From a virus, in the IMG/VR virus record IMGVR_UViG_3300047325_000181, positions 4,855 to 68,854 of that record: DNA of 64,000 nucleotides. One strand, given 5' to 3'. Every line of letters starts with the position of its first letter. The first letter of the stretch is position 1. Position numbers and translations under genes: made by a program. This document shows, one piece after another, positions 1-64,000 of the stretch. The notes under the pieces were generated by a model. That model ran no database searches and was not told where the DNA came from. It was given only the letters and a program-made list of their open reading frames with translations.

Positions 1-1415
1 TCAGGGTCGGCACCGTCAGCCTCGGCGGCTCGGCGGTGCTCCTCCTGGACCTCGCGGGCGAACCAGGACCTGCGGCCGTCGAGCGCCTCGTACCACGTCA
101 GATGCTCGCCGACGAACTCCATTTGGACCGAGCCTGTTTTACCGTCACGCACCTTACCGACGATGAGCGCGGCGCGCGTCGGCGGGATGACGTCGCCCGA
201 GTCGTCTTTCTTGTCCGGGTCGTTGTCGGGGTTCGCTCGCCAGGGGAAGATGATGGTCGTCGCGTGACCCTCGGCATTCCCGCCGTCGCGTAAGTGGAAC
301 ATGCTCGGCTTTTTGTCGGCCGCGGCCCGGTTCATGTGGAAAACGACGTGCATTGCGCACTTCAATTCGGCGCTGAGCGAGACGAGGTCCATGAGCACCG
401 AGTCGAGCACTGCATGCTTGTTGCCCTTAACCCCGGCGTCCACAAGGTCGCCGATGAATCCGATGTGGTCGATGTGGATAGCTGAGACGCCGGTCCGCGT
501 CGCGGCGAGACGCGCCGCGAGCTTGATTTCGTGAAGCGTCATCCGCGGCGAGCGGTCAAAGAACTGGATAGGGAGCGGTTCGAGATGCGCCTGCGCTCGG
601 TCAAGGAATGTCCGCTCGGTGACGGTCAGCGAGTCGGCCATTCGGAACTTGCCGACCGGCACCCCGGAGACCATCGAGAGAATGCGCTCCGACGTCGCGG
701 CCTCGCCCATTTCGAGCGCGAAGAAGAGCACCTTCCCGTGGCTCGCGCCATACTTGACGGCGTTGTAGTGGGCGAGATTGATTTGCGTGATGCTCTTGCC
801 CATCCCGGGAGCCGCTGCCCATAGCACAAGCTCCCCCGGCTTAAAACCACCCGTCAGCCGGTCAAGCGACGGCCACGGGGTCATAAAGGGCTTCGACGTC
901 CGTGGGTGGTCGATAGCGTATCGGACGCCACGCAGCACCTCGATGTGCTCGTGCCCCTCGATGCTCTTGCGGACCCCGGCTCCGCCGAGAACCTGCTGCG
1001 TGGCCCAATCCGCGAGCGCGGTGGAGTCGACGAACCGTTCGGTCATCGCCGCCTCGTGAAGCTGACGGCCGACCGCGGCGAGCCGCCGGGAAGCGGCCTT
1101 ATCCGCCACGATGCGAGCGTAGTATTCCGCGGTCGTGCTCGTCGGGACGACGTCCATGAGGCTCGTCAGATATGCGATGCCCTCGGCTCCAAACTTCGGG
1201 TCCTTGCGCATCTCTTCGGCAACGGTGATTTTGTCGAGCGGCGCTCCGGCGTCAGCGAGCTTGCACATCACGAGCCAGAGCTTCTCGTGGCTCGGCGAGT
1301 AAAAGTCGCTCGGCTTGAGCAACGGCGCGACGACGTCCCACATCGAGCGGTCAATCATCACGCAGCCGAGGGTCGCCTGTTCAGCTTCGAGGGAGTGCGG
1401 CGGGATGTCGGTCAT
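1..1415 (-). CDS. dnaB: Replicative DNA helicase, DnaB family (runs off window edge)
   Basis: Manual translation: MTDIPPHSLEAEQATLG N-terminus, Walker A AAPGMGKS, FALEM, IHIDHIG, LRDGGNAE, IVGKVRDGKTG. No stop before base 1. ATGA overlap with upstream gene. Confidence 0.95.
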   Translation of the reverse strand, partial: MTDIPPHSLEAEQATLGCVMIDRSMWDVVAPLLKPSDFYSPSHEKLWLVMCKLADAGAPLDKITVAEEMRKDPKFGAEGIAYLTSLMDVVPTSTTAEYYARIVADKAASRRLAAVGRQLHEAAMTERFVDSTALADWATQQVLGGAGVRKSIEGHEHIEVLRGVRYAIDHPRTSKPFMTPWPSLDRLTGGFKPGELVLWAAAPGMGKSITQINLAHYNAVKYGASHGKVLFFALEMGEAATSERILSMVSGVPVGKFRMADSLTVTERTFLDRAQAHLEPLPIQFFDRSPRMTLHEIKLAARLAATRTGVSAIHIDHIGFIGDLVDAGVKGNKHAVLDSVLMDLVSLSAELKCAMHVVFHMNRAAADKKPSMFHLRDGGNAEGHATTIIFPWRANPDNDPDKKDDSGDVIPPTRAALIVGKVRDGKTGSVQMEFVGEHLTWYEALDGRRSWFAREVQEEHRRAAEADGADP

Positions 1416-2317
1416 ATTCCGGTGTCCCGGCTTTCGTAGGTTGCGACCGTGGTCGGTACGAGCGTCATGTCAGTGGTCCCTCCTGGTTTCTTGCGAGGCG
1501 GCAGGGCGAGCTTAACGAGTTCGTCCTGGATGATTTTGAGCATGTACGGCGCCTGTCCAAGTCGCTCTGAGGCGCTTGCGAAGGCGACGAGGATTTCGTC
1601 GTCGGTCCTCCCGAGCGCGGCAAGGTCGCGAGCGGCGGCCTTATTGCGCTGACCCCACTGGGTTCGGGTCATGCCTCGGCCGACGACGGTCTGCACCTTC
1701 GGCCAGAGAAGGGCGAGGATGTCCCGTGCTCGCTGCTCCGTCGGGTCCGGCAACTTCAGAACCGTCGGCTCGCGCTGCCTGGACGAAACGGCCAGGCTAG
1801 AGACGCTAGTCTCTAGCTCTATAGAAGACGAAGATGAAGTAGAAGACGAAGAGTTAACATTTGGCTTAACCGACGCTATAGGCGTCGCTAGTGGCGTCGC
1901 TAGTGGCACCGCTTCGGTTTCGCTAGTAGCGCCGCTAGTGGCGACGCTTCTTTTCCCTCGTGCGGCGGCGCCTTTCTTGCCGTTTTCGCTTTGGGCGCGC
2001 TTATAGGCGATTTGTTGGGCGCGCGTCTCTTCTTGGCGACGGTTGACCAAACGGGTGGCATCGCTTGGGTGTTCGATGAAGCACCGCTTAAGCGACGCCC
2101 ATAGCGGTGCCATCTCTTCGCTAGTGGCGCCGACTAAGCGGGCGCAACGCTCGGCGTCGTTCGGTATCGAACCCTTTTTCCAAGAATGACAAAGAAGCCG
2201 GATATAAGCGCCGCTCTCGGCGAGGCTCATCTCGGCTTGGTCGGAGTCACTCAGGTAGTCACCGGCGTAGAATTGGAACGCGGGACCCCACTCCGTATCG
2301 GCACTTTCAGATGACAA
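1412..2317 (-). CDS. Phage replication initiator-like protein (DUF1376/YdaU type)
   Basis: N-terminal PAFQFYAGDYL..S..EMSLAESGAYIRLLCHSW motif, Ser-rich linker, directly upstream of helicase (lambda O/P-like order). Confidence 0.8.
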   Translation of the reverse strand: MSSESADTEWGPAFQFYAGDYLSDSDQAEMSLAESGAYIRLLCHSWKKGSIPNDAERCARLVGATSEEMAPLWASLKRCFIEHPSDATRLVNRRQEETRAQQIAYKRAQSENGKKGAAARGKRSVATSGATSETEAVPLATPLATPIASVKPNVNSSSSTSSSSSIELETSVSSLAVSSRQREPTVLKLPDPTEQRARDILALLWPKVQTVVGRGMTRTQWGQRNKAAARDLAALGRTDDEILVAFASASERLGQAPYMLKIIQDELVKLALPPRKKPGGTTDMTLVPTTVATYESRDTGI

Positions 2318-2342
2318 AGGAACCTCTTTCTAGGCTCAACTC

Positions 2343-2371
2343 TTGCCACCGCGCTCGTCTCGTGGTAGACT
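2343..2371 (+). promoter_or_regulatory. Sigma70-type promoter, antisense to the replication operon
   Basis: TTGCCA-17 nt-TAGACT with extended -10 TG. Confidence 0.65.
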
Positions 2372-2377
2372 GAAGTC

Positions 2378-2437
2378 GAGCGCTCTTTCCGCTCATTTCA
2401 AGAAAGCTCCCGGGCGGCGAACCCGGGAGCTTTACTG
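2378..2437 (+). ncRNA. Candidate ~60-nt antisense sRNA (OOP-like position)
   Basis: Lies between promoter 2343-2371 and hairpin 2403-2433 followed by T-rich tract; no ORF. Confidence 0.4.
2403..2433. terminator. Intrinsic terminator, possibly bidirectional
   Basis: Perfect 12-bp inverted repeat AAAGCTCCCGGG-N7-CCCGGGAGCTTT. Confidence 0.75.
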
Positions 2438-2459
2438 TATTCCGACCAAGGTCAACTCG

Positions 2460-3311
2460 TCAAGTGGCCGCTGGCTTTTCCTTACCGAGTCGCTCTCCAG
2501 CCGACTCAATGATGGCCGGGACGCTCGACGCGCGTAGCTCGCTCAGTTCATCGACACTCGTCACGCCGTAGGTGGTGAGCGTTGAGGCGAGCGCGGCGTC
2601 GGCAGTTGCTTTCCCGTAACGGTTCGAGACCGCCGAGTACGCCTTGCGGACCGCCTGCTTTTGGTCGGCCGTGATGGAGCCTTTATCACCGCTCAGGACG
2701 GGCGTCTTATCGGTGCGCGCCTTCGTGTTGCCCCCCGGCGTATCGCTCACCGCGATATTGAAGACCGCCTGAAGCGCCTGCTTCTTCGCGGCCGTCAGCG
2801 CTTTCTTGAAGTACGACGTCCCGCCGTAGTCGACGTCGATGCCGATGAAGTCGCCCATCGCCCGCTCGAAGCCCGTCTCGGTGTCGCCGAGCGTGAGGCG
2901 TAGGTTGATTTGCCCCTGCATAACCGCGGCGCCCTTCTGCGTCGAGCCCTCCAGCTTCGTCGCTTCGTGTTTTACGGGCGTGAAGATGATGGCGAGCCCG
3001 GCGTTTGACGCGGCCTCGTTCGCAGCTTCGACGATGTCCTCATCCTTGATGTACGCGAAGCCCTTGTCGTGGCGGCCTGTCGCGCCGAGCTTCCCGATGG
3101 AACGCTGGGCGAGGCTGAGCTTCGCGAAGAACTTCGCCTTGAGCGCGAGGGTCTTCTCGTTCTCCGCGACCATCTCGCGCAGGGCGGCCATCTCGGCCGG
3201 GACCTGGACCTGCGAGGGCGTGATGGGACGGGCCTGGAGGTCGCGCACCCCATTGCGGTAGATGTCGATGGCCTCCCCCGCTTGCGTGATGTCTTCGAGA
3301 CCCGCGCTCAT
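2460..3311 (-). CDS. ERF-family single-strand annealing recombinase
   Basis: GFAYIKDEDIVEAANEA..GL and KALTAAKKQALQAVFNI motifs resemble ERF. Confidence 0.7.
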   Translation of the reverse strand: MSAGLEDITQAGEAIDIYRNGVRDLQARPITPSQVQVPAEMAALREMVAENEKTLALKAKFFAKLSLAQRSIGKLGATGRHDKGFAYIKDEDIVEAANEAASNAGLAIIFTPVKHEATKLEGSTQKGAAVMQGQINLRLTLGDTETGFERAMGDFIGIDVDYGGTSYFKKALTAAKKQALQAVFNIAVSDTPGGNTKARTDKTPVLSGDKGSITADQKQAVRKAYSAVSNRYGKATADAALASTLTTYGVTSVDELSELRASSVPAIIESAGERLGKEKPAAT

Positions 3312-3847
3312 TCCGGCAACTCCGGCGCCCGGCGCTGCACGACGACCTCGATGGGACCGTCGACGTAGCGGAGCGCGCGCGACATGATTTCGGCGAGTGC
3401 GCCGCCGTACTTCTTGGCGTACTTTTTGAGTGCCGCGGCGTCGGTCTTGACTTGCGGCGGCGGCTGGACGACCGAGACCATCTCAGCCCGCTCGTGCGCC
3501 GGGATTTCCGTCAGGAACTCGATTTCCTTGAACGTGAACTCGTTCTTTTCGAGCTTCTTGCTCTGCTTGTACTCGATGACGTAGTCGACGCTCGGGAGCG
3601 CGGTCGCGTTCGCGGCCTGCATGCGCCGGTAGAGTTCGTGCTGGAGCGACTTCTTGTAGAGCGTCGCTTCGTCGATGGCCTTGCGCAGTGAGGCGATGCG
3701 CTCGTCCGAGTAGATGACCTCGTCGGCGATGTCCGCGAGCGGCATATGCTCGAAGATGACATCGACCTCGCCGAGTTCGACGGACTCTCCGGCCCGCGTG
3801 ATGCTGAAGTGTTCGCCCGATTCGGCCGTGATGACCTGAGTATCCAT
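3308..3847 (-). CDS. Coiled-coil protein, possibly Gam/Gp157-like
   Basis: ATG at 3847 with AGGAG Shine-Dalgarno; helical; next to ERF. Confidence 0.5.
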   Translation of the reverse strand: MDTQVITAESGEHFSITRAGESVELGEVDVIFEHMPLADIADEVIYSDERIASLRKAIDEATLYKKSLQHELYRRMQAANATALPSVDYVIEYKQSKKLEKNEFTFKEIEFLTEIPAHERAEMVSVVQPPPQVKTDAAALKKYAKKYGGALAEIMSRALRYVDGPIEVVVQRRAPELPE

Positions 3848-3860
3848 CCTTGCTCCTAGA

Positions 3861-3974
3861 GTGAGGGCCCCCGTGATGAAGCGGGGGCCCTCGGTTGTGG
3901 AGGTAGCGGGGACGGCGGTTCGTGGCCACCGTCCCCCGGAACTGGCCCACCTGTGAGGAGAAGCCCTATTCCGT
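3861..3974 (-). ncRNA. Structured leader / candidate bipartite antisense RNA (c4-like)
   Basis: Two 11-bp GC hairpins (3908-3936 loop CCACGAA; 3863-3892). Box 3946-3962 is complementary to 35852-35868 and 32467-32482 on the late mRNA. Confidence 0.6.
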
Positions 3975-3980
3975 GCGCTG

Positions 3981-4009
3981 ATTGTAGCGCGCTGCTTTGG
4001 GGAAGTCAA
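3981..4009 (-). promoter_or_regulatory. Promoter with operator overlapping -10
   Basis: TTGACT-17-TACAAT; operator CAGCGCGCTA at 3985-3994. Confidence 0.85.
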
Positions 4010-4039
4010 GGGGCCAGCGGAGGAAAGACAAGTCCACGG

Positions 4040-4366
4040 GTGAAGGTCAGTGACGTGGTCGATGACACGCTCTTTTCGCTCGTCGCGAGCGAGGGTGACC
4101 TCATCACGAAGCTGGACCTCCTACGGGCGCCCGGCTACATCGTGCGGACCGAGCTTTCCCGGCCCGGCACCCTCGAAACACGGACCATCCGCGTCGAGCA
4201 GCCCCTCGACCTCGCGCGAACCATCACCGTCCTCGACCGCTACTTATCCCACCAGCAAGTCCTCGAAGTCATGGACGGATTCTCAGGCCTCGGACCCGAG
4301 TTTGCAGCCGCAATCGCAGAACTCAAGCTCCAGAGGTACGGTCTTGTCAGAGCCAGCGGACCCTAA
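4040..4366 (+). CDS. Hypothetical protein
   Basis: GTG start, genome-typical codons. Confidence 0.55.
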   Translation: MKVSDVVDDTLFSLVASEGDLITKLDLLRAPGYIVRTELSRPGTLETRTIRVEQPLDLARTITVLDRYLSHQQVLEVMDGFSGLGPEFAAAIAELKLQRYGLVRASGP

Positions 4367-4544
4367 ACGAAAGCCCCAGATTCGGTGGAAGCCCGAGTAC
4401 GTCGAGTTCCTCCGCAACCAGTATCCCTACCATACGACCGTCGAACTCAGCGAGATGATGGCCGAGACTTTTGACGTGAAGGTCTCGCCTTCGGCTGTCG
4501 GGTTCGTGATTTGGAAATCTCGCATCCCCAAGAAGCCCGCGTGA
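4344..4544 (+). CDS. Small HTH-like protein
   Basis: W.PEYVEFLRNQYPYHTTVELSEMMAETF pattern; TTG start inferred. Confidence 0.5.
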   Translation: MSEPADPKRKPQIRWKPEYVEFLRNQYPYHTTVELSEMMAETFDVKVSPSAVGFVIWKSRIPKKPA

Positions 4545-4903
4545 GGGCTGGCGCTGAAGCCGCCGGAAAGCGACGCCGTGCCGAGGACAAGATGCGCGAG
4601 GCCGCCCGCGGCCGGGACGGCGAGCACTGCCAGATGGAGACAGCCTCCGGCTCTGCTTGGATGGTCTGCAAGCGCCGGGCGACCCAGGCAGCGCACGTCT
4701 ACCGGCGCCGCGAGTGCGGCCGGGCAAAGTACGACCCCGACGTCGTCGTGATGGCTTGCGAGCCGTGCCACCGCTCCTACGACGACGACAGCCGCTACGA
4801 TGTCCGGGTGCGCCCCGAGCACGAGGAGCGGGCCTGGGCGGCCATCATTAAGGCCTCCAAGGTACTGCCGCCCCGCCAGACGCTCACGGGCCAGCGGGCA
4901 TGA
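4541..4903 (+). CDS. HNH-like (NinG/Rap-like) nuclease
   Basis: RDGEHCQ..C..ATQAAHVYRR..ACEPCH; GTGA overlap. Confidence 0.65.
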   Translation: MRAGAEAAGKRRRAEDKMREAARGRDGEHCQMETASGSAWMVCKRRATQAAHVYRRRECGRAKYDPDVVVMACEPCHRSYDDDSRYDVRVRPEHEERAWAAIIKASKVLPPRQTLTGQRA

Positions 4904-5097
4904 GCTTCCGGCAACCCTGGGAAGAGCAGCTTCAGAACATCGTCGACCGGGCTCAGAGGGGAGAGCCGCTCTGTCACATCACCCACATCGGGATGACGTG
5001 CGCTGAGTTCGACGCCTATGTTGCAGAAAAGAACGGAGATGGTATCATTGGGCTCCTCGGTCGAAACCACTATACCGCTCAGCGTCCTGGTCAGTGA
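4900..5097 (+). CDS. Hypothetical protein
   Basis: ATGA overlap, 65 aa. Confidence 0.5.
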   Translation: MSFRQPWEEQLQNIVDRAQRGEPLCHITHIGMTCAEFDAYVAEKNGDGIIGLLGRNHYTAQRPGQ

Positions 5098-5695
5098 GGA
5101 CGTCGCGGTCATCACCTTGCCGGTCGGCGACAAGTACCCGTCCCAGAACATGATTTTCGCGACCGGCGCACGGCGCGGGCCGAAGACGCGCGAGTACCTC
5201 GACCTCCGGCTCGCCGCGAAGACCGCCGGGGCAATTGTTGCCGCCCAGTGGGGAGCCATCAGTGTACCTTTGGGAATCAGTCTCACGCTCTACCAACAGA
5301 GCAACCGTTACCCTGACGCCTCGAATCTTGGAAAATGCGAACTCGACGGTCTTCAGGACGCTGGCCTCTTGGTCGACGATTCCCTGGTCCGACCAGCTAC
5401 GTTTCACGTGGAGCCGGGGACGCCGGGGCCGCGGCGGATGGTCTTGGTTCTCACGCGCCCGGCGGGTGCTCTTCGGATAGGAGCTTCGAGTGGAACACAA
5501 TCGGAACCTCAGTCACGCGCAGCCGGACGTCATCATGGCGTTCGGAAAACAGGAAGCCCTTCGGCATCTCAGCCCGCTGGCCGAAGAAAACGTGCCACCA
5601 AGGCCGCCGCGACCCGTGATGCGTTCGTTCACGACAAGCACCTCGCGGAATACCTCGCCGACAAGAAAGACGTCCTTCGCCGCATCGGTCGATAG
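5018..5695 (+). CDS. rusA: RusA-like Holliday junction resolvase with basic tail
   Basis: PDASNLGKCELDGLQDAGLLVDDSLV matches the D..N..K...D.L...G...DD signature; start uncertain. Confidence 0.8.
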   Translation: MLQKRTEMVSLGSSVETTIPLSVLVSEDVAVITLPVGDKYPSQNMIFATGARRGPKTREYLDLRLAAKTAGAIVAAQWGAISVPLGISLTLYQQSNRYPDASNLGKCELDGLQDAGLLVDDSLVRPATFHVEPGTPGPRRMVLVLTRPAGALRIGASSGTQSEPQSRAAGRHHGVRKTGSPSASQPAGRRKRATKAAATRDAFVHDKHLAEYLADKKDVLRRIGR

Positions 5696-5902
5696 ATACC
5701 GGCTCGACGCCCTCGCGGTCCTCCGCATTTGGTGGCTCCAGTTCTCCTCGTGGGCGAACCGTTTCTGGTGGCGCGATGTGCGCGGCCGGTGCCCCGACTA
5801 CGGGTGCCACCGCAAACTCATCCGCGCCTGGATGAAGCCCTACGGGTTTCCCGGCCGGACGTGCCCCCAGGACCATCACTTCTACCTCGAAGGAGCGCCC
5901 CG

Positions 5903-6547
5903 GTGGCACTGAAGCAGATTCCGGTCGGCCAGATAGAGCCGCACCCGAAGAACCCGAACTCGATGGCCCCGGACGCCTTTAAGAAGCTCCAACGCCACAT
6001 CGAGCGCACGAGCTTCTACCCGCCGGTCATCGTCCGGCCGCTCGACGACGGCCGGTACCAGATGATAGACGGCTGGCACCGCTACCTCATCGTGCGCGAC
6101 CACCTCAAGCGCGACAAGGTCGCAGCTATCGTGGCGGAGGTCTCCGAGACCGAAGCCGACATGATGCTCGCAACCCTGAACCGGCTCCACGGCGAGGACG
6201 ACCCGCGGGCGCGCGCGGAACTCGTGAGCGACCTCCTCCAAGAATATGGCTCGGTCGTGGCCCTAGCGGACCTGCTCCCGGAGTCTCAGACCGAAATCAA
6301 CACCATGCTCAAGAACCTAGAGAACGGGTTCGGCGGCGGCGATGAACCCGAGCCCGATGAGCCCGGCGAAAAGAAGAAGATGAAGCTCCAGTTCACCGCG
6401 GACCAGTGGCTGGTCATCGGTGAGGCGCTCTCTATCATCAAGCGACGTGCTGGCCTCGGAGAGAACGAAGTCGAACGGTGCTTCGAGTTCCTGGCGGCAG
6501 ACTGGCTCGGCGGCCAAGAGCGCGTCGAGAGCCGCAACCTGAACTAG
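5903..6547 (+). CDS. ParB/Srx N-terminal domain protein
   Basis: IEPHPKNPN..PVIVRP..YQMIDGWHRY; AGGAG SD before GTG. Confidence 0.85.
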   Translation: MALKQIPVGQIEPHPKNPNSMAPDAFKKLQRHIERTSFYPPVIVRPLDDGRYQMIDGWHRYLIVRDHLKRDKVAAIVAEVSETEADMMLATLNRLHGEDDPRARAELVSDLLQEYGSVVALADLLPESQTEINTMLKNLENGFGGGDEPEPDEPGEKKKMKLQFTADQWLVIGEALSIIKRRAGLGENEVERCFEFLAADWLGGQERVESRNLN

Positions 6548-6798
6548 TAGGACCGGGCGCGCTTCGCCTCGTGCTCGTCCGGGAAGAGCTTCCGGTGCTG
6601 ACGCTCGACGTAGTCACTGAAGAACTCGCGCTGCGTCACTCGCTTGCCCGTCTCTTCTTCCTTGGCGTCGAGCACCTCCGTGAGCATCTCCCACTGGCGC
6701 GCGCGCAAGTGGAGGCCGCGGCTGATGAGCCGTTCGTCCGGGGGGAGGGGCTTGCGGCCGGGTTGCAGCCGCTTCTTGCGGGGGGCCTTTGTGCTCAT
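6544..6798 (-). CDS. Small basic DNA-binding protein (ribbon-helix-helix-like), repressor candidate
   Basis: GRKPLP..SRGLHLRARQWEML..; own promoter carries the operator; leaderless start. Confidence 0.55.
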   Translation of the reverse strand: MSTKAPRKKRLQPGRKPLPPDERLISRGLHLRARQWEMLTEVLDAKEEETGKRVTQREFFSDYVERQHRKLFPDEHEAKRARSY

Positions 6799-6805
6799 GC
6801 TCTCC

Positions 6806-6834
6806 ATCGTACGGTCAGCGCGCTGGCTTGTCAA
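6806..6834 (-). promoter_or_regulatory. Promoter with spacer operator, leaderless
   Basis: TTGACA-17-TACGAT, CAGCGCGCTG at 6816-6825, ATG 7 nt after -10. Confidence 0.85.
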
Positions 6835-6972
6835 CTGAAGAGGCCATCAGGAGGCAAGCTCGGCTTCGGGAAACGAAGCTCTGCGATTTCTTGGGAGAGC
6901 GGGCGGCCCGACGCAAGAGCACGGCGCTCCGCCTCACGTAGTATAGCTGGAGGGCAGTCTTCTCGGAGGGCG

Positions 6973-7401
6973 TCATAGTTTTCCGAGTTTTCGGCCATAG
7001 AGTGCAGCTATCGCCTTGTCGACGACGGCCCCCTGGGAAATGGGAGGGTCGTAGGCGTCACAGAGTTCCTGGACCCGCTTGAAGGTCTCGGGTAGGATGG
7101 TGAAGCTCCGCCGGTCCCGATGCGGGCCGTGGGCCCGGTGTTTGAAGGCCGGGAGGGACTTGCCGGTCTGAAGGAAGCGCTCGTACTCCTCGAACGCCTC
7201 GGTAAGAGACCGAAGCTCGACGCCGCGCTCGCGGAGGAGGGCCGCAAACGTGGTGTAGGTCCGCGCCCGGCCCGGCCACTGCAACCCCTCGGACCCCATG
7301 AACTGGAAGACGTCCACGACCGCAGCCGAGGGCCGCGGCCTCGTCATACGCCACTTCAGCCATTGGGTAAAGGTCGGCCGTTCGACCGTTTCTGTCATCA
7401 T
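6973..7401 (-). CDS. YozE-like domain plus C-terminal RHH-like DNA-binding protein
   Basis: TFTQWL..AFEEYERF, then RSFTILPETFKRVQELC..SQGAVVDKAI. Confidence 0.5.
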   Translation of the reverse strand: MMTETVERPTFTQWLKWRMTRPRPSAAVVDVFQFMGSEGLQWPGRARTYTTFAALLRERGVELRSLTEAFEEYERFLQTGKSLPAFKHRAHGPHRDRRSFTILPETFKRVQELCDAYDPPISQGAVVDKAIAALYGRKLGKL

Positions 7402-7408
7402 GCTCCCT

Positions 7409-7462
7409 AGTTTACCACGGGTGGCAATACCCGTTGACATTTACAGCGCGCTGGTGTATAGT
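7409..7462. promoter_or_regulatory. Divergent promoter pair with two palindromes
   Basis: Minus: CGTGGTAAACT then ATG after 7 nt. Plus: TTGACA-17-TATAGT then ATG after 6 nt. ACGGGT-N6-ACCCGT at 7417-7434 and CAGCGCGCTG at 7444-7453. Confidence 0.85.
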
Positions 7463-7468
7463 CGTGGC

Positions 7469-7864
7469 ATGATGGAAAGAAACTTTTCGGAAGTAATCCT
7501 CGACATAGCGCGTGTCTACGGCGAGCTTTCGCCGGAAAACCTCTACCGCGACGGTGAAGCCTCGCCCGCGGAGGTCGCTCGCGAGCGAGCGCGCCTCACC
7601 GAGAAGCTCGAAGCGCTCTTCGCTGAGAGAGGCAGCCCGCTCGAAGAGAACGAGGCATACGAGTTTGCCGCCCGTATCAGAAAGAGGCCCGAATGGAGCG
7701 CCGCTGACCGACTTTCGTGCGAAAGGTTCGAGCCGGGGAACCCCATCGCTCGCGGCAAGTCGCACGAGATGGCCGACGTCGGCCCTTACGAAGAGCCGCA
7801 CTGCATCTTCTGCGGCTGGCAGCGTGACGAAGATGACTACTCGCTGACGGGGTATCGCGGATGA
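7469..7864 (+). CDS. Hypothetical phage early protein
   Basis: LSPENLYRDGEAS motif; leaderless start. Confidence 0.7.
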   Translation: MMERNFSEVILDIARVYGELSPENLYRDGEASPAEVARERARLTEKLEALFAERGSPLEENEAYEFAARIRKRPEWSAADRLSCERFEPGNPIARGKSHEMADVGPYEEPHCIFCGWQRDEDDYSLTGYRG

Positions 7865-8157
7865 TAGAGTTCAACTACGAGCAAGAAGTGTTCAAGGCCG
7901 CCGAGGTCATCTACCGCCAAATGGGCTACACGTCCATCGTCGACGTCGGCGCCATCCTCACGGCGCGCGCCTTCCAAGAGGGCGGACGCCCGGGCTCGGC
8001 GGCGGGAGACATGCTCCAGAACGTCAGCATGGCGCTGCGCGTCATCGGGGAAGGCGAACTCGCCGACTCGGTCGACAAGCTCGGCAGCGACTACCGGCTG
8101 GCCGTGGCCACCGCGGTCATCGCGCGCGGCGCACAGGCGGTCGATGGCGCAGCCTAG
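7861..8157 (+). CDS. Hypothetical protein
   Basis: ATGA overlap. Confidence 0.6.
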   Translation: MIEFNYEQEVFKAAEVIYRQMGYTSIVDVGAILTARAFQEGGRPGSAAGDMLQNVSMALRVIGEGELADSVDKLGSDYRLAVATAVIARGAQAVDGAA

Positions 8158-8479
8158 CCTCTTTGAAGCCGAGCGGCTCAAGCAGGACGGCATGGCCCGC
8201 GCCGACGCGAACGCGGACGACCGCTGGCGCCTGACGACCGATAGCATCATCCGAGTCCTTGCGGCCCGTAAGCCGGTCTTCACGACCGACGACGTCCATG
8301 AGGCCCTCGCGACCACGGGAGCCACCACGCACGACAACCGGGCCATCGGCGCGCGCATGCAAAGCGCCGCGCGACAGGGCCTCATCGAGATAACCGACCG
8401 CGTCCAAAAATCAGAGCGACCGGCCTGCCATCGCAGACCAGTCGCTATTTGGCGTTCGCTCGTGTACGTGAAGCGCTAG
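8144..8479 (+). CDS. Winged-helix-like phage protein
   Basis: FTTDDV..DNRAIGARMQSAARQGLIE..ACHRRPVAIWRS. Confidence 0.6.
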   Translation: MAQPSLFEAERLKQDGMARADANADDRWRLTTDSIIRVLAARKPVFTTDDVHEALATTGATTHDNRAIGARMQSAARQGLIEITDRVQKSERPACHRRPVAIWRSLVYVKR

Positions 8480-8480
8480 G

Positions 8481-8891
8481 TCAGAACGGTATTTCGTCGT
8501 CGAACCCGGTGTCGCCCTCGAACTCGCTCGTCTGCGTGATACCGGCGCCGCGCTGCTCTCCGTACGCGCCGCCGCTATTCTCGGCCTTCTCGACGAAGCT
8601 GAAGTCGTTGATGACCAGTTCCGTCGCCTTGCGCTTCTCGCCGTTCTTGTTTTCGTACGCACGGATGACGAGACGGCCGGTGACGGCGATTTTCTTGCCT
8701 TTTTTGAAATACTGGTTGATGACCTCGCCCTTTTTCTCCCAGGCGATGCAGTCGAGGAAGAGCGTATCGTCGCCCTTCGAGGTCTTGTGGTTGACCGCGA
8801 TGGCGAACTTCACGACGGCCTTCGCGCCCCCCATCACGTATGTTATCTCAGGGTCGCGGGTGAGGTTGCCGACGAAACTACAGACGTTCAA
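8481..8891 (-). CDS. ssb: Single-stranded DNA-binding protein
   Basis: VGNLTRDPE..KFAIAVN..CIAW..VTGRL..acidic tail DDEIPF; TTG start. Confidence 0.95.
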   Translation of the reverse strand: MNVCSFVGNLTRDPEITYVMGGAKAVVKFAIAVNHKTSKGDDTLFLDCIAWEKKGEVINQYFKKGKKIAVTGRLVIRAYENKNGEKRKATELVINDFSFVEKAENSGGAYGEQRGAGITQTSEFEGDTGFDDEIPF

Positions 8892-9009
8892 TTTGTGCTT
8901 GCCTTTCAGGCGGTAGGTAGAAAGACGGAGGACCCGCCCTTTCAGGCGAGGCCCTCCATTGTGACTGGCTTGCGCCGCATCCAACCTCATTGTACCGCGG
9001 TGCGCGGGG

Positions 9010-9372
9010 CTAAGGCAAGCCCTTCCCGCCCGCGTCCTTGTAGCCCTGACGCGCGCGGTAGGCCGGGCCGAGAATCGAGCCGCCGACGATGCTCCACCAG
9101 TTCAGTTGACAGAAGTTCAGGAAGCCGCCGAAGCTCTGGTCCGCGACGTGCGGCGGCGAGGTCGTCCAGAACCCGTAGGCCATGATGAAGACCGACTGCG
9201 CCGTGAGGCTCAGGGACTCGACGGCCTTCCAGACCGCGTTGCATACCGACGGCGGTAGGCGCTGCCAGTAACTGTCGACGAGCGGGGCAAGGCGCGAAAG
9301 CCCGTAGAGCCAGATGCCGAGCGCGGCCGTGACAGCGGAAAAGACAAGTAGACCGTGCTCGAAGTGCGACAT
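9010..9372 (-). CDS. Membrane protein, possible holin
   Basis: Two to three hydrophobic segments, downstream of amidase. Confidence 0.45.
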   Translation of the reverse strand: MSHFEHGLLVFSAVTAALGIWLYGLSRLAPLVDSYWQRLPPSVCNAVWKAVESLSLTAQSVFIMAYGFWTTSPPHVADQSFGGFLNFCQLNWWSIVGGSILGPAYRARQGYKDAGGKGLP

Positions 9373-9382
9373 GGGGCTCCCC

Positions 9383-9574
9383 TCACGCCGTCTTCTTCCG
9401 TCCCTTCGAGGAGCGGTCCTCGGCCAGTATCATGCCCCCGTAGTGAGCGGCCCAGTCCTTGCCGCAGTCCCGGCAGAAGAAGTTTGTGGGGGCTGGTCTC
9501 CCGGCTTCGCGCGCAGCGCGTATCTCGTCGCTCGGCGAGCCGATGAAGAAGCACTCCGTCGTGCGCTCAGCCAC
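9383..9574 (-). CDS. Small CxxC protein
   Basis: FCRDCGKDW; 63 aa. Confidence 0.5.
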   Translation of the reverse strand: MAERTTECFFIGSPSDEIRAAREAGRPAPTNFFCRDCGKDWAAHYGGMILAEDRSSKGRKKTA

Positions 9575-9640
9575 GTCGCAATAAGCGTCGCCACAACGCC
9601 AGCACGGCTGGCGGGATGTTCACGGGTTGTTCCACGGCTT

Positions 9641-9754
9641 CTAGTGTAGCAGAAAACCCACAAGGTCGCGCATCACGTAGAGCATCCAGCCGTCGAAGAG
9701 GCCAACCGCGACGAGCACCGTGAAGAGCGCGCGCTCGAACTCTACTTCAGCCAT
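9641..9754 (-). CDS. 37-aa single-TM peptide after endolysin
   Basis: Manual translation MAEVEFERALFTVLVAVGLFDGWMLYVMRDLVGFLLH; overlaps amidase stop. Confidence 0.45.
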   Translation of the reverse strand: MAEVEFERALFTVLVAVGLFDGWMLYVMRDLVGFLLH

Positions 9755-10293
9755 GCCGGTTTCGCGAGGCTCGTCAACGTCCGCAAATGGTCCATCCACT
9801 CATAGAGCAAGTCGCCCGGGCACGAGGTCCCGTACAGTTGAGCCGCAGTTATGTGGTCGATACCTTCGGTCACCATGTAGTAGGTCTCGACGTCGCGATG
9901 GCCGATGAGGAAGCGGGCGCCGAGCCCGTGCTCGCGCGCGAGATGGACTTGTTGCGCGACAAGGGCGAGCGCCGAGTCCACGACTTCGTCTTCGGTGACG
10001 CCGTCGTTTGGTTGATAGTTCCCCGCGATGCAGATAGCGTAGCCTTGCGGGTTGAGGCCTTCCTGAGCCGCGGGAACGCAGTTCATCGGGCGGCCTTGCT
10101 GGATTTCCCAGGTGTGCGAAATCGGGTTCAGCCGCACGTACGCATTGTAGCCGATGGTCAAGAAGGGCTCACTCTCGGCGATTTGCGTCGCGTCCCACGT
10201 TTGGGGAGCGACCGAGTGGTGGATAACCACGTAGGACACGGTCGAGGGGTCGCGCTTGTCGAGTTGTGCGAGGACGTCCGGCGGTATCTGCAT
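9742..10293 (-). CDS. Endolysin, N-acetylmuramoyl-L-alanine amidase (Amidase_2/PGRP fold)
   Basis: VVIHHS, IGYN, ICIAGNY, IGHRD, TSCPG zinc-amidase motifs. Confidence 0.9.
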   Translation of the reverse strand: MQIPPDVLAQLDKRDPSTVSYVVIHHSVAPQTWDATQIAESEPFLTIGYNAYVRLNPISHTWEIQQGRPMNCVPAAQEGLNPQGYAICIAGNYQPNDGVTEDEVVDSALALVAQQVHLAREHGLGARFLIGHRDVETYYMVTEGIDHITAAQLYGTSCPGDLLYEWMDHLRTLTSLAKPAWLK

Positions 10294-10306
10294 GGCCCCT
10301 ATTATA

Positions 10307-11419
10307 TCACGTCTGGAAAATGACGATGAAGTTGAACGGGATGTTCGCGACGGGCTGCGGCGGCGCATCGTGGTACTCGCACGAACGAATCGTGACCGAG
10401 TTGCTGCCGAGGCCCGTGACCGTGCGGAAGCCGACCGCGTGAGCGTTCGTAGGGTCGTAGGAAATCGCCTGAATCGCCTGGATGACGTAGCCGCTCGGGA
10501 GCGTCAGCGTGAAGTTCCCGCTTCCGTCCGTCGTGCCTTGGCCGTAACCGATGCGCCCGCCGACGACCGGAGTGCCCGCGGCGTTCGTGACCACCTTCAC
10601 CGAGAGGTCGGTGACCGGGCCGTTGTCGTCGGCCACGGTGACGGAGCCATCGACGCTCGTGATACCCTGGATGGCCGTGACGTTTCCGGTCAGCGCGTTG
10701 ACTGACGTGACGCCGTAATTCGAGAGCAGGATGCCGTACGTTCCGTAGGGCTCGATACCGATAGCGCCGTCGAGGTTGTTGAGCGTCACGGGGCCGGTCT
10801 TGCTGTTGAGGCTCGTCACGCCGCCCGGCGTCACGTAGGAGTTGATGACCGTTTCGAGCGTCGGTAACTCCATCGTGATGTCTTGCGACTGGAGCGGACC
10901 TTGGCCCGCGGTCGGGACGTTCAGCTTCGCGACCTCGACGAAGCCGCTCGGCACCGCGGGCGGCGTGGTCGGGCTCGACCCTTGCACGTACTGCCAGGTG
11001 GCGTTGAACTGAATCTGATAGCAGGTCGTCGGAACGATGGAGCCGTCCGGCTGGCGCACGGAGCGCGTGAACGAGTAGACGAGCACCTCGTTCGGCTGCG
11101 CGCAAATGAGGTCGATGCGGAACGAGCCGCTTGAGTTCGCCGGGACGCTGAAGCTCGCCGGAGTCACCTCGGGGCACCAACGCCCGAGCAGGTAAGCCGA
11201 CTGGTTGCCGAGCGTCGAGCCGCCACAGAAAACGGTTCCGGCGCCGTTCGTCGTGACGGTCAACGGCTGGCCGGTCGAGTTGAAGCTCAGTTCGCCGAGG
11301 AGGTCGCGCGCCTGGAGACCGATGGCATCCATGACGGTCTCTTGCAATTCCAGCATATCGGCGTAGCCGACAAGCTCGCCCATAACCCAGGAATTGAAGT
11401 GGTTGCTCAGGGCGCCCAT
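10307..11419 (-). CDS. Baseplate-attached tail fibre / wedge protein
   Basis: Follows baseplate genes; RIDLI..Q motif; GVTSLN/GVTSVN repeats. Confidence 0.6.
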   Translation of the reverse strand: MGALSNHFNSWVMGELVGYADMLELQETVMDAIGLQARDLLGELSFNSTGQPLTVTTNGAGTVFCGGSTLGNQSAYLLGRWCPEVTPASFSVPANSSGSFRIDLICAQPNEVLVYSFTRSVRQPDGSIVPTTCYQIQFNATWQYVQGSSPTTPPAVPSGFVEVAKLNVPTAGQGPLQSQDITMELPTLETVINSYVTPGGVTSLNSKTGPVTLNNLDGAIGIEPYGTYGILLSNYGVTSVNALTGNVTAIQGITSVDGSVTVADDNGPVTDLSVKVVTNAAGTPVVGGRIGYGQGTTDGSGNFTLTLPSGYVIQAIQAISYDPTNAHAVGFRTVTGLGSNSVTIRSCEYHDAPPQPVANIPFNFIVIFQT

Positions 11420-11429
11420 GCGAAGCTCC

Positions 11430-12104
11430 TCACGTTATGATGGTCACGACGTACTTGTAGACCGGCTGCGTTCCGGCCGCCTTAATGGCGTAGACGACCG
11501 CTTCGAGGCCGGGGTCAATGCCGCCCGTCGCGTAGGTCGTCCCGGCCGTCCAAAGGTACGTGTTGTAGTCAAGGTAGGCATAGTCCAGGAAGAAGATGTC
11601 GTCCTCTGAGACCTGCGACGTCACCTGAACCACGAACTGGAGAATCAGGATGGTCTCGCCCGCGGCGGCGTCGGCCGCGCACGAAGTCGGGTCCGAGAGT
11701 AGGTCGTAGACGTAGGCCACGGGGGCCACGCCACCGTCCACCGAGGCGAGCGAGTTCAGGTACTTCTGGACCGCCGTTTGGATGGCGCCGAGGGTCAGCT
11801 TGCCCGAATCGAGCGCGTCGAGGATGCGGATGCGGTACGCGGAGTCCGGCTCGCCCGGCAGGCGCTGGACGCCGTACAGGACGCCGCTCGCGTCCAGGTA
11901 GATGCCCGTCGCCGTCTGGATGGTCGTTTGGACCTTGAAGGCGTTGACGGCCGACACGTAGTTCGTGATGGCCCCGGCGAGCGCTTCGATGACGGCATGG
12001 AGCGGCCCAAGCCCGGTCGGCGCGTACTCCGTCGGCGTCACGTCGAAGTTGTACGGATTGGCGGGGAAATACTGGGTCAGCGGATTCGCCGGGTCGACGC
12101 TCAC
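11430..12104 (-). CDS. Baseplate wedge subunit (P2 gpI-like)
   Basis: LDASGVLYGVQRLPGEPDSAYRIRI motif after baseplate J. Confidence 0.7.
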   Translation of the reverse strand: MSVDPANPLTQYFPANPYNFDVTPTEYAPTGLGPLHAVIEALAGAITNYVSAVNAFKVQTTIQTATGIYLDASGVLYGVQRLPGEPDSAYRIRILDALDSGKLTLGAIQTAVQKYLNSLASVDGGVAPVAYVYDLLSDPTSCAADAAAGETILILQFVVQVTSQVSEDDIFFLDYAYLDYNTYLWTAGTTYATGGIDPGLEAVVYAIKAAGTQPVYKYVVTIIT

Positions 12105-13324
12105 GGCAGTGCGACGCCCGTTCCGGTCACCGTGACCGAGGCGAGGTTGGCGCAGCGCGGCGTCTGGGTCGCGCTCGGGAAGAGGTCCGCGTTTGCCCCG
12201 TTGATGACGACCGAGCCGACCGCCACGTTCCAGACGCCCTGGACCGTGAAGACCTGGGCGATGAGTTCGGCGATGGTGACCGGGTTGCCGATGGGCAGCG
12301 CGTTGACGTAGTTGTAAATGGCAAGCTCGACCGCGGTCTGAATCGCCGCCGGGGTCGTTTCCGTCGAGGCGTACCCCGTGTCATAGGTGTACCCGAGCGC
12401 AATCGTGACCGGCAAGAGAATCGACCCCACGACGTTCACTTGAACGCCCGCGGCGCGGTAGAGGCCCGAGTTCAGGGCTGCCTGGAGGGCCGCAATCTCG
12501 GCATGGTTCGGGTTCGTCGGATTGCCGATGTCGCCCGTCCCGTCGTCGACGTAAAGCTGGACGCAGCCAAGCTGGAAATCGCCCGCGGGATTCGTGAGGT
12601 CGACGACCGTGGCTGACGCGATGCCGGGGAACGAGAGGGCCGCCTCGATGAGCGCCGCGGCCGTACACTGGGAGGCATTCGGGACCGCGGCGAGCGCGCG
12701 CGTCCGCAGGCTCGTGTCGGATTCCGTGTTCGCGCCGCCGCCGATGGAGAGCGGGTTCGTGACGAACGTGCCGCCCGGCCCGGAGAGGACTTGGTTGATA
12801 GCCCCGGCCGCCACGTTGCCGAGGGTGCCGGTGTTGACCGCCTCGACCGCGACGGAGTTCGACTGGGTCTGGCCGGAGGGGATGGTACCGGTGGTCGTCG
12901 TGGCGTAGACGATGGGCGAGCCGCTCGGGTCCGCCGGTTCTGCGCCGACGAGCGTCCCGATGGGGATGATGGTCGGTGAGCCGCCGGAGACGGCAATCGA
13001 GAACGTCACCTGGCCGGTCGCGGCCACCGCTGCCTTGCGGTAGACGCCGACGTCAGCCGCTTTGTTATCTAAATCGGAGCCGGTAGCCGATAAAATGTAT
13101 GCCGCGGCCTGGACGGACGTGAGAAGCTGGTAGGCGCCCTGGACGGTCACGCCCGGGTACGAGGAGGCATCGGAGCCGAGATTGAGCGCCTCGGCTTCGA
13201 GGAGGGTCTCGGTCACGCCGCCCGCGTTGAAGTTGGTCAAGAGCGACTGGAGCGACTCGACCGTGCTCTGAAGCGAGGCCAGGACGTCGGCCGTCGTCGG
13301 GTAGGTGGGCAGTACAATCGACAC
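12101..13324 (-). CDS. Baseplate J-like protein
   Basis: ATGSDLD..R..A..ATGQVTF; GGANTESDTSLRTR. Confidence 0.9.
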   Translation of the reverse strand: MSIVLPTYPTTADVLASLQSTVESLQSLLTNFNAGGVTETLLEAEALNLGSDASSYPGVTVQGAYQLLTSVQAAAYILSATGSDLDNKAADVGVYRKAAVAATGQVTFSIAVSGGSPTIIPIGTLVGAEPADPSGSPIVYATTTTGTIPSGQTQSNSVAVEAVNTGTLGNVAAGAINQVLSGPGGTFVTNPLSIGGGANTESDTSLRTRALAAVPNASQCTAAALIEAALSFPGIASATVVDLTNPAGDFQLGCVQLYVDDGTGDIGNPTNPNHAEIAALQAALNSGLYRAAGVQVNVVGSILLPVTIALGYTYDTGYASTETTPAAIQTAVELAIYNYVNALPIGNPVTIAELIAQVFTVQGVWNVAVGSVVINGANADLFPSATQTPRCANLASVTVTGTGVALP

Positions 13325-13336
13325 GAGCGGCTCCTG

Positions 13337-14191
13337 CTACTGGAAGTACGGCACGACGAGATTCGCCTTGAGGGCGTCTTCCGAACCGATGGCCATAACG
13401 GTGTAGCTGATAATCCACGAATCGTACGTGGCTTGGGTGACTTCGACGCTCAAGACCTGAGCCACTCGCGGCTCGGCGAGCAGCATGTCAATGACGTCCG
13501 TGCGCAAGAGTTCGGCCTGGGCCTGCGAGTTCGCCACGCCCGAGCCGATGATTTTGCCCTTCTCGAAGCCGTAGCTCGGATGGACGGGAAGCTCGCCGAA
13601 GGAGGTGCGGATGCGGATGGAGAGGTCCTGGGCCAAGAGATTGAGCCCGTTGATGCACAGGAGGTCGCCGTTCGGCCCGACGCGCCCTTCGAGGATGGTC
13701 GGGTCGAGGAAGACGTCCGAGCCGAGAATCGGGTACGGCCCGAGCGCCGCCGAGCCCGGCGTAAAGGGCCCTGGCTGAATCTGGTTCGGGTTGTCCATCG
13801 TGATGGTCGCGACGTTGGAGGGCCCTGAGACGTAGCCCATCGTGTCGACCGCGACGGCCACGTACCACTTCTGGACGCCGAAGGTCGGGTTGCGGTCCTG
13901 GAGGTCGTTGACGAGCACGACGGTCGAGAGCGGCTCCGCGTCCGTCTGGAGGTCAAAGGGGCCGGTCGGCGTCTCGCCGCGGTAGAGGAGGAGCGAGGCG
14001 ACCGGGAAGCTGCCCGTCACCGGGTTCTGCTCGACTCCGCACACCACGGCCGTGTCGGTCTGCGAGATGCTGAGAATGATGGGAGGGTTCGGGGGCATCG
14101 TGTCCGAGACGGTCGGGCAGACGAGCGTAACCGGCACCGTCACGGACGGCGCGGTAACAATCGTCAGGTCGGTCGTCTGAGTCAGCGGCAC
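13337..14191 (-). CDS. Baseplate gp25/W-like protein with N-terminal fibronectin-III-like domain
   Basis: C-terminal NLLAQDLSIRIRT..GELPVHPSYG..EPRVAQV; N-terminal WYVAVAVDTMGYVSGPSN. Confidence 0.75.
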   Translation of the reverse strand: MPLTQTTDLTIVTAPSVTVPVTLVCPTVSDTMPPNPPIILSISQTDTAVVCGVEQNPVTGSFPVASLLLYRGETPTGPFDLQTDAEPLSTVVLVNDLQDRNPTFGVQKWYVAVAVDTMGYVSGPSNVATITMDNPNQIQPGPFTPGSAALGPYPILGSDVFLDPTILEGRVGPNGDLLCINGLNLLAQDLSIRIRTSFGELPVHPSYGFEKGKIIGSGVANSQAQAELLRTDVIDMLLAEPRVAQVLSVEVTQATYDSWIISYTVMAIGSEDALKANLVVPYFQ

Positions 14192-15036
14192 TATTCGGAC
14201 TCCACGAAGCCCACGTAGTAAGTCCCGAGCTTGGCGTCGGGGATGAGGGTAGCTTGCCCACTAGAGGTTACGCCGGGCGGGTCCATTGTCCCGGCCGACG
14301 TCGTGAACGTGCCGGTCGGAATCGTGACCGAGCCATCCTCGTGCATGTAGATGATTTTGTAGACCTGGGTCTCATTGTAGGGCAGCGTCGCGTCCGGCGG
14401 GATGAGGATGAGGCCCTTGAACGAGATGGACAAGTGGGCATTCCGCGAGACGATGCCCTTCGACTTGATGGTGAGCTTCGCGCCGAGATTGGCGTGGGGG
14501 TGGAAGATGGTCAGCGAGGCTGTGAGACTCGGGCGCCCCTTCGCCGTGATGGTCAGCTTGGCCGGGATGTCTTGTTGAGCGAGCAGCGCGAGAATCGAGA
14601 GCGAGGCGTTGAGGCTCGGGTGCCCCTTTGCGCGGATGACGAGGTTCGCGTTCCGTTGGAGCGTAACGCGGTCGACAATCGTGAGCGAGGGGTTGAGGCG
14701 CTTCGTCGCGATGCCGTTGACGAGCGAGAGGCTCGCGTTGAGCGCGTCCGTGGCTTTTCGCGAAATCGTCAGGTCGGCCGGAAGATGGTTCGTGACCGGC
14801 AGCTTAATCGTGAGGTGCGCGGTCAGTTGGCCGGTCTTATCCGCGACGATGGTCAGGAGGGCGGCGAGTTGCGAGGTTGCCTTCGCCTTAATCGTGAGAC
14901 TCGCGCCAAGTTGAAGCGACGTCGCAGTGCCGCCGCCCGTTTCGGGCGCGACAACAGACAGCGTCGTGACACCGCTCTCAAGGAGCAGTTGCTGGCTTTT
15001 GTTCTCTAGTGCGAGAGGGAGCGTTACCGTCGACAC
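14191..15036 (-). CDS. Virion protein with ~15-aa L-x-A-x-L-T-I repeats and C-terminal Ig-like module
   Basis: About 11 repeats seen in translation; C-terminus homologous to that of 16173-17102. Confidence 0.65.
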   Translation of the reverse strand: MSTVTLPLALENKSQQLLLESGVTTLSVVAPETGGGTATSLQLGASLTIKAKATSQLAALLTIVADKTGQLTAHLTIKLPVTNHLPADLTISRKATDALNASLSLVNGIATKRLNPSLTIVDRVTLQRNANLVIRAKGHPSLNASLSILALLAQQDIPAKLTITAKGRPSLTASLTIFHPHANLGAKLTIKSKGIVSRNAHLSISFKGLILIPPDATLPYNETQVYKIIYMHEDGSVTIPTGTFTTSAGTMDPPGVTSSGQATLIPDAKLGTYYVGFVESE

Positions 15037-15046
15037 GGTCCTGCCC

Positions 15047-16120
15047 CTACGGCAGCGCTCTCCAGGCGTTTGCTATTTGCAGCCACTGCGCTTGCGTCCA
15101 GCACGTTGAAGCAGCGACGGCGATTTTCCCGAAGAGGCCCGACCCGTAATACGAGTTCGGAATATCCCACCCGAAGTAGATGTAGCCGTTGGTCGACTTA
15201 ACGTACCCAGCGCCTGGAGCGTTGATTTGGAAGCAGAACATGCCGTTGACGTAAAACGACATAAGACCGTAGCCGCTGCCGCCGGTCGTCTTGAACGAAA
15301 CTCCATAGAGAGCGCGGGTCGGGAAGCCACTACTACTCATGCCGCCGCCCGTGCTGCCCGCGAACGTCCCTTGAAGGGTCGCCTGGTAAAGATACCAGAG
15401 AAAGCCGTTGTTACTGCTGTCGCGGGTGCTGAAAATTGTATAGAGCGTGTTCGGCTGCGCGTGCGAAATCTCGTAGACGCACATTATCGAAAACGCGGTC
15501 GCGCTCGTCGTCGTGTCGGGAATCTCGATGTACGACGTCGAGCCGGTGCCCGACGAGCTATTCGAGAGGTAGGGGCACGGCTCGTTGTCGTACGTGAGCG
15601 GCTGCGCGGCAAGCACGAGATTGCTCGTATTCTCGTAGGTTCCATTACTGGAGCCGACGGTATCGGTGACCGTTGTGCCGGTCGTCTCGTTGCACGGGTA
15701 GTAGTGCGAAATGCCCGTAAACGACTCCATGAAGGTGTCGAAGTTGTTGCTGCTGCCACCGCCAGCCGCCAAGACCTCAGTGATAGTCGATTGGTAGCTC
15801 TGGCCGCCGCTCACCACGTAGAGCAAGTCGGTCCCCGTCGGAGACGCATGCGACGGCAGCGACGAGAGCGGGGCAGACGCGAACGTCACGTAGGCACCGG
15901 AGGCCATCGTGTTGCCCGCGGACCCGGCCAAAAGCTCTAGCGTCGTCAGTGAGAAACTCGTGCCGGTCGAAATTGAGGCGACCTGCATGACGGCCGCATG
16001 CGTCCCGTCGTAGACGGTTACGACGGAGTTTTGGGGCGTCTGGCTCGTGTCCGTGACGGAGACCGACACGGATGAGCTTACGGCCGGAATCGTAAAGGAC
16101 GCCGTCGTGGTCACTGACAT
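15047..16120 (-). CDS. Tail protein with LamG/concanavalin-like domain
   Basis: HYYPCNETTGTTVTD..GTY..; beta-rich, possible receptor binding. Confidence 0.7.
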   Translation of the reverse strand: MSVTTTASFTIPAVSSSVSVSVTDTSQTPQNSVVTVYDGTHAAVMQVASISTGTSFSLTTLELLAGSAGNTMASGAYVTFASAPLSSLPSHASPTGTDLLYVVSGGQSYQSTITEVLAAGGGSSNNFDTFMESFTGISHYYPCNETTGTTVTDTVGSSNGTYENTSNLVLAAQPLTYDNEPCPYLSNSSSGTGSTSYIEIPDTTTSATAFSIMCVYEISHAQPNTLYTIFSTRDSSNNGFLWYLYQATLQGTFAGSTGGGMSSSGFPTRALYGVSFKTTGGSGYGLMSFYVNGMFCFQINAPGAGYVKSTNGYIYFGWDIPNSYYGSGLFGKIAVAASTCWTQAQWLQIANAWRALP

Positions 16121-16172
16121 GAAATCGCCTCCAGGAGCGCTCTTCGGGGGCTACGGTCCTGAGTCTTCCGCA

Positions 16173-17102
16173 TCAGGGAACCTCGTAGAAGGTGACGGTG
16201 AACGGGCCGATAGTGTCCTCGTAGGGCGTCAGGACAGCTTGCCCGGATGAGGTAACCCCCGGTGGGTCCATCGTTCCGGCCGTGCTGACGAAAACGCCCC
16301 GCGGAATAGAACTGAAGCCGGTTCCGTACTGCTTGCGCACCTTGTAGAGCAAGGTCTGATTGAAGGGCAGCGTCGCGTCCGGCGGGATGAGCACAAGCTG
16401 CGCCGGGTCGATGCGCAAATGCGCGTTGAGCCGGTTGACGTTCGGCGACGGCGGCACGAGCGCGAGGAACGTCAACCCGAAGGACGGGTAGTTGACCTCA
16501 AAATCAAACGGGCCAATGGGGGTGAGGTCCGGCGTCGGCGGCCCGTAGTAGGTCAGGACGTTTTGGAGATTGATGACGACCGGGGTATCGGTTGTCGGCG
16601 TGTAGCCCGCGGGCGCCTCAATTATTTGGGCGTTATTCGGTATCCACGCCATGCCGGAAAACGGCAAGCTCTCGGGGGCAAGCGGCGTGAAGGGGCCAGG
16701 TGTCGGGAACACGTACGTCGGCGAGCCGTACGTCAGAACTTGGTACTGGAACTCGTCGATGTACCCGGCATCCGCAATTTCAAAGAGCGAGATATTGAAC
16801 TGGTCCTGATACTGCTCGTTGTAAATGCTGAAGTAGTAGCCCGCAACATGCGACTCGGTGATGACCGAGGCGAAGCAGGCCGCTTGGATAAAGTAGGGGT
16901 CGAAGCCGACGACCGAATACTGCTCGCCAACCTGCGACCAGCCATCGGGCGCGATGAACGGCTCCGGGCCTGAACCGCCGCCGCCGAACATGAAGGCGAG
17001 CAGCGTGTTGCCGACGGTCGTGTCTTCGTCGAAGAAGCAGCCCGCGAAATCGACGGCCTCTTCGGCTCCGTTCGCAAACTGAACGATGGATGGGGTTGCC
17101 AC
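16173..17102 (-). CDS. Tail-associated protein with Ig-like C-terminus
   Basis: Shares SAGTMDPPGVTSSGQA module with 14191-15036. Confidence 0.6.
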   Translation of the reverse strand: MATPSIVQFANGAEEAVDFAGCFFDEDTTVGNTLLAFMFGGGGSGPEPFIAPDGWSQVGEQYSVVGFDPYFIQAACFASVITESHVAGYYFSIYNEQYQDQFNISLFEIADAGYIDEFQYQVLTYGSPTYVFPTPGPFTPLAPESLPFSGMAWIPNNAQIIEAPAGYTPTTDTPVVINLQNVLTYYGPPTPDLTPIGPFDFEVNYPSFGLTFLALVPPSPNVNRLNAHLRIDPAQLVLIPPDATLPFNQTLLYKVRKQYGTGFSSIPRGVFVSTAGTMDPPGVTSSGQAVLTPYEDTIGPFTVTFYEVP

Positions 17103-17103
17103 G

Positions 17104-17625
17104 CTAGAACTCCGCGGTCGTGAAGCTCACCACGACCGTTCCCGTCTCACCGTTCGGCGAGAAGACGCCGCTCGCCGGGTCGATGGTCCCGACGTCGCCC
17201 GAGATGCTCCAGGTCCCCTGTGGGTTCTCGATGATGGTGCCGTTCGAGCCGGTCAGAATCGCGTGAAACGTGATGGGCACGTAGCCGTTCGAGGTCGAGT
17301 TCGCAGGCACGATGGCGAGCGTGTAGCCCACCTTCTGCGCGTACTCGACCGCGAGTTGCGAGACGCGCGCGCGCAGCGACTGGTTCGACTGCGCGTATTC
17401 AACCGCAAGCTGAGAGACCTTCGCCTTGACGGCGGTCCCGGCGGTCTGCGCGTACTCGACCGCAAGCTGCGAGACACGCGCATCGGCCGTGACGAGAATC
17501 GAAAGCGATGCACCGAGTTGCGCGGTAGTCTTCGACTTAATCGCAAGGGACGCGCCAAGGTCATCCGTCCCGAGCGCGGAGATGGTGAGCGTCGCGGTCG
17601 TGGTAATCGAGGTCGACGTTGGCAT
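17104..17625 (-). CDS. Tail-associated protein with VSQLAVEYAQ repeats and Ig-like C-terminus
   Basis: Three (R/K)VSQLAVEYAQ copies. Confidence 0.6.
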   Translation of the reverse strand: MPTSTSITTTATLTISALGTDDLGASLAIKSKTTAQLGASLSILVTADARVSQLAVEYAQTAGTAVKAKVSQLAVEYAQSNQSLRARVSQLAVEYAQKVGYTLAIVPANSTSNGYVPITFHAILTGSNGTIIENPQGTWSISGDVGTIDPASGVFSPNGETGTVVVSFTTAEF

Positions 17626-17634
17626 CCGGCGACC

Positions 17635-18657
17635 CTAGACGGTGACCTTGATTGCGCCCTGTATGGCGGAGAGGTCGGTCGCGACCCACGGCTCGCCCGT
17701 GAGTGGATTCGTGTCGAAGTTCTGAACCGCGTACGAGTAGCTCGACCCGAGCGCGACGTTGCTGCCGAACGATTCGCTCGTCCCGTTGCCGACGCCGAGT
17801 GCGACGGAACGCGAGCCGCTCGCATCCCTGCGGGCATAGGCCGAGACCTGCACGGCCACGACCTGGTTCACGGTGTTGGGAATGGCACCGAGGACGTAGC
17901 AGTCTTCGAGGCCAGTCGTGTTCGCCGAGTTGTAGCTCGTGTCGCCGTCCGGCGGAACGTCGTCGACCTCGGACCAGTTCGTGCCCGAGAGCGGCGTCCA
18001 GGCGTGAACGCGGCCGTTCGCGGTCGGGATGAGATAGCCGACGTGAAGGTCGCCCTCGAACCCGTTGTTGTACGAGCCGGTCGGGTCGTTGATGTAGACG
18101 TCGCCCGCGTACCAGAGGTTTGAAGCGGCCGATGCGAACCCGGCTTGCTGAGCGTAGTCGTGCGCCGTGTTCGTCGTGAGAACGCCCGAAGCGCTCGCAA
18201 CGCTCGCCGAGTTCAGTTGGATGGCAACGGAGCCGGTCGAACTGAACGAGACCTGGAGTTCGAGGTAGAAGGCCGTCATAGCCGAGACGAGCCCGGCTGA
18301 CGAAGCGGCCAGAACCGTGAAGCCGCTCGCGAAGTCGGTGCCGACCGTGTTCGTGACGATGAGCGACCCGTCCGAGCGCACGGCCACGCCGCACTGGAAG
18401 GTCCCGTTGTCCCAGAAGCCCATCAGGAGCGACGTCGGAACCGTCGAGCCGGGAATGATGAAGCGGGCGCCCATCGTGAGCGTCCCGGCGTTCTCGGAGA
18501 GGTTCTTGTAGCCGATGCCCGCGGCGCTGAAGGTAAGGCCCTGGGGCGCGACGCCGTCCGGGTTGTGGTTCGTAATCGTCAGGTTGCCCGGGCTATCCCA
18601 CTTCGCGGCAATCTGCGAGGCATTGTAAAGCTGAGCCGAGTCGAGGAAAAGGTTCAC
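17635..18657 (-). CDS. Beta-rich virion protein
   Basis: In tail operon; Ser/Thr/Gly-rich beta-sandwich composition. Confidence 0.6.
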   Translation of the reverse strand: MNLFLDSAQLYNASQIAAKWDSPGNLTITNHNPDGVAPQGLTFSAAGIGYKNLSENAGTLTMGARFIIPGSTVPTSLLMGFWDNGTFQCGVAVRSDGSLIVTNTVGTDFASGFTVLAASSAGLVSAMTAFYLELQVSFSSTGSVAIQLNSASVASASGVLTTNTAHDYAQQAGFASAASNLWYAGDVYINDPTGSYNNGFEGDLHVGYLIPTANGRVHAWTPLSGTNWSEVDDVPPDGDTSYNSANTTGLEDCYVLGAIPNTVNQVVAVQVSAYARRDASGSRSVALGVGNGTSESFGSNVALGSSYSYAVQNFDTNPLTGEPWVATDLSAIQGAIKVTV

Positions 18658-18709
18658 TGCGGGCCTCCAGCGCGGTCCTTGTCTCTTACGCCGTCGAGGC
18701 CCCGCGCGC

Positions 18710-19333
18710 CTAGCGCATCAGCAGCGGCGCGAGCGCCTTCCCGATGCGCGCTTGACCTTGCTCGGTCGGGTGGACCTCGTCCGTGAAGTCGGCCGGGTTG
18801 TAGTAGGGCCCGGCGTTTAAGTCGAGGACTCGCGCCCCGATGCGCTGCGCCACGACCCGCTGATGCGCGGCCCAGGCGTTCGAGGCGGCCGAGAGGGCGG
18901 CAGGAGCGATGCCGAGCGGGGAACGCTGCGGGGTGGCAAGACGGCCGAGGTCGCGCACCGTCACGATGACAATGGTTGCCTTCGGCACCGTCGCCTGGAC
19001 GTGGCGGATGAGCGCGTCATAGTCGGCCTCGCGCGCCGCGAGCGTCGCTTGTCCGCGGGCGATAGGCCAAATGTCGTTTGTCCCGGCGTTGACGACCACA
19101 TAGGCCGTGGTCGGATTGAGGTACTCGGTCGCGATTTGGGCCGAGGTCCAGCCGAACTGCGCTTCATCGTCCACCGGACGACCGAGCATCTCGCCAGCCA
19201 CCTGAACGTAGCTGTCCTGGGGCGCGGTTATCGAGTCGCCGAGCGCGTCTACCGGCTGCTGGAAGGGCCGCAAGGCGCCAAGGCTGACCAGGAGGAGCGC
19301 GGCGAGGGCGGCGGTGCGGAAAAGGGTGCTCAT
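18710..19333 (-). CDS. SGNH/GDSL hydrolase with N-terminal signal-like segment
   Basis: LGDSIT (block I), NAGTND (III), DEVHP (V). Confidence 0.9.
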   Translation of the reverse strand: MSTLFRTAALAALLLVSLGALRPFQQPVDALGDSITAPQDSYVQVAGEMLGRPVDDEAQFGWTSAQIATEYLNPTTAYVVVNAGTNDIWPIARGQATLAAREADYDALIRHVQATVPKATIVIVTVRDLGRLATPQRSPLGIAPAALSAASNAWAAHQRVVAQRIGARVLDLNAGPYYNPADFTDEVHPTEQGQARIGKALAPLLMR

Positions 19334-19782
19334 ACTGCCATTATCGCCGACGGAGTCAATTCGCCCACGTCCTCGTAGTCGTCAAAGCGCTGGGACTTCC
19401 TCGACGCGCGCGCCTTGCGCGAGCCGGAACCGTACCAGCGCTTCTCGCATACCGGCCCGATGCCGCCTGCGATAGAGACCGGGTCGGTGAGTTCCCGCGA
19501 GCACATCACGCATACGCCGGTTTCCTTGCCGATGGCCTTGGCTTGCTCCAGCGTTAGCCGGTCGGCCGCGCAGAGCGAGTAGATAGCGCCCGCCTGGTAC
19601 TCCCAGCGGCCCTCTACGTCGGCCTTCGCGTAGGGCAGGCCGGACGTTTTGGAGAGTTGGACCTTGTAGAGCTTGCCGCCGCGGCGATACACGCCGGGCT
19701 CAGTGACCGGCGGAGCCGTCGAGCGCAGGTTCGCTTCCAGGTCGTCGAGGTAGGTGGCTAAGTCGTTTGCATTCATAATCAT
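19330..19782 (-). CDS. DUF6011-like zinc-ribbon protein
   Basis: CVMCSRELTDPVSIAGGIGPVC; GGAGG SD; own promoter. Confidence 0.75.
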   Translation of the reverse strand: MIMNANDLATYLDDLEANLRSTAPPVTEPGVYRRGGKLYKVQLSKTSGLPYAKADVEGRWEYQAGAIYSLCAADRLTLEQAKAIGKETGVCVMCSRELTDPVSIAGGIGPVCEKRWYGSGSRKARASRKSQRFDDYEDVGELTPSAIMAV

Positions 19783-19798
19783 TTCAACCTCCACTGGT

Positions 19799-19827
19799 AT
19801 TGTATACCAGCGCGCTGGAAATGTCAA
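19799..19827 (-). promoter_or_regulatory. Early-type promoter with spacer operator inside tail operon
   Basis: TTGACA-TTTCCAGCGCGCTGGTA-TACAAT. Confidence 0.9.
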
Positions 19828-19844
19828 CCGACCGGGCTCAATCC

Positions 19845-20750
19845 TTAGAGCGCCTGGGTATTCACCGTTCCCACGGGCGGGGTCGCAGGCATCGTCGTGG
19901 TCCCGCTTACGCTGCCGCCGGTCTGGACGCCGTTGTGCTGGTGCTCGTTGAAGACGCGGGTCAGAGCTTCGAGTTCGCTCTTGAAGGCGAGTGAAGCCGT
20001 TCCTTCGCTGTCGCCGATGTTGACCGTCGGCGCGACGAGATTGATAGTCTGCGGGGCCGTGACCGTCACGACGCCGGTCGCGTCGATAGTCACCTCGGCG
20101 CCGCTCGGGGTCTGGAGCGTGATGACGCACTGCCCGTCTTCGGGCTCGTCGATGATGAGATACTCCCCGGCGGGCATCTGGAGGCTGAGCTTCGCGCGCG
20201 TCGGGGGCGGCGGCACGTACCCCTCGGGCGGGTTCGTGCCGGGGTCGGGGTAGCCCGGCGGCGGGTACTCGGTCAACTCAAGGAGAGCGCCTGAATTGAA
20301 GGCGAGGTCGAAGATGACAGGCGAGCCGCCGTCCGGCCCGGCCTGCTGCGGCGTCGAGCCGTAGTTGCGGAAGCGGAGATAGGCGAGCGTCTCGTCGTGG
20401 TGCATGACGAGGTCGTCCGGCATTTCCATCGCCGCGGGGAGCGGGTCGGCGTAGAGCGGAGCCGTCGTCGGGTCGTCCTGGTTGAAGATGTGGTTGAGCG
20501 CGGTTGCGAACTTCGGCGAGCCGTTGATGCAGAGGATGCCGACCTGCATGCCGAGCCGCGCGTTGCGCGTCAGACCGGCCGGACAGAACCATGGAATCTG
20601 CTGTGCGAGCCAACCGCTATGCAGTGGCAAGACATCGACGGAGAGCAGGCCGCGGTACATGCCGGTCGTGCTTATCGGGTAGACCTTCGTCACGCTCCCG
20701 GTCACGAAGTACGGCGCCTCGAAGAGCGAGGTGCGATGATTGACGCCCAC
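19845..20750 (-). CDS. Baseplate central spike (gpV/gp45-like)
   Basis: C-terminal NEHQH..G double-His tip motif; TAGTG overlap with hub gene. Confidence 0.8.
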   Translation of the reverse strand: MGVNHRTSLFEAPYFVTGSVTKVYPISTTGMYRGLLSVDVLPLHSGWLAQQIPWFCPAGLTRNARLGMQVGILCINGSPKFATALNHIFNQDDPTTAPLYADPLPAAMEMPDDLVMHHDETLAYLRFRNYGSTPQQAGPDGGSPVIFDLAFNSGALLELTEYPPPGYPDPGTNPPEGYVPPPPTRAKLSLQMPAGEYLIIDEPEDGQCVITLQTPSGAEVTIDATGVVTVTAPQTINLVAPTVNIGDSEGTASLAFKSELEALTRVFNEHQHNGVQTGGSVSGTTTMPATPPVGTVNTQAL

Positions 20751-22189
20751 TACTTGCCCCCCGGGAACCGAAGCGAGAGCGATGTTCTCCACTCTTCGCC
20801 ATAGGTCGCCTGATGCTCGATGCGCTCGATGTACCAGATTTGATTCGTCGTCGCGCCCTTCGCCGTCGTCACCGGCACGAGGATGCGGTCGCCGACGCGC
20901 CACGCCGTCGTGCCGCGGATGACGAGATGCCCGCGGAAGAGGCTATTGTGATATAGCTGAATGGCGGGAAACAGGACGTTGGCATCGGCAATCGTCACGG
21001 CATAGAAAGCCGAGAACTCACCATAGCGGTACCCGTATGTCTCGACGATGTCCGTTCCGGTCAACGCCGGATTGACACCTCCCTCCCCGCCGCCCGTCAC
21101 GCCGCCCGCAAATCCGAGGCTCGCCGAATAGCCCTTCATCGCAACGATAGACGTCTGCGCCGCGAGCGCGCCCTGCGGGTAGACGACGAGGAACGTGATG
21201 AGGTTCGCATCGGAGATGCTTACTTCAAAGTGATAGATGTCGGCCGCAGTAAGTTGCCCAACGGCGGGCTTCGTCGTCCACGCCGTGACGGCGTTGTCGA
21301 AAATCAGTTGCCCGATTTCGTTCACGAAGAGACGGAAAGCGGGGGCGTTCCGAATCTCCTGGACGTTCGCCCAGCCTGACCCATTCTGAACCTGGATGTT
21401 CGGAAATTGTCCTCCGAGCAGATTCGTAAAACCGGGGATGAGCGCATCGGTGCGAATCCACGAACGCCACGCAAACCCGTACTGAAGAAAGCTCGCTTCA
21501 GCACCGCTTGGGATTTGCGCATCGGCAGAGCTTGCCGCATTCACGTCTTTGGAAACGACGAGGTCGAGCATCTTTGTGACGAGTTGCGTTCCCGATGCGG
21601 CCCCCGTGTTCGCAAGCGTAATCGGCGTCGCGAAGTAGCCGGACTCGCCTGCGGTCGAGACGGCAGGGACGTTCGCATCGTTCATGTCGAGTATTTTTGT
21701 CAGGTCGCGTCCACTGAGCGAAATGTGCGCATCGGGATGCTCGCTCATCGAAGCGACCACTTCGACCGCGGAGTCCACGACGCCAATCATAACGCACGTC
21801 GCACTGCCGAGCGCTCCGATGGTCTCGATGTCCGCATACGTGAGATTGAGATTAAGGTCGGTCAGCGTCGAGCCGAGCGGGCCGAGCGGCACTGTGCTCG
21901 GATTATCGTCGCGGTCGCGGTACGCATAAATGGCGACGAGGTCCATCGGCCCCATGATGCTCGCGTAGTCCTTGACAAGCGGACTCGGCTGACCTGTAAT
22001 GCTATACGGGTTGGTGTACGGCATGGTGAGACTAAACTGGCCGGAATCACCCGTGTCATCCTTACTCGTATTCCACTCGAAGAGGTCGTAGAAGGCGTAG
22101 ACGGTCTCCGTCCACGGCGAGAGAATGACGGCACACCACTTGACCTTATCCTGGCCTTCGTAGGGCCCATATTGACGCGAGCTATTCAC
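20750..22189 (-). CDS. Baseplate hub-like protein
   Basis: ISLSGRDLTKILD; position between tape measure cluster and spike. Confidence 0.7.
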   Translation of the reverse strand: MNSSRQYGPYEGQDKVKWCAVILSPWTETVYAFYDLFEWNTSKDDTGDSGQFSLTMPYTNPYSITGQPSPLVKDYASIMGPMDLVAIYAYRDRDDNPSTVPLGPLGSTLTDLNLNLTYADIETIGALGSATCVMIGVVDSAVEVVASMSEHPDAHISLSGRDLTKILDMNDANVPAVSTAGESGYFATPITLANTGAASGTQLVTKMLDLVVSKDVNAASSADAQIPSGAEASFLQYGFAWRSWIRTDALIPGFTNLLGGQFPNIQVQNGSGWANVQEIRNAPAFRLFVNEIGQLIFDNAVTAWTTKPAVGQLTAADIYHFEVSISDANLITFLVVYPQGALAAQTSIVAMKGYSASLGFAGGVTGGGEGGVNPALTGTDIVETYGYRYGEFSAFYAVTIADANVLFPAIQLYHNSLFRGHLVIRGTTAWRVGDRILVPVTTAKGATTNQIWYIERIEHQATYGEEWRTSLSLRFPGGK

Positions 22190-22977
22190 GAGTTCGTCGC
22201 GGTATTCGCCGTCGTCAGTGAGGTGAGCGCGGCTTGCGCAGCGGCTTGCGCGGCGGCGAGCGTCGTGTCAATCGGTTGCTGTTTCATGGGCGCGATAGGG
22301 CTCGAATAGTCGAGCAGAATCGTTGCGTTGATTTTCAGGATGCCGCGGTTCGGGTTCTCCGCATCCTGCGTGAGTGAAACGCCCTCTTGCGTGATGAGAA
22401 ACGACTTCTGGGTGAACGTGTCGAGAAACTTCAACTGATACGGCGAGTCGGTCGAGTTCGGCGCGCTCATCTTCGCGACTTCGAGTTGGTCGAAGAACTG
22501 CTGCACCTGCGCACCGGGCGTCGTCGTCCAGGTAACGATTGCCTCGATGTCGAGCGTCCCGGGAGCCGTTCCGAACTCGACGACGTTGAAGCCAGCGAGT
22601 GATTGCTGGACGCTTTGACGCGCGCGCTTCTCGTAGCTGATGCGTTGCGCGAAGCCGTTGACGTTCGGCGACACGAAGACATCGAAGGTTATCATGGAAA
22701 TTGGCTTTGTGCTCAGCGACGTTTTGACGTTGCCAATCGTCACGGCATCCGTCGGTCCCGTCATGGTGGTTTGACTTGCCTGGTACAACGCGAGCGTGAA
22801 CGTGCGTTTTACGGGCGGGCTCACGGTCGTACCGAATTGCGCAGCGGTCTTCGCCGTCGCAACGAGCGAGGCGTTTCGCACGGACGAGGCGACCTGCTGA
22901 GCGGCCGCATAAACGGCCTGCGCGCGCTGGTCGTAGATGTAGACGAGTTGCTGACCGATATTACTAAGAAAACTCAT
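22186..22977 (-). CDS. Tail tube initiator-like protein
   Basis: Directly after tape measure; ATGA overlap. Confidence 0.55.
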   Translation of the reverse strand: MSFLSNIGQQLVYIYDQRAQAVYAAAQQVASSVRNASLVATAKTAAQFGTTVSPPVKRTFTLALYQASQTTMTGPTDAVTIGNVKTSLSTKPISMITFDVFVSPNVNGFAQRISYEKRARQSVQQSLAGFNVVEFGTAPGTLDIEAIVTWTTTPGAQVQQFFDQLEVAKMSAPNSTDSPYQLKFLDTFTQKSFLITQEGVSLTQDAENPNRGILKINATILLDYSSPIAPMKQQPIDTTLAAAQAAAQAALTSLTTANTATNS

Positions 22978-25100
22978 CGCCCACTCCATGCTTGCGTCGG
23001 CCGGTTCGAGATGCGAGACCCTGCATGCGGCCCCCGATGGTCTTGGACGAAGTGCGCCTTCACCACGAGGTGACCGCCTGGGACCGCCACCTTCGAGACT
23101 CCGTTCAGCGTCCCGACCAAGCGGTCCCGGTAGTCGTCGGTTCCAGCGGCATTCCGGTCGCCCGCGTTATAGAGGCCGCCGACAGCGCGCACGTCGTGAT
23201 GCGCTTTCCACTCATCCGCTATGATACTGGCCGCGAGCATCGCCGACTCGCCGACGTTCATCCCGTTGTGATGCGTCTTGAGCCAGGCGCCCCACGTCCG
23301 GTCGTCAATCTGAAAATAGCCGTGACCGTGCCCGAAGTCCCCGAGCGCGTTTTGCGGGGTTCCCTGCCACTCTTGGGTCGCGAGCGCCGCGAGAAGTGAC
23401 GGGGGGATGCCGTACTTCTTGGCCGCCGCGTTGATTTCGCTCGCATGCGGACCAGTCACCGGGATGTTGCGGGCGAGCCCATCGGCCGCCATATTACTGA
23501 GGCCCTGCCCGCGGAGTTGCAGGTACGTCGCCGCGGCGCCGAAGGGGTTGCCCTTCCCGAAGTTCTGGAACTCCGAGTCGCCGGTGCGGATATGCTGGTA
23601 CTCGTCGTAGAGACCGAAGGCAATCGCGGCCGGAGCGGCGGCACGGCCGAGGACCCGCGCCGCGCCGCCGATGCCGACGGGGAGATTGACGGCCTTCCCG
23701 ACGAGGACGGCCGCCACAATCGCGGCGCCCGTCTCGTACACGGCTTTCGTCGTTGGGTCCATGCCCTGGAAGGCGTCCCAGCCCTTGACGAGATTATCGA
23801 GGAGCTTCACCCCGTTGCCAGTCATCGAGTTCTCGATGCCCGCAACGCCTGCGAGAATCTGGCCGGACGGCGTCGCCATCGCTTGCTCAGCGCGCGAGAG
23901 ATTCATGCCCGCAGGCGTGTTGTTGATGTTCCAGGAGTGACCGTTTGCGTTGTAGAGCGCGCGCAGCGTCCGGCCGCCAGCCTGGCCAAAGTAGCCGGTC
24001 AGATTCGCAGCACCCCGAATACCGTTCGGGTCCCCGTACGTCGTGGTCATGTAGTTCAGGAGCTTGAACGAGTTGGCGTTATTCGGACCCGTCTCACCGT
24101 AAATGACATCGAGCGGGCTGATGCCAGCGCGGTACATCATGCCCGCGCGCCGGACGTCGGAGTTCCCGCCTTCCATCGCGCCGGTGATGGTATTGTACGT
24201 GGCCATTGCGCCAGCAGACGTGCCGAAGTAGCCGCCGAGTTGCCCCATGCGCGCCATGAAAGCGGCGGGGCCTGCGACCGACTGATTGAGGTCGGGGTTA
24301 GAATATTGAAGCGTCGCGAGCGCCGAGTCGATGGCTCCGATAATGTCGGCGCCGCCGTTCCGGCGACCGAACGCGCCGCCGCTTTCGACCGCTCCGAAGA
24401 GGTCGTTCGTCGCGCTCTGCCAGCTTTGCCCGTTGAGCGCCGTCGTCGCCCCGACGTACCCAGCGACCTGTCCCGGCTCTAGACCGTACGCGCGAGCGAC
24501 CTGCGCGAAAACCTTCGCTTGCGCAGCGGGATTCGAGGGCATGGCGGCGCCTGACGACTGGCCATAAATGGTCATGGCATCGACCATCGTCTGCGCATTG
24601 TAGCCATAGCGCTGGCCTTGATAGGCGGCCGACTGGAGGCGGCTGATGTTCCCCGTGAACCCGGCGCCCATACCGACCGAGAGAGCCGCTGCGGCCTTGA
24701 CGGAGGCCTGCTCGAAGGCGTAGGCCATGCGCAGCGACTGGCCGACGATGACACCGACCGCCGTGACTGCCGCGCCGACCGACGTGATGCCGATAAGGCT
24801 CCCGAGCGAACCGCCGATGCCCGAGGAGCGAACGACGGTGGAAGCGAGGTTTTGGAACTGGCCGCCGAGGTCTTTGACCTTTGACGTCAGGCGCCCGGCT
24901 TCGTCAGCAGACGTCCCGAAGTTCGTCTTGATGCCGCGAAGCTGCTCCGACATCCGCTGGAGCTTGACGGTCTCCTGGTCCCCGGGACCCTTGACTTGCT
25001 GGGAGGCCTTGGCCAGAGCCTCGACATCGCGCGCAAAATCGCGCAAGCGCCCTTGCGTACGGTCTACTAGGGATAGCTCAAGCTCGACTTTAGACGGCAC
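22974..25100 (-). CDS. Tape measure protein with C-terminal lysozyme-like domain
   Basis: Ala/Gly-rich; AAAKKYGIPPSLLAALATQE..GDFGHGHGYFQID..YNAG. Confidence 0.85.
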   Translation of the reverse strand: MPSKVELELSLVDRTQGRLRDFARDVEALAKASQQVKGPGDQETVKLQRMSEQLRGIKTNFGTSADEAGRLTSKVKDLGGQFQNLASTVVRSSGIGGSLGSLIGITSVGAAVTAVGVIVGQSLRMAYAFEQASVKAAAALSVGMGAGFTGNISRLQSAAYQGQRYGYNAQTMVDAMTIYGQSSGAAMPSNPAAQAKVFAQVARAYGLEPGQVAGYVGATTALNGQSWQSATNDLFGAVESGGAFGRRNGGADIIGAIDSALATLQYSNPDLNQSVAGPAAFMARMGQLGGYFGTSAGAMATYNTITGAMEGGNSDVRRAGMMYRAGISPLDVIYGETGPNNANSFKLLNYMTTTYGDPNGIRGAANLTGYFGQAGGRTLRALYNANGHSWNINNTPAGMNLSRAEQAMATPSGQILAGVAGIENSMTGNGVKLLDNLVKGWDAFQGMDPTTKAVYETGAAIVAAVLVGKAVNLPVGIGGAARVLGRAAAPAAIAFGLYDEYQHIRTGDSEFQNFGKGNPFGAAATYLQLRGQGLSNMAADGLARNIPVTGPHASEINAAAKKYGIPPSLLAALATQEWQGTPQNALGDFGHGHGYFQIDDRTWGAWLKTHHNGMNVGESAMLAASIIADEWKAHHDVRAVGGLYNAGDRNAAGTDDYRDRLVGTLNGVSKVAVPGGHLVVKAHFVQDHRGPHAGSRISNRPTQAWSGR

Positions 25101-25112
25101 GGGACCCTCGCA

Positions 25113-25372
25113 CTAGGTGCCTTTGGTTTTCCTCCGGGCGGCTTCGAGCACCCGCTCGAAGACCGCGCTATTGCCGCGCTTCACACTGAAGGAGCGGCCC
25201 GGTCCCGCCCTCGCGCTCCGCTCGCGCACGGCAAGCTCCGCTTCGCATAAGTCGAAAAGCGCGTAGTGAACCGCGGTCCAGCAGGACGTCGGCACGGGCT
25301 GCCCTGCTTTAAGATGAGTCAGGTGTTGCCCGAGGAGAAAGCCGCCTAAGTCACCCGACTGTAGTAAAAAGC
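25113..25372 (-). CDS. Tail assembly chaperone gpT-like extension (likely reached by -1 frameshift)
   Basis: Open in the -1 frame across the end of 25346-26074, no own ATG, just before tape measure. Confidence 0.5.
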
Positions 25373-26074
25373 AATTTCGTCTCGCGTCGGCTGGACCTCG
25401 ATTTTCCACTTCGAGTAGGCCTGGAAGAGCGGGATGATTTCGTCCTCGGTGACGTACGGGTCGCGCGAGTCGAGCCAGTCTTTTGGCTGCATTTGCGGCC
25501 ACTGCTTCGGGTCGTTAATATGGGCCCGGAACATCTGGACCTCGGGGCTGTTCAGCGGGTACCAGCCGATAATGGCCTTGAGGAGTTCGCCGACGATGCC
25601 GTACAGGATGTCGCCGTCGCTCACCTCGCGCCCGACCGCATGCGCGCCGCGCTGCACGTCGAGCATCTCGTTCTGGGTCGGGAATCGCCCGACGAAGAAC
25701 TTATTCCGCGCTTCGAGGGCGAAGGTGAAAATCGGACCGCGCAGCTTCGGGTCGAGGAAGCGCGCGACCTTATCGAAGATGGCCTGCTGGGCCTCCTCCG
25801 ACTGCTTCTCGATGTCACCCGAGACGGCGGTCTCGCCGTGCTTGTCGAGGACGCGCATCGGAGCGCCGCTCGCGAGCTTCTCCTCGGCCATGGCTTGCAG
25901 GTTTTCGAGTTGACCGATGAGGTCGGTCTTCGCACCCTTGGTAATGCCGGTGTCGGGCTCGACGGAGCCGTCCGGCCGCACGGCTTTCGGGTTACGCGGT
26001 GCGCGCGGCGGCTTCGGGGCCATACCGCCGGACTCGCCTTGCTGCGCAAGAATCTCGGAGGGCTTCTGACTCAT
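25346..26074 (-). CDS. Tail assembly chaperone (gpG-like)
   Basis: Position between tube and tape measure. Confidence 0.65.
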   Translation of the reverse strand: MSQKPSEILAQQGESGGMAPKPPRAPRNPKAVRPDGSVEPDTGITKGAKTDLIGQLENLQAMAEEKLASGAPMRVLDKHGETAVSGDIEKQSEEAQQAIFDKVARFLDPKLRGPIFTFALEARNKFFVGRFPTQNEMLDVQRGAHAVGREVSDGDILYGIVGELLKAIIGWYPLNSPEVQMFRAHINDPKQWPQMQPKDWLDSRDPYVTEDEIIPLFQAYSKWKIEVQPTRDEIAFYYSRVT

Positions 26075-26841
26075 GCCTGACTTCTTTCGATGGTTGCTGA
26101 CTTTTCCTTGTACCGGCTTCGCGTGATGGCCCGAAACTTCTCGGGGTTGGCGGCGTATGCGCGCCGCTGGTAGTCGCGCTTGCTGGCGAGGTGAAGTTCG
26201 GGATTCTCCGCTTTCCAGCGGTCACGCCGGTCGCGAGCGCAAAGAACGCAACGCCCGGGACCGTCTTTCGGGTGCAACCCCTTACCGCAGAGCTTCGCGG
26301 TCTCGGCCTTCTTGTGGTTATCGAAGAGCGACGGCGTTGCATCGGGCGGCACGAGGTGCTTCTTCTTCGAGTTGCACGAGCGGCAAAGCGGCTGGATGTT
26401 GTACGCAAAGTCGGTGCCGCCCGCAATGAGCGGCACGATGTGGTCGCGCGTCAATTTGCTCGGCTTCTTGCAGTGCGCGCAACGGTTACCGTGCTTTTCG
26501 AGAATGGCGAGCCACTCGGCTTCGGTGTGCGAGCCCATCGCTTGGCGCTCACGGTTGCGGCGGAGGCGTCCGGCGGCCTTGACGTACGCGGGGTTTTCCT
26601 GGCGAAACTGACGAGAGCGCTCGCGCTCCGGCTCGGGATTTTCCGCATACCGCTGGCGGCGCTCGGCGTTCGTCTTTTCAGCGACGCGACGAGCGTACTC
26701 GCGCTTCGTCCTACGCTTCTTCTCTGCATTCGCAAGGCGCCACGCCTTATCCATAGCGCGATGACATTGGACGCAGTAGCCGTCGCTCGGGCGACGAGCA
26801 TTCGGGACGTCTAGGTCGTGAAGCCCTTTCGGACATAGCAT
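26071..26841 (-). CDS. Free-standing HNH endonuclease
   Basis: RCAHC..LTRDHIVPLIAGGTD..NIQPLCRSCNSKK; terminal C-x-KGLH..CxxC repeats. Confidence 0.9.
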   Translation of the reverse strand: MLCPKGLHDLDVPNARRPSDGYCVQCHRAMDKAWRLANAEKKRRTKREYARRVAEKTNAERRQRYAENPEPERERSRQFRQENPAYVKAAGRLRRNRERQAMGSHTEAEWLAILEKHGNRCAHCKKPSKLTRDHIVPLIAGGTDFAYNIQPLCRSCNSKKKHLVPPDATPSLFDNHKKAETAKLCGKGLHPKDGPGRCVLCARDRRDRWKAENPELHLASKRDYQRRAYAANPEKFRAITRSRYKEKSATIERSQA

Positions 26842-26895
26842 AAGACCGACTTCGCAGCCGGTCTCACTGACTCCTTCAGTCCATAGTAGTGCGTA

Positions 26896-27408
26896 CTATT
26901 CACACCATCTTATTGCAATTTGCGCATCTTCCATGATGATGACGCCGTCGATGTCGACTGCGCGACGCAGTGACATCAGGACGCAATCGTGGTAGACGTT
27001 GAGCGCGTTCGAGTTCACGTCGAGTTCGACGATGTTGAAGTAGAACTGCGTGAAGTCCGCGTTCGCCTGGTACTGCCCGACGACCGGCCGGATGCCGCCG
27101 CCGAATGCCGTCTCCAGCGTTTGGCCGAAGATGAAGCTCTTGTTGAAGCTCGCCGTCGCTTCGTAGACGCCCGGGATGATGGCGACCGAAACCGCCCCGC
27201 CGATGGCGCGAACGCGCTGCTGGTTGAACTGTTCGTCGACCGACAGCGACTTGATGAGGCCCTGAAGCTGCCCGTTGACGACGATGGCCAGATTGACCGC
27301 AGTCGAGGTATTGCCCGGGTCCGGTTGGAGACTCGACGTGAAAGCGCCCGGCACATTGAGGTTGCCGACGGCGTTTGCGATTCCGGTCTGAACTGCTCCG
27401 AAAGCCAC
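26896..27408 (-). CDS. Tail tube protein (contractile tail)
   Basis: 170 aa, downstream of sheath; GLIKSLSVDEQF..V.AIG. Confidence 0.75.
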   Translation of the reverse strand: MAFGAVQTGIANAVGNLNVPGAFTSSLQPDPGNTSTAVNLAIVVNGQLQGLIKSLSVDEQFNQQRVRAIGGAVSVAIIPGVYEATASFNKSFIFGQTLETAFGGGIRPVVGQYQANADFTQFYFNIVELDVNSNALNVYHDCVLMSLRRAVDIDGVIIMEDAQIAIRWCE

Positions 27409-27424
27409 GGTTGTTCTCCTACGA

Positions 27425-27985
27425 CTACGCCGCTACGACGCTAGGGTGAAGGCGCGATGCCTGTTTGCGATTGCAGGGCATGCATTGCCCGACGATATTC
27501 GCAGCGGAGTTACTGCCCCCGCGAGACAGGGGGACGAGATGGCCGACCGAGAGGCTCGCTTCGACGCCGCAATCGAGGCAGCGGCCGTTTTGCTTGCGCT
27601 GGATTTCACGCCACTCCGCCTTTGTAAAGGTCCCGTTGCCCTCGCGGGTGCGCCGCCGCGCCTTCTCTATGGCCCGAGCTTCGGGATGACGAGCATAGAA
27701 TCGCGCTTTTTGAGCGCGGCGCTTCTCGGGGTTCTCGGCGGCCCAACGTGCGCTCATCGCATTCCACTCTTCCCGGTGGTTCTCGCGCCAGGATTTATGG
27801 TATGCGGGCCATTCCGGCTTACTACGACGCTCAGCTTCTCCCGCAAGGCGCTTGTCGCGCGTATTCGCATAGAAAATTGAGGCCCGCGAACGGTCCAGCA
27901 GAATCGCAACGGCATCGGCGATTACCCCGACGCGCCGAAACTCGCCAATCGCCTCAAGCTCCTCGGGCGACCAAGTCTTACCCAT
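27425..27985 (-). CDS. Free-standing HNH endonuclease between sheath and tube
   Basis: RCLDC..SVGHLVPLSRGGSNSAANIVGQCMPCN; ATG overlaps sheath stop. Confidence 0.9.
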   Translation of the reverse strand: MGKTWSPEELEAIGEFRRVGVIADAVAILLDRSRASIFYANTRDKRLAGEAERRSKPEWPAYHKSWRENHREEWNAMSARWAAENPEKRRAQKARFYARHPEARAIEKARRRTREGNGTFTKAEWREIQRKQNGRCLDCGVEASLSVGHLVPLSRGGSNSAANIVGQCMPCNRKQASRLHPSVVAA

Positions 27986-29885
27986 TAACAGAACCCCCAA
28001 CTGATACGGGAGCTTGGAACGGGATGAGCGTTTGGTCGACTGCGAGGTGGTTAAGCGGGAGCGTCGGGGCTGCGGAGTAGCTGACGACGAGGTCGGTGCC
28101 GTTCGTGCCCGAGGGCCCGATGGCGATGGAAGACGGGTTGAAGCTCGTAATCCAGTTGGCCTGGAGCGCGAGTTCGAGGATGTCGCGCACGACCGAGAGG
28201 ATGTAGGCCGAGACCTTGACGGTGTTCCCGGCGCCGATGGCCTTCGGGGAGGCCTGCTCGACGTAGGCCTTGACGTTCGCGAGCAGGGCGTCCGAGACGC
28301 GCTGCACGGAAAGCTCGGAGAAAATCCAGGGGCTGCCATTGGACCCGTTCGGAGCGGTCGTGACCGACTGGACCACGCGTACGGAGCCGGGTCCCGCCGT
28401 CGAGACGCGCTCGAAGATGACGAGCCCGCCGAGGATGGCGCGGTCTTGGTCGCCGGTCGTCTTGAGGACTTGGTAGTCGACGTCCGCGGCCGTGGCCAGG
28501 TAGTCGAAGGTGATGGGCGTTGCGGGGCCGTTCGCGCCCGTGGCGCCATCGAGTGCAATCTGGCCGATGTAGACCCAGGCCGCGTCGACGAAGGTGAACT
28601 GGCCGGTCTGCGGGCTCAGGACGTTCAGTTTCTGCGCGCACATCGAGGAGCGCGGGCTATTGAGGGCCTGTGCTGCGGCGACGCCCGAGGAGACGACCGC
28701 GGCCGAGTTCTGAATCTTGTCCTGCGAGGGCGAGGCGCTCGTTTGGCACTGATGGACCCACGTGCGCAGGTAGCCAAGCGGGTAGAGCAGTTGGGCCTGC
28801 TGGTCCGCGGCGACTTGCGGCGCCGACGAGTAGCACCCGACGAGATGGCCGAGGTCGAAGCTCACGTCGATAAGCTCGGCGATGGCCGTTTCGTAATCGG
28901 TGTTCGTGAGCGATTGCGCGCCCGAGCCCGTTCCGCCTGAGAGCGGCGTGGCCGCCATGTTGGCCGGGACGCCGTCGACGGCGACCGCGAGCGTCAGGAG
29001 CGGCTGGTAGCCGGTTCCGACTGCTGGGGTGATGAGCGAGTTCGCTTCCATCGCGGTCTGGAGCGCGACGAGCGAGGCGAGGTTGTCGAACGCCGTTCCG
29101 GCGCCGCCAATCGTCTGCGTTTGGCCCGTAATCGGGTCCGGGTAGGTGAACGTCGTCATAAAGCCCGACGTCGTCCCCGTCGCGAACGCGACCGTGATGC
29201 TGTTGTTCCACGTTCCGGCGTCGCCCGACTCGAACGTCGCCGACACGACATCGGCGAAAGCGAGCGTCGCGCTTGAGGCCGTGAGCGTCCCCGACGCCGA
29301 CGTCTTGGTCGCCGTGAAGGAGTATTCGCCTTCGGTGCCCTCGGCAACCGCGGTTACCGTGATGACGTTGGCGTTGACCGTGACCGTGACGAGGCCGTCC
29401 AGCATCGAGTTCGCCTGAATCGCGCTTGCGAGGTGCTGCGCGATGAGGGCGTTCGTCGTGTCGCCGCTGACCGTGTCGTAGGTCGTCTCGTGACCGTCGA
29501 TAGTGACGTTGGCCACGTCCGTGCCGCCGACCCAGGTCCCGCCAACCGTGATGGTGCCCGAGGCGTGGTCCGCCGTTCCCGTGGAGATGTCGAGGGTCGC
29601 CGGGGTCTTCGTGCCCGCAACGCAAGCCACGAACCCGGACGCGCCGCCGACGTTGGCCGCGGTCTGGAGGGCATTGAGCAGCGGACCGGCGCGCAGCACT
29701 TGCTGGGCCTGCTGGATGTTGTTGAAAATGTAGACCGTGCCGGAGCCGAGGCCTCCGTCAGCGGCGCCAACCATGCAAATCGTTCCGAACGGCAGCAGTT
29801 GAAGGACGTTCTGCGTACCGATGGTCGACCGGAGGATGAAACCCGGTGCGACGATGGTCGTGCCTGCGAAGGTAAAGGTGGCCAC
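27978..29885 (-). CDS. Tail sheath protein
   Basis: 635 aa; MVGAADGG, PLSGG.G, RVVQSVTT, ELSVQRVSD sheath motifs. Confidence 0.9.
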   Translation of the reverse strand: MATFTFAGTTIVAPGFILRSTIGTQNVLQLLPFGTICMVGAADGGLGSGTVYIFNNIQQAQQVLRAGPLLNALQTAANVGGASGFVACVAGTKTPATLDISTGTADHASGTITVGGTWVGGTDVANVTIDGHETTYDTVSGDTTNALIAQHLASAIQANSMLDGLVTVTVNANVITVTAVAEGTEGEYSFTATKTSASGTLTASSATLAFADVVSATFESGDAGTWNNSITVAFATGTTSGFMTTFTYPDPITGQTQTIGGAGTAFDNLASLVALQTAMEANSLITPAVGTGYQPLLTLAVAVDGVPANMAATPLSGGTGSGAQSLTNTDYETAIAELIDVSFDLGHLVGCYSSAPQVAADQQAQLLYPLGYLRTWVHQCQTSASPSQDKIQNSAAVVSSGVAAAQALNSPRSSMCAQKLNVLSPQTGQFTFVDAAWVYIGQIALDGATGANGPATPITFDYLATAADVDYQVLKTTGDQDRAILGGLVIFERVSTAGPGSVRVVQSVTTAPNGSNGSPWIFSELSVQRVSDALLANVKAYVEQASPKAIGAGNTVKVSAYILSVVRDILELALQANWITSFNPSSIAIGPSGTNGTDLVVSYSAAPTLPLNHLAVDQTLIPFQAPVSVGGSVNG

Positions 29886-29998
29886 TAGTCAACTCCCCAC
29901 GAAAGAGTCAGTCGCGGTGCGGTCCCCCGTCGCCGGAGCGGCGGAGGGAGCCGGGAACCACTGGAAGAGGGCTTTCTTCTCCGGCCTCCGTGCTCCCG

Positions 29999-30793
29999 CT
30001 ACGGGAAGCCGGATTCGGTCGTCGTTTCCCCACCCTGGGGGTCGATGAAGGTCTGGTCTTGGGCGATGAGCTTCCCGAGTTGACCGACCCCGGCGATGAA
30101 GTCCAAGTGCGTCATAAGATAGGTCAGTGTCCGCACGAAGATGAGGGCTTCCCCGCCTGGGACGTCAAGGGTCAACCCGGCGTTGTCGACGCCGTTCTGA
30201 CGTAGGACGTTTAGATAGCCCAGGTCCATGAAAACCTTCTCGGCGGCAAACATCACGGTCTTGACCAGGAGGTAAAGCTGGTCGGCCCGGCTCTCGAAGG
30301 TGTCATAGATGTTGATTTCGATGGTTACGTCCGAGGCCTGAGTCCGCAAGAAAACCTCGGCGTCCTCGGGCAGCGTGTTCGAGTTCGTCACGATGTTGCC
30401 GCCCGCGGAGGTGCGCTGATTGAATCCCTGCGCGACCTCTCCGGCCGAAATCCGGCGCGCAACGTCGGCCGCGCGCGCGACCTGGATGACCGGCTGCGGC
30501 GTCGTCGTGGCATGCGCGAGGTCGGTCACCGAGTTGACGTTGTAGATGCGTAGGAGCGAGGCCTGAAAGGTACCGTCCTTGATGACCGGGATGCTCCCGA
30601 GCGGCTGGCCGAACTGCGCGAGCGCCGCCTTGAGGATGACGCAGACGTCCGACTTCGCATCACGCGGCAGCGGCCAGACGACGTTGACGTCATCGGGAGT
30701 GGTGAGGTCGGGATTCGTGCTCTCATCAGAGACGACCGTCAGTTGATTCGAGATGAAGAGCATGGCGCCAAGCTGCGCGCGACGGACGCTCAT
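29999..30793 (-). CDS. Tail terminator / neck protein
   Basis: Position upstream of sheath. Confidence 0.55.
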   Translation of the reverse strand: MSVRRAQLGAMLFISNQLTVVSDESTNPDLTTPDDVNVVWPLPRDAKSDVCVILKAALAQFGQPLGSIPVIKDGTFQASLLRIYNVNSVTDLAHATTTPQPVIQVARAADVARRISAGEVAQGFNQRTSAGGNIVTNSNTLPEDAEVFLRTQASDVTIEINIYDTFESRADQLYLLVKTVMFAAEKVFMDLGYLNVLRQNGVDNAGLTLDVPGGEALIFVRTLTYLMTHLDFIAGVGQLGKLIAQDQTFIDPQGGETTTESGFP

Positions 30794-31431
30794 CGGTTAT
30801 TCTCCACGAAGCGTTGCCACGAGGCCTCGATGTCGGCGACGAAGAGCGGCTTGATAGTCTCGCCCGCGGCTTCCATAAACGGCCGGGCCGGTTGTTGCGG
30901 GATTATCCAGCCCTTCGAGTTCGGGCCGACTTTGCGGAACGCGATGTAGGCGCTGCCCCGGAGCGCGCCGGTCGACGCGACCTTCTGGACCTTTGTGAAG
31001 CCGGTTGGGCTCCCGCCGTTCGCTTTCGACCAGCGATTGGCTGCGAGCGCAATCGGGGTCGGGACGGGCAGCGGGACCGTCTTGCCCATGAGAAACGGTT
31101 TCATGTCAACCGGCCCGCGGGTGCCCTGCTCGACGTCCGCGGCGTACTCGGCCGTGGCGCTCACGACGCCCGTCAGCGCGTTCGGGAACGAGGCCTGAAT
31201 CGAGCGCGCGAGCTTGCCAGTCTGGCGCTGAATCGTGAAGCTGCCCTTCGAGTAGGTCACGATGCCGCCCGAGACGTTCTTGACAGCCTGGCGCTGCGCG
31301 GCAATCGTCCACTTGCGCACGATGGCCTGCATTTCGCGAATCTGCGTCGCGGAATCCGCGAGCGCGCGCGCAAGCTCCTCGCCGTCCTTGAGCTTGAGAT
31401 TGAGGTCGTAGGAAATCGACTCGCGGCCCAT
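30790..31431 (-). CDS. HK97 gp10-like neck protein
   Basis: TGKLARSI..AEYAADVEQGT..PARPFMEAA. Confidence 0.75.
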   Translation of the reverse strand: MGRESISYDLNLKLKDGEELARALADSATQIREMQAIVRKWTIAAQRQAVKNVSGGIVTYSKGSFTIQRQTGKLARSIQASFPNALTGVVSATAEYAADVEQGTRGPVDMKPFLMGKTVPLPVPTPIALAANRWSKANGGSPTGFTKVQKVASTGALRGSAYIAFRKVGPNSKGWIIPQQPARPFMEAAGETIKPLFVADIEASWQRFVENNR

Positions 31432-31955
31432 CAGAGCGTATCCGCTTTCACGAGGAGCTTCCAGGCGAACCGGACGTTCGCGTCAACAAGCGGAACCGGC
31501 CGGACCTTGGCCTGCCAGCGGCGCCCGTCAACGATGAAGCGGTCGAAGGTCATCGTCGGCTGCGAGGGGTCGCGGATGACCGCAAAGTTGCCGTCCTGAT
31601 ACGCTGCGTAGAGCATGGGGCTGAGCGGGAAGATGCAGTTGGCCGGGTCGGCCACGAAGGGGAGCGCGAAGCAAAGCTCCGCATCGCCCGCCTCGACGCC
31701 GCCGTAGTGCGCCCAGAACGCATTGAGGTTCTTATTCGTGAAGTATGCCCGCAGGTTGACATACGGCAGGTACGACTCCCCGAGGTTCCCCGAGGGCGTG
31801 TAGGTCGCAGAGCCGGGCGTCCCGACGCCGCCAATCGAGACCTGCGGCTGGCCGAAGTAGGGGTCGATAGACGTGGCCGCCGGAGGAAGAGCATGTGCCC
31901 ACTGGACGATGCTCCCCCTACGCCGTATGAGCGCCTGGACGGCGGCCACGTTCAT
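31431..31955 (-). CDS. Head closure / stopper-like protein
   Basis: Position; DRFIVDGRRWQ motif. Confidence 0.55.
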   Translation of the reverse strand: MNVAAVQALIRRRGSIVQWAHALPPAATSIDPYFGQPQVSIGGVGTPGSATYTPSGNLGESYLPYVNLRAYFTNKNLNAFWAHYGGVEAGDAELCFALPFVADPANCIFPLSPMLYAAYQDGNFAVIRDPSQPTMTFDRFIVDGRRWQAKVRPVPLVDANVRFAWKLLVKADTL

Positions 31956-31958
31956 CGC

Positions 31959-32459
31959 TTACTCCCCGGTGTCTGACTCCGCCATTTTGGCAGCCTTCCG
32001 AGCCGCATTCGCGGTTCGCGTGGCGTTCTTCTGCCGAGCGGCTTCGAGCGCGGCTTCCTTCTCTTGCTCGATTTGCTTGGCTCCAGCCGCGGCGCGCGGG
32101 TCGGCCATCGTCTGGTCGCCTTCGGTCGCAGGGAGGAACGGCCCCATATCCTTGACGCCGTACGTGTCGGGCACCGGGATGGCCATGCCAGCCGGGTACC
32201 AGTATTTCGCGTTTCCGGCCTCGGAGGCGCGCTCGTTCTCTTTGCTCTCGACGATGAACGCGGCCTCGGCGGGGGTCATGTAGCACTTCCAGTTACGGAA
32301 CTGCCGGAAGTAGTTGATTTCCTTCGCTTCCTCTTTGCCGTCGATGTTTTCGACACGCCAGCCGCGGCCGACGCGAACCCGCGCCTCGCGGTAACGGGAC
32401 TGAACCAAGACTTTGACGGACGAGCGCTCGGCCGTCTCACGGTCTGATGTTTGTGGCAC
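31959..32459 (-). CDS. Hypothetical late protein
   Basis: GTG start with GAGGAG SD embedded in the conserved box. Confidence 0.65.
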   Translation of the reverse strand: MPQTSDRETAERSSVKVLVQSRYREARVRVGRGWRVENIDGKEEAKEINYFRQFRNWKCYMTPAEAAFIVESKENERASEAGNAKYWYPAGMAIPVPDTYGVKDMGPFLPATEGDQTMADPRAAAGAKQIEQEKEAALEAARQKNATRTANAARKAAKMAESDTGE

Positions 32460-32466
32460 TGAGAAA

Positions 32467-32505
32467 TCTCCTCACAGGTGGGACTTTATTCCGGCCCACG
32501 AAACC
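32467..32505 (-). promoter_or_regulatory. Putative antisense target (boxes B and A) covering RBS of 31959-32459
   Basis: GGTTTCGTGGG..CCCACCTGTGAGGAGA; 16-nt match to 3946-3961. Confidence 0.65.
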
Positions 32506-32543
32506 GGCGAGGTTTGACTTCTTGAGTCAGGGGATAGCGCCTG

Positions 32544-33629
32544 CTAAATCACCATCTGGTTGGCGTACTTCGAGAGCAGCGTCTTGATGATGTTCTCGTC
32601 GTCCTTGTCGATGGCGCCGCCGTACGGTTCAGAGCCGTACGATTCACTCGCTCCGTCGACCGAGAGGCTCGCGAGCCCATTCGAGAGCGAGTACCAGTTC
32701 TGCCGCCGGATGCGATTGGCAACAAGGCGCGCGACGGCCATCGAGACGCCCGCGGGAATCCCCGAGGACCAGTCGATGCCGACCGCAGGCGTTCCGGTAT
32801 CGCCGCCGGTTCCCGGCTTCGTCTGGATGACGAGGCCGTTGCCTGGCGGGTCCGCGGTGCCGGGCGGGTTGAATTGCAGCGGCGTCCCGTCGAGGTAGTT
32901 GATGGGCGGGAACCCGAAACTGTAGTGCGTTTCGATGTTCATGTCGCCGGGCGTGAACGTATAGTTCCAGAGCGGCAGCGACACGCCAGCGTAGAGGACG
33001 CGCGGGGGAATCGTCAGCGTCCGGCGCCGCGTGTCGACCAGGAGGTCGGCGTCCTCGATGCCGGTCGGGTAGATGGGGCCGCTCGCGTTAACCGCGGCCT
33101 CGTAGACGTTGATGGGGAAGGTCTCGGGGCCCGGCGGGAACGGCTCCTGCGACCCGATGGCGAGGAACTCGGAGCCGTCGAGCTTGCGCGGCCGGACGAA
33201 GTGATACCAGACGTTCGACGGCAGGATGCGGATGAAGACCGTTGTCACTTCGAGGATGTTGCGGTCGGGAAGCGTGATGACCGGCCCACCGGAGCCGTCG
33301 AAGAAGCGCACGACATAGCAGAAGTCGTACGGCGAGCGAAGCTCCTTAACGACGAAGTCCGTGACCTCTTGGATGTAGAGGTTGACGAGCGTATTGAAAG
33401 CGTCGAGGGTGCCGTTGCAGTCCAGGAAGTTTTGTAAGTTCGTGCCGAGCAGTACCGACATGACCTGCCGCGGGCTGCAATGCGGGCGCGGGTCTTGGTC
33501 GGTGTAGACCATCCGGGCCGGAATTGTGTACGGCCAGAAGGCCACGCCCGGCTGCTGCGGGATGGGGTTCGGCGGATTGGTGGGCGGATTGCTCGGGTTC
33601 GCGAACACCGGCCCGAAATTAGAACTCAC
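32544..33629 (-). CDS. Head-tail adaptor / neck protein
   Basis: IPAGVSMAVARLV..SLSVDGASESY motif of gp6/gp15-like adaptors. Confidence 0.7.
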   Translation of the reverse strand: MSSNFGPVFANPSNPPTNPPNPIPQQPGVAFWPYTIPARMVYTDQDPRPHCSPRQVMSVLLGTNLQNFLDCNGTLDAFNTLVNLYIQEVTDFVVKELRSPYDFCYVVRFFDGSGGPVITLPDRNILEVTTVFIRILPSNVWYHFVRPRKLDGSEFLAIGSQEPFPPGPETFPINVYEAAVNASGPIYPTGIEDADLLVDTRRRTLTIPPRVLYAGVSLPLWNYTFTPGDMNIETHYSFGFPPINYLDGTPLQFNPPGTADPPGNGLVIQTKPGTGGDTGTPAVGIDWSSGIPAGVSMAVARLVANRIRRQNWYSLSNGLASLSVDGASESYGSEPYGGAIDKDDENIIKTLLSKYANQMVI

Positions 33630-33644
33630 AGGCGCATCCTCACT

Positions 33645-34352
33645 TTAAGAGGGCCATTCGCCAAACGAGTCAATTTCCCGGGGTTTCGCATCGAAGAGCG
33701 AGGGCCCACGTACGGAGGGATGCAGCTTTGCGCCTTGCTTCGAGTTGCACAATTGGCACTGCGCTGCGATATTGAATGCGGCGTTCGAGCCGCCAAGAAC
33801 GAGCGGGCGGAGATGCCCGCGCGTCGGGGCGAGGCCCGGACCAAACTCGCGCTTGCAGTCAATGCAGCGATTCTTCTGGCGCTTCACGATGGCGGCAAAC
33901 TCGGCGGCCGTATGATGCGGACCGAGAGCGCCACGCTTACGGGCTCGGCGACTTGCTTTACTGGCGCGCACCTTATCAGTATTCGCGGCGGCCCAGGCGG
34001 CTCTATTGGCGCGCAGCTTATCAGCATTCGCGGCGGCCCAGGCGGCTGCGCTGGTGCGTTCCTTATCGGGATTCGCGGCCCGCCAGGCGGCTTTGAGGGC
34101 GCGCGCCTTATCGGGATTCGCGGCCCGCCAGGCGGCTGCGCTGGTGCGTTCCTTATCGGGATTCGCGGCCCGCCAGGCGGCTTTGAGGGCGCGCACCTTA
34201 TCGGGATTCGCGGCCCGCCAGGCGGCTGCGCTGGCGTTAGCACAGGGCCTACAGCGAGTCTGGCGCCCGTCGCCTCTGCTCGCATTTCGACCAAACTCTT
34301 CAAGTGACTTCGTCGTGCCGCAGCCTCTGCAACGCTTAGACCCGGTTGGCAT
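33645..34352 (-). CDS. Free-standing HNH endonuclease with tandem 15-aa repeats
   Basis: CRGC..CRPC N-terminus; RCIDC..TRGHLRPLVLGGSN..NIAAQCQLCN; leaderless start. Confidence 0.9.
   Translation of the reverse strand: MPTGSKRCRGCGTTKSLEEFGRNASRGDGRQTRCRPCANASAAAWRAANPDKVRALKAAWRAANPDKERTSAAAWRAANPDKARALKAAWRAANPDKERTSAAAWAAANADKLRANRAAWAAANTDKVRASKASRRARKRGALGPHHTAAEFAAIVKRQKNRCIDCKREFGPGLAPTRGHLRPLVLGGSNAAFNIAAQCQLCNSKQGAKLHPSVRGPSLFDAKPREIDSFGEWPS
33960..34229 (-). repeat. Six tandem 45-bp units (xAAWRAANPDKxRxx) inside HNH gene
   Basis: Direct inspection; two alternating unit types give a 90-bp super-period. Confidence 0.9.
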
Positions 34353-34359
34353 CGCCCCG

Positions 34360-34388
34360 ATGATACCAGACGGCGCCTGATTTCTCAA
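34360..34388 (-). promoter_or_regulatory. Dedicated promoter for HNH 33645-34352
   Basis: TTGAGA-17-TATCAT, ATG 7 nt downstream. Confidence 0.7.
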
Positions 34389-34468
34389 AGGAGGCCCCGA
34401 CCCCGGCTCAAATCGACACGCTGCGCACAGTGAGCCGCTCCCGGGGCAGGGGTTTTGAGGGGGTTCAA

Positions 34469-34693
34469 TTAGGCGGCCGCCGGAGCCTCGCGCTTCCTCT
34501 TCGCGTCCCAGGCCGACTTTGCCGCCCGGTTGCACTCACGGCAGCCCTTCTTTTGGCCTTCGACCCACGGGTGGAGCCCCTTGGCGCAGCGGCTCGGGTC
34601 GGCGCGCTTCGTCGACGGCTTGCCCTTTTTCGCGGCCGACATCTTCGCCTTGGCTTCGGCGGTCCGCTTCTGGCCGAAGTCAAATGATAACAA
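34469..34693 (-). pseudogene. NUMOD3-containing homing endonuclease remnant
   Basis: GQKRTAEAKAKMSAAKKGK (NUMOD3) plus CAKGLH..CREC; no nuclease domain. Confidence 0.55.
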
Positions 34694-34726
34694 AATCCGC
34701 TCCTTTTTTCAAGCGAGCGGATTTTG
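34684..34726 (-). promoter_or_regulatory. Promoter embedded in a 12-bp inverted repeat
   Basis: TTGAAA-17-TATCAT; CAAAATCCGCTC (34691-34702) / GAGCGGATTTTG (34715-34726). Confidence 0.55.
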
Positions 34727-34735
34727 CGGTTTTCG

Positions 34736-34760
34736 GAAAAACCCTTATTGCGTAAGGGTT
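34736..34760 (-). terminator. Intrinsic terminator after major capsid gene
   Basis: AACCCTTA-CGCAA-TAAGGGTT followed by T run. Confidence 0.7.
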
Positions 34761-34777
34761 AGCGGAGCAAAAGTCCG

Positions 34778-35845
34778 CTAGTTGTAGACCGGCGTGAGCG
34801 TCGAGTTGACGCCTTCGAGCAGACCCTGGTACTGGGTCACGCCAATCTGGAGCATCGTCGTCTCGTACACGATGCCGCGGTCGGCCGTCGTGATAGATTG
34901 CAGGTCGCGGTAGTGGACCGGGTCCACGTCGACCATCTCGACCACGTTGCCCGAGTTCTTGTCGTCCTGGGTTGCGTCGTCGAGGAAGATGACCCGTTCG
35001 AGGCCCGAGCCGTCGGGAATCATGTACTGGTCGGCGATGAGGTCGACCGAGCCCGTACCGAAATCCCACGTTTCGAGCGCGAAACCGGCCTTGTAGGCGG
35101 TGCCCGAGGACGGGGTCATTTGGCGGATGGCGTACAGCGACCCGAGCATCTGCGTGAGAAGCTCCATGATGGTGTACGACATGATGAGCGCGCGGACGCG
35201 GCCACCGGCGAGCTTGATGGCGAAGCACTGCTGGCGGATTTGCTGGTAGGCGAGCGCGGCGCCGCCTCCGGCCGATACGTCCAGAATGTTGAAGCCGTCT
35301 TGCTGGATTTGCGTGATGAGGCCGTCGAACGCGAGGCCGCCCGTCGCACCGGAGTCGCCGTTGAGGATGAAATACTCCTCGGCGAGACCGACGTTAATCA
35401 TCTTGACGCGCTTTTGCTGCGCGAAGATGTCGATGAAGCTCGCGTCCTGCGCTTCGTCCTGCCACGCCACGATGACCAGGTCACCGATGTTCGAGTAGGG
35501 GCGCGAGACGTACTGGTACTGCGGGTCGATGGACTGCGGAAGGCCGCCCTTCGTGAAGGCCGCTCCCGTCGGGTCCGTGCCCAGATACTTGGTCGTGTTC
35601 TCGGTCAGACCGAGATTCGAGACCAGCTTGTAGAAGGCGTGGGCCTTACCGTTGCCCTTTTTGCGGGACAGGCGGTTGCGAACCGGCGTATCGAGGTTCG
35701 CGGCCAGCTTCAGGTCGTCTTCGAGGTCCTGACGAACCACTTCCAGACCCACGACGGCAGTGTTCGACTTCCGAATCTCGTCGAACTTTTGAAGCTGCCG
35801 GAGGATGGTCTCCGGGTTGAGTAGCTCGCTCGTAATCTTCGCCAC
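34778..35845 (-). CDS. Major capsid protein (HK97 fold)
   Basis: 355 aa after scaffold and protease; AEEYFILNGDS..FDGL motif. Confidence 0.85.
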   Translation of the reverse strand: MAKITSELLNPETILRQLQKFDEIRKSNTAVVGLEVVRQDLEDDLKLAANLDTPVRNRLSRKKGNGKAHAFYKLVSNLGLTENTTKYLGTDPTGAAFTKGGLPQSIDPQYQYVSRPYSNIGDLVIVAWQDEAQDASFIDIFAQQKRVKMINVGLAEEYFILNGDSGATGGLAFDGLITQIQQDGFNILDVSAGGGAALAYQQIRQQCFAIKLAGGRVRALIMSYTIMELLTQMLGSLYAIRQMTPSSGTAYKAGFALETWDFGTGSVDLIADQYMIPDGSGLERVIFLDDATQDDKNSGNVVEMVDVDPVHYRDLQSITTADRGIVYETTMLQIGVTQYQGLLEGVNSTLTPVYN

Positions 35846-35851
35846 GGAAGG

Positions 35852-35908
35852 TTCTCCTCACAGGTGGGACTTGATGCTGGGGAACCCGCTTTGCCCGGCC
35901 ACGAACCG
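35852..35908 (-). promoter_or_regulatory. Putative antisense target (boxes B and A) covering the capsid RBS
   Basis: CGGTTCGTGGCC (12-nt match to 3916-3927) and CCCACCTGTGAGGAGAA (17-nt match to 3946-3962). Confidence 0.7.
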
Positions 35909-35934
35909 AGCGAACGGAGGGGGAAGGTTTGGTG

Positions 35935-36810
35935 CTAGACCCGGACTCCGGCGGCAGCGGCCTGCTTGTAGAGTTCGGCGAGCGCGGTCTCGGCGCGCAT
36001 GATTTCGTTCGAGACTTTGCCCTTGCGCAGATTCTCTTGGTCCGTCAGCGCAATCTTGTTGTTCGCTTTTTCCAGGAACGACGTGCGCTCCTGTTTCAGC
36101 GTTTCGATGCTGGCGCGCAGGTCGGCGGCCATTTTCTTCAGGTCGCCTTCGGCCGTCCCGTCGGAGGTGTTCTCGGTTTTGCCCTTCTCGATGACGGCTC
36201 CGGCCGCGCCTTGACGCGGTTGGATGACCTTCTCGCCACCGGCGATGCGCGCTTCGAGCGCTTTCGCCAAGTCCTCGAACTTGTCGTTGAGCATCTTCTC
36301 GATGGTCGCCTTCGAGACGGCGCCGTTTCCGGCGGCCCGGCGCGCATCGCGCTTCGCGATAGCGGCCTGAGCTTTGGCGAGGTCGCCCGCACGGACGGCC
36401 TTGACGGCTTCGTCCATGTCGTTCATTTCGCCCGATTCGTTGTTCGGGTCGCCGTAGACGTCTTCGTCCGCGAGTCCGGCACCCTTCATAATCATGCCTC
36501 GGCACTTGTCGAGCGCCTGGACGTGGGCTTTCGCCTCGTCGGCCTCGGGCCACTGGCTTTCGCCTTCGCCCACGCTCATGTTCGCTGCGTCGTCGGTGTC
36601 GCCGCCCTCTTCGCCGTAGCCGGACTCGGCGAGGTCTTCCTTGCGGATGACCGCGATGTCGGCATTCTTGGAGAGAACGATGTTCCCGTCCTTATCCTTG
36701 CCGACCACGTCGGCGTCGGACACGACGAAGAACTTGGCGTCGGTCTTGGCCTTGGCAACGGCGTCGGTTTTCGCGAAATCGTTGAGGGCGGAAATCTTCT
36801 TGTTCGGCAC
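35935..36810 (-). CDS. Capsid scaffold-like protein
   Basis: Acidic/coiled-coil, between protease and capsid. Confidence 0.7.
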   Translation of the reverse strand: MPNKKISALNDFAKTDAVAKAKTDAKFFVVSDADVVGKDKDGNIVLSKNADIAVIRKEDLAESGYGEEGGDTDDAANMSVGEGESQWPEADEAKAHVQALDKCRGMIMKGAGLADEDVYGDPNNESGEMNDMDEAVKAVRAGDLAKAQAAIAKRDARRAAGNGAVSKATIEKMLNDKFEDLAKALEARIAGGEKVIQPRQGAAGAVIEKGKTENTSDGTAEGDLKKMAADLRASIETLKQERTSFLEKANNKIALTDQENLRKGKVSNEIMRAETALAELYKQAAAAGVRV

Positions 36811-36821
36811 TGACCGGCTCC

Positions 36822-37412
36822 TTAACTCAGCATGTCGGAGGCTTTAGGCCCGACCATTTGAGCGGCTTTGATGAGGGAGCCCGTGACCCCTGTCCCGATG
36901 CGCCCTGATTTTTCGACCGCGGTGATGACGCACTTCCCGTTTGCCGGAACGTCCACGAGCGAAAGCTCGTCGAGTCGGTACTCGGTGATACGTCGACACT
37001 TCTTTCCGCGCGCATCCTTCGAGGGACCTGCGTCAATGACGCCACCTCCGATGGACGACCCGGTAAGGGTGCCGTCAAGCACCTTCTTCCACGTCGACTC
37101 AGCCCCTTCGGAAATGTGGATGCCGACGTAGACTTTTTTGGCAGCGCGGTCGGCGACGACCTTGATGGCGCGGCCCGCGGCAATCGGCTGGTGCATCTCG
37201 CGGATGTTCCCGTGCCAGCGCTTGAAGGCGCGGACGGTGGCATCGAAGTCGACGATGTCGCCCTGGGAATCGGCGACGGAATCTTCGGACTGGCCGACCA
37301 CCCAAACGGTGCGCGCGGCTTTATCGACCCGGTCGAACTTGAGGAAAATATGGCCCGACCGCAACCCAGCGGCGAGCGACGTCGAGGCAACGGGGGCCGG
37401 GCTAAGATTCAT
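36822..37412 (-). CDS. Prohead protease (HK97/XkdF type)
   Basis: DSQGD..NIREMHQ..LTGSSIGG..ELSLVDVPAN. Confidence 0.85.
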   Translation of the reverse strand: MNLSPAPVASTSLAAGLRSGHIFLKFDRVDKAARTVWVVGQSEDSVADSQGDIVDFDATVRAFKRWHGNIREMHQPIAAGRAIKVVADRAAKKVYVGIHISEGAESTWKKVLDGTLTGSSIGGGVIDAGPSKDARGKKCRRITEYRLDELSLVDVPANGKCVITAVEKSGRIGTGVTGSLIKAAQMVGPKASDMLS

Positions 37413-37737
37413 TTTCCTTGTCTCCGAGGCCGAAACGCTCCATCCCGAGCGCCTTGAGAACGAACGGCACGACTTGCTTCGCGAGGACCGCGGCGTCCGC
37501 TGTCGTCACTTCCACATTCTCGCCGCTGATGACGGCGTAGAGACCGTAGTCTCCGATGTGAATGTCCTTGACGGCCCGGGTGAGTTCCTGGGCGACCTTT
37601 TGGCGCACCTCGGGGTCCGGGTCGAGGATTTTGAAGTGGACGATGATTTTCTGCTCGTCCGGCTTCGTGAGATTAAAAGGGAGGGTGGCTCGCCCCGAGC
37701 GGGGTCCGCCATACCCTCCAATTCGGTCGCCGTTCAC
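37402..37737 (-). CDS. Hypothetical protein
   Basis: Coupled in head operon. Confidence 0.6.
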   Translation of the reverse strand: MNGDRIGGYGGPRSGRATLPFNLTKPDEQKIIVHFKILDPDPEVRQKVAQELTRAVKDIHIGDYGLYAVISGENVEVTTADAAVLAKQVVPFVLKALGMERFGLGDKENES

Positions 37738-38552
37738 TAGGAGGAGAAGTCTTCCACCTGAATCGGCACAATGTCGATGCGCAGCCCGCTCGTCGGCCCC
37801 TTCGCCACTTCGGCGTGGGTCGGGAGCACGTACGATTCGAGCACGTTGCTCCCGTTGTCGACGCAGGTCGCGCTCGGGGCGACGCCCTTGGCGACGAGGT
37901 AGAGCGGGGAGAAGCTCGTTGCGGCGCTGACCGCCACGATGTCGTACGTCAGGAGCGAGTCGATGTGGCCCGAGGGCAACGCCGGAGCGGTGACGGTGAC
38001 ATAGTTCGCGGTCGTAAGCGTGGCCGCCGTGTCGACGACGGTGACCGCGGCTCCCGGAGGCGCGAAGCGGGCCGTGCGGTCGCGACCGGCCGGAGGGCCG
38101 AAGGGCTGGAAGGCCGAGGTCTGAACCGTGCCGCCGCCATACACCGGCGCGACGTTGGCCGTGCCGGGCAGGTTGTTACGCTTTTCGGGCGGCGGACCCG
38201 AGGTGAAGTTCATAAACTGCGGGCTCCCGCCGTTGCCGGGCCCCGGGTTCAGTTCGTAGCGGGGGACCGCCACGTAAAACCGCGAGGTCGTTCCGGCCGT
38301 GCCGGTATAGGCGCCGGTCGGGGTGCCGACGGCTTCCGCGTTTGCGTCCCAAAAGGGGCGAAGCTGAACGCGCAGCACTTGCGCGATTTGCTTGTCGGTG
38401 ATGACGCCGTCGCTAATCAGATTCCAGAGCTTCGTGTTCGAGGCGACCGCGGTCGCTTCGTTCGTCGCCGGGAAGCCCAGGACGCTATCGGCGATGGTGG
38501 TGCTATCCCACTCGGTCGGGAAGTTGCCGGTCGGATTCAGGACGGTCGACAC
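37737..38552 (-). CDS. Probable virion structural protein
   Basis: Beta-rich, head operon. Confidence 0.55.
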   Translation of the reverse strand: MSTVLNPTGNFPTEWDSTTIADSVLGFPATNEATAVASNTKLWNLISDGVITDKQIAQVLRVQLRPFWDANAEAVGTPTGAYTGTAGTTSRFYVAVPRYELNPGPGNGGSPQFMNFTSGPPPEKRNNLPGTANVAPVYGGGTVQTSAFQPFGPPAGRDRTARFAPPGAAVTVVDTAATLTTANYVTVTAPALPSGHIDSLLTYDIVAVSAATSFSPLYLVAKGVAPSATCVDNGSNVLESYVLPTHAEVAKGPTSGLRIDIVPIQVEDFSS

Positions 38553-38613
38553 AGTGCGGAGCCCTCACAGGTATAAGATGAGTCGAACTTCGTCCGGCCC
38601 AGGCGCGGTCCTC

Positions 38614-38958
38614 CTACGGGACGCCGTTGTCAGGCGAACCTGCACCGGGAGCAACGAATTGCTCGGCGACGACTTGCGCCTGCGTTCCGCCGCCCATCGC
38701 GGCCGACAACAGGGCCTCGAATGACCCGTAGGGGCCTTTGTTCCAGTTCAACTCCGTGAGCCAGACGCCTGGCCGGGTCTGCCGGATATGGAGCGCCGCG
38801 CGGAGCGTCGCGTCCTTTTTCTCGGAAATCGTGAGGATTGCGGGCAGGTCGACATGCGGCGGCGGGACGATAGAGAGCGTCGCCGGGAGCGTCGTCCATT
38901 CCCACACCGGCGGGGAAACGGTGATGCTCGCCCCGAGCGCGGCGGTGCCGGTCTCCAT
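38614..38958 (-). CDS. Small protein with L-x-A-x-L-T-I repeats
   Basis: LPATLSI, LPAILTI, LRAALHI. Confidence 0.55.
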   Translation of the reverse strand: METGTAALGASITVSPPVWEWTTLPATLSIVPPPHVDLPAILTISEKKDATLRAALHIRQTRPGVWLTELNWNKGPYGSFEALLSAAMGGGTQAQVVAEQFVAPGAGSPDNGVP

Positions 38959-39365
38959 CAGAGGTCCGGGCTGTCCGAATCGTCGTCCTCTGGCTCGTCG
39001 TCTTCCCCGGCCGGAACGAAAACCTCGTGCATCTCTTCGGGCTCGCCGACCGTCACGTCGTCGCCGTCGCGGGTGTAGGGCACTTTCCAGACCGTGTCTT
39101 CATCGGTGCATTCGACGAGCGCGTAGTCCGGGAAGGTCGCGATGACGCTGCACCAGTGACTGCCCGGCTCGACTAACTCACCCGACGCCGCATGGGGCGG
39201 ATGCTCGCAGCCGCTTCCGGCAATAACCGCCGGAGCGATGGTCTTCATATGCTCGTCGTAGGAGCCTTCAGCCAGGCTCTTGCGCAGCGCGCGAGGCTGG
39301 ACGCTCACGGATTTCGCGAGCTTCACGGGGGCACTGGGCGCGGAGACCGCGTCACCGAACTTCAT
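38958..39365 (-). CDS. Hypothetical head-module protein
   Basis: WKVPYTRDGDDVTVGEPEE motif; ATG inferred. Confidence 0.6.
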   Translation of the reverse strand: MKFGDAVSAPSAPVKLAKSVSVQPRALRKSLAEGSYDEHMKTIAPAVIAGSGCEHPPHAASGELVEPGSHWCSVIATFPDYALVECTDEDTVWKVPYTRDGDDVTVGEPEEMHEVFVPAGEDDEPEDDDSDSPDL

Positions 39366-39370
39366 CTGGG

Positions 39371-39562
39371 CTACCTCCCGCGGCGACGCTCCGAGACCAT
39401 CTCGTCGATTTCGTCCCGGTCCGGCTCCGGTGGAGGGTCGGGATTGACGAAGGGCACGTAGGACTGCCACGCCGCCTCTTCTTTGGCGAGCGTCTCGTCG
39501 CTGTCCCCCAAGCGCTTACGGATTTGCCGCAGGGCCTCTTTCTGGGATTCTGTCAAAGGCAT
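39371..39562 (-). CDS. Hypothetical protein
   Basis: Preceded by CGTGGTATACT extended -10 at 39579-39589. Confidence 0.55.
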   Translation of the reverse strand: MPLTESQKEALRQIRKRLGDSDETLAKEEAAWQSYVPFVNPDPPPEPDRDEIDEMVSERRRGR

Positions 39563-39619
39563 GTTTTCACCAAAGGTCAGTATACCACGCCGAAGCCCGA
39601 CCTGGCTAGACGACGGGAA

Positions 39620-41629
39620 TCACATGCGGCCCTTTTTCCGCTTCTTGTCCGAAACGTAGCCCTTGGGGGCGCCGGTCGCAGTAAAGCCCTTGCGGTGCGC
39701 TTCGGCCAGGTCCTCGGCGGTCGAGGTGGGTGACTCTTTGTAGTCGATGGGGAGCCCGGCTTCTTTCGCGGCGAGGGCGAACTCCTTGAGACCGGGCGCG
39801 ATGCGCGCGACCTTGTCGTGCGTCGAGTTGAGTTGCTCCTCGGGGACCGTACGCTCGCGGTCGGCGTTGCGCATATGCGCCACTTCCCGCGGGGCCTGGG
39901 CCTCGTTGAACTCGACGTCGTAGCCGTTGGCCATCGCCTGCTGGGCCCAGTCTTTGTAGCTGTCCGAGCCGGTCGAATCGTAGACGAAGCTGCCGTGGTC
40001 GGGGTTGCGGATGGCGTTCTTGAGGCGCTCCTTAACGACGTGCGAGGAAATCTCGTGCGTCAGGCCGCCGCCGAAATCTTCGCCCTTGCCGTCTTCGTTG
40101 CGCGGCTTTCCGGCCAGCGGGTGGTCTTTGCCGTACGGCTCTTTGATGACGTTATTGGCGAAATCGCGCGCGTCACGGAAGCCGGTCGCGCGCTGAATGT
40201 AGGCGTCGAGCGCGGCCCGCTCTTCCTCGGGGTACGCCTCAAGCTCTTTCCAACTCTTCGGACCGCTTGGTCCGTAGCGGCCTGCATGGAGTGGGCCCGT
40301 GCTCCCGCTCGGATGCTTGCCCTCCTCGTGGGAGAACATCGGGTTGTTCTTCTTTTCCGCGTCCGAATCGAAAACGGGCGCGTCCTTGAAACCCGGCTGA
40401 TACGCCTTGAACTTCTCGTGGCCGGGTCCGATGATTTCCTTCGTGTAGGTCCCGTCGCCGTTGTCGCGATGATGCGTCTTGCCTTCGTTCCCGGTATAGT
40501 CTTCGACCACGCCGCCCTTACCGACGCCGCCGCCGCCAATCATAAAGACGGCCTTGCGGCGCAGGGTCGAGGAGGGCGGGAGAAAGCCTTGGCGCTTGCG
40601 GTCCGAGACCGCAGCATCGTGGTCGACCGCGCCCGTCTCGGGGTTCGTATGCTCGTCTTCGATGCGCTCGCGGTCGGTCTGCGGCTTCTGCGCAGCCTTC
40701 GCCTTGGCGCCGTGCTCGTGCTTCTCGGCCAGCGCCGCGGCAGCACCGTGCGGCGTCTTGAAATGCCCGAGGAACTCTTTCTTGCCGTTATGGGCGACCG
40801 AACGAGCCTGGTGCGCGTCCTTGGTCTGCTTGATTTCGCCGACCTGGGCGTCGCCCTGATGGACGGAGTGGCCGTCCTTCTGCGGACGAACTTCGTAGTG
40901 CGACCCGGCCTTCGTTTTCACGGAGCCTTTGCCCGAGGAGGGGTCGATGCTCGCCGTCGAGCCGCCGACCGAGACGAACTGACCGTTCTCCGAGGAGTGC
41001 TCGTGACCGGACTCGTCTTTGACTTTGACCAAATCGCCTAGTTTCACGCTTGCCCACTTCTCCGATTCCGGCCGCGCGTCGAGCATCTCTTGGAGCTTCT
41101 GATTATGCGCGTCGATTTCGGCATGCTGTTCCGCGGACATCGGCTTCGTACCGTCTTTCGTGTACTTCGCCTGAAGCCGGTGAATCATGTCGCGGTGGCT
41201 TTTGATGTCGTCCTTGCTGCTGGAGACGCCGGAGCCGCCGGACGTGAACTTGCCGTCCGGGTCGCGGGCTTGGTCTGACTTCTTCACTTTTGGCTTACTG
41301 CGCCAGATTGACTTGGCTTCTGGTTCCGGTTTCTTGGCGTAGAACGAGCCGACTTCTGCCTCAGCCTTGTCTTTGTGAGCATCGCACGACATAACGCGGG
41401 CTCCGTCGCGATAGTCAGCCTCAGCGTGAGAGGTGATGTGGGCCGACTTTTCCCCGCAATACTTACATTTGCCATAAGAGTGCGGCCTCGTCTTGACGCC
41501 CATCGAGTAGGAATCGGAGACGCGCTCACCTTGCACCCCCCAGCCGGACGTAAACTTGCCGTCCGCGTCACGAGACTGGTCTTTGATGAGGTCTCCGAGC
41601 TTCACGGCTTTCTCCTTATTTTGAGGCAC
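39620..41629 (-). CDS. Multidomain head-module protein with RDxxGKF repeats and C-terminal Zeta-toxin-like P-loop kinase
   Basis: KAVFMIGGGGVGKG, FDSDAEKK, FVYDSTG, GYDV..A..RNADRERTVP; DQSRDADGKFTSG and DQARDPDGKFTSG. Confidence 0.75.
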   Translation of the reverse strand: MPQNKEKAVKLGDLIKDQSRDADGKFTSGWGVQGERVSDSYSMGVKTRPHSYGKCKYCGEKSAHITSHAEADYRDGARVMSCDAHKDKAEAEVGSFYAKKPEPEAKSIWRSKPKVKKSDQARDPDGKFTSGGSGVSSSKDDIKSHRDMIHRLQAKYTKDGTKPMSAEQHAEIDAHNQKLQEMLDARPESEKWASVKLGDLVKVKDESGHEHSSENGQFVSVGGSTASIDPSSGKGSVKTKAGSHYEVRPQKDGHSVHQGDAQVGEIKQTKDAHQARSVAHNGKKEFLGHFKTPHGAAAALAEKHEHGAKAKAAQKPQTDRERIEDEHTNPETGAVDHDAAVSDRKRQGFLPPSSTLRRKAVFMIGGGGVGKGGVVEDYTGNEGKTHHRDNGDGTYTKEIIGPGHEKFKAYQPGFKDAPVFDSDAEKKNNPMFSHEEGKHPSGSTGPLHAGRYGPSGPKSWKELEAYPEEERAALDAYIQRATGFRDARDFANNVIKEPYGKDHPLAGKPRNEDGKGEDFGGGLTHEISSHVVKERLKNAIRNPDHGSFVYDSTGSDSYKDWAQQAMANGYDVEFNEAQAPREVAHMRNADRERTVPEEQLNSTHDKVARIAPGLKEFALAAKEAGLPIDYKESPTSTAEDLAEAHRKGFTATGAPKGYVSDKKRKKGRM

Positions 41630-41662
41630 ATCTCGTCCTCCTGGGCTCGCTTGAGGTTCGCG

Positions 41663-42193
41663 TCAGGCGCGCGAAGTCCTCAAGGCCAGGCGCTCGCAGA
41701 CGAAGCTATTGTCTTCCTCGACCACGAGGTCGATGACCATGCTCTCGACGGTCTCGTACTTGAAGTCGTCGCGCGCGACGCGCCCTTCGAGATTCGAGGC
41801 GAAGAGGATGCGGCCGAAGAGCGCCGCCGGGGCGAGCCCGAGCACGATTTGGGGCGCGGCGGTCGTAATCACCATCCCGGCCGGGCGCTTTTCGAGCGTT
41901 ACCGAGCGGCGCTCGGCTTCGGACCAGTCCGATTCGAGAACGGCGCTGACCCCGTCGTAGGGGCCGAGATTCTTGAGACGCTGGAAAGTCGAGGCCCAGT
42001 TCTGAGCGGCCCAGGTCCCCTGGAGAACGGTCAGCGCCCCGAGCAGCATGCAATCGCCAGTGTAAACCGCGGCCCCGATGCGCGTCACGCGCCGGAAGCG
42101 GGCGCGGTGCGTCAGGACCAGTTCGCCGACGGCCACGTACTCAATCGGGACGAGACCGCGCTGCGTGACGACGCGGCAACCGACGGCGACCAC
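41663..42193 (-). CDS. Stand-alone degenerate Hint (intein-like) domain
   Basis: MVAVGCRVVTQRGLVPIEYVAVGELVLTHRARFRRV and VIDLVVEEDNSFVCE align with the neighbouring intein; no C/S1, no TxxH, no terminal HN. Confidence 0.8.
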   Translation of the reverse strand: MVAVGCRVVTQRGLVPIEYVAVGELVLTHRARFRRVTRIGAAVYTGDCMLLGALTVLQGTWAAQNWASTFQRLKNLGPYDGVSAVLESDWSEAERRSVTLEKRPAGMVITTAAPQIVLGLAPAALFGRILFASNLEGRVARDDFKYETVESMVIDLVVEEDNSFVCERLALRTSRA

Positions 42194-43963
42194 TTACGTG
42201 GGCTCGTAGGGAAGCCAGACGCACCGGCAGTTGTGAACCGCAATTCCTTCCACGATAAACGAAGCGTCGCGCTCGACTTGCAAGCAAACGACATCGCCTC
42301 CGTAAAGGGATTGTGATATACTTGACTCGTGCTCTCTAAGGACGAGGTTGCCACACTTTACGCCAAGCACATCGCTGACGGCTTCAGCGTAAAGGAGCTT
42401 GCTCGCGACATCGGACGCAGTCGCGCCTATTTGGTTGCGCAATTCGAGCGCTACGGCCTGAAGCAACGCGGCATCGCCGACTCGAATCGAGTGACGCGAA
42501 AGCGACTCAAACACGCCCTCACCCTTCAAAGTAAGGGCTCTATGACGGTTCTCGAAAAGCTGATGCACGACGCGCTCGTAGCTTTGGGAGAGAGCCCGGT
42601 TTCTCAATACGCTGTCGAGTACCTGAATATCGATGTCGCCATACCTGACGCTTTGGTGGCTATAGAGATTGATGGAGGGGGCTGGCACGGAAGCGACCCC
42701 CGGAAAAAGACTCAGGACGCGAACAAGCAGGCGCTGCTCCAGTCGCGCGGCTGGGCCATTGTGCGCATTTGGAGCATTGGGAAGCGCTTTCGCAAGCGCT
42801 TCCCAGCCTATGCCGAGGACATTGTCGCCCTTGCCAATCTCCGTCGGCAAACGCCACCCGTCGCGCGTCAGAACGGCGTGGTCGCCCGTTATCCGCGCCC
42901 CGCCGATGTCGAAGATAGAGCCCGAATGCTTACGGCGAGACGTCGCAAGTACCCGCGCAAACCGTCCATGATGGGTAAGCACGTACTGACCTGGACTGAC
43001 CGACCCGATGCGCTGGAGCCCATCGGGAGTGATGACGCGACAATCTTCCGTGACTGACCTGGGATGCAGCGGGATGACCGGGAGATAGTCGTCGACCTTA
43101 CGGCCGTAGTTCGACTCGCCGATGATGTCCTTGATGCGCCGGGCCTTGTCGTTGATGAGGCGCAGGCAGTGGTCGCAAACGCGCGAGTCGTGCGCGCTCG
43201 ACCCGATACACCACTCGAAACCTTGGTCGAGCAGTTCCTGGAGGCGTCCCTGGCTCTCGGCTCTGGCTGTCTCCGTGATGGCGATAGTTCCGAAATCGAG
43301 GTTGTAGTTGCGCGTCGTGTTCGCCATCGCGCGAGCCACCTCGCGCGGATTCTTGCCGAGCGCCGCGGCGCCGATAAGCTGCTGGCGAAGCTCGGACTTC
43401 ATTTCCTCGAACTTGCTGTCTAGCTCGTTGAATGTATTGTGTTCGAGGAACTCGATGGCTCGCCGGTCCTCCGCCGTCACGGGCCGGTGCAGCACGGCGC
43501 GGCCGACGTTCGGCGCCGGGCGGTTTTCGCGGCGCGCGCTCGCCAAGCGGTGGTTGATGGCCGCCTCGGTCGCGAGCATCTGGCCGATGAGGTACGCCTG
43601 CATCGGGTGCGAGGCAAGCTCGACCATCGCTTTGGCCTTCCAGTCCTCGACGGACTGGTCAATCGTGTACGGGTCGAGCCCTTCCCACGTCCCGCCGGTC
43701 TTCTCGTAAAGCTGGTCGACAAGCTCGCGAAGCTGGCGCGCGAGGTCGGGCTGGCCTGCGATGAGCGCCCGGTACACCTTGTCTTCGTGCGCGCCGATGG
43801 GGCGGATACCGTGGTCCCCGGGGTCGCCCGGATGCCAGTCGCGCTTCTCTAGTTCGTAGTTCCAGTGCTTTTGCAGAACGCCGAGGGCAGCGTCCGGCGC
43901 GGCGCCCTTGCGAACGGCCAACTGCGCTAAATCGAACTCGACTTCGAGGACCGTCTTATCCAT
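42194..43963 (-). CDS. MuF / SPP1 gp7-like minor head protein containing an intein
   Basis: TIAITETARA..GR, DSRVCDHC, and PLHPR-[intein]-CRCVW. Confidence 0.9.
   Translation of the reverse strand: MDKTVLEVEFDLAQLAVRKGAAPDAALGVLQKHWNYELEKRDWHPGDPGDHGIRPIGAHEDKVYRALIAGQPDLARQLRELVDQLYEKTGGTWEGLDPYTIDQSVEDWKAKAMVELASHPMQAYLIGQMLATEAAINHRLASARRENRPAPNVGRAVLHRPVTAEDRRAIEFLEHNTFNELDSKFEEMKSELRQQLIGAAALGKNPREVARAMANTTRNYNLDFGTIAITETARAESQGRLQELLDQGFEWCIGSSAHDSRVCDHCLRLINDKARRIKDIIGESNYGRKVDDYLPVIPLHPRSVTEDCRVITPDGLQRIGSVSPGQYVLTHHGRFARVLATSRRKHSGSIFDIGGARITGDHAVLTRDGWRLPTEIGKGDNVLGIGWEALAKALPNAPNAHNGPAARLEQRLLVRVLSLFPGVASVPAPSINLYSHQSVRYGDIDIQVLDSVLRNRALSQSYERVVHQLFENRHRALTLKGEGVFESLSRHSIRVGDAALLQAVALELRNQIGATASDVASKLLYAEAVSDVLGVKCGNLVLREHESSISQSLYGGDVVCLQVERDASFIVEGIAVHNCRCVWLPYEPT
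42314..42322 (+). promoter_or_regulatory. Extended -10 promoter inside the intein, antisense
   Basis: TGA-TATACT, GTG start exactly 6 nt downstream; no good -35. Confidence 0.6.
42329..43057 (+). CDS. HTH plus Vsr/DUF559-type endonuclease nested antisense in the intein
   Basis: FSVKELARDIGRSRAYL (HTH); EKLMHDAL..QY..IDVAIP..VAIEIDGGGWHG..QDANKQALLQSRGWAIVRIW. Confidence 0.85.
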   Translation: MLSKDEVATLYAKHIADGFSVKELARDIGRSRAYLVAQFERYGLKQRGIADSNRVTRKRLKHALTLQSKGSMTVLEKLMHDALVALGESPVSQYAVEYLNIDVAIPDALVAIEIDGGGWHGSDPRKKTQDANKQALLQSRGWAIVRIWSIGKRFRKRFPAYAEDIVALANLRRQTPPVARQNGVVARYPRPADVEDRARMLTARRRKYPRKPSMMGKHVLTWTDRPDALEPIGSDDATIFRD

Positions 43964-44057
43964 CTGTGACTTCTATCATACAACGAAAGAGCCGTGACCT
44001 GTTCGGCCACGGCTCCCACGAATCGAGTGCTGGAGCGAGTTGCGCTGGCACCCGAAG

Positions 44058-44510
44058 CTACATCGTCAGCGAGGGCGTTCCGGTGCTCGCATCGTGGAAG
44101 AGCTTCGTGTTCGTCGGGTCGACCGCGTAGACCGAAGCGCCGACCGTGAACGTGATGTTCGAGGAGCCGACGATGAGTTCGACCGTGTCGCCCTGGTTCG
44201 CCTTGATACGCTTGCGCGGGATGCGCACGGCGTTGGCGGCGATGCCGAGACCGCTTTCGAGCGGGTTCGTCGAGGAGGGGCCGCCCTGCGCGATGACCGA
44301 CGCCTCGCTCGCGGTGTCGATGATGTCGTAGAAGAACTCGCAGACTTGGTCGACCGAAGCCGCGCCGGTCGAAGCGCCCGAGTCGAGCGCCGAGGTCACG
44401 GGGTTGACCAGAACCTTGAAGTTGACGTTCGTCGCATTCGTCTGGGCCGTCCCGTCCTGCGTGACGGCGCCCGTCGCGGGCGTGAAATGATAGGCGTGAT
44501 TGACGGGCAT
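44058..44510 (-). CDS. Probable virion protein
   Basis: Between portal and MuF. Confidence 0.55.
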   Translation of the reverse strand: MPVNHAYHFTPATGAVTQDGTAQTNATNVNFKVLVNPVTSALDSGASTGAASVDQVCEFFYDIIDTASEASVIAQGGPSSTNPLESGLGIAANAVRIPRKRIKANQGDTVELIVGSSNITFTVGASVYAVDPTNTKLFHDASTGTPSLTM

Positions 44511-44519
44511 CGAACTCTC

Positions 44520-46334
44520 CTAGTCCAGCAGCTTAACGAGGTCGTCGCGGAGCGATTCGAGGTCTGCTTTCTGAACCCCGCTGCCCGGAACCTGGGGCTT
44601 GGGCGGATGCGGCGGCTTCGGCGGCTCCGCGTCGCCGCCACCCACCCACACACCGCCGCCTTCCCCGTCCTCGCCGGGCGCCCCACCCTCGCCGCCGCCG
44701 TCTTCTTGCGGTTGGAGCGCGGGCAAGTCTTCGAGCTTGATGCCGGGCTTGGTCGCAATCGTGATGATGTCGCCGCCGGGCATCGGGGGCAGGCCGAGTT
44801 CGCGCCGGACCTCGTTGCGCGCGAGAATACCCGAATCAACCAGGGAAACGGCGCGCTGCGCGTCCTCAACGCTCTGCTCTTTATTGTCTTCGACGAACTC
44901 GAACTTGACATCGTTGAACGGGAAGATAGCTTTCGAGTAGCCGGAGAGGTCGAGCGGGTCGAGCGCGTTGTTCCGAATCCACATCTGGCCGCGGACGATT
45001 TCGCCGTTGATGAACTCCTGAATCGTGACCGCGAGCGAGTGGATGCCGCGGGACTGGGTCAGGTCCTTCTGCGTGTCGGCCGTCGTGCGGTGGAGGTCCT
45101 CGGTAAACCCGATGTCTTGGAGGGAGAGGCCGTAGACGGCGCACTTGACGTTCGCCCAGTATTTCATCAATTCGAGGACTTCGTTGTCGCGCATCGTCCC
45201 GGTCTGGAGCGGGATGAAGCCCTTGACGCCTTCCTTCGAGCCGATGAAGATGCCGCGCCGGATGCCCTTGGCGACCGACTGGTTCCACTTCATCTCGATA
45301 GCGTCGCGCTCGTCCTGACTCACTTCGGGGCCGAGGTCGAAGACGAATTGCGGGGTGTTGTTGTTGCGGAAGAAGTCGACCATGTACTGGTCGCCGTAGA
45401 GCGCGCCGACCATCTTCTCCAGGATGACCTCGACCGGCGGCTTCCCGTAGCCGGTGCTCTGCTCGTTCTGGAGCATGTAGACGAGTTCGTCGTTGTTGTA
45501 GTACGCCTTAACGATGCCTTGGTCGTACCAATCGTAGGCCGGTTCGGGCGGCTGGGGCGTGGCGAGGTCGGGACGCCGGTAGCGCCGGACTTGGTCGCCC
45601 GGCAAGAGGTAGAGTTCGCCGAGCGCGGAGCCGTCGCAGAGCGGATTCTTCACGATGGGCGCCGCGTCGTAGAGCGTCAGGTTGTCGACGATGCGGTTCA
45701 GGAAGGCCCGGAAGCTCGACTCGGCCGAGGGGTTCGGGCTCTCGAACATCTCCTGGACCGGCAGGATGTGCGACTCGGCCGTCACCTCATGCGCGGCGAG
45801 GCAGTTCTCGAAGAACTCGCGCAGCCGGACGTTCTGGGAGATGTCGCTTCCGGCCGACTGCTCGGAGGAGATGACGTCGCGCAGCGCCCCGGAGGCGCGC
45901 ATGAAGAAGACCGGGTCGAGCACCTGCGGCGTGAACTTCGCCTGTAACTGCGGGTAATTCATCGTCAATTCGGAGACGGTGTGCCAGCGCTTGAGTTCGG
46001 CTTTCACCTTCTCGACGTCGGGGACGATTTTCCACTTCATCTCGCCGATGGCGCGCTTGAGCGTGTTGCGAATCGCGAAGATGATGTCGTCGCGGTCGGC
46101 CAACTGTTCGAGCGTGTAGCCCGGGATAGCGTAGCGCGAGCGCTGGATAAGGTTCTCGCGCGTGTCCTTCGTCGACTCGGGGCGCATGAGCGACCCGCCG
46201 AGCGTCTTCGGGTCGTTGCCCTTGCGGGGCGAGACGCGCTCGGGGCCGAGGAACAAACGGCTGAATCGCCCCGGGTTCCGACGCTGCGGCGGGCGGTTTG
46301 GGCCGAGCGGGACGAGCGAATGCATCTCGGACAT
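44520..46334 (-). CDS. Portal protein
   Basis: DNLTLYDAAPI..ELYLLPGDQV..GYGKPPVE..FFRNNNTP..VYGLSLQDIG..RNEVRRELGLPP; start uncertain. Confidence 0.9.
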   Translation of the reverse strand: MSEMHSLVPLGPNRPPQRRNPGRFSRLFLGPERVSPRKGNDPKTLGGSLMRPESTKDTRENLIQRSRYAIPGYTLEQLADRDDIIFAIRNTLKRAIGEMKWKIVPDVEKVKAELKRWHTVSELTMNYPQLQAKFTPQVLDPVFFMRASGALRDVISSEQSAGSDISQNVRLREFFENCLAAHEVTAESHILPVQEMFESPNPSAESSFRAFLNRIVDNLTLYDAAPIVKNPLCDGSALGELYLLPGDQVRRYRRPDLATPQPPEPAYDWYDQGIVKAYYNNDELVYMLQNEQSTGYGKPPVEVILEKMVGALYGDQYMVDFFRNNNTPQFVFDLGPEVSQDERDAIEMKWNQSVAKGIRRGIFIGSKEGVKGFIPLQTGTMRDNEVLELMKYWANVKCAVYGLSLQDIGFTEDLHRTTADTQKDLTQSRGIHSLAVTIQEFINGEIVRGQMWIRNNALDPLDLSGYSKAIFPFNDVKFEFVEDNKEQSVEDAQRAVSLVDSGILARNEVRRELGLPPMPGGDIITIATKPGIKLEDLPALQPQEDGGGEGGAPGEDGEGGGVWVGGGDAEPPKPPHPPKPQVPGSGVQKADLESLRDDLVKLLD

Positions 46335-46474
46335 AGTCAACGCAGGAGGTTCGGCCGCCCGAGGGCAAACCCCCTCGCCCGGGGCCATGAAGTCATGGTC
46401 CGGGGACAATAAAAAAAGACGCGATGACGGGTACGCCTGGCTCGCGTTTTCTGCTTCTTTAGGGAGATTTTGAC

Positions 46475-46606
46475 ATGCCCGACAACGAGACCGCCGAGAT
46501 GACGATGAGCCAGCCCGAACAAACGGAAACGCCGACCTGCTCCCTACCGGACGGCGTCTACAACCCGGCCGTTCACGGCCCGAACTTTTGCCCGGACTGC
46601 GGCTAA
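46475..46606 (+). CDS. 43-aa CxxC peptide
   Basis: GGGAG SD, ATG, ends FCPDCG. Confidence 0.4.
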   Translation: MPDNETAEMTMSQPEQTETPTCSLPDGVYNPAVHGPNFCPDCG

Positions 46607-46866
46607 ACGAAGAGCAGTTCGTCGGCCAGCTTGCGGAACGGCGTGACCGCCGTCTTGCGCTCGTCGACCACGTAGAGCAACCCACTGCCGGTCGGATTGA
46701 TGTCGAAGTCATCCACCGGCAGTTGCTTTTTCCGGGTCACGAGCCGGAGCGCATAGTTCTCGGTCGCGGCTGAGAGCGCGCGGAAGTCGTCCCAGGAGCG
46801 GACGAAGCGGAGGCGCAGGTTGGCCCAGGCCGTGGCCTGCGGCGGGGTGAGGTTCTCGGGCGGCAT
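46603..46866 (-). CDS. Hypothetical protein
   Basis: Coupled to upstream gene. Confidence 0.55.
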   Translation of the reverse strand: MPPENLTPPQATAWANLRLRFVRSWDDFRALSAATENYALRLVTRKKQLPVDDFDINPTGSGLLYVVDERKTAVTPFRKLADELLFV

Positions 46867-47591
46867 TAGGCGGCTTTCTTGCGGACGTTGCGCAGGCGAT
46901 AGGACTCTTCGTTGAGGCCGTCGATTTGGTCGAAAAGTTTTGCGGCGGCTTTGTTGAGCCGGTCGTACTCGGCTTTGAGGGTGGCCTTCTGTTTCTCGAT
47001 GTCGGCCAGCCGCTTCAGTGTAGCGCGTGGCAAGCGCTCGGGCAAGCGCGTCGACTTCCCAACCTTAACGCGCATCTTCGTGGCGAGCGCGCGCGCCTCG
47101 CTTGCCGGGACGCCGCAGTAGCGGGCCAGTAAGTCGATGTAGATGCGCACGAACTCGGGGCCGTGCCAGACATCCTCGGGGCAGAGACTGTGCGCGGTTT
47201 CGTGGAGTACGACCCAGCGCTTGCGCATCTCGCGCGGGAGCTTAATGGTGCGCTGGTACGAGTTCCAGGCCGCACTCGTCCGGCGGCGGCCGTCACTGAC
47301 GTGAACCATCGGCTTGCCGTAGGCCGTGCGAACCTCGCGAACGAGCGCTTCGCACTCGTCGAGCGAGTAGTTCTCGACCATCCGCTTGTAGGCGTCGGGC
47401 GCCACGAACTCGTGCGCGATGCCCTGCTCATAATGTCCCCTGCCTGGCTCGTTTAGGGCGACGACGAAGTGACGACCGTGCTCATGTTGACCACGTCCGC
47501 ACGTTACGCAGTCGTAAGCCCGATTCTTGAGGCAGCGCTCCCAGGCGTAGACCTTGGAGCGCTGCGAGTCGCGGGGACGCTGGCGAGTCAT
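46866..47591 (-). CDS. HEXXH metallopeptidase-like protein (Rv0185/TIGR04338-like)
   Basis: RDSQRSKVYAWE..WVVLHETAH..HGPEFV. Confidence 0.8.
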   Translation of the reverse strand: MTRQRPRDSQRSKVYAWERCLKNRAYDCVTCGRGQHEHGRHFVVALNEPGRGHYEQGIAHEFVAPDAYKRMVENYSLDECEALVREVRTAYGKPMVHVSDGRRRTSAAWNSYQRTIKLPREMRKRWVVLHETAHSLCPEDVWHGPEFVRIYIDLLARYCGVPASEARALATKMRVKVGKSTRLPERLPRATLKRLADIEKQKATLKAEYDRLNKAAAKLFDQIDGLNEESYRLRNVRKKAA

Positions 47592-47596
47592 CCCCA

Positions 47597-47839
47597 CTAG
47601 GCCGCGTCGTCCTTCGCGATGGCCACGACGCCCGTGATGTGGATGGCCACGGGCCAACCCTTGCGCAGCGCCTGGTTGAGCGAGATGGCGGCGACCGAAC
47701 CGCGTGATTTGAGTTCTTTCATGTCGCGGTCGAAGCGACGGGCCGCGTTATTGACGGCGACCGCCGGGCTCGATGCGTTCATGCTGTAGAAGCGCGGGGT
47801 GAGACCCCCGACGCCGACGGAGACTTGGTAGGCTTTCAT
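47597..47839 (-). CDS. Hypothetical protein
   Basis: GGAGG SD. Confidence 0.6.
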   Translation of the reverse strand: MKAYQVSVGVGGLTPRFYSMNASSPAVAVNNAARRFDRDMKELKSRGSVAAISLNQALRKGWPVAIHITGVVAIAKDDAA

Positions 47840-47849
47840 TCGTCCCTCC

Positions 47850-47993
47850 TTACGGGAACACCGCGTCTGCCGCGGCAGCAAGGTGAAAGTTCAACGTGAT
47901 GAGTGAGGCGACGGTCACGCAGGCCGCGCTGATGAAGAACCAGTCCGGCGTGTAGACGACGCTGAAGAGCGCGTCGGCGAGCTTGAGCTTCAC
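47850..47993 (-). CDS. Small membrane peptide
   Basis: Manual translation, hydrophobic, GTGA overlap. Confidence 0.45.
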   Translation of the reverse strand: MKLKLADALFSVVYTPDWFFISAACVTVASLITLNFHLAAAADAVFP

Positions 47994-48163
47994 CACTTTT
48001 TCCTTTGCCTTTCGTACCGAGCTTCACGCTGCTTCGCCATGCAGACGAAGCAGCGGGCCCAGGTGCTCGCATTGACCTTGTTGCCGGTCGCCTGGTTCGT
48101 GTCGCGCATGTCGCGCTCACAGTCAACGCAGTACCCGTTCTCCCGGCGCTCCTTCCTGGTCAT
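47990..48163 (-). CDS. Small Cys-rich protein
   Basis: CVDC..CFVC; ATGA overlap. Confidence 0.55.
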   Translation of the reverse strand: MTRKERRENGYCVDCERDMRDTNQATGNKVNASTWARCFVCMAKQREARYERQRKKW

Positions 48164-48405
48164 TCGAGCACCTGCATCGCGCAAGCGCACTCGTTCTTCG
48201 GACCGCCGCAGCACGGCGCTTTGCCCAGGGCGTCCATCTTCTCGCGGAACGCTTTCCGCTTGGCGCGAGCTTTCGCATCGCGGCGGCACCGGAAGTCCTC
48301 TAGGCAGTCCTGGCACCGGCCGTAGAGCCGCCCTTCAAACGGGCTGAAGTACGGCGGGCGGGACTGGCATTGCAGGCACTTCGTGATGTCTTTTTCTTGC
48401 TTCAT
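48160..48405 (-). CDS. Small Cys-rich protein
   Basis: CLQC..CQDC..CC..CAC; GGAGG SD. Confidence 0.6.
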   Translation of the reverse strand: MKQEKDITKCLQCQSRPPYFSPFEGRLYGRCQDCLEDFRCRRDAKARAKRKAFREKMDALGKAPCCGGPKNECACAMQVLE

Positions 48406-48425
48406 AAAATCCAACCTCCATAGGT

Positions 48426-48501
48426 ATGGTAGCATAGCGCCGCCATAAAGTCAAGCGCCCAGGCTAAGCTGCTTGACATTTCCAGCGCGCTAGTGTAGAC
48501 T
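48426..48501. promoter_or_regulatory. Divergent early promoter pair
   Basis: Minus TTGACT-17-TACCAT (48454-48426); plus TTGACA-17-TAGACT (48473-48501) with operator 48483-48492, ATG 6 nt later. Confidence 0.85.
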
Positions 48502-48507
48502 CAAGAC

Positions 48508-49065
48508 ATGAAGAGACGTGACGGAACCGAATGCAACACGACCTGCCAAATCTGCGCCCGGCCCATCCTGGCGAAGACCGGCAAAATCGCGCACCACGGC
48601 TACACCCGCCCCATCTACCGCAGCGGCTGGCAGACGGCCTCGTGCTACGGGGCGCGCAAGCTCCCGTACGAAGTGGACCGCTCGGTCCTGCGCGAGTACC
48701 TCGACCGCTTCATGCACCCGGCCCTCGACCGGACGAACGCGCTGCTCAAGGCGGTACGGGCTGGCGGCCCGGACCTCGAAGTGCCGAACCCGGCCTACGC
48801 TCGCTACCTCGACCGCATCGCGTACTACAAGTATCGGGGCAAGCCGCCGCAGGGCGAGCCGCCGCCGCAAATGCTGAAGTTCGTGGAGCGCCCGCCGGAA
48901 ATCAACGGCCGGTATGACTTCGACAACCCGCAGTGGGCCGCGGCGCGTGAGTACGAGCGGGCGCTAGAGTCCTTCACCTATCAGGTGGAACGCGAGCAGC
49001 AGGCTATCGAGGAGGACGTCGAGCGGCTCGAAGCGCGGTACGACGCCTGGGTGGCCCCGGCTTAG
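48508..49065 (+). CDS. Hypothetical early protein
   Basis: TCQIC..HHGY..SCYG; leaderless. Confidence 0.75.
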   Translation: MKRRDGTECNTTCQICARPILAKTGKIAHHGYTRPIYRSGWQTASCYGARKLPYEVDRSVLREYLDRFMHPALDRTNALLKAVRAGGPDLEVPNPAYARYLDRIAYYKYRGKPPQGEPPPQMLKFVERPPEINGRYDFDNPQWAAAREYERALESFTYQVEREQQAIEEDVERLEARYDAWVAPA

Positions 49066-49074
49066 CCGGGGCCC

Positions 49075-49103
49075 TTGACATTTTTAGCGCGCTAGATTAT
49101 GAT
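49075..49103 (+). promoter_or_regulatory. Early promoter with operator
   Basis: TTGACA-TTTTTAGCGCGCTAGAT-TATGAT. Confidence 0.9.
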
Positions 49104-49119
49104 GATGTCGGAGGTGGAC

Positions 49120-49335
49120 ATGACCGGAGCCTACGAGTTGAACCTGGAGACCGGAGAGTTCGTGGAGATAGTTGCTCCCGAGAACCCGGCCCCGCGCGTC
49201 AACCATTTCGGCTGTCTCGGGGAAAAGCATGCGCCGGTGTTCGGCGGCTACCCGATGGACGGCGAGTGCGAGTGCGGGATGTGGAAGCATCACGTTCACT
49301 GCGCAACCTGTGGAGGAGTGAGTCAAGTTGGCTAA
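49120..49335 (+). CDS. Small Cys/His-rich protein
   Basis: CECG..HHVHCATC; GGAGG SD. Confidence 0.65.
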   Translation: MTGAYELNLETGEFVEIVAPENPAPRVNHFGCLGEKHAPVFGGYPMDGECECGMWKHHVHCATCGGVSQVG

Positions 49336-49371
49336 GCCGACCACGCTCCTCTCACGCCTAGAAAGGACCCC

Positions 49372-49962
49372 ATGCCAGTAACCTACGAGCGCCCAAGCGC
49401 CCACCTGAGCTTCGTCGAGGTCTCACCCTTCGGCGGCTCCGTGCTCTTCGTTCTGACCGGCCCCACGACGGGGTACGTCCACCCGACGACCTCGGACGAG
49501 TTCTTCTACATCAACCGGGTCGGCTACAGGCTCCAGACCCTCGGCTTCGTGAAGCAGACGCCGGAAAAGGCCGAAGTGAGCGGAAGGCCCATCTGGTTCG
49601 ACCCGCAGTACGGGTACTCGGCGCTCCGCCGGACCGATGGCGGCCCGACGTCTCGTAATGCGGAACACAAGTTCCGGGACTGGATGTTCGAGACGGCCTT
49701 GCGCCTCTTGAACGAGAACGCCGAGGACGCCGCGAACGGGGCCGCGGTCGAGAACCTCTCCCGAGCGCTCCGAGCGGTCGCCGACCTCCGCGAGAAGCTG
49801 GCGAAGGCCGAGCAGTTCGCGGAGGAACTGAAGCGGGTCGTGACCGGCGCCTCGACCGCCTGCGGTCGAACGCCCGATGCCTTCGGCCGTGGCGCACCGT
49901 GCGTCCGCGAAAGCGGCCACGGCGGCCACTGCGAGAGCGACCCGGGAGCGAAAGCCCGCTGA
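49372..49962 (+). CDS. Hypothetical protein
   Basis: AAGGA SD, typical codons. Confidence 0.7.
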   Translation: MPVTYERPSAHLSFVEVSPFGGSVLFVLTGPTTGYVHPTTSDEFFYINRVGYRLQTLGFVKQTPEKAEVSGRPIWFDPQYGYSALRRTDGGPTSRNAEHKFRDWMFETALRLLNENAEDAANGAAVENLSRALRAVADLREKLAKAEQFAEELKRVVTGASTACGRTPDAFGRGAPCVRESGHGGHCESDPGAKAR

Positions 49963-50255
49963 TGGCGGACTACATCGCGGAGGTCGGCCTCGAACCCATC
50001 CGGCTGTACAAGCCGCGTGGCCGGTTCTACGTGACGAGCGACGGGGACGGTCCGCACGTCGTCGACGCTCGGACGGGAGCCCTCGTCGGGTTCGAGACCT
50101 GGGCCCAGGCCCGCGAGTGGGCCACGTTCTTCCGGGCCTACGTCACGAAGTGGGGCGACGTCTCGCTCTACTCCGTCCCCTCGGACATCGAGGACGCGCC
50201 GGACCTCAAGCGCATTCAGCACCTCAACCAGCATATGGGAGACGAGCCAGCATGA
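49962..50255 (+). CDS. Hypothetical protein
   Basis: TGATG coupling. Confidence 0.65.
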   Translation: MADYIAEVGLEPIRLYKPRGRFYVTSDGDGPHVVDARTGALVGFETWAQAREWATFFRAYVTKWGDVSLYSVPSDIEDAPDLKRIQHLNQHMGDEPA

Positions 50256-50434
50256 GCACCAGCAACGAGAAGGTCGCGAAGTTCGACTGCTGCCAATGCG
50301 GCGAACCGAACCAAGGCCGCTTCCGGGACTACGTGACCTGTCCGATGTGCGGGCACGTCGAGGAGATGCATGAGGACCACCGCTTCAGGCACGAAGCCTC
50401 TGCGGTCGACGCTTTCGGGCGCCTCGCACAGTGA
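50252..50434 (+). CDS. Zinc-ribbon microprotein
   Basis: CCQC..CPMC; ATGA overlap. Confidence 0.6.
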   Translation: MSTSNEKVAKFDCCQCGEPNQGRFRDYVTCPMCGHVEEMHEDHRFRHEASAVDAFGRLAQ

Positions 50435-50634
50435 GCGAGGACAAAATGTGCCAGGTCGTCCGGTGCGCTCGCCCGGCCGACTGGGCCTGCCACCGGCCGC
50501 GGACCGGGACGCTCATCGGCTACTCGTGCCAGCAGCATCTCGGCGCGCTCGCCCAGCGCCACGCCGCCTTCCACTACGGTCTGGTCATCAAGGCGGTCGG
50601 AGAACTGCCGGACGGCCTCGTGCCCGGCGCTTGA
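50431..50634 (+). CDS. Small Cys-rich protein
   Basis: GTGA overlap. Confidence 0.55.
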   Translation: MSEDKMCQVVRCARPADWACHRPRTGTLIGYSCQQHLGALAQRHAAFHYGLVIKAVGELPDGLVPGA

Positions 50635-50659
50635 CATTTCCAGCGCGCTGGTTTAAGAT
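50631..50659 (+). promoter_or_regulatory. Early promoter with operator
   Basis: TTGACA-TTTCCAGCGCGCTGGTT-TAAGAT. Confidence 0.9.
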
Positions 50660-50677
50660 AAGGATGGAGGTAACGAA

Positions 50678-51130
50678 ATGAAACATCTTGATGAATTGCC
50701 CGCTTTCGCGCGATGGAACACGCTCGCGGACTCGTACTCGAAAGAGCGCATCGACGGTCCGCCCATTTCGCCCGCGAACCCGTACTACCTGAAGCAAATC
50801 CTCTCGTTGTTGAGCGACGCGCAGCACGTCCATCCATCGAGCGCGAACGACTACATCAACGCCGCGAAGGTCATGCTGTTGCGAGTGGCCGACGAGCAGC
50901 GCTGCTCGAAGTGTGAGGCAGGCATCCTGTGGGACGGCTCGTGCCGGTGCGCCGAGGACACGCCGGAAGTCGCGCAGGCCATCTACGACGAGGCCATCGC
51001 CGCTTTCATCGCCGACGACAACTTCACGAATCGCTCGAAGCTCCGGCTCGCCCTCATCAACCTGAGCCGCTTCCGTCCGGGGCTCACCGAAACCGAACTC
51101 GCGGCCATCCGTCCGCAGAAAGAAGGTTAG
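50678..51130 (+). CDS. Hypothetical protein
   Basis: GGAGG SD; CSKC..CRC. Confidence 0.7.
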   Translation: MKHLDELPAFARWNTLADSYSKERIDGPPISPANPYYLKQILSLLSDAQHVHPSSANDYINAAKVMLLRVADEQRCSKCEAGILWDGSCRCAEDTPEVAQAIYDEAIAAFIADDNFTNRSKLRLALINLSRFRPGLTETELAAIRPQKEG

Positions 51131-51136
51131 CATCCG

Positions 51137-51319
51137 ATGGTTCAACTCACCGACAAGCAAAAATACGAGGAGACTCTACTCCTCGACGACGCCGTGAAGA
51201 AGCTCTACACCCTTCGCCAGCGCCTCGTGCTCGTCCAAGAGAATCAGGCGTCTGCGGAGGCGGCGCGCGACGCAATCAACGTCGCACTCAAAGCACTCGG
51301 ATACAAGGAGAGTGGCTAA
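51137..51319 (+). CDS. Small coiled-coil protein
   Basis: 60 aa. Confidence 0.55.
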   Translation: MVQLTDKQKYEETLLLDDAVKKLYTLRQRLVLVQENQASAEAARDAINVALKALGYKESG

Positions 51320-51548
51320 CATGACCGTCCAAGAACTCCACGCGGCCGCCGGTCCCGGCGACCGCATCACCATCGTCGACCGCTTCGGTGCCGAGCGCAC
51401 GGGCAGCGTCGTGATGCGCAACCAGTTCGGCTTCGTGCTGAACATGGGCGGCCGTCACGGGACGCCCGGGCTCGCATCGCCCGACAACGTCGTCAAAATC
51501 CGCAAGACCACCAAAAAACCTTCAGCTATCGCAAAGGCGGTTTTCTAA
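51312..51548 (+). CDS. Small SH3-like protein
   Basis: GDRITIVDRFG..RTGSVV. Confidence 0.55.
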   Translation: MANMTVQELHAAAGPGDRITIVDRFGAERTGSVVMRNQFGFVLNMGGRHGTPGLASPDNVVKIRKTTKKPSAIAKAVF

Positions 51549-51549
51549 C

Positions 51550-51813
51550 ATGACACCCACGACCCCGAACCTCACGAAAGGTAACTACTGCTTCTACCTT
51601 CCGGCCACGTTGAAGTCGCCGAGCGGCGGCTATATCCCGGCCATCGTCGTCCGCAACGAGCCCGACTTCTACGTCACCGACTACGACTACGGCACGAACC
51701 GCGCGCTCGCGCAGGCGACGGTCGACATGATGAATGCCGACCTCGGGCTCTCGAAGAGCGACGTTCTGGAAATCGTGACGTCCTCGATGTTCCAGAAATC
51801 GCGGTTCAACTAA
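51550..51813 (+). CDS. Hypothetical protein
   Basis: Typical codons. Confidence 0.6.
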   Translation: MTPTTPNLTKGNYCFYLPATLKSPSGGYIPAIVVRNEPDFYVTDYDYGTNRALAQATVDMMNADLGLSKSDVLEIVTSSMFQKSRFN

Positions 51814-51965
51814 TGGGCGAGGTCATTCCGTTCGTCCGTCGCGAGACGCTGCGCAAAGTCAAGGAAGGCGTCGCCCGCCGCAACGCGCGGACCGGCAAAA
51901 ATGAGTCGGCCGCGGAGCACCTCAAGGAACTCGTCGAGCGCATGAATCGCTCGGAGGGCGAGTAA
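51813..51965 (+). CDS. 50-aa protein
   Basis: TAATG coupling. Confidence 0.5.
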   Translation: MGEVIPFVRRETLRKVKEGVARRNARTGKNESAAEHLKELVERMNRSEGE

Positions 51966-51967
51966 CG

Positions 51968-52177
51968 ATGTACGGGAGGCTGAAACGACCGGCGCCGGTT
52001 TTCAAGGTCGGCGAGCGCGTTCAACTTCATCCGGCAACCGATGCGTGGATGATGGGCGACCGCTATGGCGAGGTCATCAAGGTCGGGACGAGGCGCATCC
52101 ACATCAAAATGGACCGAAGCGAAAAGGTCCGCAAGGTCTTTCCGCGCGACATCCTCGACCCGCTCGGAGGACTCTAG
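51968..52177 (+). CDS. KOW/SH3-like microprotein
   Basis: FKVGERVQL..GDRYGEVIKVG. Confidence 0.6.
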   Translation: MYGRLKRPAPVFKVGERVQLHPATDAWMMGDRYGEVIKVGTRRIHIKMDRSEKVRKVFPRDILDPLGGL

Positions 52178-52428
52178 GCGACTTGCTCCGTGGCCGGGAA
52201 GGCGATGCCGGTCCGCACCGGCGCGACTTTCCGGTCGCCCTGAATCAAATAGTCCAAGACCCGCTCTCTCATGCGCGGGTCTAAATCTTTGAGTTCGAGC
52301 CCGCGCGAACGAAACGCGCGCGCCCACTCGCGGATTTCGTAGAGGTCCCAAGCCGAGGCGCGAATGCCGTCATCGTAGAGCACGTTCAGCGCCATACGCC
52401 CGATAGGGTCAAGGTTGATTGCATGCAT
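52174..52428 (-). CDS. Hypothetical protein
   Basis: ATG start inferred. Confidence 0.45.
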   Translation of the reverse strand: MHAINLDPIGRMALNVLYDDGIRASAWDLYEIREWARAFRSRGLELKDLDPRMRERVLDYLIQGDRKVAPVRTGIAFPATEQVA

Positions 52429-52456
52429 TCGACCCGCACCAAAGCCCTCTCCGGGC

Positions 52457-52672
52457 TCAGCGAGGGATGAACGTGAACGCAACCATGAGTCCAGCGCCGA
52501 GCCCAAGGAAGAATGCGTTAGCCAGAACGTGGACTCCCGCTGAGTCAAATCCGTCTTCGTCAGCATGTTGGTCGTTGACCTCGGCGTGAAGAGCGCGAGT
52601 GAGATTGACACCACCCAGGACCAGAAAGAAGACTGCGGCGATGGCGTCGAGGACGTGGAAGATGCCGCTCAC
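52457..52672 (-). CDS. Two-TM membrane protein
   Basis: Hydrophobic-acidic loop-hydrophobic; GTGA overlap. Confidence 0.5.
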   Translation of the reverse strand: MSGIFHVLDAIAAVFFLVLGGVNLTRALHAEVNDQHADEDGFDSAGVHVLANAFFLGLGAGLMVAFTFIPR

Positions 52673-53049
52673 TTGCGCAACGTGAGCGCGTTCGTTCCGT
52701 TGCGCGCCGCTGCGGCCAGTTGTTGCTGCTGCTGGAAGCGCTTGGCGTTCTGCTCGTCCGTGAAGCGATGCTTGTAGGTCAAGCGCGAGACGCAGTCGAT
52801 TTTGCCCGGCGGGAAACCGATGTAGCGCCCGTCGGTCGAGAGGAACGACACGTACTCGCCGCGCTGGAGCGCATCGAGCCCGGCGCATGCCTCTTCGTCG
52901 GTCACGGGGATGATAAGTGCAAGTTCGCCTGCGTTGATAGCGACATAGCGAAAGGCCGGGTCTTCCATGTTGCGCTCGTGCTCGGCTTGGGCTTCGGCCT
53001 GCTCGGCCAGAATCTGGGCGGCTTTGTCCTCAGTGTCCAATGAGGTCAC
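52669..53049 (-). CDS. Hypothetical protein
   Basis: Typical codons; Gln run. Confidence 0.6.
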   Translation of the reverse strand: MTSLDTEDKAAQILAEQAEAQAEHERNMEDPAFRYVAINAGELALIIPVTDEEACAGLDALQRGEYVSFLSTDGRYIGFPPGKIDCVSRLTYKHRFTDEQNAKRFQQQQQLAAAARNGTNALTLRK

Positions 53050-53515
53050 CGTCCGTCATGGGGCGGAGCCACGACAGCGGAATCGAGCCGACATGGTCGC
53101 GCTCGACGACCGGCGTCGCCGAGGTGCCGTCGTAAATCGGCATCAGCGCCTCGACGAGCACCTTGACCGCATTCGAGGCGGTCGCGTTCTTCGGGGCCTG
53201 GATGTCGACGATGCGCGCGAGCCCCATGTTGCCGGAGCGCGCCTCGGTCTCGCCGGGGAGAATCGGGTAGACCTTCGCCATATCGCCGACGCGCCAGCCG
53301 CCCCACTTCTCGGCCGTCGCGGAGGACTCGAAGGTCCCGTCGAGCAGCGCATGCGGCACCGAGAACGTGATGTGGTAGACGTTGTTCTCGTCGCGCTCGT
53401 AGAAGGCTTTGGCGTCGAGGCGCTTGCCGTCGACGAACAGGCCGAGATTGCGGCCTTCGAGCGCATCGGGCGTATCAGCAGCCGTGCGCAACGTGGGGAT
53501 TCCCTTAGCTGACAA
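53030..53515 (-). CDS. Hypothetical protein with SH3-like C-terminus
   Basis: WRVGDMAKV..ARIVDI; start uncertain. Confidence 0.55.
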   Translation of the reverse strand: MSAKGIPTLRTAADTPDALEGRNLGLFVDGKRLDAKAFYERDENNVYHITFSVPHALLDGTFESSATAEKWGGWRVGDMAKVYPILPGETEARSGNMGLARIVDIQAPKNATASNAVKVLVEALMPIYDGTSATPVVERDHVGSIPLSWLRPMTDGDLIGH

Positions 53516-53529
53516 AATCGGCTCGTTTC

Positions 53530-53559
53530 TTGACAACACTAGCGCGCTGCCATTATCAT
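53530..53559 (+). promoter_or_regulatory. Promoter with operator
   Basis: TTGACA-18-TATCAT, TAGCGCGCTG at 53540-53549. Confidence 0.75.
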
Positions 53560-53640
53560 CATTTGACTTAACGGACCGGCGGCCCGCTTCCTCGGAATGA
53601 TAGCGAGTCGCAACGCACAGAGTCAAGGGGGCTCCCGAAA

Positions 53641-53949
53641 ATGATGACTTCGACAGACGACGACATGATGCGCTGGATAAAGCGCTTTCCCGGCTATTGC
53701 ACGTTTTGCAAGGGCGAAGGCGGCCACGAGTTTTACGAAAACCACGGTCTGCCGGGCCAAGGCGAGCGCCTCTTCGAGCCATGCGACGCGCTGCCCGAGT
53801 GCTACTGTCACCGCTGCGGCAAAGGCGACGCCGTCGACGTTGACCCGGCGGACGGGCAACCGGCGCCGTGTTCGTACTGCGGCTGGGCGAACGGGACCGG
53901 CGCCGACGACGTCATGCCGTCCCCGAGGTTCGTTCCCATCGACTTTTGA
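53641..53949 (+). CDS. Cys-rich protein
   Basis: Three CxxC pairs. Confidence 0.6.
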   Translation: MMTSTDDDMMRWIKRFPGYCTFCKGEGGHEFYENHGLPGQGERLFEPCDALPECYCHRCGKGDAVDVDPADGQPAPCSYCGWANGTGADDVMPSPRFVPIDF

Positions 53950-53975
53950 CTTCCGCCCAAGCAGCGCGCTATACT
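53946..53975 (+). promoter_or_regulatory. Promoter with operator overlapping -10, leaderless
   Basis: TTGACT-18-TATACT; ATG 7 nt later. Confidence 0.85.
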
Positions 53976-53982
53976 TGGGAAG

Positions 53983-54294
53983 ATGAAACTCGGAGACGCC
54001 CTCACAAACCTGGCGTATATCGCCGCTGCACTGGCTCCAAGCAAGCCGTTGCCACCGCCGGAAGAGCCGCCGAAGCTCGGGGATATCATCTCGGGCTACA
54101 CGGTCACGTCCACGGTCGCGGACCCGGATAGCGACTTGCTCTACCCGGACAGAGACGCCTACTGCCGTCGCTGCGGCCGGACGCTGAAGGTGGGGAAGTG
54201 GTCCGCGCTCGGCATCGGGCCCATCTGCGCCAAGAAGGAGGCAGGCGACCGGCAGACCCGCTTCCTCGATGCGCGCGGACGTGAACTCGAATGA
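53983..54294 (+). CDS. Second DUF6011-like protein
   Basis: CRRCGRTL..SALGIGPIC. Confidence 0.7.
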   Translation: MKLGDALTNLAYIAAALAPSKPLPPPEEPPKLGDIISGYTVTSTVADPDSDLLYPDRDAYCRRCGRTLKVGKWSALGIGPICAKKEAGDRQTRFLDARGRELE

Positions 54295-54599
54295 AGCCCA
54301 TCGTGCTCGACTTCCGGTACGAGAACCGCAACCCGCACGACACGTACGCCCATAATTTCATCAGCCGCGGCGCCCCGGTCCCGGCGATGATATACGTGGT
54401 CGTGGTGGCCGCAGACTTCAGCGTGAGCGACGATGGCGTGACCCAGGCGACCATCCTGCCCCAAATCTTCGCAACCGAGGCCGAGGCGCGAGCCGTCGCC
54501 AAAGCGCTGCCGAGCGCGACCGGCGTCCTCGGCCTGGAGAGTCGCGTCCACTCCTTCAAGCTCGCCTTTGACTCTATCGAGGAGGCGCCGGTCTTCTAG
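54291..54599 (+). CDS. Hypothetical protein
   Basis: ATGA overlap. Confidence 0.6.
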   Translation: MKPIVLDFRYENRNPHDTYAHNFISRGAPVPAMIYVVVVAADFSVSDDGVTQATILPQIFATEAEARAVAKALPSATGVLGLESRVHSFKLAFDSIEEAPVF

Positions 54600-54614
54600 C
54601 CCAAGACCCTCGGC

Positions 54615-54830
54615 GTGACCAACGCCGAGTTCATCGCGTACTGTCAGGCGCGCGACGAGTGCCCCCGCAAGACCATCCTGGAGACCCCAGAAGGCCCCGT
54701 TGCCGAACTCAGCTTCCGCGACGGCACGGCCTTCTTTTTCTTTTGCGACGACCACATCGTCGAGGTGACCGGCCGCCAAGAAGTGACGGGGGTCCTCGTC
54801 CGGCACCGCCTCCAGGAGCCGATGAACTAG
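54615..54830 (+). CDS. Hypothetical protein
   Basis: GTG start. Confidence 0.5.
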   Translation: MTNAEFIAYCQARDECPRKTILETPEGPVAELSFRDGTAFFFFCDDHIVEVTGRQEVTGVLVRHRLQEPMN

Positions 54831-54839
54831 CCCTGCCTG

Positions 54840-54868
54840 TTGACATTTCCAGCGCGCTAGTTTACACT
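54840..54868 (+). promoter_or_regulatory. Early promoter with operator
   Basis: TTGACA-TTTCCAGCGCGCTAGTT-TACACT. Confidence 0.9.
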
Positions 54869-54888
54869 AGGGCTGGAGGTTGATTTTG

Positions 54889-55113
54889 ATGGCAGTGAAC
54901 AAGGACGGTCGGAAAATCGTGGAGTGCCGGGGATGCGGCCAGGGCCAGCTTGTCTGGGTCCAGGCGCAGAGCGGCAAGTGGTATCTGACCAGCTTCCTCG
55001 CCAAATACGGTCAGCGGAAGCCGCACCGTTGCCCGCGGCCGAGACAGGTCGCCGAAGAGCCGGGCCTGCCCGCCTACGACAATGCCGGTCCGAGCAGCCT
55101 GGAGTGGGAGTAG
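54889..55113 (+). CDS. Zinc-finger microprotein
   Basis: CRGCG..SGKWY..HRCP; GGAGG SD. Confidence 0.6.
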   Translation: MAVNKDGRKIVECRGCGQGQLVWVQAQSGKWYLTSFLAKYGQRKPHRCPRPRQVAEEPGLPAYDNAGPSSLEWE

Positions 55114-55124
55114 GCGCTGATTTT

Positions 55125-56693
55125 ATGATGACGTACGAATACGACGAGACGACCCCGGCCGAAGCCGCCGCCTACGAGAGCGACCAGGCCGAAGAACTCG
55201 CGGCGATGGAAGCCGCCAGGGACACCTTCACGTTCCCAGCCTACCGGCTCGCGGTCTTTGAAGAGACGTTCCTCGCGAAGATGAACAAGGTGGCCGCGAA
55301 GCTCGGGGTCGAGCCGGTCACGGTCGAGGTGCTGGAGCGCTTCGAGAAGCCGCGCGACATGGTGACCATCCTCGACGAAGCAGGCGTCCCGCACAAGGCC
55401 GTGACCGAGTTCACGGAGTGGGTCGAGTGGGTCACGGTCAAGGTGACTGGCGTCTCCCCGAAGCTCGCGGGCTGGCAGTTCGCCGCCACGCTCGACCAGC
55501 GCGCGGAAGGCGTCAACCTGTTGCGCGTGTCTCCGGCCTTCGGCCAGGAGCTTCCCGAGCGCTTTCGGACGACCGACCAGCACTGCGACCACTGCCAGAA
55601 AATCCGCAACCGGGCCGAAGTGTTCGTGCTCTTCAACGAAGAGAAGAACGAGTTCGTCCAGGTCGGACGGCAGTGCGTCAAAGAGTTCCTCGGCGGCACG
55701 GACCCGGCGCAAATCGCGCAGTGGCTCGAATACCTCGGCGACATGGAAGCCGCCTTCGAGTCGAGCGATGAAGAGTTCGAGGGCCGCTTCGGCGGTTCTC
55801 CCGAGCCCCGCTACGAAGCGCTCGACGTGCTGACGTGGGCGGCGGTCGCGACGCGGGTGTACGGGTTCTGCAGCAAAGGCGCTGCCTACAACAACCCGAG
55901 CGTCCGCTCGACGGCCGACCGGGTCGAGGTGCGGCTCTCCGGCAAGGACGAGTACCTGAAGAAGCGCTGGGGCGGCCCAGACGGCACGAAGTCCGGCTTG
56001 CTGGAGCACGAAGTGACCGAGGCCGACAAGGCGCTCGCGAGCGGCGTGTTCGAGTACGTGGCCGGTCTCAAAGGCCAGAGCGACTACGAGTACAACCTCA
56101 AGACGCTCTTCAAGACGCTCGACAAAGTGAAGCCGAAGGACTTCGGCATGGTCTGCTCCGCCGTGGGGAGCTACCAGAAGTTCCTCGGTCTCCAGGCGCA
56201 GTGGGAAATCGAGCGGGCCCAGCGTGAGGCGCAAATGGCCGGAAAGACGGCCGCGGCGTTCGTCGGCGAAGTGGGCGGCCGGTACGCGGCGCTCCTGAAG
56301 CTGGTCGCAACGAAAGAGTTCGCGAGCGACGGCTACGGGTACGGCGACACCGGGAAGCGGACGCTCGTGACCTTCCTCGACGAGAGCGGGAACGTGCTGA
56401 AGTGGTTCACAGGCGACCTCGCCGGAACGAAGTTCAACGTCGAGCCGGGCACGACGCTCGACCTGGCCTTCACGGTCAAGAAACACGACGAGTACAAGGG
56501 CGAGAAGCAAACGATGCTCTCGCGGGTCGGAGCGCCGCCGAAGAAGCGCCCTCCGGCCCCGCAGGTCTCGCTCCCGCGCGGCCACGCCGCTCCGCTCGAA
56601 CCCTCGACGCACGAGCCCGAAGAGTACGACCGCGCCGGAGACGACCCGGTCGGGGTTCAGGTGAACGCCCACGGCGACCCCATCAACCTATGA
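55125..56693 (+). CDS. Large conserved-looking phage protein with CxxC and C-terminal OB-like fold
   Basis: HCDHC..R..VQVGRQC; C-terminal DESGNVLKWFT..FTVKKHDEYKGEKQT..R. Confidence 0.7.
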   Translation: MMTYEYDETTPAEAAAYESDQAEELAAMEAARDTFTFPAYRLAVFEETFLAKMNKVAAKLGVEPVTVEVLERFEKPRDMVTILDEAGVPHKAVTEFTEWVEWVTVKVTGVSPKLAGWQFAATLDQRAEGVNLLRVSPAFGQELPERFRTTDQHCDHCQKIRNRAEVFVLFNEEKNEFVQVGRQCVKEFLGGTDPAQIAQWLEYLGDMEAAFESSDEEFEGRFGGSPEPRYEALDVLTWAAVATRVYGFCSKGAAYNNPSVRSTADRVEVRLSGKDEYLKKRWGGPDGTKSGLLEHEVTEADKALASGVFEYVAGLKGQSDYEYNLKTLFKTLDKVKPKDFGMVCSAVGSYQKFLGLQAQWEIERAQREAQMAGKTAAAFVGEVGGRYAALLKLVATKEFASDGYGYGDTGKRTLVTFLDESGNVLKWFTGDLAGTKFNVEPGTTLDLAFTVKKHDEYKGEKQTMLSRVGAPPKKRPPAPQVSLPRGHAAPLEPSTHEPEEYDRAGDDPVGVQVNAHGDPINL

Positions 56694-56704
56694 AAGGACC
56701 CTAG

Positions 56705-57304
56705 ATGACACTCGAAGACAGCCTGAACGAACTCGGCGCGGCGTTCCAAATCGCCCCGCTCGCGCACCGCGGCCAGACGCGCGCCGACGGCGTGACCCCC
56801 TACATCTTCCATCCGATGCGCGTCGAGCAACTCGTGGCCTTTTGGGGAGCCAAAGACTTGGACTTGCTTCCGTGGGAGCCGCGCACCGAGGAGCTTCTCC
56901 GTATGCGGGCCGCGGCGCTCATGCACGACGTCGTCGAGGACACGACGTATTCACTCGAAACGCTCGATGGGTTTGGCTTCAGTCACGAGCTTCTCGACCT
57001 CGTCGACCTGCTGACGAAACCCGACAACGGACCGGCCGGGCCGGACTACTACAAGCGCATCGCAACGAGCCGGGAAGCGCTCGTCGTCAAGTGCGCCGAC
57101 CGCTGCACGAACCTCGAAGACGCCATCAAAAGCGTCAAAGCGGGAGACGGCATCGAGCGCTGGCGGGCGTACGCCGAGAAGACGGAGCGTGATGTGCTCC
57201 CCCTCTACGAAGAAATCGAGTGGAGCGACCTCCACTGGGAACTCGTCGAACGGCTGACGTTCCTAAACTACGCCCTAGATGCGGTCAGCCGGGTCCGCCT
57301 TTAA
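56705..57304 (+). CDS. HD-domain hydrolase, RelA/SpoT (Mesh1/small alarmone hydrolase) type
   Basis: AHRGQTRADGVTPYIFHP..AAALMHDVVEDT..VKCADR..N. Confidence 0.85.
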   Translation: MTLEDSLNELGAAFQIAPLAHRGQTRADGVTPYIFHPMRVEQLVAFWGAKDLDLLPWEPRTEELLRMRAAALMHDVVEDTTYSLETLDGFGFSHELLDLVDLLTKPDNGPAGPDYYKRIATSREALVVKCADRCTNLEDAIKSVKAGDGIERWRAYAEKTERDVLPLYEEIEWSDLHWELVERLTFLNYALDAVSRVRL

Positions 57305-57586
57305 GGCGCTGACGTCGGCGCGCTTCAGTAGCTCCGTCCAGAGGTAGTCGTTGCGCTCACGCAGGCGCTCGATGTCCTCTTCCCGGAGCTTCACCTTGTC
57401 GCGCAGTGCCTCGTTCTCCGCGATACGGCCTTCCGCCAGCGACTGCCAAACGGCGGTCGCTTCGTGCATGTCCGCCACCCGCTTGTCACGGTAGCGAGCA
57501 ATCGTCGCAAGGACGGCCGCAACGGCGCCTCCGACCGACATGAGCGGCACGAGGAAGGCGTTGATGTACGGTGACAACTCGGGCAC
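57275..57586 (-). CDS. Single-TM coiled-coil protein, holin-like
   Basis: N-terminal TM then charged coiled coil. Confidence 0.5.
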   Translation of the reverse strand: MPELSPYINAFLVPLMSVGGAVAAVLATIARYRDKRVADMHEATAVWQSLAEGRIAENEALRDKVKLREEDIERLRERNDYLWTELLKRADVSALKADPADRI

Positions 57587-57604
57587 GGGCCTGTCCTCGC
57601 ATTA

Positions 57605-57826
57605 TTAGGAAGCGCTGCTAAGTACCACGTTCAGGCCCGGGGCAAGAAACTCTCTTTCTCCCTTGTCAACATCGCCTCGATGCGCTGGTTCGTGTACCAA
57701 ACCGAGATGAGGACACTGACGAGCGTGGCAATCATGCCGACGATGACATCCCCCGAACTGCAAATCGACGAGAAGGTGGCCATAAGTCAAACACTCCCCA
57801 AGAAACCAGAGTCTCGGAGTTCTCAA
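57605..57826 (-). CDS. Small Cys/His-rich protein
   Basis: CHRRHDCH..CPH. Confidence 0.45.
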   Translation of the reverse strand: MRTPRLWFLGECLTYGHLLVDLQFGGCHRRHDCHARQCPHLGLVHEPAHRGDVDKGEREFLAPGLNVVLSSAS

Positions 57827-57850
57827 TTCTGACTAACGAGTAGCAGTTCC

Positions 57851-58180
57851 CTACCCCGAGCGCCGCCCGATGTGCCAGCCGTGCTCCTTGCACGGGTACG
57901 GCGCCGCCCAGGACTCGTTCATGTCAAGGACGACCTGCCAGGCTTCATCATAGGTCGCGAAGGCGACCTTCGGGTTGCCGGTCTTCTTGTTGACGCACTG
58001 CGCGGTCGTCGTGATTTGGTGCCAGCACTGGTGCTTCTCGCACTTCCAGACGCGCGCAGCCACGCCCGCCGCCGCTTCCGCGTCGTCGCGCGCCGCATAC
58101 GAAATGAGGTGGTCGCAGTCGGGCTCTACCTGGAGCTTCCGAAAGCGGGCCCAGTCACGAAACCTTTTTGCCGGGACCAT
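57851..58180 (-). CDS. Protein with duplicated Y..C..H..WH motif
   Basis: WKCEKHQCWH and YPCKEHGWH. Confidence 0.55.
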   Translation of the reverse strand: MVPAKRFRDWARFRKLQVEPDCDHLISYAARDDAEAAAGVAARVWKCEKHQCWHQITTTAQCVNKKTGNPKVAFATYDEAWQVVLDMNESWAAPYPCKEHGWHIGRRSG

Positions 58181-58547
58181 TGACGCATTCCATTGCATGA
58201 CGCCCGGTATGCTTGTAGTCCAAGCAGAAGCTGCAAATGCGGAAATAGTCCGCCAGCATCATTGCGAAGTTCGCAACATCAGCGCACTCGCATGCGACGG
58301 CCTCGGCTTGCGCGGCGTCGGGAAACGCCTCCCAGGACTCGTTCATCTTCGCAATGGCCTCCTGAAGCTCGACGAACTCTTCGCGCAGACGGGCGATGAG
58401 GTACGGAGCCGTTATCTTCAGGTCGAGCCAGTGCCCCTTGTGGAGATTCTTCAGCATCTTGAAGCGCATGACTTCCGTGATGTAAGCGAGCGCTTCGTCG
58501 ACGTCGTCGGCCGTAACCGGCGTGTCGGCTATCCGTGATGTACTCAT
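58155..58547 (-). CDS. MazG-like nucleotide pyrophosphohydrolase
   Basis: LREEFVELQEA..ECADVANFAMML; preceded by CGTGGTATACT and GGAGG. Confidence 0.75.
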   Translation of the reverse strand: MSTSRIADTPVTADDVDEALAYITEVMRFKMLKNLHKGHWLDLKITAPYLIARLREEFVELQEAIAKMNESWEAFPDAAQAEAVACECADVANFAMMLADYFRICSFCLDYKHTGRHAMECVNGPGKKVS

Positions 58548-58635
58548 GGGTCCTCCGTAAGTCAAAGTATACCACGGCCATCAAGGAAGGTCTAGGAGTG
58601 AACGAAGTCGGAGTTACTCACAGGACGCTTGCTAG

Positions 58636-60189
58636 TTGAGGTCTTCGTTTTTGGGCAACTCCCAAACACGTCGCGCGACACCTGAAGAGGTCATGTCCCT
58701 CTTTGAGAAGTGCGGCGATTCTGCGCTCATCGCCAAGAAGTTGGGGCTGAGCCGCAGTCGAGTCAACCGCATCATCGCGGACTACCGGGCCAAGCATGGC
58801 CTGCCGAAAGAGACGATGTACGCGAGCGGCGTCAGTGACGCGGCTCTCCTGCGCGCCCACGATGAAACCGGCCAAGACGTCGCGCTCACCGCGAAAGCCG
58901 TCGGCCTCTCGTATTCGCAAGTTCACCGGCGCCTCACGCGCATCCGGCTGGCAGGCGGCTCCTCGGCTCGCCCGCACATCTTCGAGGCCGACCCGGCAAG
59001 CGACAAGCCGAACCGCGTCGACGGCGTCCGCGAGCGCGCGGGTGTTCCGCTCGATGCCATCCGGCGCGTCACCGGCGGAACGCTGCGCGAGTGGGGCGTG
59101 GCCATCAAGAACAAGGACGGCGAGTTCGAGGAGCACGGGCTCTACGGCACGACCCTCAAGTTCACGGTCGACACGCCCGAGTTTCCGCTCATCCAGCCCG
59201 CGACGCCGACCAAAATCGTCTACAACAAAGTCCCGCGCATCCTGCGCAAAGTGCATCAGGGCCTCATCATCAGCGACGCGCAAATCGGCTACCTGCGCGG
59301 CATCCAGTCCGGCCTGCTCGATACGATTCACGACCCGCGCGCGATGGAAGTGGCCCGGCAAATCACCGGCACCATCGCCCCCGAGTTCCTCGGCTTTATC
59401 GGCGACTGGGTCGACTTCTCGTGGATTTCACGCTGGACGAAGCAGCCCGAGTTCTTCGGCATCGCGCAGCCCTCGATTCAGGCCGGGTACGAGTGGAAGG
59501 CGCGCTTCATCGCCGCGGCACCGCAGAGCGCCCGAAAGATGGAGATAGGCTCGAACCATCAGGTCCGGCCCGACAAGTTCGTCCTCGAATACAATCGCGA
59601 GTCGCTCGGTCTCACGCGCGCGCGACGCCCCGGCGACCAGGGACCAGAGTGGCATGTCTTCTCCGAACAGTTCCTCTGCCGGTACGACGAACTCGGCGTC
59701 GAGTTTAGCGGCCAGTATCCCGGCGGCGAGTTCTTCGTGACGCCGGACCTGGCGCTCATGCATGCGCCTCCGAAGAAGTCCGAGTTCAACGCGAGCGTGA
59801 TTCACGGGCACACCCATAAGCTCGGCAACGCGACGACCCACGTCACGCACGATAACGCCGGACGCCACGAGTACGCGACCTGGGACACGGGATGCCTGTG
59901 CCGGACGGACGCGACGACCGACAAGCGCCGCCTCATGGTCACGGCCGTGCCGTCCGACCGCGGGCGCACCGACTGGCTCCAGGGCATCATCCATTTCGAG
60001 TGGATGGAGTACGGCGGCGGGACCAAGCACCAGATTCACCCGATTCACATTTTCGACGGCCACGCGCTCTATCAGGGCGACAGCTATGACGTGGCCAAAG
60101 ACTTCGACGAGGGCATCCTCGCGAACGGCTACGGGTACGAAACGAAGCCTAGTCGAGTCCCGGTTGCGAGCCCTGCTTCACGCCCGTAA
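58636..60189 (+). CDS. Calcineurin-like metallophosphoesterase with two N-terminal HTH-like domains
   Basis: ISDAQ, GDWVD, GSNH, MH, IHGHTH, TGCLC motifs. Confidence 0.8.
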   Translation: MRSSFLGNSQTRRATPEEVMSLFEKCGDSALIAKKLGLSRSRVNRIIADYRAKHGLPKETMYASGVSDAALLRAHDETGQDVALTAKAVGLSYSQVHRRLTRIRLAGGSSARPHIFEADPASDKPNRVDGVRERAGVPLDAIRRVTGGTLREWGVAIKNKDGEFEEHGLYGTTLKFTVDTPEFPLIQPATPTKIVYNKVPRILRKVHQGLIISDAQIGYLRGIQSGLLDTIHDPRAMEVARQITGTIAPEFLGFIGDWVDFSWISRWTKQPEFFGIAQPSIQAGYEWKARFIAAAPQSARKMEIGSNHQVRPDKFVLEYNRESLGLTRARRPGDQGPEWHVFSEQFLCRYDELGVEFSGQYPGGEFFVTPDLALMHAPPKKSEFNASVIHGHTHKLGNATTHVTHDNAGRHEYATWDTGCLCRTDATTDKRRLMVTAVPSDRGRTDWLQGIIHFEWMEYGGGTKHQIHPIHIFDGHALYQGDSYDVAKDFDEGILANGYGYETKPSRVPVASPASRP

Positions 60190-60439
60190 ACCAGGCGCAG
60201 ATGTGCGAGACGACCGTCGGCGTCTTGATGGAGAACACGAGCCCGCACTTGTGATGCTCGTAGTCTGAGACGAACTGGTTGTAGTCGACCGGCTCGTACG
60301 TGCCGTCGTACTGGTTCTTGTACGACGAGTAGTAGTTCTGCTGCACGGCGGTCGAGCACGGGAAGAACGCGAAGCAGAGCGCGACGACGGCGCCCGCAAG
60401 CGCTGCGCTAGAAGTTGACGCTCGCCGTGAGCGTGACAT
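60149..60439 (-). CDS. Possible exported small protein
   Basis: Signal-like hydrophobic segment; overlaps neighbours. Confidence 0.35.
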   Translation of the reverse strand: MSRSRRASTSSAALAGAVVALCFAFFPCSTAVQQNYYSSYKNQYDGTYEPVDYNQFVSDYEHHKCGLVFSIKTPTVVSHICAWFTGVKQGSQPGLD

Positions 60440-61499
60440 CCTGGCCATCCGTATGCGTGATGCCGACCGAATAGGTGCCGTTATCGAAGGTGACGTTCAC
60501 GCTCTGCACGAGCGCTGAGACGCTCACGACAAGCTGGCCGTCGAGGTCCTTCGCGGTCGCGCTCGGGTCGCTCGCAACCTTGGCAAGAATGCCCGCGGCG
60601 ATGGCGTTGATGTCGGCATTCGAGGGGTTGACGGTGAGGCTCATCGGTGTGAAGTCCAGTCCCATCGCAGCGCCGGGCTCGAACATGAGGCCCGGCTTGT
60701 CGCCGCAGAGGTCGCGGTAGAAACAGGCCGCGGCGTACTCGGCACGAGCGCCCCGCGACTTCTCCCAACCCTTCAGGAAGTAGACGAAGTCCACCCTTCC
60801 CACCGCGCGCAAATCCCACTTCATCATGCGGCGTATGAAGTTCTGGCGCGCGACCGGGTTCTTCTTAAAGAGTGTCGCGAGCGGAGATTCATCGTCGGCC
60901 GGGTCAAGACCAGCCTCCCGGTCGTGGTCGGCTGGCGAAAGCACCTTGAACCCTAATTTGGAGAGCCTGTCTCGGGCTGCGTCAAACGCAGGGAAATTGA
61001 GTAGCTCGTAACCGGACATCGGCCCGGCTAGGTACAGAAGCGGCTGCTTCGATGGCTCGCGATGCTCGTCCAAGTAGTCAAGCATTTGCGCCAAGACCTC
61101 GGGGTCTTCGCGCAACATTCCCAACGAGCGATTGCAGCGCATGCACAGAAGGCCGCGAATCTTCCCGTTTTCGTGGTCATGGTCGACCGCTAGAGGCAGT
61201 CTTTTGTACTGATTTCGAGCAGTTTCGCCGTGCCAGCAAATCGCGCAGACACCGCCCTGCTGTTCGAGTAAGGCATCGTATTCTGCTGGCGTCATGCCAT
61301 GAGACGCCCTAAGATTCATGCGCCGAAGCTCGCCCGGCGCTCGCTGACGTCGCTCTCGATGATAAGTCGCGTTCGCGTCCTTGCATGGCCGACAGCGACA
61401 GCCGAGACGATACGTTGCCATAAGACCGTGGGCGGCATCGTGCGCTGCTAGGCGCTTACTGAGCCGGTCCCAGAAGGTCTTCTCGGAGTTCATCCCCAT
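60408..61499 (-). CDS. Endonuclease VII-like domain fused to DUF4406 (nucleoside deoxyribosyltransferase-like) and a C-terminal beta-rich domain
   Basis: YDALLEQQGGVCAIC..LAVDHDH..RGLLCMRCN; LYLAGPMSG..NFPAF..GWEKSRGARAE. Confidence 0.85.
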   Translation of the reverse strand: MGMNSEKTFWDRLSKRLAAHDAAHGLMATYRLGCRCRPCKDANATYHRERRQRAPGELRRMNLRASHGMTPAEYDALLEQQGGVCAICWHGETARNQYKRLPLAVDHDHENGKIRGLLCMRCNRSLGMLREDPEVLAQMLDYLDEHREPSKQPLLYLAGPMSGYELLNFPAFDAARDRLSKLGFKVLSPADHDREAGLDPADDESPLATLFKKNPVARQNFIRRMMKWDLRAVGRVDFVYFLKGWEKSRGARAEYAAACFYRDLCGDKPGLMFEPGAAMGLDFTPMSLTVNPSNADINAIAAGILAKVASDPSATAKDLDGQLVVSVSALVQSVNVTFDNGTYSVGITHTDGQDVTLTASVNF

Positions 61500-61657
61500 C
61501 AGTACGAGGGCCCCGTGAAGCGCTTTTCAACGCCGCATCCGCGGTCGCACGTAAAGATGCGGCAGAGGACCGTGTAGCCGGTCCAGCCGTCCTCGACCGT
61601 GTAGTCGGCGCGACGCCACTTCCCACGATGCAGCCCGAGGCGGCAGAGGATACTCAT
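61499..61657 (-). CDS. 52-aa Cys/His microprotein
   Basis: MSILCRLGLH..W; manual translation. Confidence 0.55.
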   Translation of the reverse strand: MSILCRLGLHRGKWRRADYTVEDGWTGYTVLCRIFTCDRGCGVEKRFTGPSY

Positions 61658-61842
61658 TCCCAGTCGACCGGCCCCGTCGTCGAGAACGCGAGCCAGCCGG
61701 ACGAGACGAGCGTCTTCACGCCGTCCGAGTCGATGTGGCCGACCGTGCCGTCTTCGAGCCGAATCGTCTTCACGACGTTGGGCACCTCGATGACGTTGCC
61801 GGTGCCGAAATCGTAGGAAAAGGTCGGGAGCTTCTCAGCCAC
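61654..61842 (-). CDS. Hypothetical protein
   Basis: GTG start, coupled. Confidence 0.55.
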   Translation of the reverse strand: MAEKLPTFSYDFGTGNVIEVPNVVKTIRLEDGTVGHIDSDGVKTLVSSGWLAFSTTGPVDWE

Positions 61843-62071
61843 GGTTCCTCTTTCGTGACGCCTTCTCGATGGCGCGCTTCTTGCGTTTGGTATTCTCGCG
61901 TAATTTCGTCGGCATTTGCTGGCCAAACGCGCGCGGGCCGGTCGCCTTGCGGGGAGCAAAGAGCGACGCCAGGAGCGGCGGAAGCGGAGCGGGCGGCTCT
62001 AACTGGGGATTGAGGCCGCCGCCAAAGCTCGACGGGTCGACGAGTTGGGTGGTCTCTTCCATTACGTCCAT
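61835..62071 (-). CDS. Small basic protein
   Basis: C-terminal KRKKRAIEKASRKRNR. Confidence 0.55.
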   Translation of the reverse strand: MDVMEETTQLVDPSSFGGGLNPQLEPPAPLPPLLASLFAPRKATGPRAFGQQMPTKLRENTKRKKRAIEKASRKRNRG

Positions 62072-62166
62072 TCTCCGTCGTGCTCCCTAGAAAAGTCAAG
62101 GGGCCAACGGGACGAACCCGCTAACCCCTTGGCCGCTTGCAGCCGCTACTGCTTGACTCGCTATTC

Positions 62167-62871
62167 CTACAGGATGGGCGTTCCACCCTGCGGCTTGAGC
62201 AACGCCGCGAACTGGTCGACGCGCGCGGCGAGGTTCTTGCCGTACAGCAGCGCGTCCCCGCGAGCGATAGCGTCGAGCGTTCCCTCGCGGCCCTCGTTGT
62301 AGGCATTGAAGGCGACGACACGGGGCGCATAGTCCCTGAGTTGCTCTTTCGAGAGGGTGAGTGACCAGGCGAGAAGCCCTTCGGCGGTCGCCACGAGGTC
62401 TTTGATGGCCCACTCCGGGTCGAGGGCCTTCGCTATCATCTCGTCCTGCGTGAGACCGGCCATGCCCGGGTGTCCGCTCATGTAGAGCCCGTCGATTTGC
62501 ACGAGCCCGTAGTCGGTCCGCTCGAACACGTTCGGCTTCTTCTCGGCCTCCTGGTTGTTCGGGTTGATGGCTTGCGCGTCGAAGAGCGACTCGCCGCATA
62601 TCCAGGCCGCAAGCATCGGCCGGTTCACGAAGAGCGTTCCGTACTCGCTGATGAGCGCGTCGATATGCGCAGCCTGGGCGGACGTCACGAGATGGATGAC
62701 GGCGCCGGACGCCTTCACCCACGAGTCGACTGCAAAGGCAGCGATGACCGCGGGATTGTTCTTGATGGCGATAAGCTCGGGCAGCGTGAGCGGACCGCCG
62801 CCGTTACGTATCAAGCCCCAGTGCCAGTCGCACTGTTCGAGTTGCTGGATGGTGAGGTGCGTGGCGCTCAT
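62167..62871 (-). CDS. Lytic transglycosylase (SLT/lysozyme-like), possible second endolysin
   Basis: CGESLFDAQAIN..TDYGLVQI..AYNEG. Confidence 0.8.
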   Translation of the reverse strand: MSATHLTIQQLEQCDWHWGLIRNGGGPLTLPELIAIKNNPAVIAAFAVDSWVKASGAVIHLVTSAQAAHIDALISEYGTLFVNRPMLAAWICGESLFDAQAINPNNQEAEKKPNVFERTDYGLVQIDGLYMSGHPGMAGLTQDEMIAKALDPEWAIKDLVATAEGLLAWSLTLSKEQLRDYAPRVVAFNAYNEGREGTLDAIARGDALLYGKNLAARVDQFAALLKPQGGTPIL

Positions 62872-63299
62872 CGCTTACGCCGCGTGGCCTTCTTGACGGG
62901 GCGCTTTTTCTCGCCGGTCAGCCGCTCCGGTAACGGCTCGTAGGCGCGGAAGTCGTAGGCCTCGTCCTCGACCGCGACGGCGAACGCGAGCCGCGTGAGC
63001 GCGTTCCAGAGATGGCGCTCGCTGCGGTCGCCCATCATGTACTTGTAGATGTGGATGAGCGCATGCCGAAGCTGCTCGTTGAGCGGAATACGGCGCCAGT
63101 TATTGCGGCTGTACTTTTGGGCCCCGGCGCCGACGACGGCGGAGATGGCCAGGAGCGCTTCGGCCGGAACGAGGTCGGGCGCGAGGGTGCCGGTGCTGCT
63201 CTGCGCGCCGCCGTGCGCACCGACGACGGTCGGGGCGACGCCGTCCGCAGTCTCGTCGATGAGGCGGCGGACGGCGGCCGGGACGGGGAACTCGCCCAC
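62868..63299 (-). CDS. dATP/dGTP diphosphohydrolase-like (DUF5664)
   Basis: DLVPAEALLAISAVVGAGAQKYSRNNWRR..HALIH..HLWNA. Confidence 0.8.
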   Translation of the reverse strand: MGEFPVPAAVRRLIDETADGVAPTVVGAHGGAQSSTGTLAPDLVPAEALLAISAVVGAGAQKYSRNNWRRIPLNEQLRHALIHIYKYMMGDRSERHLWNALTRLAFAVAVEDEAYDFRAYEPLPERLTGEKKRPVKKATRRKR

Positions 63300-63523
63300 T
63301 AGGCGCTGGTCACGGTGGTCGGGCTCAGGTTAAACGAGGCCGTGAACGGCTTCCCGTAGACGCTGAGCGGGAACGCCACGCTGGCAGCGCCACCGGACGC
63401 GGCCGAGGCGAGAGCGGTCTCGATTTGAGGCACGATGACCTCGATGTCCTGGACGACGACGTTCTTCCCGGCGATGGCCTGAAGAAGCGTAAGGGCAAGG
63501 GCGATGAGTTCCTGGGTCGACAC
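63299..63523 (-). CDS. Small hydrophobic protein
   Basis: N-terminal hydrophobic helix; GAGGA SD. Confidence 0.5.
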   Translation of the reverse strand: MSTQELIALALTLLQAIAGKNVVVQDIEVIVPQIETALASAASGGAASVAFPLSVYGKPFTASFNLSPTTVTSA

Positions 63524-63583
63524 GATAGCGAGGTCCTCTCGGGAAGAAGTGGTCCTCCAAGTCTACCTTACCGGAGGCCTGAC

Positions 63584-63613
63584 TTGCAAGCAGCGCGCTG
63601 GATATGGTAGCAT
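63584..63613 (+). promoter_or_regulatory. Promoter with operator, leaderless
   Basis: TTGCAA-18-TAGCAT, CAGCGCGCTG at 63591-63600, ATG 6 nt later. Confidence 0.75.
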
Positions 63614-63619
63614 AGGGGC

Positions 63620-64000
63620 ATGAGCTTTCTTGCCTACTTCGCGGGGGCGCTCGTTCTCGCGTTCCTCGCCATGTCCGCAGCAGAGCAGGGCTACCGCCGT
63701 CGCGGCGCCCTCATCGGCTTCGTCGCCCTCCTCCTCGTCGGGCTCTCCGTCACGACCGCGCTTCCCCAGACCATCCCGCCCCCGACCGCCGAGGACCGCG
63801 CCGCGTTCAAGGCCCACGCCACCCACCCGAACTGCAAGTACGCCCAGATGAACCAGGACGCCGCGGCTTCCCGCGGGACGCTCGATGACTGGCGCTGGGC
63901 CGCGGTCGGCTGGAAGGTCTGCCGCCTCGAACTCGCCGCGAGCGGGGCGCCTCCCGAAGCGCTCCACGTCGCCGATTACCAACTCGTCCAGGCCTGCGAA
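63620..64000 (+). CDS. Membrane protein, two N-terminal TM segments (truncated by window)
   Basis: Manual translation MSFLAYFAGALVLAFLAMS..GALIGFVALLLVGLSV; open to end. Confidence 0.6.
   Translation, partial: MSFLAYFAGALVLAFLAMSAAEQGYRRRGALIGFVALLLVGLSVTTALPQTIPPPTAEDRAAFKAHATHPNCKYAQMNQDAAASRGTLDDWRWAAVGWKVCRLELAASGAPPEALHVADYQLVQACE

Follow-up and report, generated by a model that had tools for sequence, protein, structure and literature searches.

A class-1 intein in a phage MuF-like gene with a predicted homing-endonuclease gene on its opposite strand

In the stretch of viral DNA analysed here (64,000 nucleotides, positions 4,855 to 68,854 of IMG/VR record IMGVR_UViG_3300047325_000181; hereafter the window), a gene for a MuF-like minor capsid (head morphogenesis) protein contains an insert that can be read as protein on both strands. 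How can the same DNA belong to a phage structural gene and, in the opposite direction, to a second gene, and what would such a gene be doing there? The MuF-like gene lies on the minus strand (42194..43963) and encodes a precursor of 589 residues as one uninterrupted ORF rather than two separate ORFs. It was recognised from the ORF list, from Pfam, and from the colinearity of its spliced form with other MuF proteins. The match of the window protein to Pfam Phage_Mu_F is under the cut-off (20.7 bits), but 11 of the MuF homologues from 44 related loci match this family, the best with E = 1.4e-18. A putative portal ORF (44520-46712) adjoins the gene.

The precursor reads ...PVIPLHPR | SVTEDCRVITPDG ... 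ITGDHAVL ... IAVHN | CRCVWLPYEPT. Its N-extein (MuF residues 1-302; 43058..43963, minus strand) ends in IPLHPR, the insert covers precursor residues 303-578 (276 aa; 42230..43057, minus strand), and the C-extein consists of CRCVWLPYEPT followed by a TAA stop (42194..42229, minus strand). The insertion point is the conserved H-P-N|C-x-C site of MuF proteins. When the insert is excised in silico, the resulting MuF protein of 313 residues aligns without a break over the junction with intein-less MuF proteins (...IPLHPRCR in the spliced form, as compared with ...VPLHVQCR and LHPMCRC).

By its motifs and modelled structure the insert is a class-1 intein of the Hint superfamily, and it is predicted to be active in splicing. 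The nucleophile is Ser1, encoded by a TCA codon on the minus strand (43055-43057); the block B motif T-x-x-H is present as T57-G-D-H60, and the intein ends in H275-N276, with Cys at the +1 position. In an alignment of 44 intein sequences the columns of T57, H60 and N276 are invariant, and those of C1 and H275 nearly so. The N-terminal Hint lobe comprises residues 1-85 with blocks A and B (42803..43057, minus strand), the C-terminal lobe residues 241-276 with blocks F and G, ending in SFIVEGIAVHN (42230..42337, minus strand; also evident from alignments). An AlphaFold2 (AF2) model gives both lobes with confidence in a Hint splicing fold (pLDDT 82-98 for the N-terminal lobe, 90-98 for the C-terminal one). 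Foldseek matches this model to the Mtu RecA intein (probability 1.00, TM 0.74 by target) and also to the splicing domains of gp41-1 and the DnaB mini-intein. The initial annotation had described the gene as split at HPR|CRC by a 276-aa intein with splicing motifs, and the ORF indeed reads that way at 42230-43057. It had further remarked on the lack of a LAGLIDADG or HNH motif, and Pfam finds neither domain in the intein, only weak matches to Intein_splicing and Hint_2; nor does Pfam return a nuclease profile in the intein reading frame.

Between the lobes lies an in-frame spacer (residues 86-240; 42338..42802, minus strand) that is predicted to be unstructured, the model being disordered over about 150 residues in the middle of the intein (pLDDT 32-67). 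When relatives are compared, this middle aligns poorly in the intein frame. It is also the stretch that codes for the second protein on the other strand, so that in the intein frame the spacer amounts to the translated antisense of that gene.

The plus-strand gene (42329..43057) encodes 242 residues in the codon-aligned (-1) antisense frame. It starts with GTG at 42329 and ends with a TGA at 43055-43057, which on the opposite strand reads as the Ser1 codon TCA. In relatives the nuclease stop falls at varied intein residues (1, 12, 19, 25 or 74). The product has an N-terminal helical, HTH-type DNA-binding region (residues 1-70; 42329..42538), for which helices 4-16, 21-27, 32-41, 49-53 and 56-69 are predicted at pLDDT above 90 and profile matches include HTH proteins such as 2LVS. 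This is followed by an EDxHD/Vsr-like catalytic domain (residues 74-175; 42548..42853). Residues 77-149 match Pfam MTES_1575 (PF18741) at 46.5 bits (cut-off 38.2), and a profile of the nuclease family matches PDB 3R3P, which is I-Bth0305I, with E = 4.1e-9, as well as 3HRL. Foldseek of the predicted structure agrees and points to a Vsr-like alpha/beta fold, with TM values of 0.75 by target for 3r3p_B, 0.74 for 3hrl and 0.51 for Vsr (1cw0). The initial annotation had read this ORF as an HTH protein with a Vsr/DUF559-type nuclease, and the profile search put forward with it gave, besides MTES_1575, weaker matches to DUF559, Vsr and HTH_23; its statement that stop and Ser1 codon are complementary holds at 43055-43057.

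The catalytic set E113, D115, H120 and D130, together with E76 and D102, is kept in the window. Across the family the columns of D102, E113, W119 and D130 are invariant and those of E76 and H120 nearly so, and the window copy has retained all of them. The predicted fold is confident for residues 1-175, while residues 180-242 are disordered (pLDDT 30-48). The corresponding C-terminal tail (42854..43054, plus strand) is antisense to the N-terminal lobe of the intein and is probably a run-on without a fold of its own. Judged from profiles and modelled structure, the plus-strand ORF is an HTH plus EDxHD/Vsr-like homing endonuclease, for which site-specific cleavage is predicted.

An open antisense frame in GC-rich DNA can arise by chance, in which case the middle of the intein would be an unrecognised in-frame domain. 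At the codon usage of this phage, a codon-aligned antisense frame would stay open over 242 codons with a probability of about 0.13, and openness alone is therefore not significant. The codon-aligned frame has no stop over the intein, and the other two antisense frames have 9 and 7. The GC content by codon position is symmetric (about 0.65 / 0.45 / 0.65) and likewise picks out no frame. Against chance, however, stand the Pfam match above its cut-off, the matches in PDB and Foldseek to EDxHD nucleases, and the 771 nuclease homologues found at E <= 1e-3 by an exhaustive HMMER search of 1.84 billion representatives. A word-indexed protein search returned no relative of the nuclease and, for the intein region, the window's own protein alone. 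Nesting is also seen at a GC content of 34-52%, too low for frames of 600 aa to be open by chance. The model gives the in-frame middle as disordered, and in relatives selection there is on the other frame (see below). A chance frame is thus ruled out by the profile matches and by relatives of low GC content in which the layout is conserved, and we regard this explanation as already refuted.

The layout is conserved well beyond the window. Among 61 IMG/VR loci with a nuclease homologue, 46 (44 distinct) have it inside a long antisense ORF. The nested gene is always codon-aligned with its host ORF, on contigs that range in GC content from 34 to 70%. The host ORFs are of the MuF type with inteins, with Hint_2 detected in 33 and Intein_splicing in 31. 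The same nesting, checked in the DNA, occurs in gene 5 of Gordonia phage Malisha, where a nuclease with 35% identity to that of the window (tblastn, E = 5e-7) runs antisense within the gene; this is the only relative of the window nuclease in INPHARED, and blastn of the locus against the INPHARED phages gave no match. The codons TTA, CTA and TCA are absent from the tabulated nested nuclease genes but occur 27 times in one free-standing relative. Three such free-standing relatives lie near an empty MuF site, at a distance of 22 bp (locus L037) or about 100 bp (L039) or just downstream of it (L027). The unit of intein and nuclease is also found at two other insertion sites (L006/L058 and L045). 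We had considered that the TAA of the MuF gene is read through into the in-frame Hint ORF. This was rejected because 1 nt is inserted between the two ORFs in a near-identical copy, and because in L002 they are in different frames.

Which of the two frames is maintained by selection was addressed with relatives of the window phage, since the window itself has no close relative for which DNA is available. In related pairs, differences at intein-frame codon positions 1/2/3 number 136/81/258 in the N-terminal lobe and 19/23/74 in the C-terminal lobe, as compared with 894/475/548 in the middle. In the lobes, substitutions thus concentrate at third positions as read in the intein frame, and in the middle at third positions as read in the nuclease frame. 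These counts show that in the relatives, as judged from substitution patterns, purifying selection maintains the reading frame of the intein within the two lobes and that of the nuclease between them; the two-strand comparison of homologous inteins suggested alongside the initial annotation therefore ends, for these pairs, in a switch of the selected frame within the intein. The window and L011, at a DNA identity of 54%, show a switch in the same direction, albeit a noisy one.

How the nuclease might be expressed is less firmly indicated. An extended -10-like element, TGATATACT (42314..42322, plus strand), lies 6 nt before the GTG start and is a candidate promoter for a leaderless transcript. 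A scan with the sigma-70 consensus gave no -35/-10 pair near 42329, and the extended -10-like motif is the one feature in favour of a promoter. Exact TGNTATACT sites number 3 in the window, where 0.13 would be expected, and relaxed -10-like hexamers are found 6-7 nt before the start of 5 other ORFs of at least 60 aa in the window. The spacing of exactly 6 nt noted in the initial annotation is thus borne out. The seven other sites with this geometry that it had counted are not fully reproduced, and what stands are two other exact TGNTATACT sites and the five relaxed ones. In L006, too, the nuclease gene begins in a TATACT-N6-ATG arrangement. The picture for the 44 relatives is mixed, with TACAAT or TATACT 6 nt ahead of the nuclease start in some and Shine-Dalgarno-like sequences in others. 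The recurrence of TACAAT/GTACAC may in part reflect, on the opposite strand, the V-Y-N codons that are conserved in intein block F. From the position of the motif we infer that TGATATACT could act as a dedicated leaderless promoter, which would put the nuclease on a schedule separate from that of the MuF protein. Among RNA sequencing runs, searches turned up none that contains this sequence.

Taken together, the locus is probably a composite homing element, in which the opposite strand of a class-1 mini-intein encodes a homing endonuclease of the HTH plus EDxHD/Vsr-like type. The nuclease would have an antisense transcript to itself, probably a leaderless one that starts just after TGATATACT. 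It would cut at or close to CAT CCn AAC | TGC in MuF alleles that have no intein, whereupon repair would copy in the whole intein-nuclease unit. The MuF precursor would be translated straight across the antisense gene. The nuclease gene is devoid of TTA, CTA and TCA, and the MuF host frame is therefore free of stops. The intein would then splice out together with its meaningless spacer, restoring ...HPR-CRC.... A mobile element of this kind, with the sense frame kept open only for splicing, had been proposed at the outset, and the proposal is supported by the nuclease matches, the disordered middle, the 44 loci and the frame switch.

The window copy has two atypical traits that could mean reduced activity. 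Its intein has Ser1, where the 44 of 44 tabulated relatives have Cys1, and its nuclease does not have a linker segment of about 45 aa that is carried by most relatives, including the closest (L011). On these grounds the layout might be real but the element immobile here, the nuclease being a remnant that is inactive or in decay, and the intein being kept since imprecise loss would destroy MuF. Two further observations would fit. In a near-identical copy from another run, one change (S92P) alters the nuclease frame only and is synonymous in the intein frame, whereas a second is non-synonymous in both. No intein-less allele (a joint skipping 42230-43057) was seen in contigs of four DNA runs, although contigs cannot show its absence. 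We nevertheless think a remnant unlikely, as the nuclease ORF is intact, every invariant residue of the family is kept, the fold is confident to residue 175 and the promoter-like motif is intact. The linker is likewise missing in three other family members (P0005, P0020 and P0042), and Ser1 is a normal nucleophile of class-1 inteins.

Alternatively, the antisense protein might be expressed but recruited to a task other than intein homing, as a DNA-binding regulator or as a nuclease against competing phages or host DNA. Its N-terminal HTH region would be in line with such a role, and according to Pfam descriptions the wider MTES_1575/DUF559 superfamily includes nucleases that do not act in homing. 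Yet both the nested and the free-standing forms are tied to the MuF H-P-N|C-x-C site, a hallmark of homing enzymes that act at a specific site. Moreover, the closest solved relative (3R3P) is a proven homing endonuclease, and the intein-nuclease unit occurs as one piece at other insertion sites. Recruitment thus seems to us highly improbable, more so than decay, and a composite homing element remains the preferred reading.

The occurrence of free-standing and nested forms raises the question of where the element came from. Its probable origin would be a free-standing endonuclease gene at the MuF site that came to sit within a mini-intein. More broadly, the nuclease family could be a specialist of the MuF H-P-N|C-x-C site that survives in two stages, free-standing and nested, splicing element and nuclease having merged and then spread over phages of 34-70% GC and to at least two other sites. 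This we put forward tentatively, as a reading that falls a little short of an even chance.

The layout itself is already described in a 2025 preprint, and the window is a further example of it. Gosselin, Arsenault & Gogarten (bioRxiv 10.1101/2025.01.02.630785) reported that MuF-like minor capsid proteins of actinobacteriophages contain inteins of a type labelled "VSR -1 ORF", with members such as Malisha gp5, Vivi2 and Angelicage; the entry for Malisha reads "minor capsid, MuF-like, VSR -1 ORF". The window locus shares with these the MuF-like host, the class-1 intein, the H-x-N|C-x-C site, the opposite-strand Vsr/EDxHD-like nuclease, the -1 codon-aligned frame and the unstructured in-frame middle. 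By contrast, its host is an uncultured phage (moss, peat and other environmental samples) and not a PhagesDB isolate, its intein has Ser1 and not Cys1, its nuclease is shorter because the linker is missing, and the stop codon of its nuclease gene falls on the Ser1 codon. The spread over low-GC viral contigs other than actinophages exceeds the data set of the preprint, in which promoters are not discussed. A merger origin is proposed there for actinophages, and free-standing neighbours of the empty site are not shown.

Endonuclease genes outside the intein frame have precedents of other kinds. Antisense LAGLIDADG ORFs have been described for the Synechocystis DnaX and Chloroflexus SpoVR-like inteins (Gorbalenya 1998 and Gogarten et al. 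2002, as cited in the preprint). They too have an endonuclease opposite an otherwise continuous intein, but differ from the window in the hosts and in that the nuclease of the window is EDxHD/Vsr-like. In "fractured genes", a free-standing gene for a Vsr-like endonuclease lies between the halves of a split intein (Dassa et al. 2009, PMC2677866). Here the nuclease superfamily is the same, and the endonuclease is likewise a separate gene within the intein locus and not an in-frame domain. However, fractured genes have two ORFs and splice in trans, whereas in the window a single ORF runs across the nuclease gene and splicing is predicted to be in cis. The best profile and structural match of the catalytic domain is I-Bth0305I (Taylor et al. 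2011, PMC3239194; PDB 3R3P), a homing endonuclease of the EDxHD type from a group I intron located in recA of Bacillus phage 0305phi8-36. The E/D/H/D set is conserved between the two, but I-Bth0305I is encoded by an intron on the sense strand, has another DNA-binding region and shares 17-20% identity with the window nuclease.

The endonuclease of the window also differs from that of a canonical bifunctional intein in not being in frame with the splicing domain. In collaborative homing, free-standing homing endonucleases (HEGs of the T4 type) act together with an endonuclease-less intron. Similarly, free-standing relatives of the window nuclease adjoin the empty MuF target site, and in the nested form a self-splicing element is combined with a nuclease that would be separately expressed. 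The differences are that the nuclease gene of the window lies within the splicing element and that a protein is spliced and not an RNA.

The locus is a clear-cut example from nature of a DNA stretch, about 500 bp long, in which each strand encodes a protein, with the strand under selection changing inside a single intein. Of the antisense frames, the nested gene always uses the one that stays open as long as three codons are avoided. Nested nucleases go unannotated by gene callers (gene 5 of Malisha is annotated as a "hypothetical protein", without an antisense gene), so that an entire endonuclease family escapes phage annotation pipelines. In practical terms, the family might be a source of site-specific EDxHD nucleases and of a compact class-1 intein that tolerates an unstructured insert of about 150 aa. 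The arrangement lends support to an origin of mobile inteins in which the splicing element came first and the nuclease later. If the nuclease family is indeed a specialist of the MuF site, its two stages would record the merger of a splicing element and a separate nuclease into a mobile unit.

The window's MuF-like minor capsid gene, in an IMG/VR virus record of 73.3 kb, encodes a precursor of 589 aa (42194-43963, minus strand, from the ORF listing). Its Pfam matches to Phage_Mu_F, Intein_splicing and Hint_2 are all weak. The precursor reads ...PVIPLHPR / SVTEDCRVITPDG...ARITGDHAVL...SFIVEGIAVHN / CRCVWLPYEPT, where slashes mark the intein boundaries, and motifs and alignment place in it an intein of 276 aa (MuF residues 303-578; 42230-43057, minus strand). 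In-silico excision leaves a 313-aa MuF protein whose alignment to intein-less MuF proteins is continuous through the junction (window versus intein-less: ...SNYGRKVDDYLPVIPLHPRCR versus ...SNYGRTVKEWIPCVPLHVQCR; LHPRCRC versus LHPMCRC; PLHPRCRC versus PAHPRCSC). This confirms the boundaries and the assignment of Ser1 as first residue, and bears out the split at HPR/CRC described in the initial annotation. Across 44 homologous inteins T57, H60 and N276 are invariant and C1 and H275 nearly so; Ser1 is peculiar to the window intein, with Cys1 in 44/44 of the relatives tabulated. In the AF2 model, residues 1-85 have pLDDT 82-98, residues 241-276 have 90-98 and residues 90-235 have 32-67; Foldseek matches the model to mini-intein splicing domains (Mtu RecA, TM 0.74 by target; gp41-1; DnaB). 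As had been noted from the sequence, the middle lacks LAGLIDADG and HNH motifs, and neither Pfam profile matches in the intein frame. Based on motifs, model, Foldseek matches and these absent profiles, the intein is a class-1 Hint domain split by about 150 residues without predicted structure. These residues are the back-translation of a nuclease gene.

The nuclease ORF (42329-43057, plus strand, 242 aa in the ORF listing) lies wholly within the intein and is codon-aligned with it: the aligned antisense frame contains 0 stops, the other two 9 and 7. The initial annotation had proposed an HTH plus Vsr/DUF559-type nuclease. In the Pfam search, residues 77-149 match MTES_1575 above threshold (46.5 bits, cut-off 38.2), with weaker matches to DUF559, Vsr and HTH. 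Searched exhaustively with HMMER, 1.84 billion representative proteins yielded 771 homologues at E <= 1e-3, of which 57 reach E <= 1e-10; the homologues are mostly 200-260 aa long. In an alignment of 40 family members D102, E113, W119 and D130 are invariant and E76, H120, G117, G141 and W142 nearly so, and the window nuclease retains all of these residues. The family profile matches the catalytic domain of I-Bth0305I, an EDxHD homing endonuclease (PDB 3R3P, E = 4.1e-9), and the DUF559 structure 3HRL (4.6e-9), and its N-terminal part matches an HTH protein. The AF2 model is confident over residues 1-175, with five N-terminal helices followed by an alpha/beta nuclease core; its best Foldseek match is 3r3p (TM 0.75 by target), followed by 3hrl, with Vsr further down the list. 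Pfam, family profile and Foldseek thus agree with the proposed assignment.

The nuclease stop (TGA, 43055-43057) pairs with the Ser1 codon, TCA, on the other strand, as originally reported. TCA is one of just three codons that read as stop backwards. Residues 180-242 of the nuclease are modelled with pLDDT below 50, and this disordered tail is the portion overlapping the intein N-lobe. In relatives the nuclease stops at intein residue 12, 19, 25 or 74. This variation suggests that the tail is a run-on and that the stop falls on the Ser1 codon only incidentally. Ser1, the stop on its codon, a promoter-like motif and a nuclease without a linker of about 45 aa are particular to the window copy.

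An open antisense frame can arise by chance. TTA, CTA and TCA together make up 0.83% of codons in the phage genes, giving P ~0.13 for 242 open antisense codons, so openness in the window alone is weak evidence. GC content by codon position is symmetric across the locus. Comparative sequence evidence is decisive against chance. Scanning IMG/VR with the nuclease alignment gave 61 loci, and in 46 of these (44 distinct) a long antisense open frame encloses the match. The frames of these nested loci are always codon-aligned, at GC contents from 34% to 70%, and the long ORFs share the alignment pattern ...H-P-N / C-x-P-x-G-T...T-P-N-H-P...V-Y-N-L...H-N / C-x-C; at E <= 1e-3 they match Hint_2 (33), Intein_splicing (31) and Phage_Mu_F (11). 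In some MuF hosts there are additional domains at the C-terminus (InPase in 7; NUDIX, ART-PolyVal and DUF5661 in 1 each; loci L016-L075, alignment A2), as in polyvalent or toxin-bearing MuF proteins. TTA, CTA and TCA number 0 in the nested nuclease genes tabulated and 27 in a free-standing relative at 38% GC. The insertion site H-P-[NH] / C-x-C (DNA consensus CAT CCn AAC / TGC Cnn TGC) is shared by 42/44 nested loci. The other 2/44 use different sites: in L006 (= L058; 3368-5533, minus strand) the intein with its antisense nuclease lies in a MuF at ...SSHPCEDF/C...HN/CIYFEG, upstream of that MuF's own HPQC motif, and in L045 the intein with its antisense nuclease lies at ...RVMPDA/C...HN/CKHCD. 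Occurrence of the unit at other sites suggests that intein and nuclease move as one piece.

The dN/dS comparison originally proposed was run as codon-position counts, which suit these divergences: differences between related intein pairs (61-99% DNA identity) were tallied by intein-frame position, where position 1 is nuclease-frame position 3. Counts at positions 1/2/3 were 136/81/258 in the N-lobe, 894/475/548 in the middle and 19/23/74 in the C-lobe. By these counts, the lobes vary as expected for a gene translated in the intein frame, and the middle as expected for one translated in the nuclease frame. Two independent pairs agree: L020/L021 (N-lobe 14/8/39, middle 79/25/30, C-lobe 1/4/16) and L023/L024 (28/20/51, 77/19/40, 7/2/9). 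The window against L011, its nearest relative with DNA (54% DNA identity), is noisy and points the same way. The pattern in relatives therefore supports the view that the sense frame of the middle is kept open and otherwise unconstrained.

Among the remaining IMG/VR loci, 11 have the nuclease without a long antisense frame; in a twelfth, L035, the frame is present and not codon-aligned. At several free-standing loci an intein-less MuF gene adjoins the nuclease, with the empty site nearby. The genes converge in L037 (2447-3112, plus; 3039-3908, minus), where the nuclease ends 22 bp from HPR/CSC, and in L039 (= L004; 1889-2791, plus; 2754-4022, minus), about 100 bp from HVQ/CRH; in both the nuclease gene overlaps the MuF 3' end. 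In L027 (1151-2071 and 2126-2821, both plus) the nuclease starts about 85 bp past HPM/CRC. Free-standing homing-endonuclease genes usually adjoin their own cleavage site, as in T4-type phages. By this rule, the arrangement suggests that the nuclease family targets the MuF site and that the nested gene descends from a free-standing one.

The MuF stop is immediately followed by a stand-alone Hint-domain ORF of 176 aa (41663-42193, minus strand) that is paralogous to the intein: its first 58 aa are 41% identical (E = 6e-8), and block F at its C-terminus can be aligned. It has Cys in place of the block-B His and lacks the terminal His-Asn. The ORF is conserved in this position, downstream of MuF, in L002 (3243-3821) and L011 (1707-2240). 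The next gene (39620-41629, minus strand) encodes 669 aa with a C-terminal P-loop region weakly similar to Zeta toxin kinases (a sub-threshold Pfam match, 19.7 bits against 22.3), and may encode a head-delivered cargo protein downstream of MuF.

The locus sequence is present in contigs of four DNA runs (moss metagenomes, one coded organism) and in no RNA run; no contig of the four skips the intein. Run X2 has a near-identical copy on a 98-kb contig (depth 159), with 31 differences over 2.4 kb (window 41600-44000): 2 in the 828-bp intein, 9 at 43268-43331 and 20 at 41795-42079, in the 176-aa Hint ORF. The differences thus form two short patches flanking an identical stretch that contains the intein. 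This identity could reflect a co-conversion tract, or ordinary mosaicism. A 1-nt insertion between MuF stop and Hint ORF in the X2 copy makes read-through from one into the other unlikely. X2 is labelled with a single (coded) organism, which may point to a host or prophage state.

An extended -10-like motif, TGATATACT (42314-42322, plus strand), lies 6 nt before the nuclease GTG as a candidate promoter. Three copies of TGNTATACT occur in the window (39579-39587, minus; 42314-42322, plus; 58566-58574, minus) versus 0.13 expected; one of the other two sits between genes, ahead of the next late gene and correctly oriented. TATACT-N5-8-RTG occurs 3 times versus 0.16 expected. Of the leaderless geometry previously claimed, the motif and its 6-nt spacing to GTG stand; a relaxed hexamer gives five other sites, not seven, at 6-7 nt before the first codon of ORFs of 60 aa or longer. 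TATACT also precedes the nuclease ATG by 6 nt in L006, the most distant nested relative, with its different insertion site; upstream of the nuclease in other relatives the picture is mixed. A consensus scan near the nuclease start found no -35 element. The motif is real and a candidate promoter, and this phage probably uses TGNTATACT as a promoter type that lacks a recognisable -35 element.

The presence of a MuF intein with an antisense nuclease is confirmed, and its interpretation as a composite intein-nuclease element is supported. The layout is already known, because earlier work describes it or its like. In a PhagesDB survey by Gosselin, Arsenault and Gogarten (bioRxiv 10.1101/2025.01.02.630785, October 2025 version), Malisha gene 5, Vivi2 and Angelicage are among the supplementary-table entries given as 'minor capsid, MuF-like ... 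VSR -1 ORF'. Antisense LAGLIDADG ORFs in inteins date to 1998-2002, as cited in that preprint. The 'fractured genes' of Dassa et al. (2009) involve the same nuclease superfamily, but there the inteins are split. Gordonia phage Malisha is the sole INPHARED match of the window nuclease, and its antisense nesting was confirmed in DNA (L010, OP434458; ORF 2485-3378, plus in the locus, inside gene 5). The Malisha GenBank record leaves this ORF unannotated and labels gene 5 'hypothetical protein'. The present analysis extends the known range of the element to low-GC viral contigs, places free-standing relatives next to the empty site, and contributes the codon-position test.
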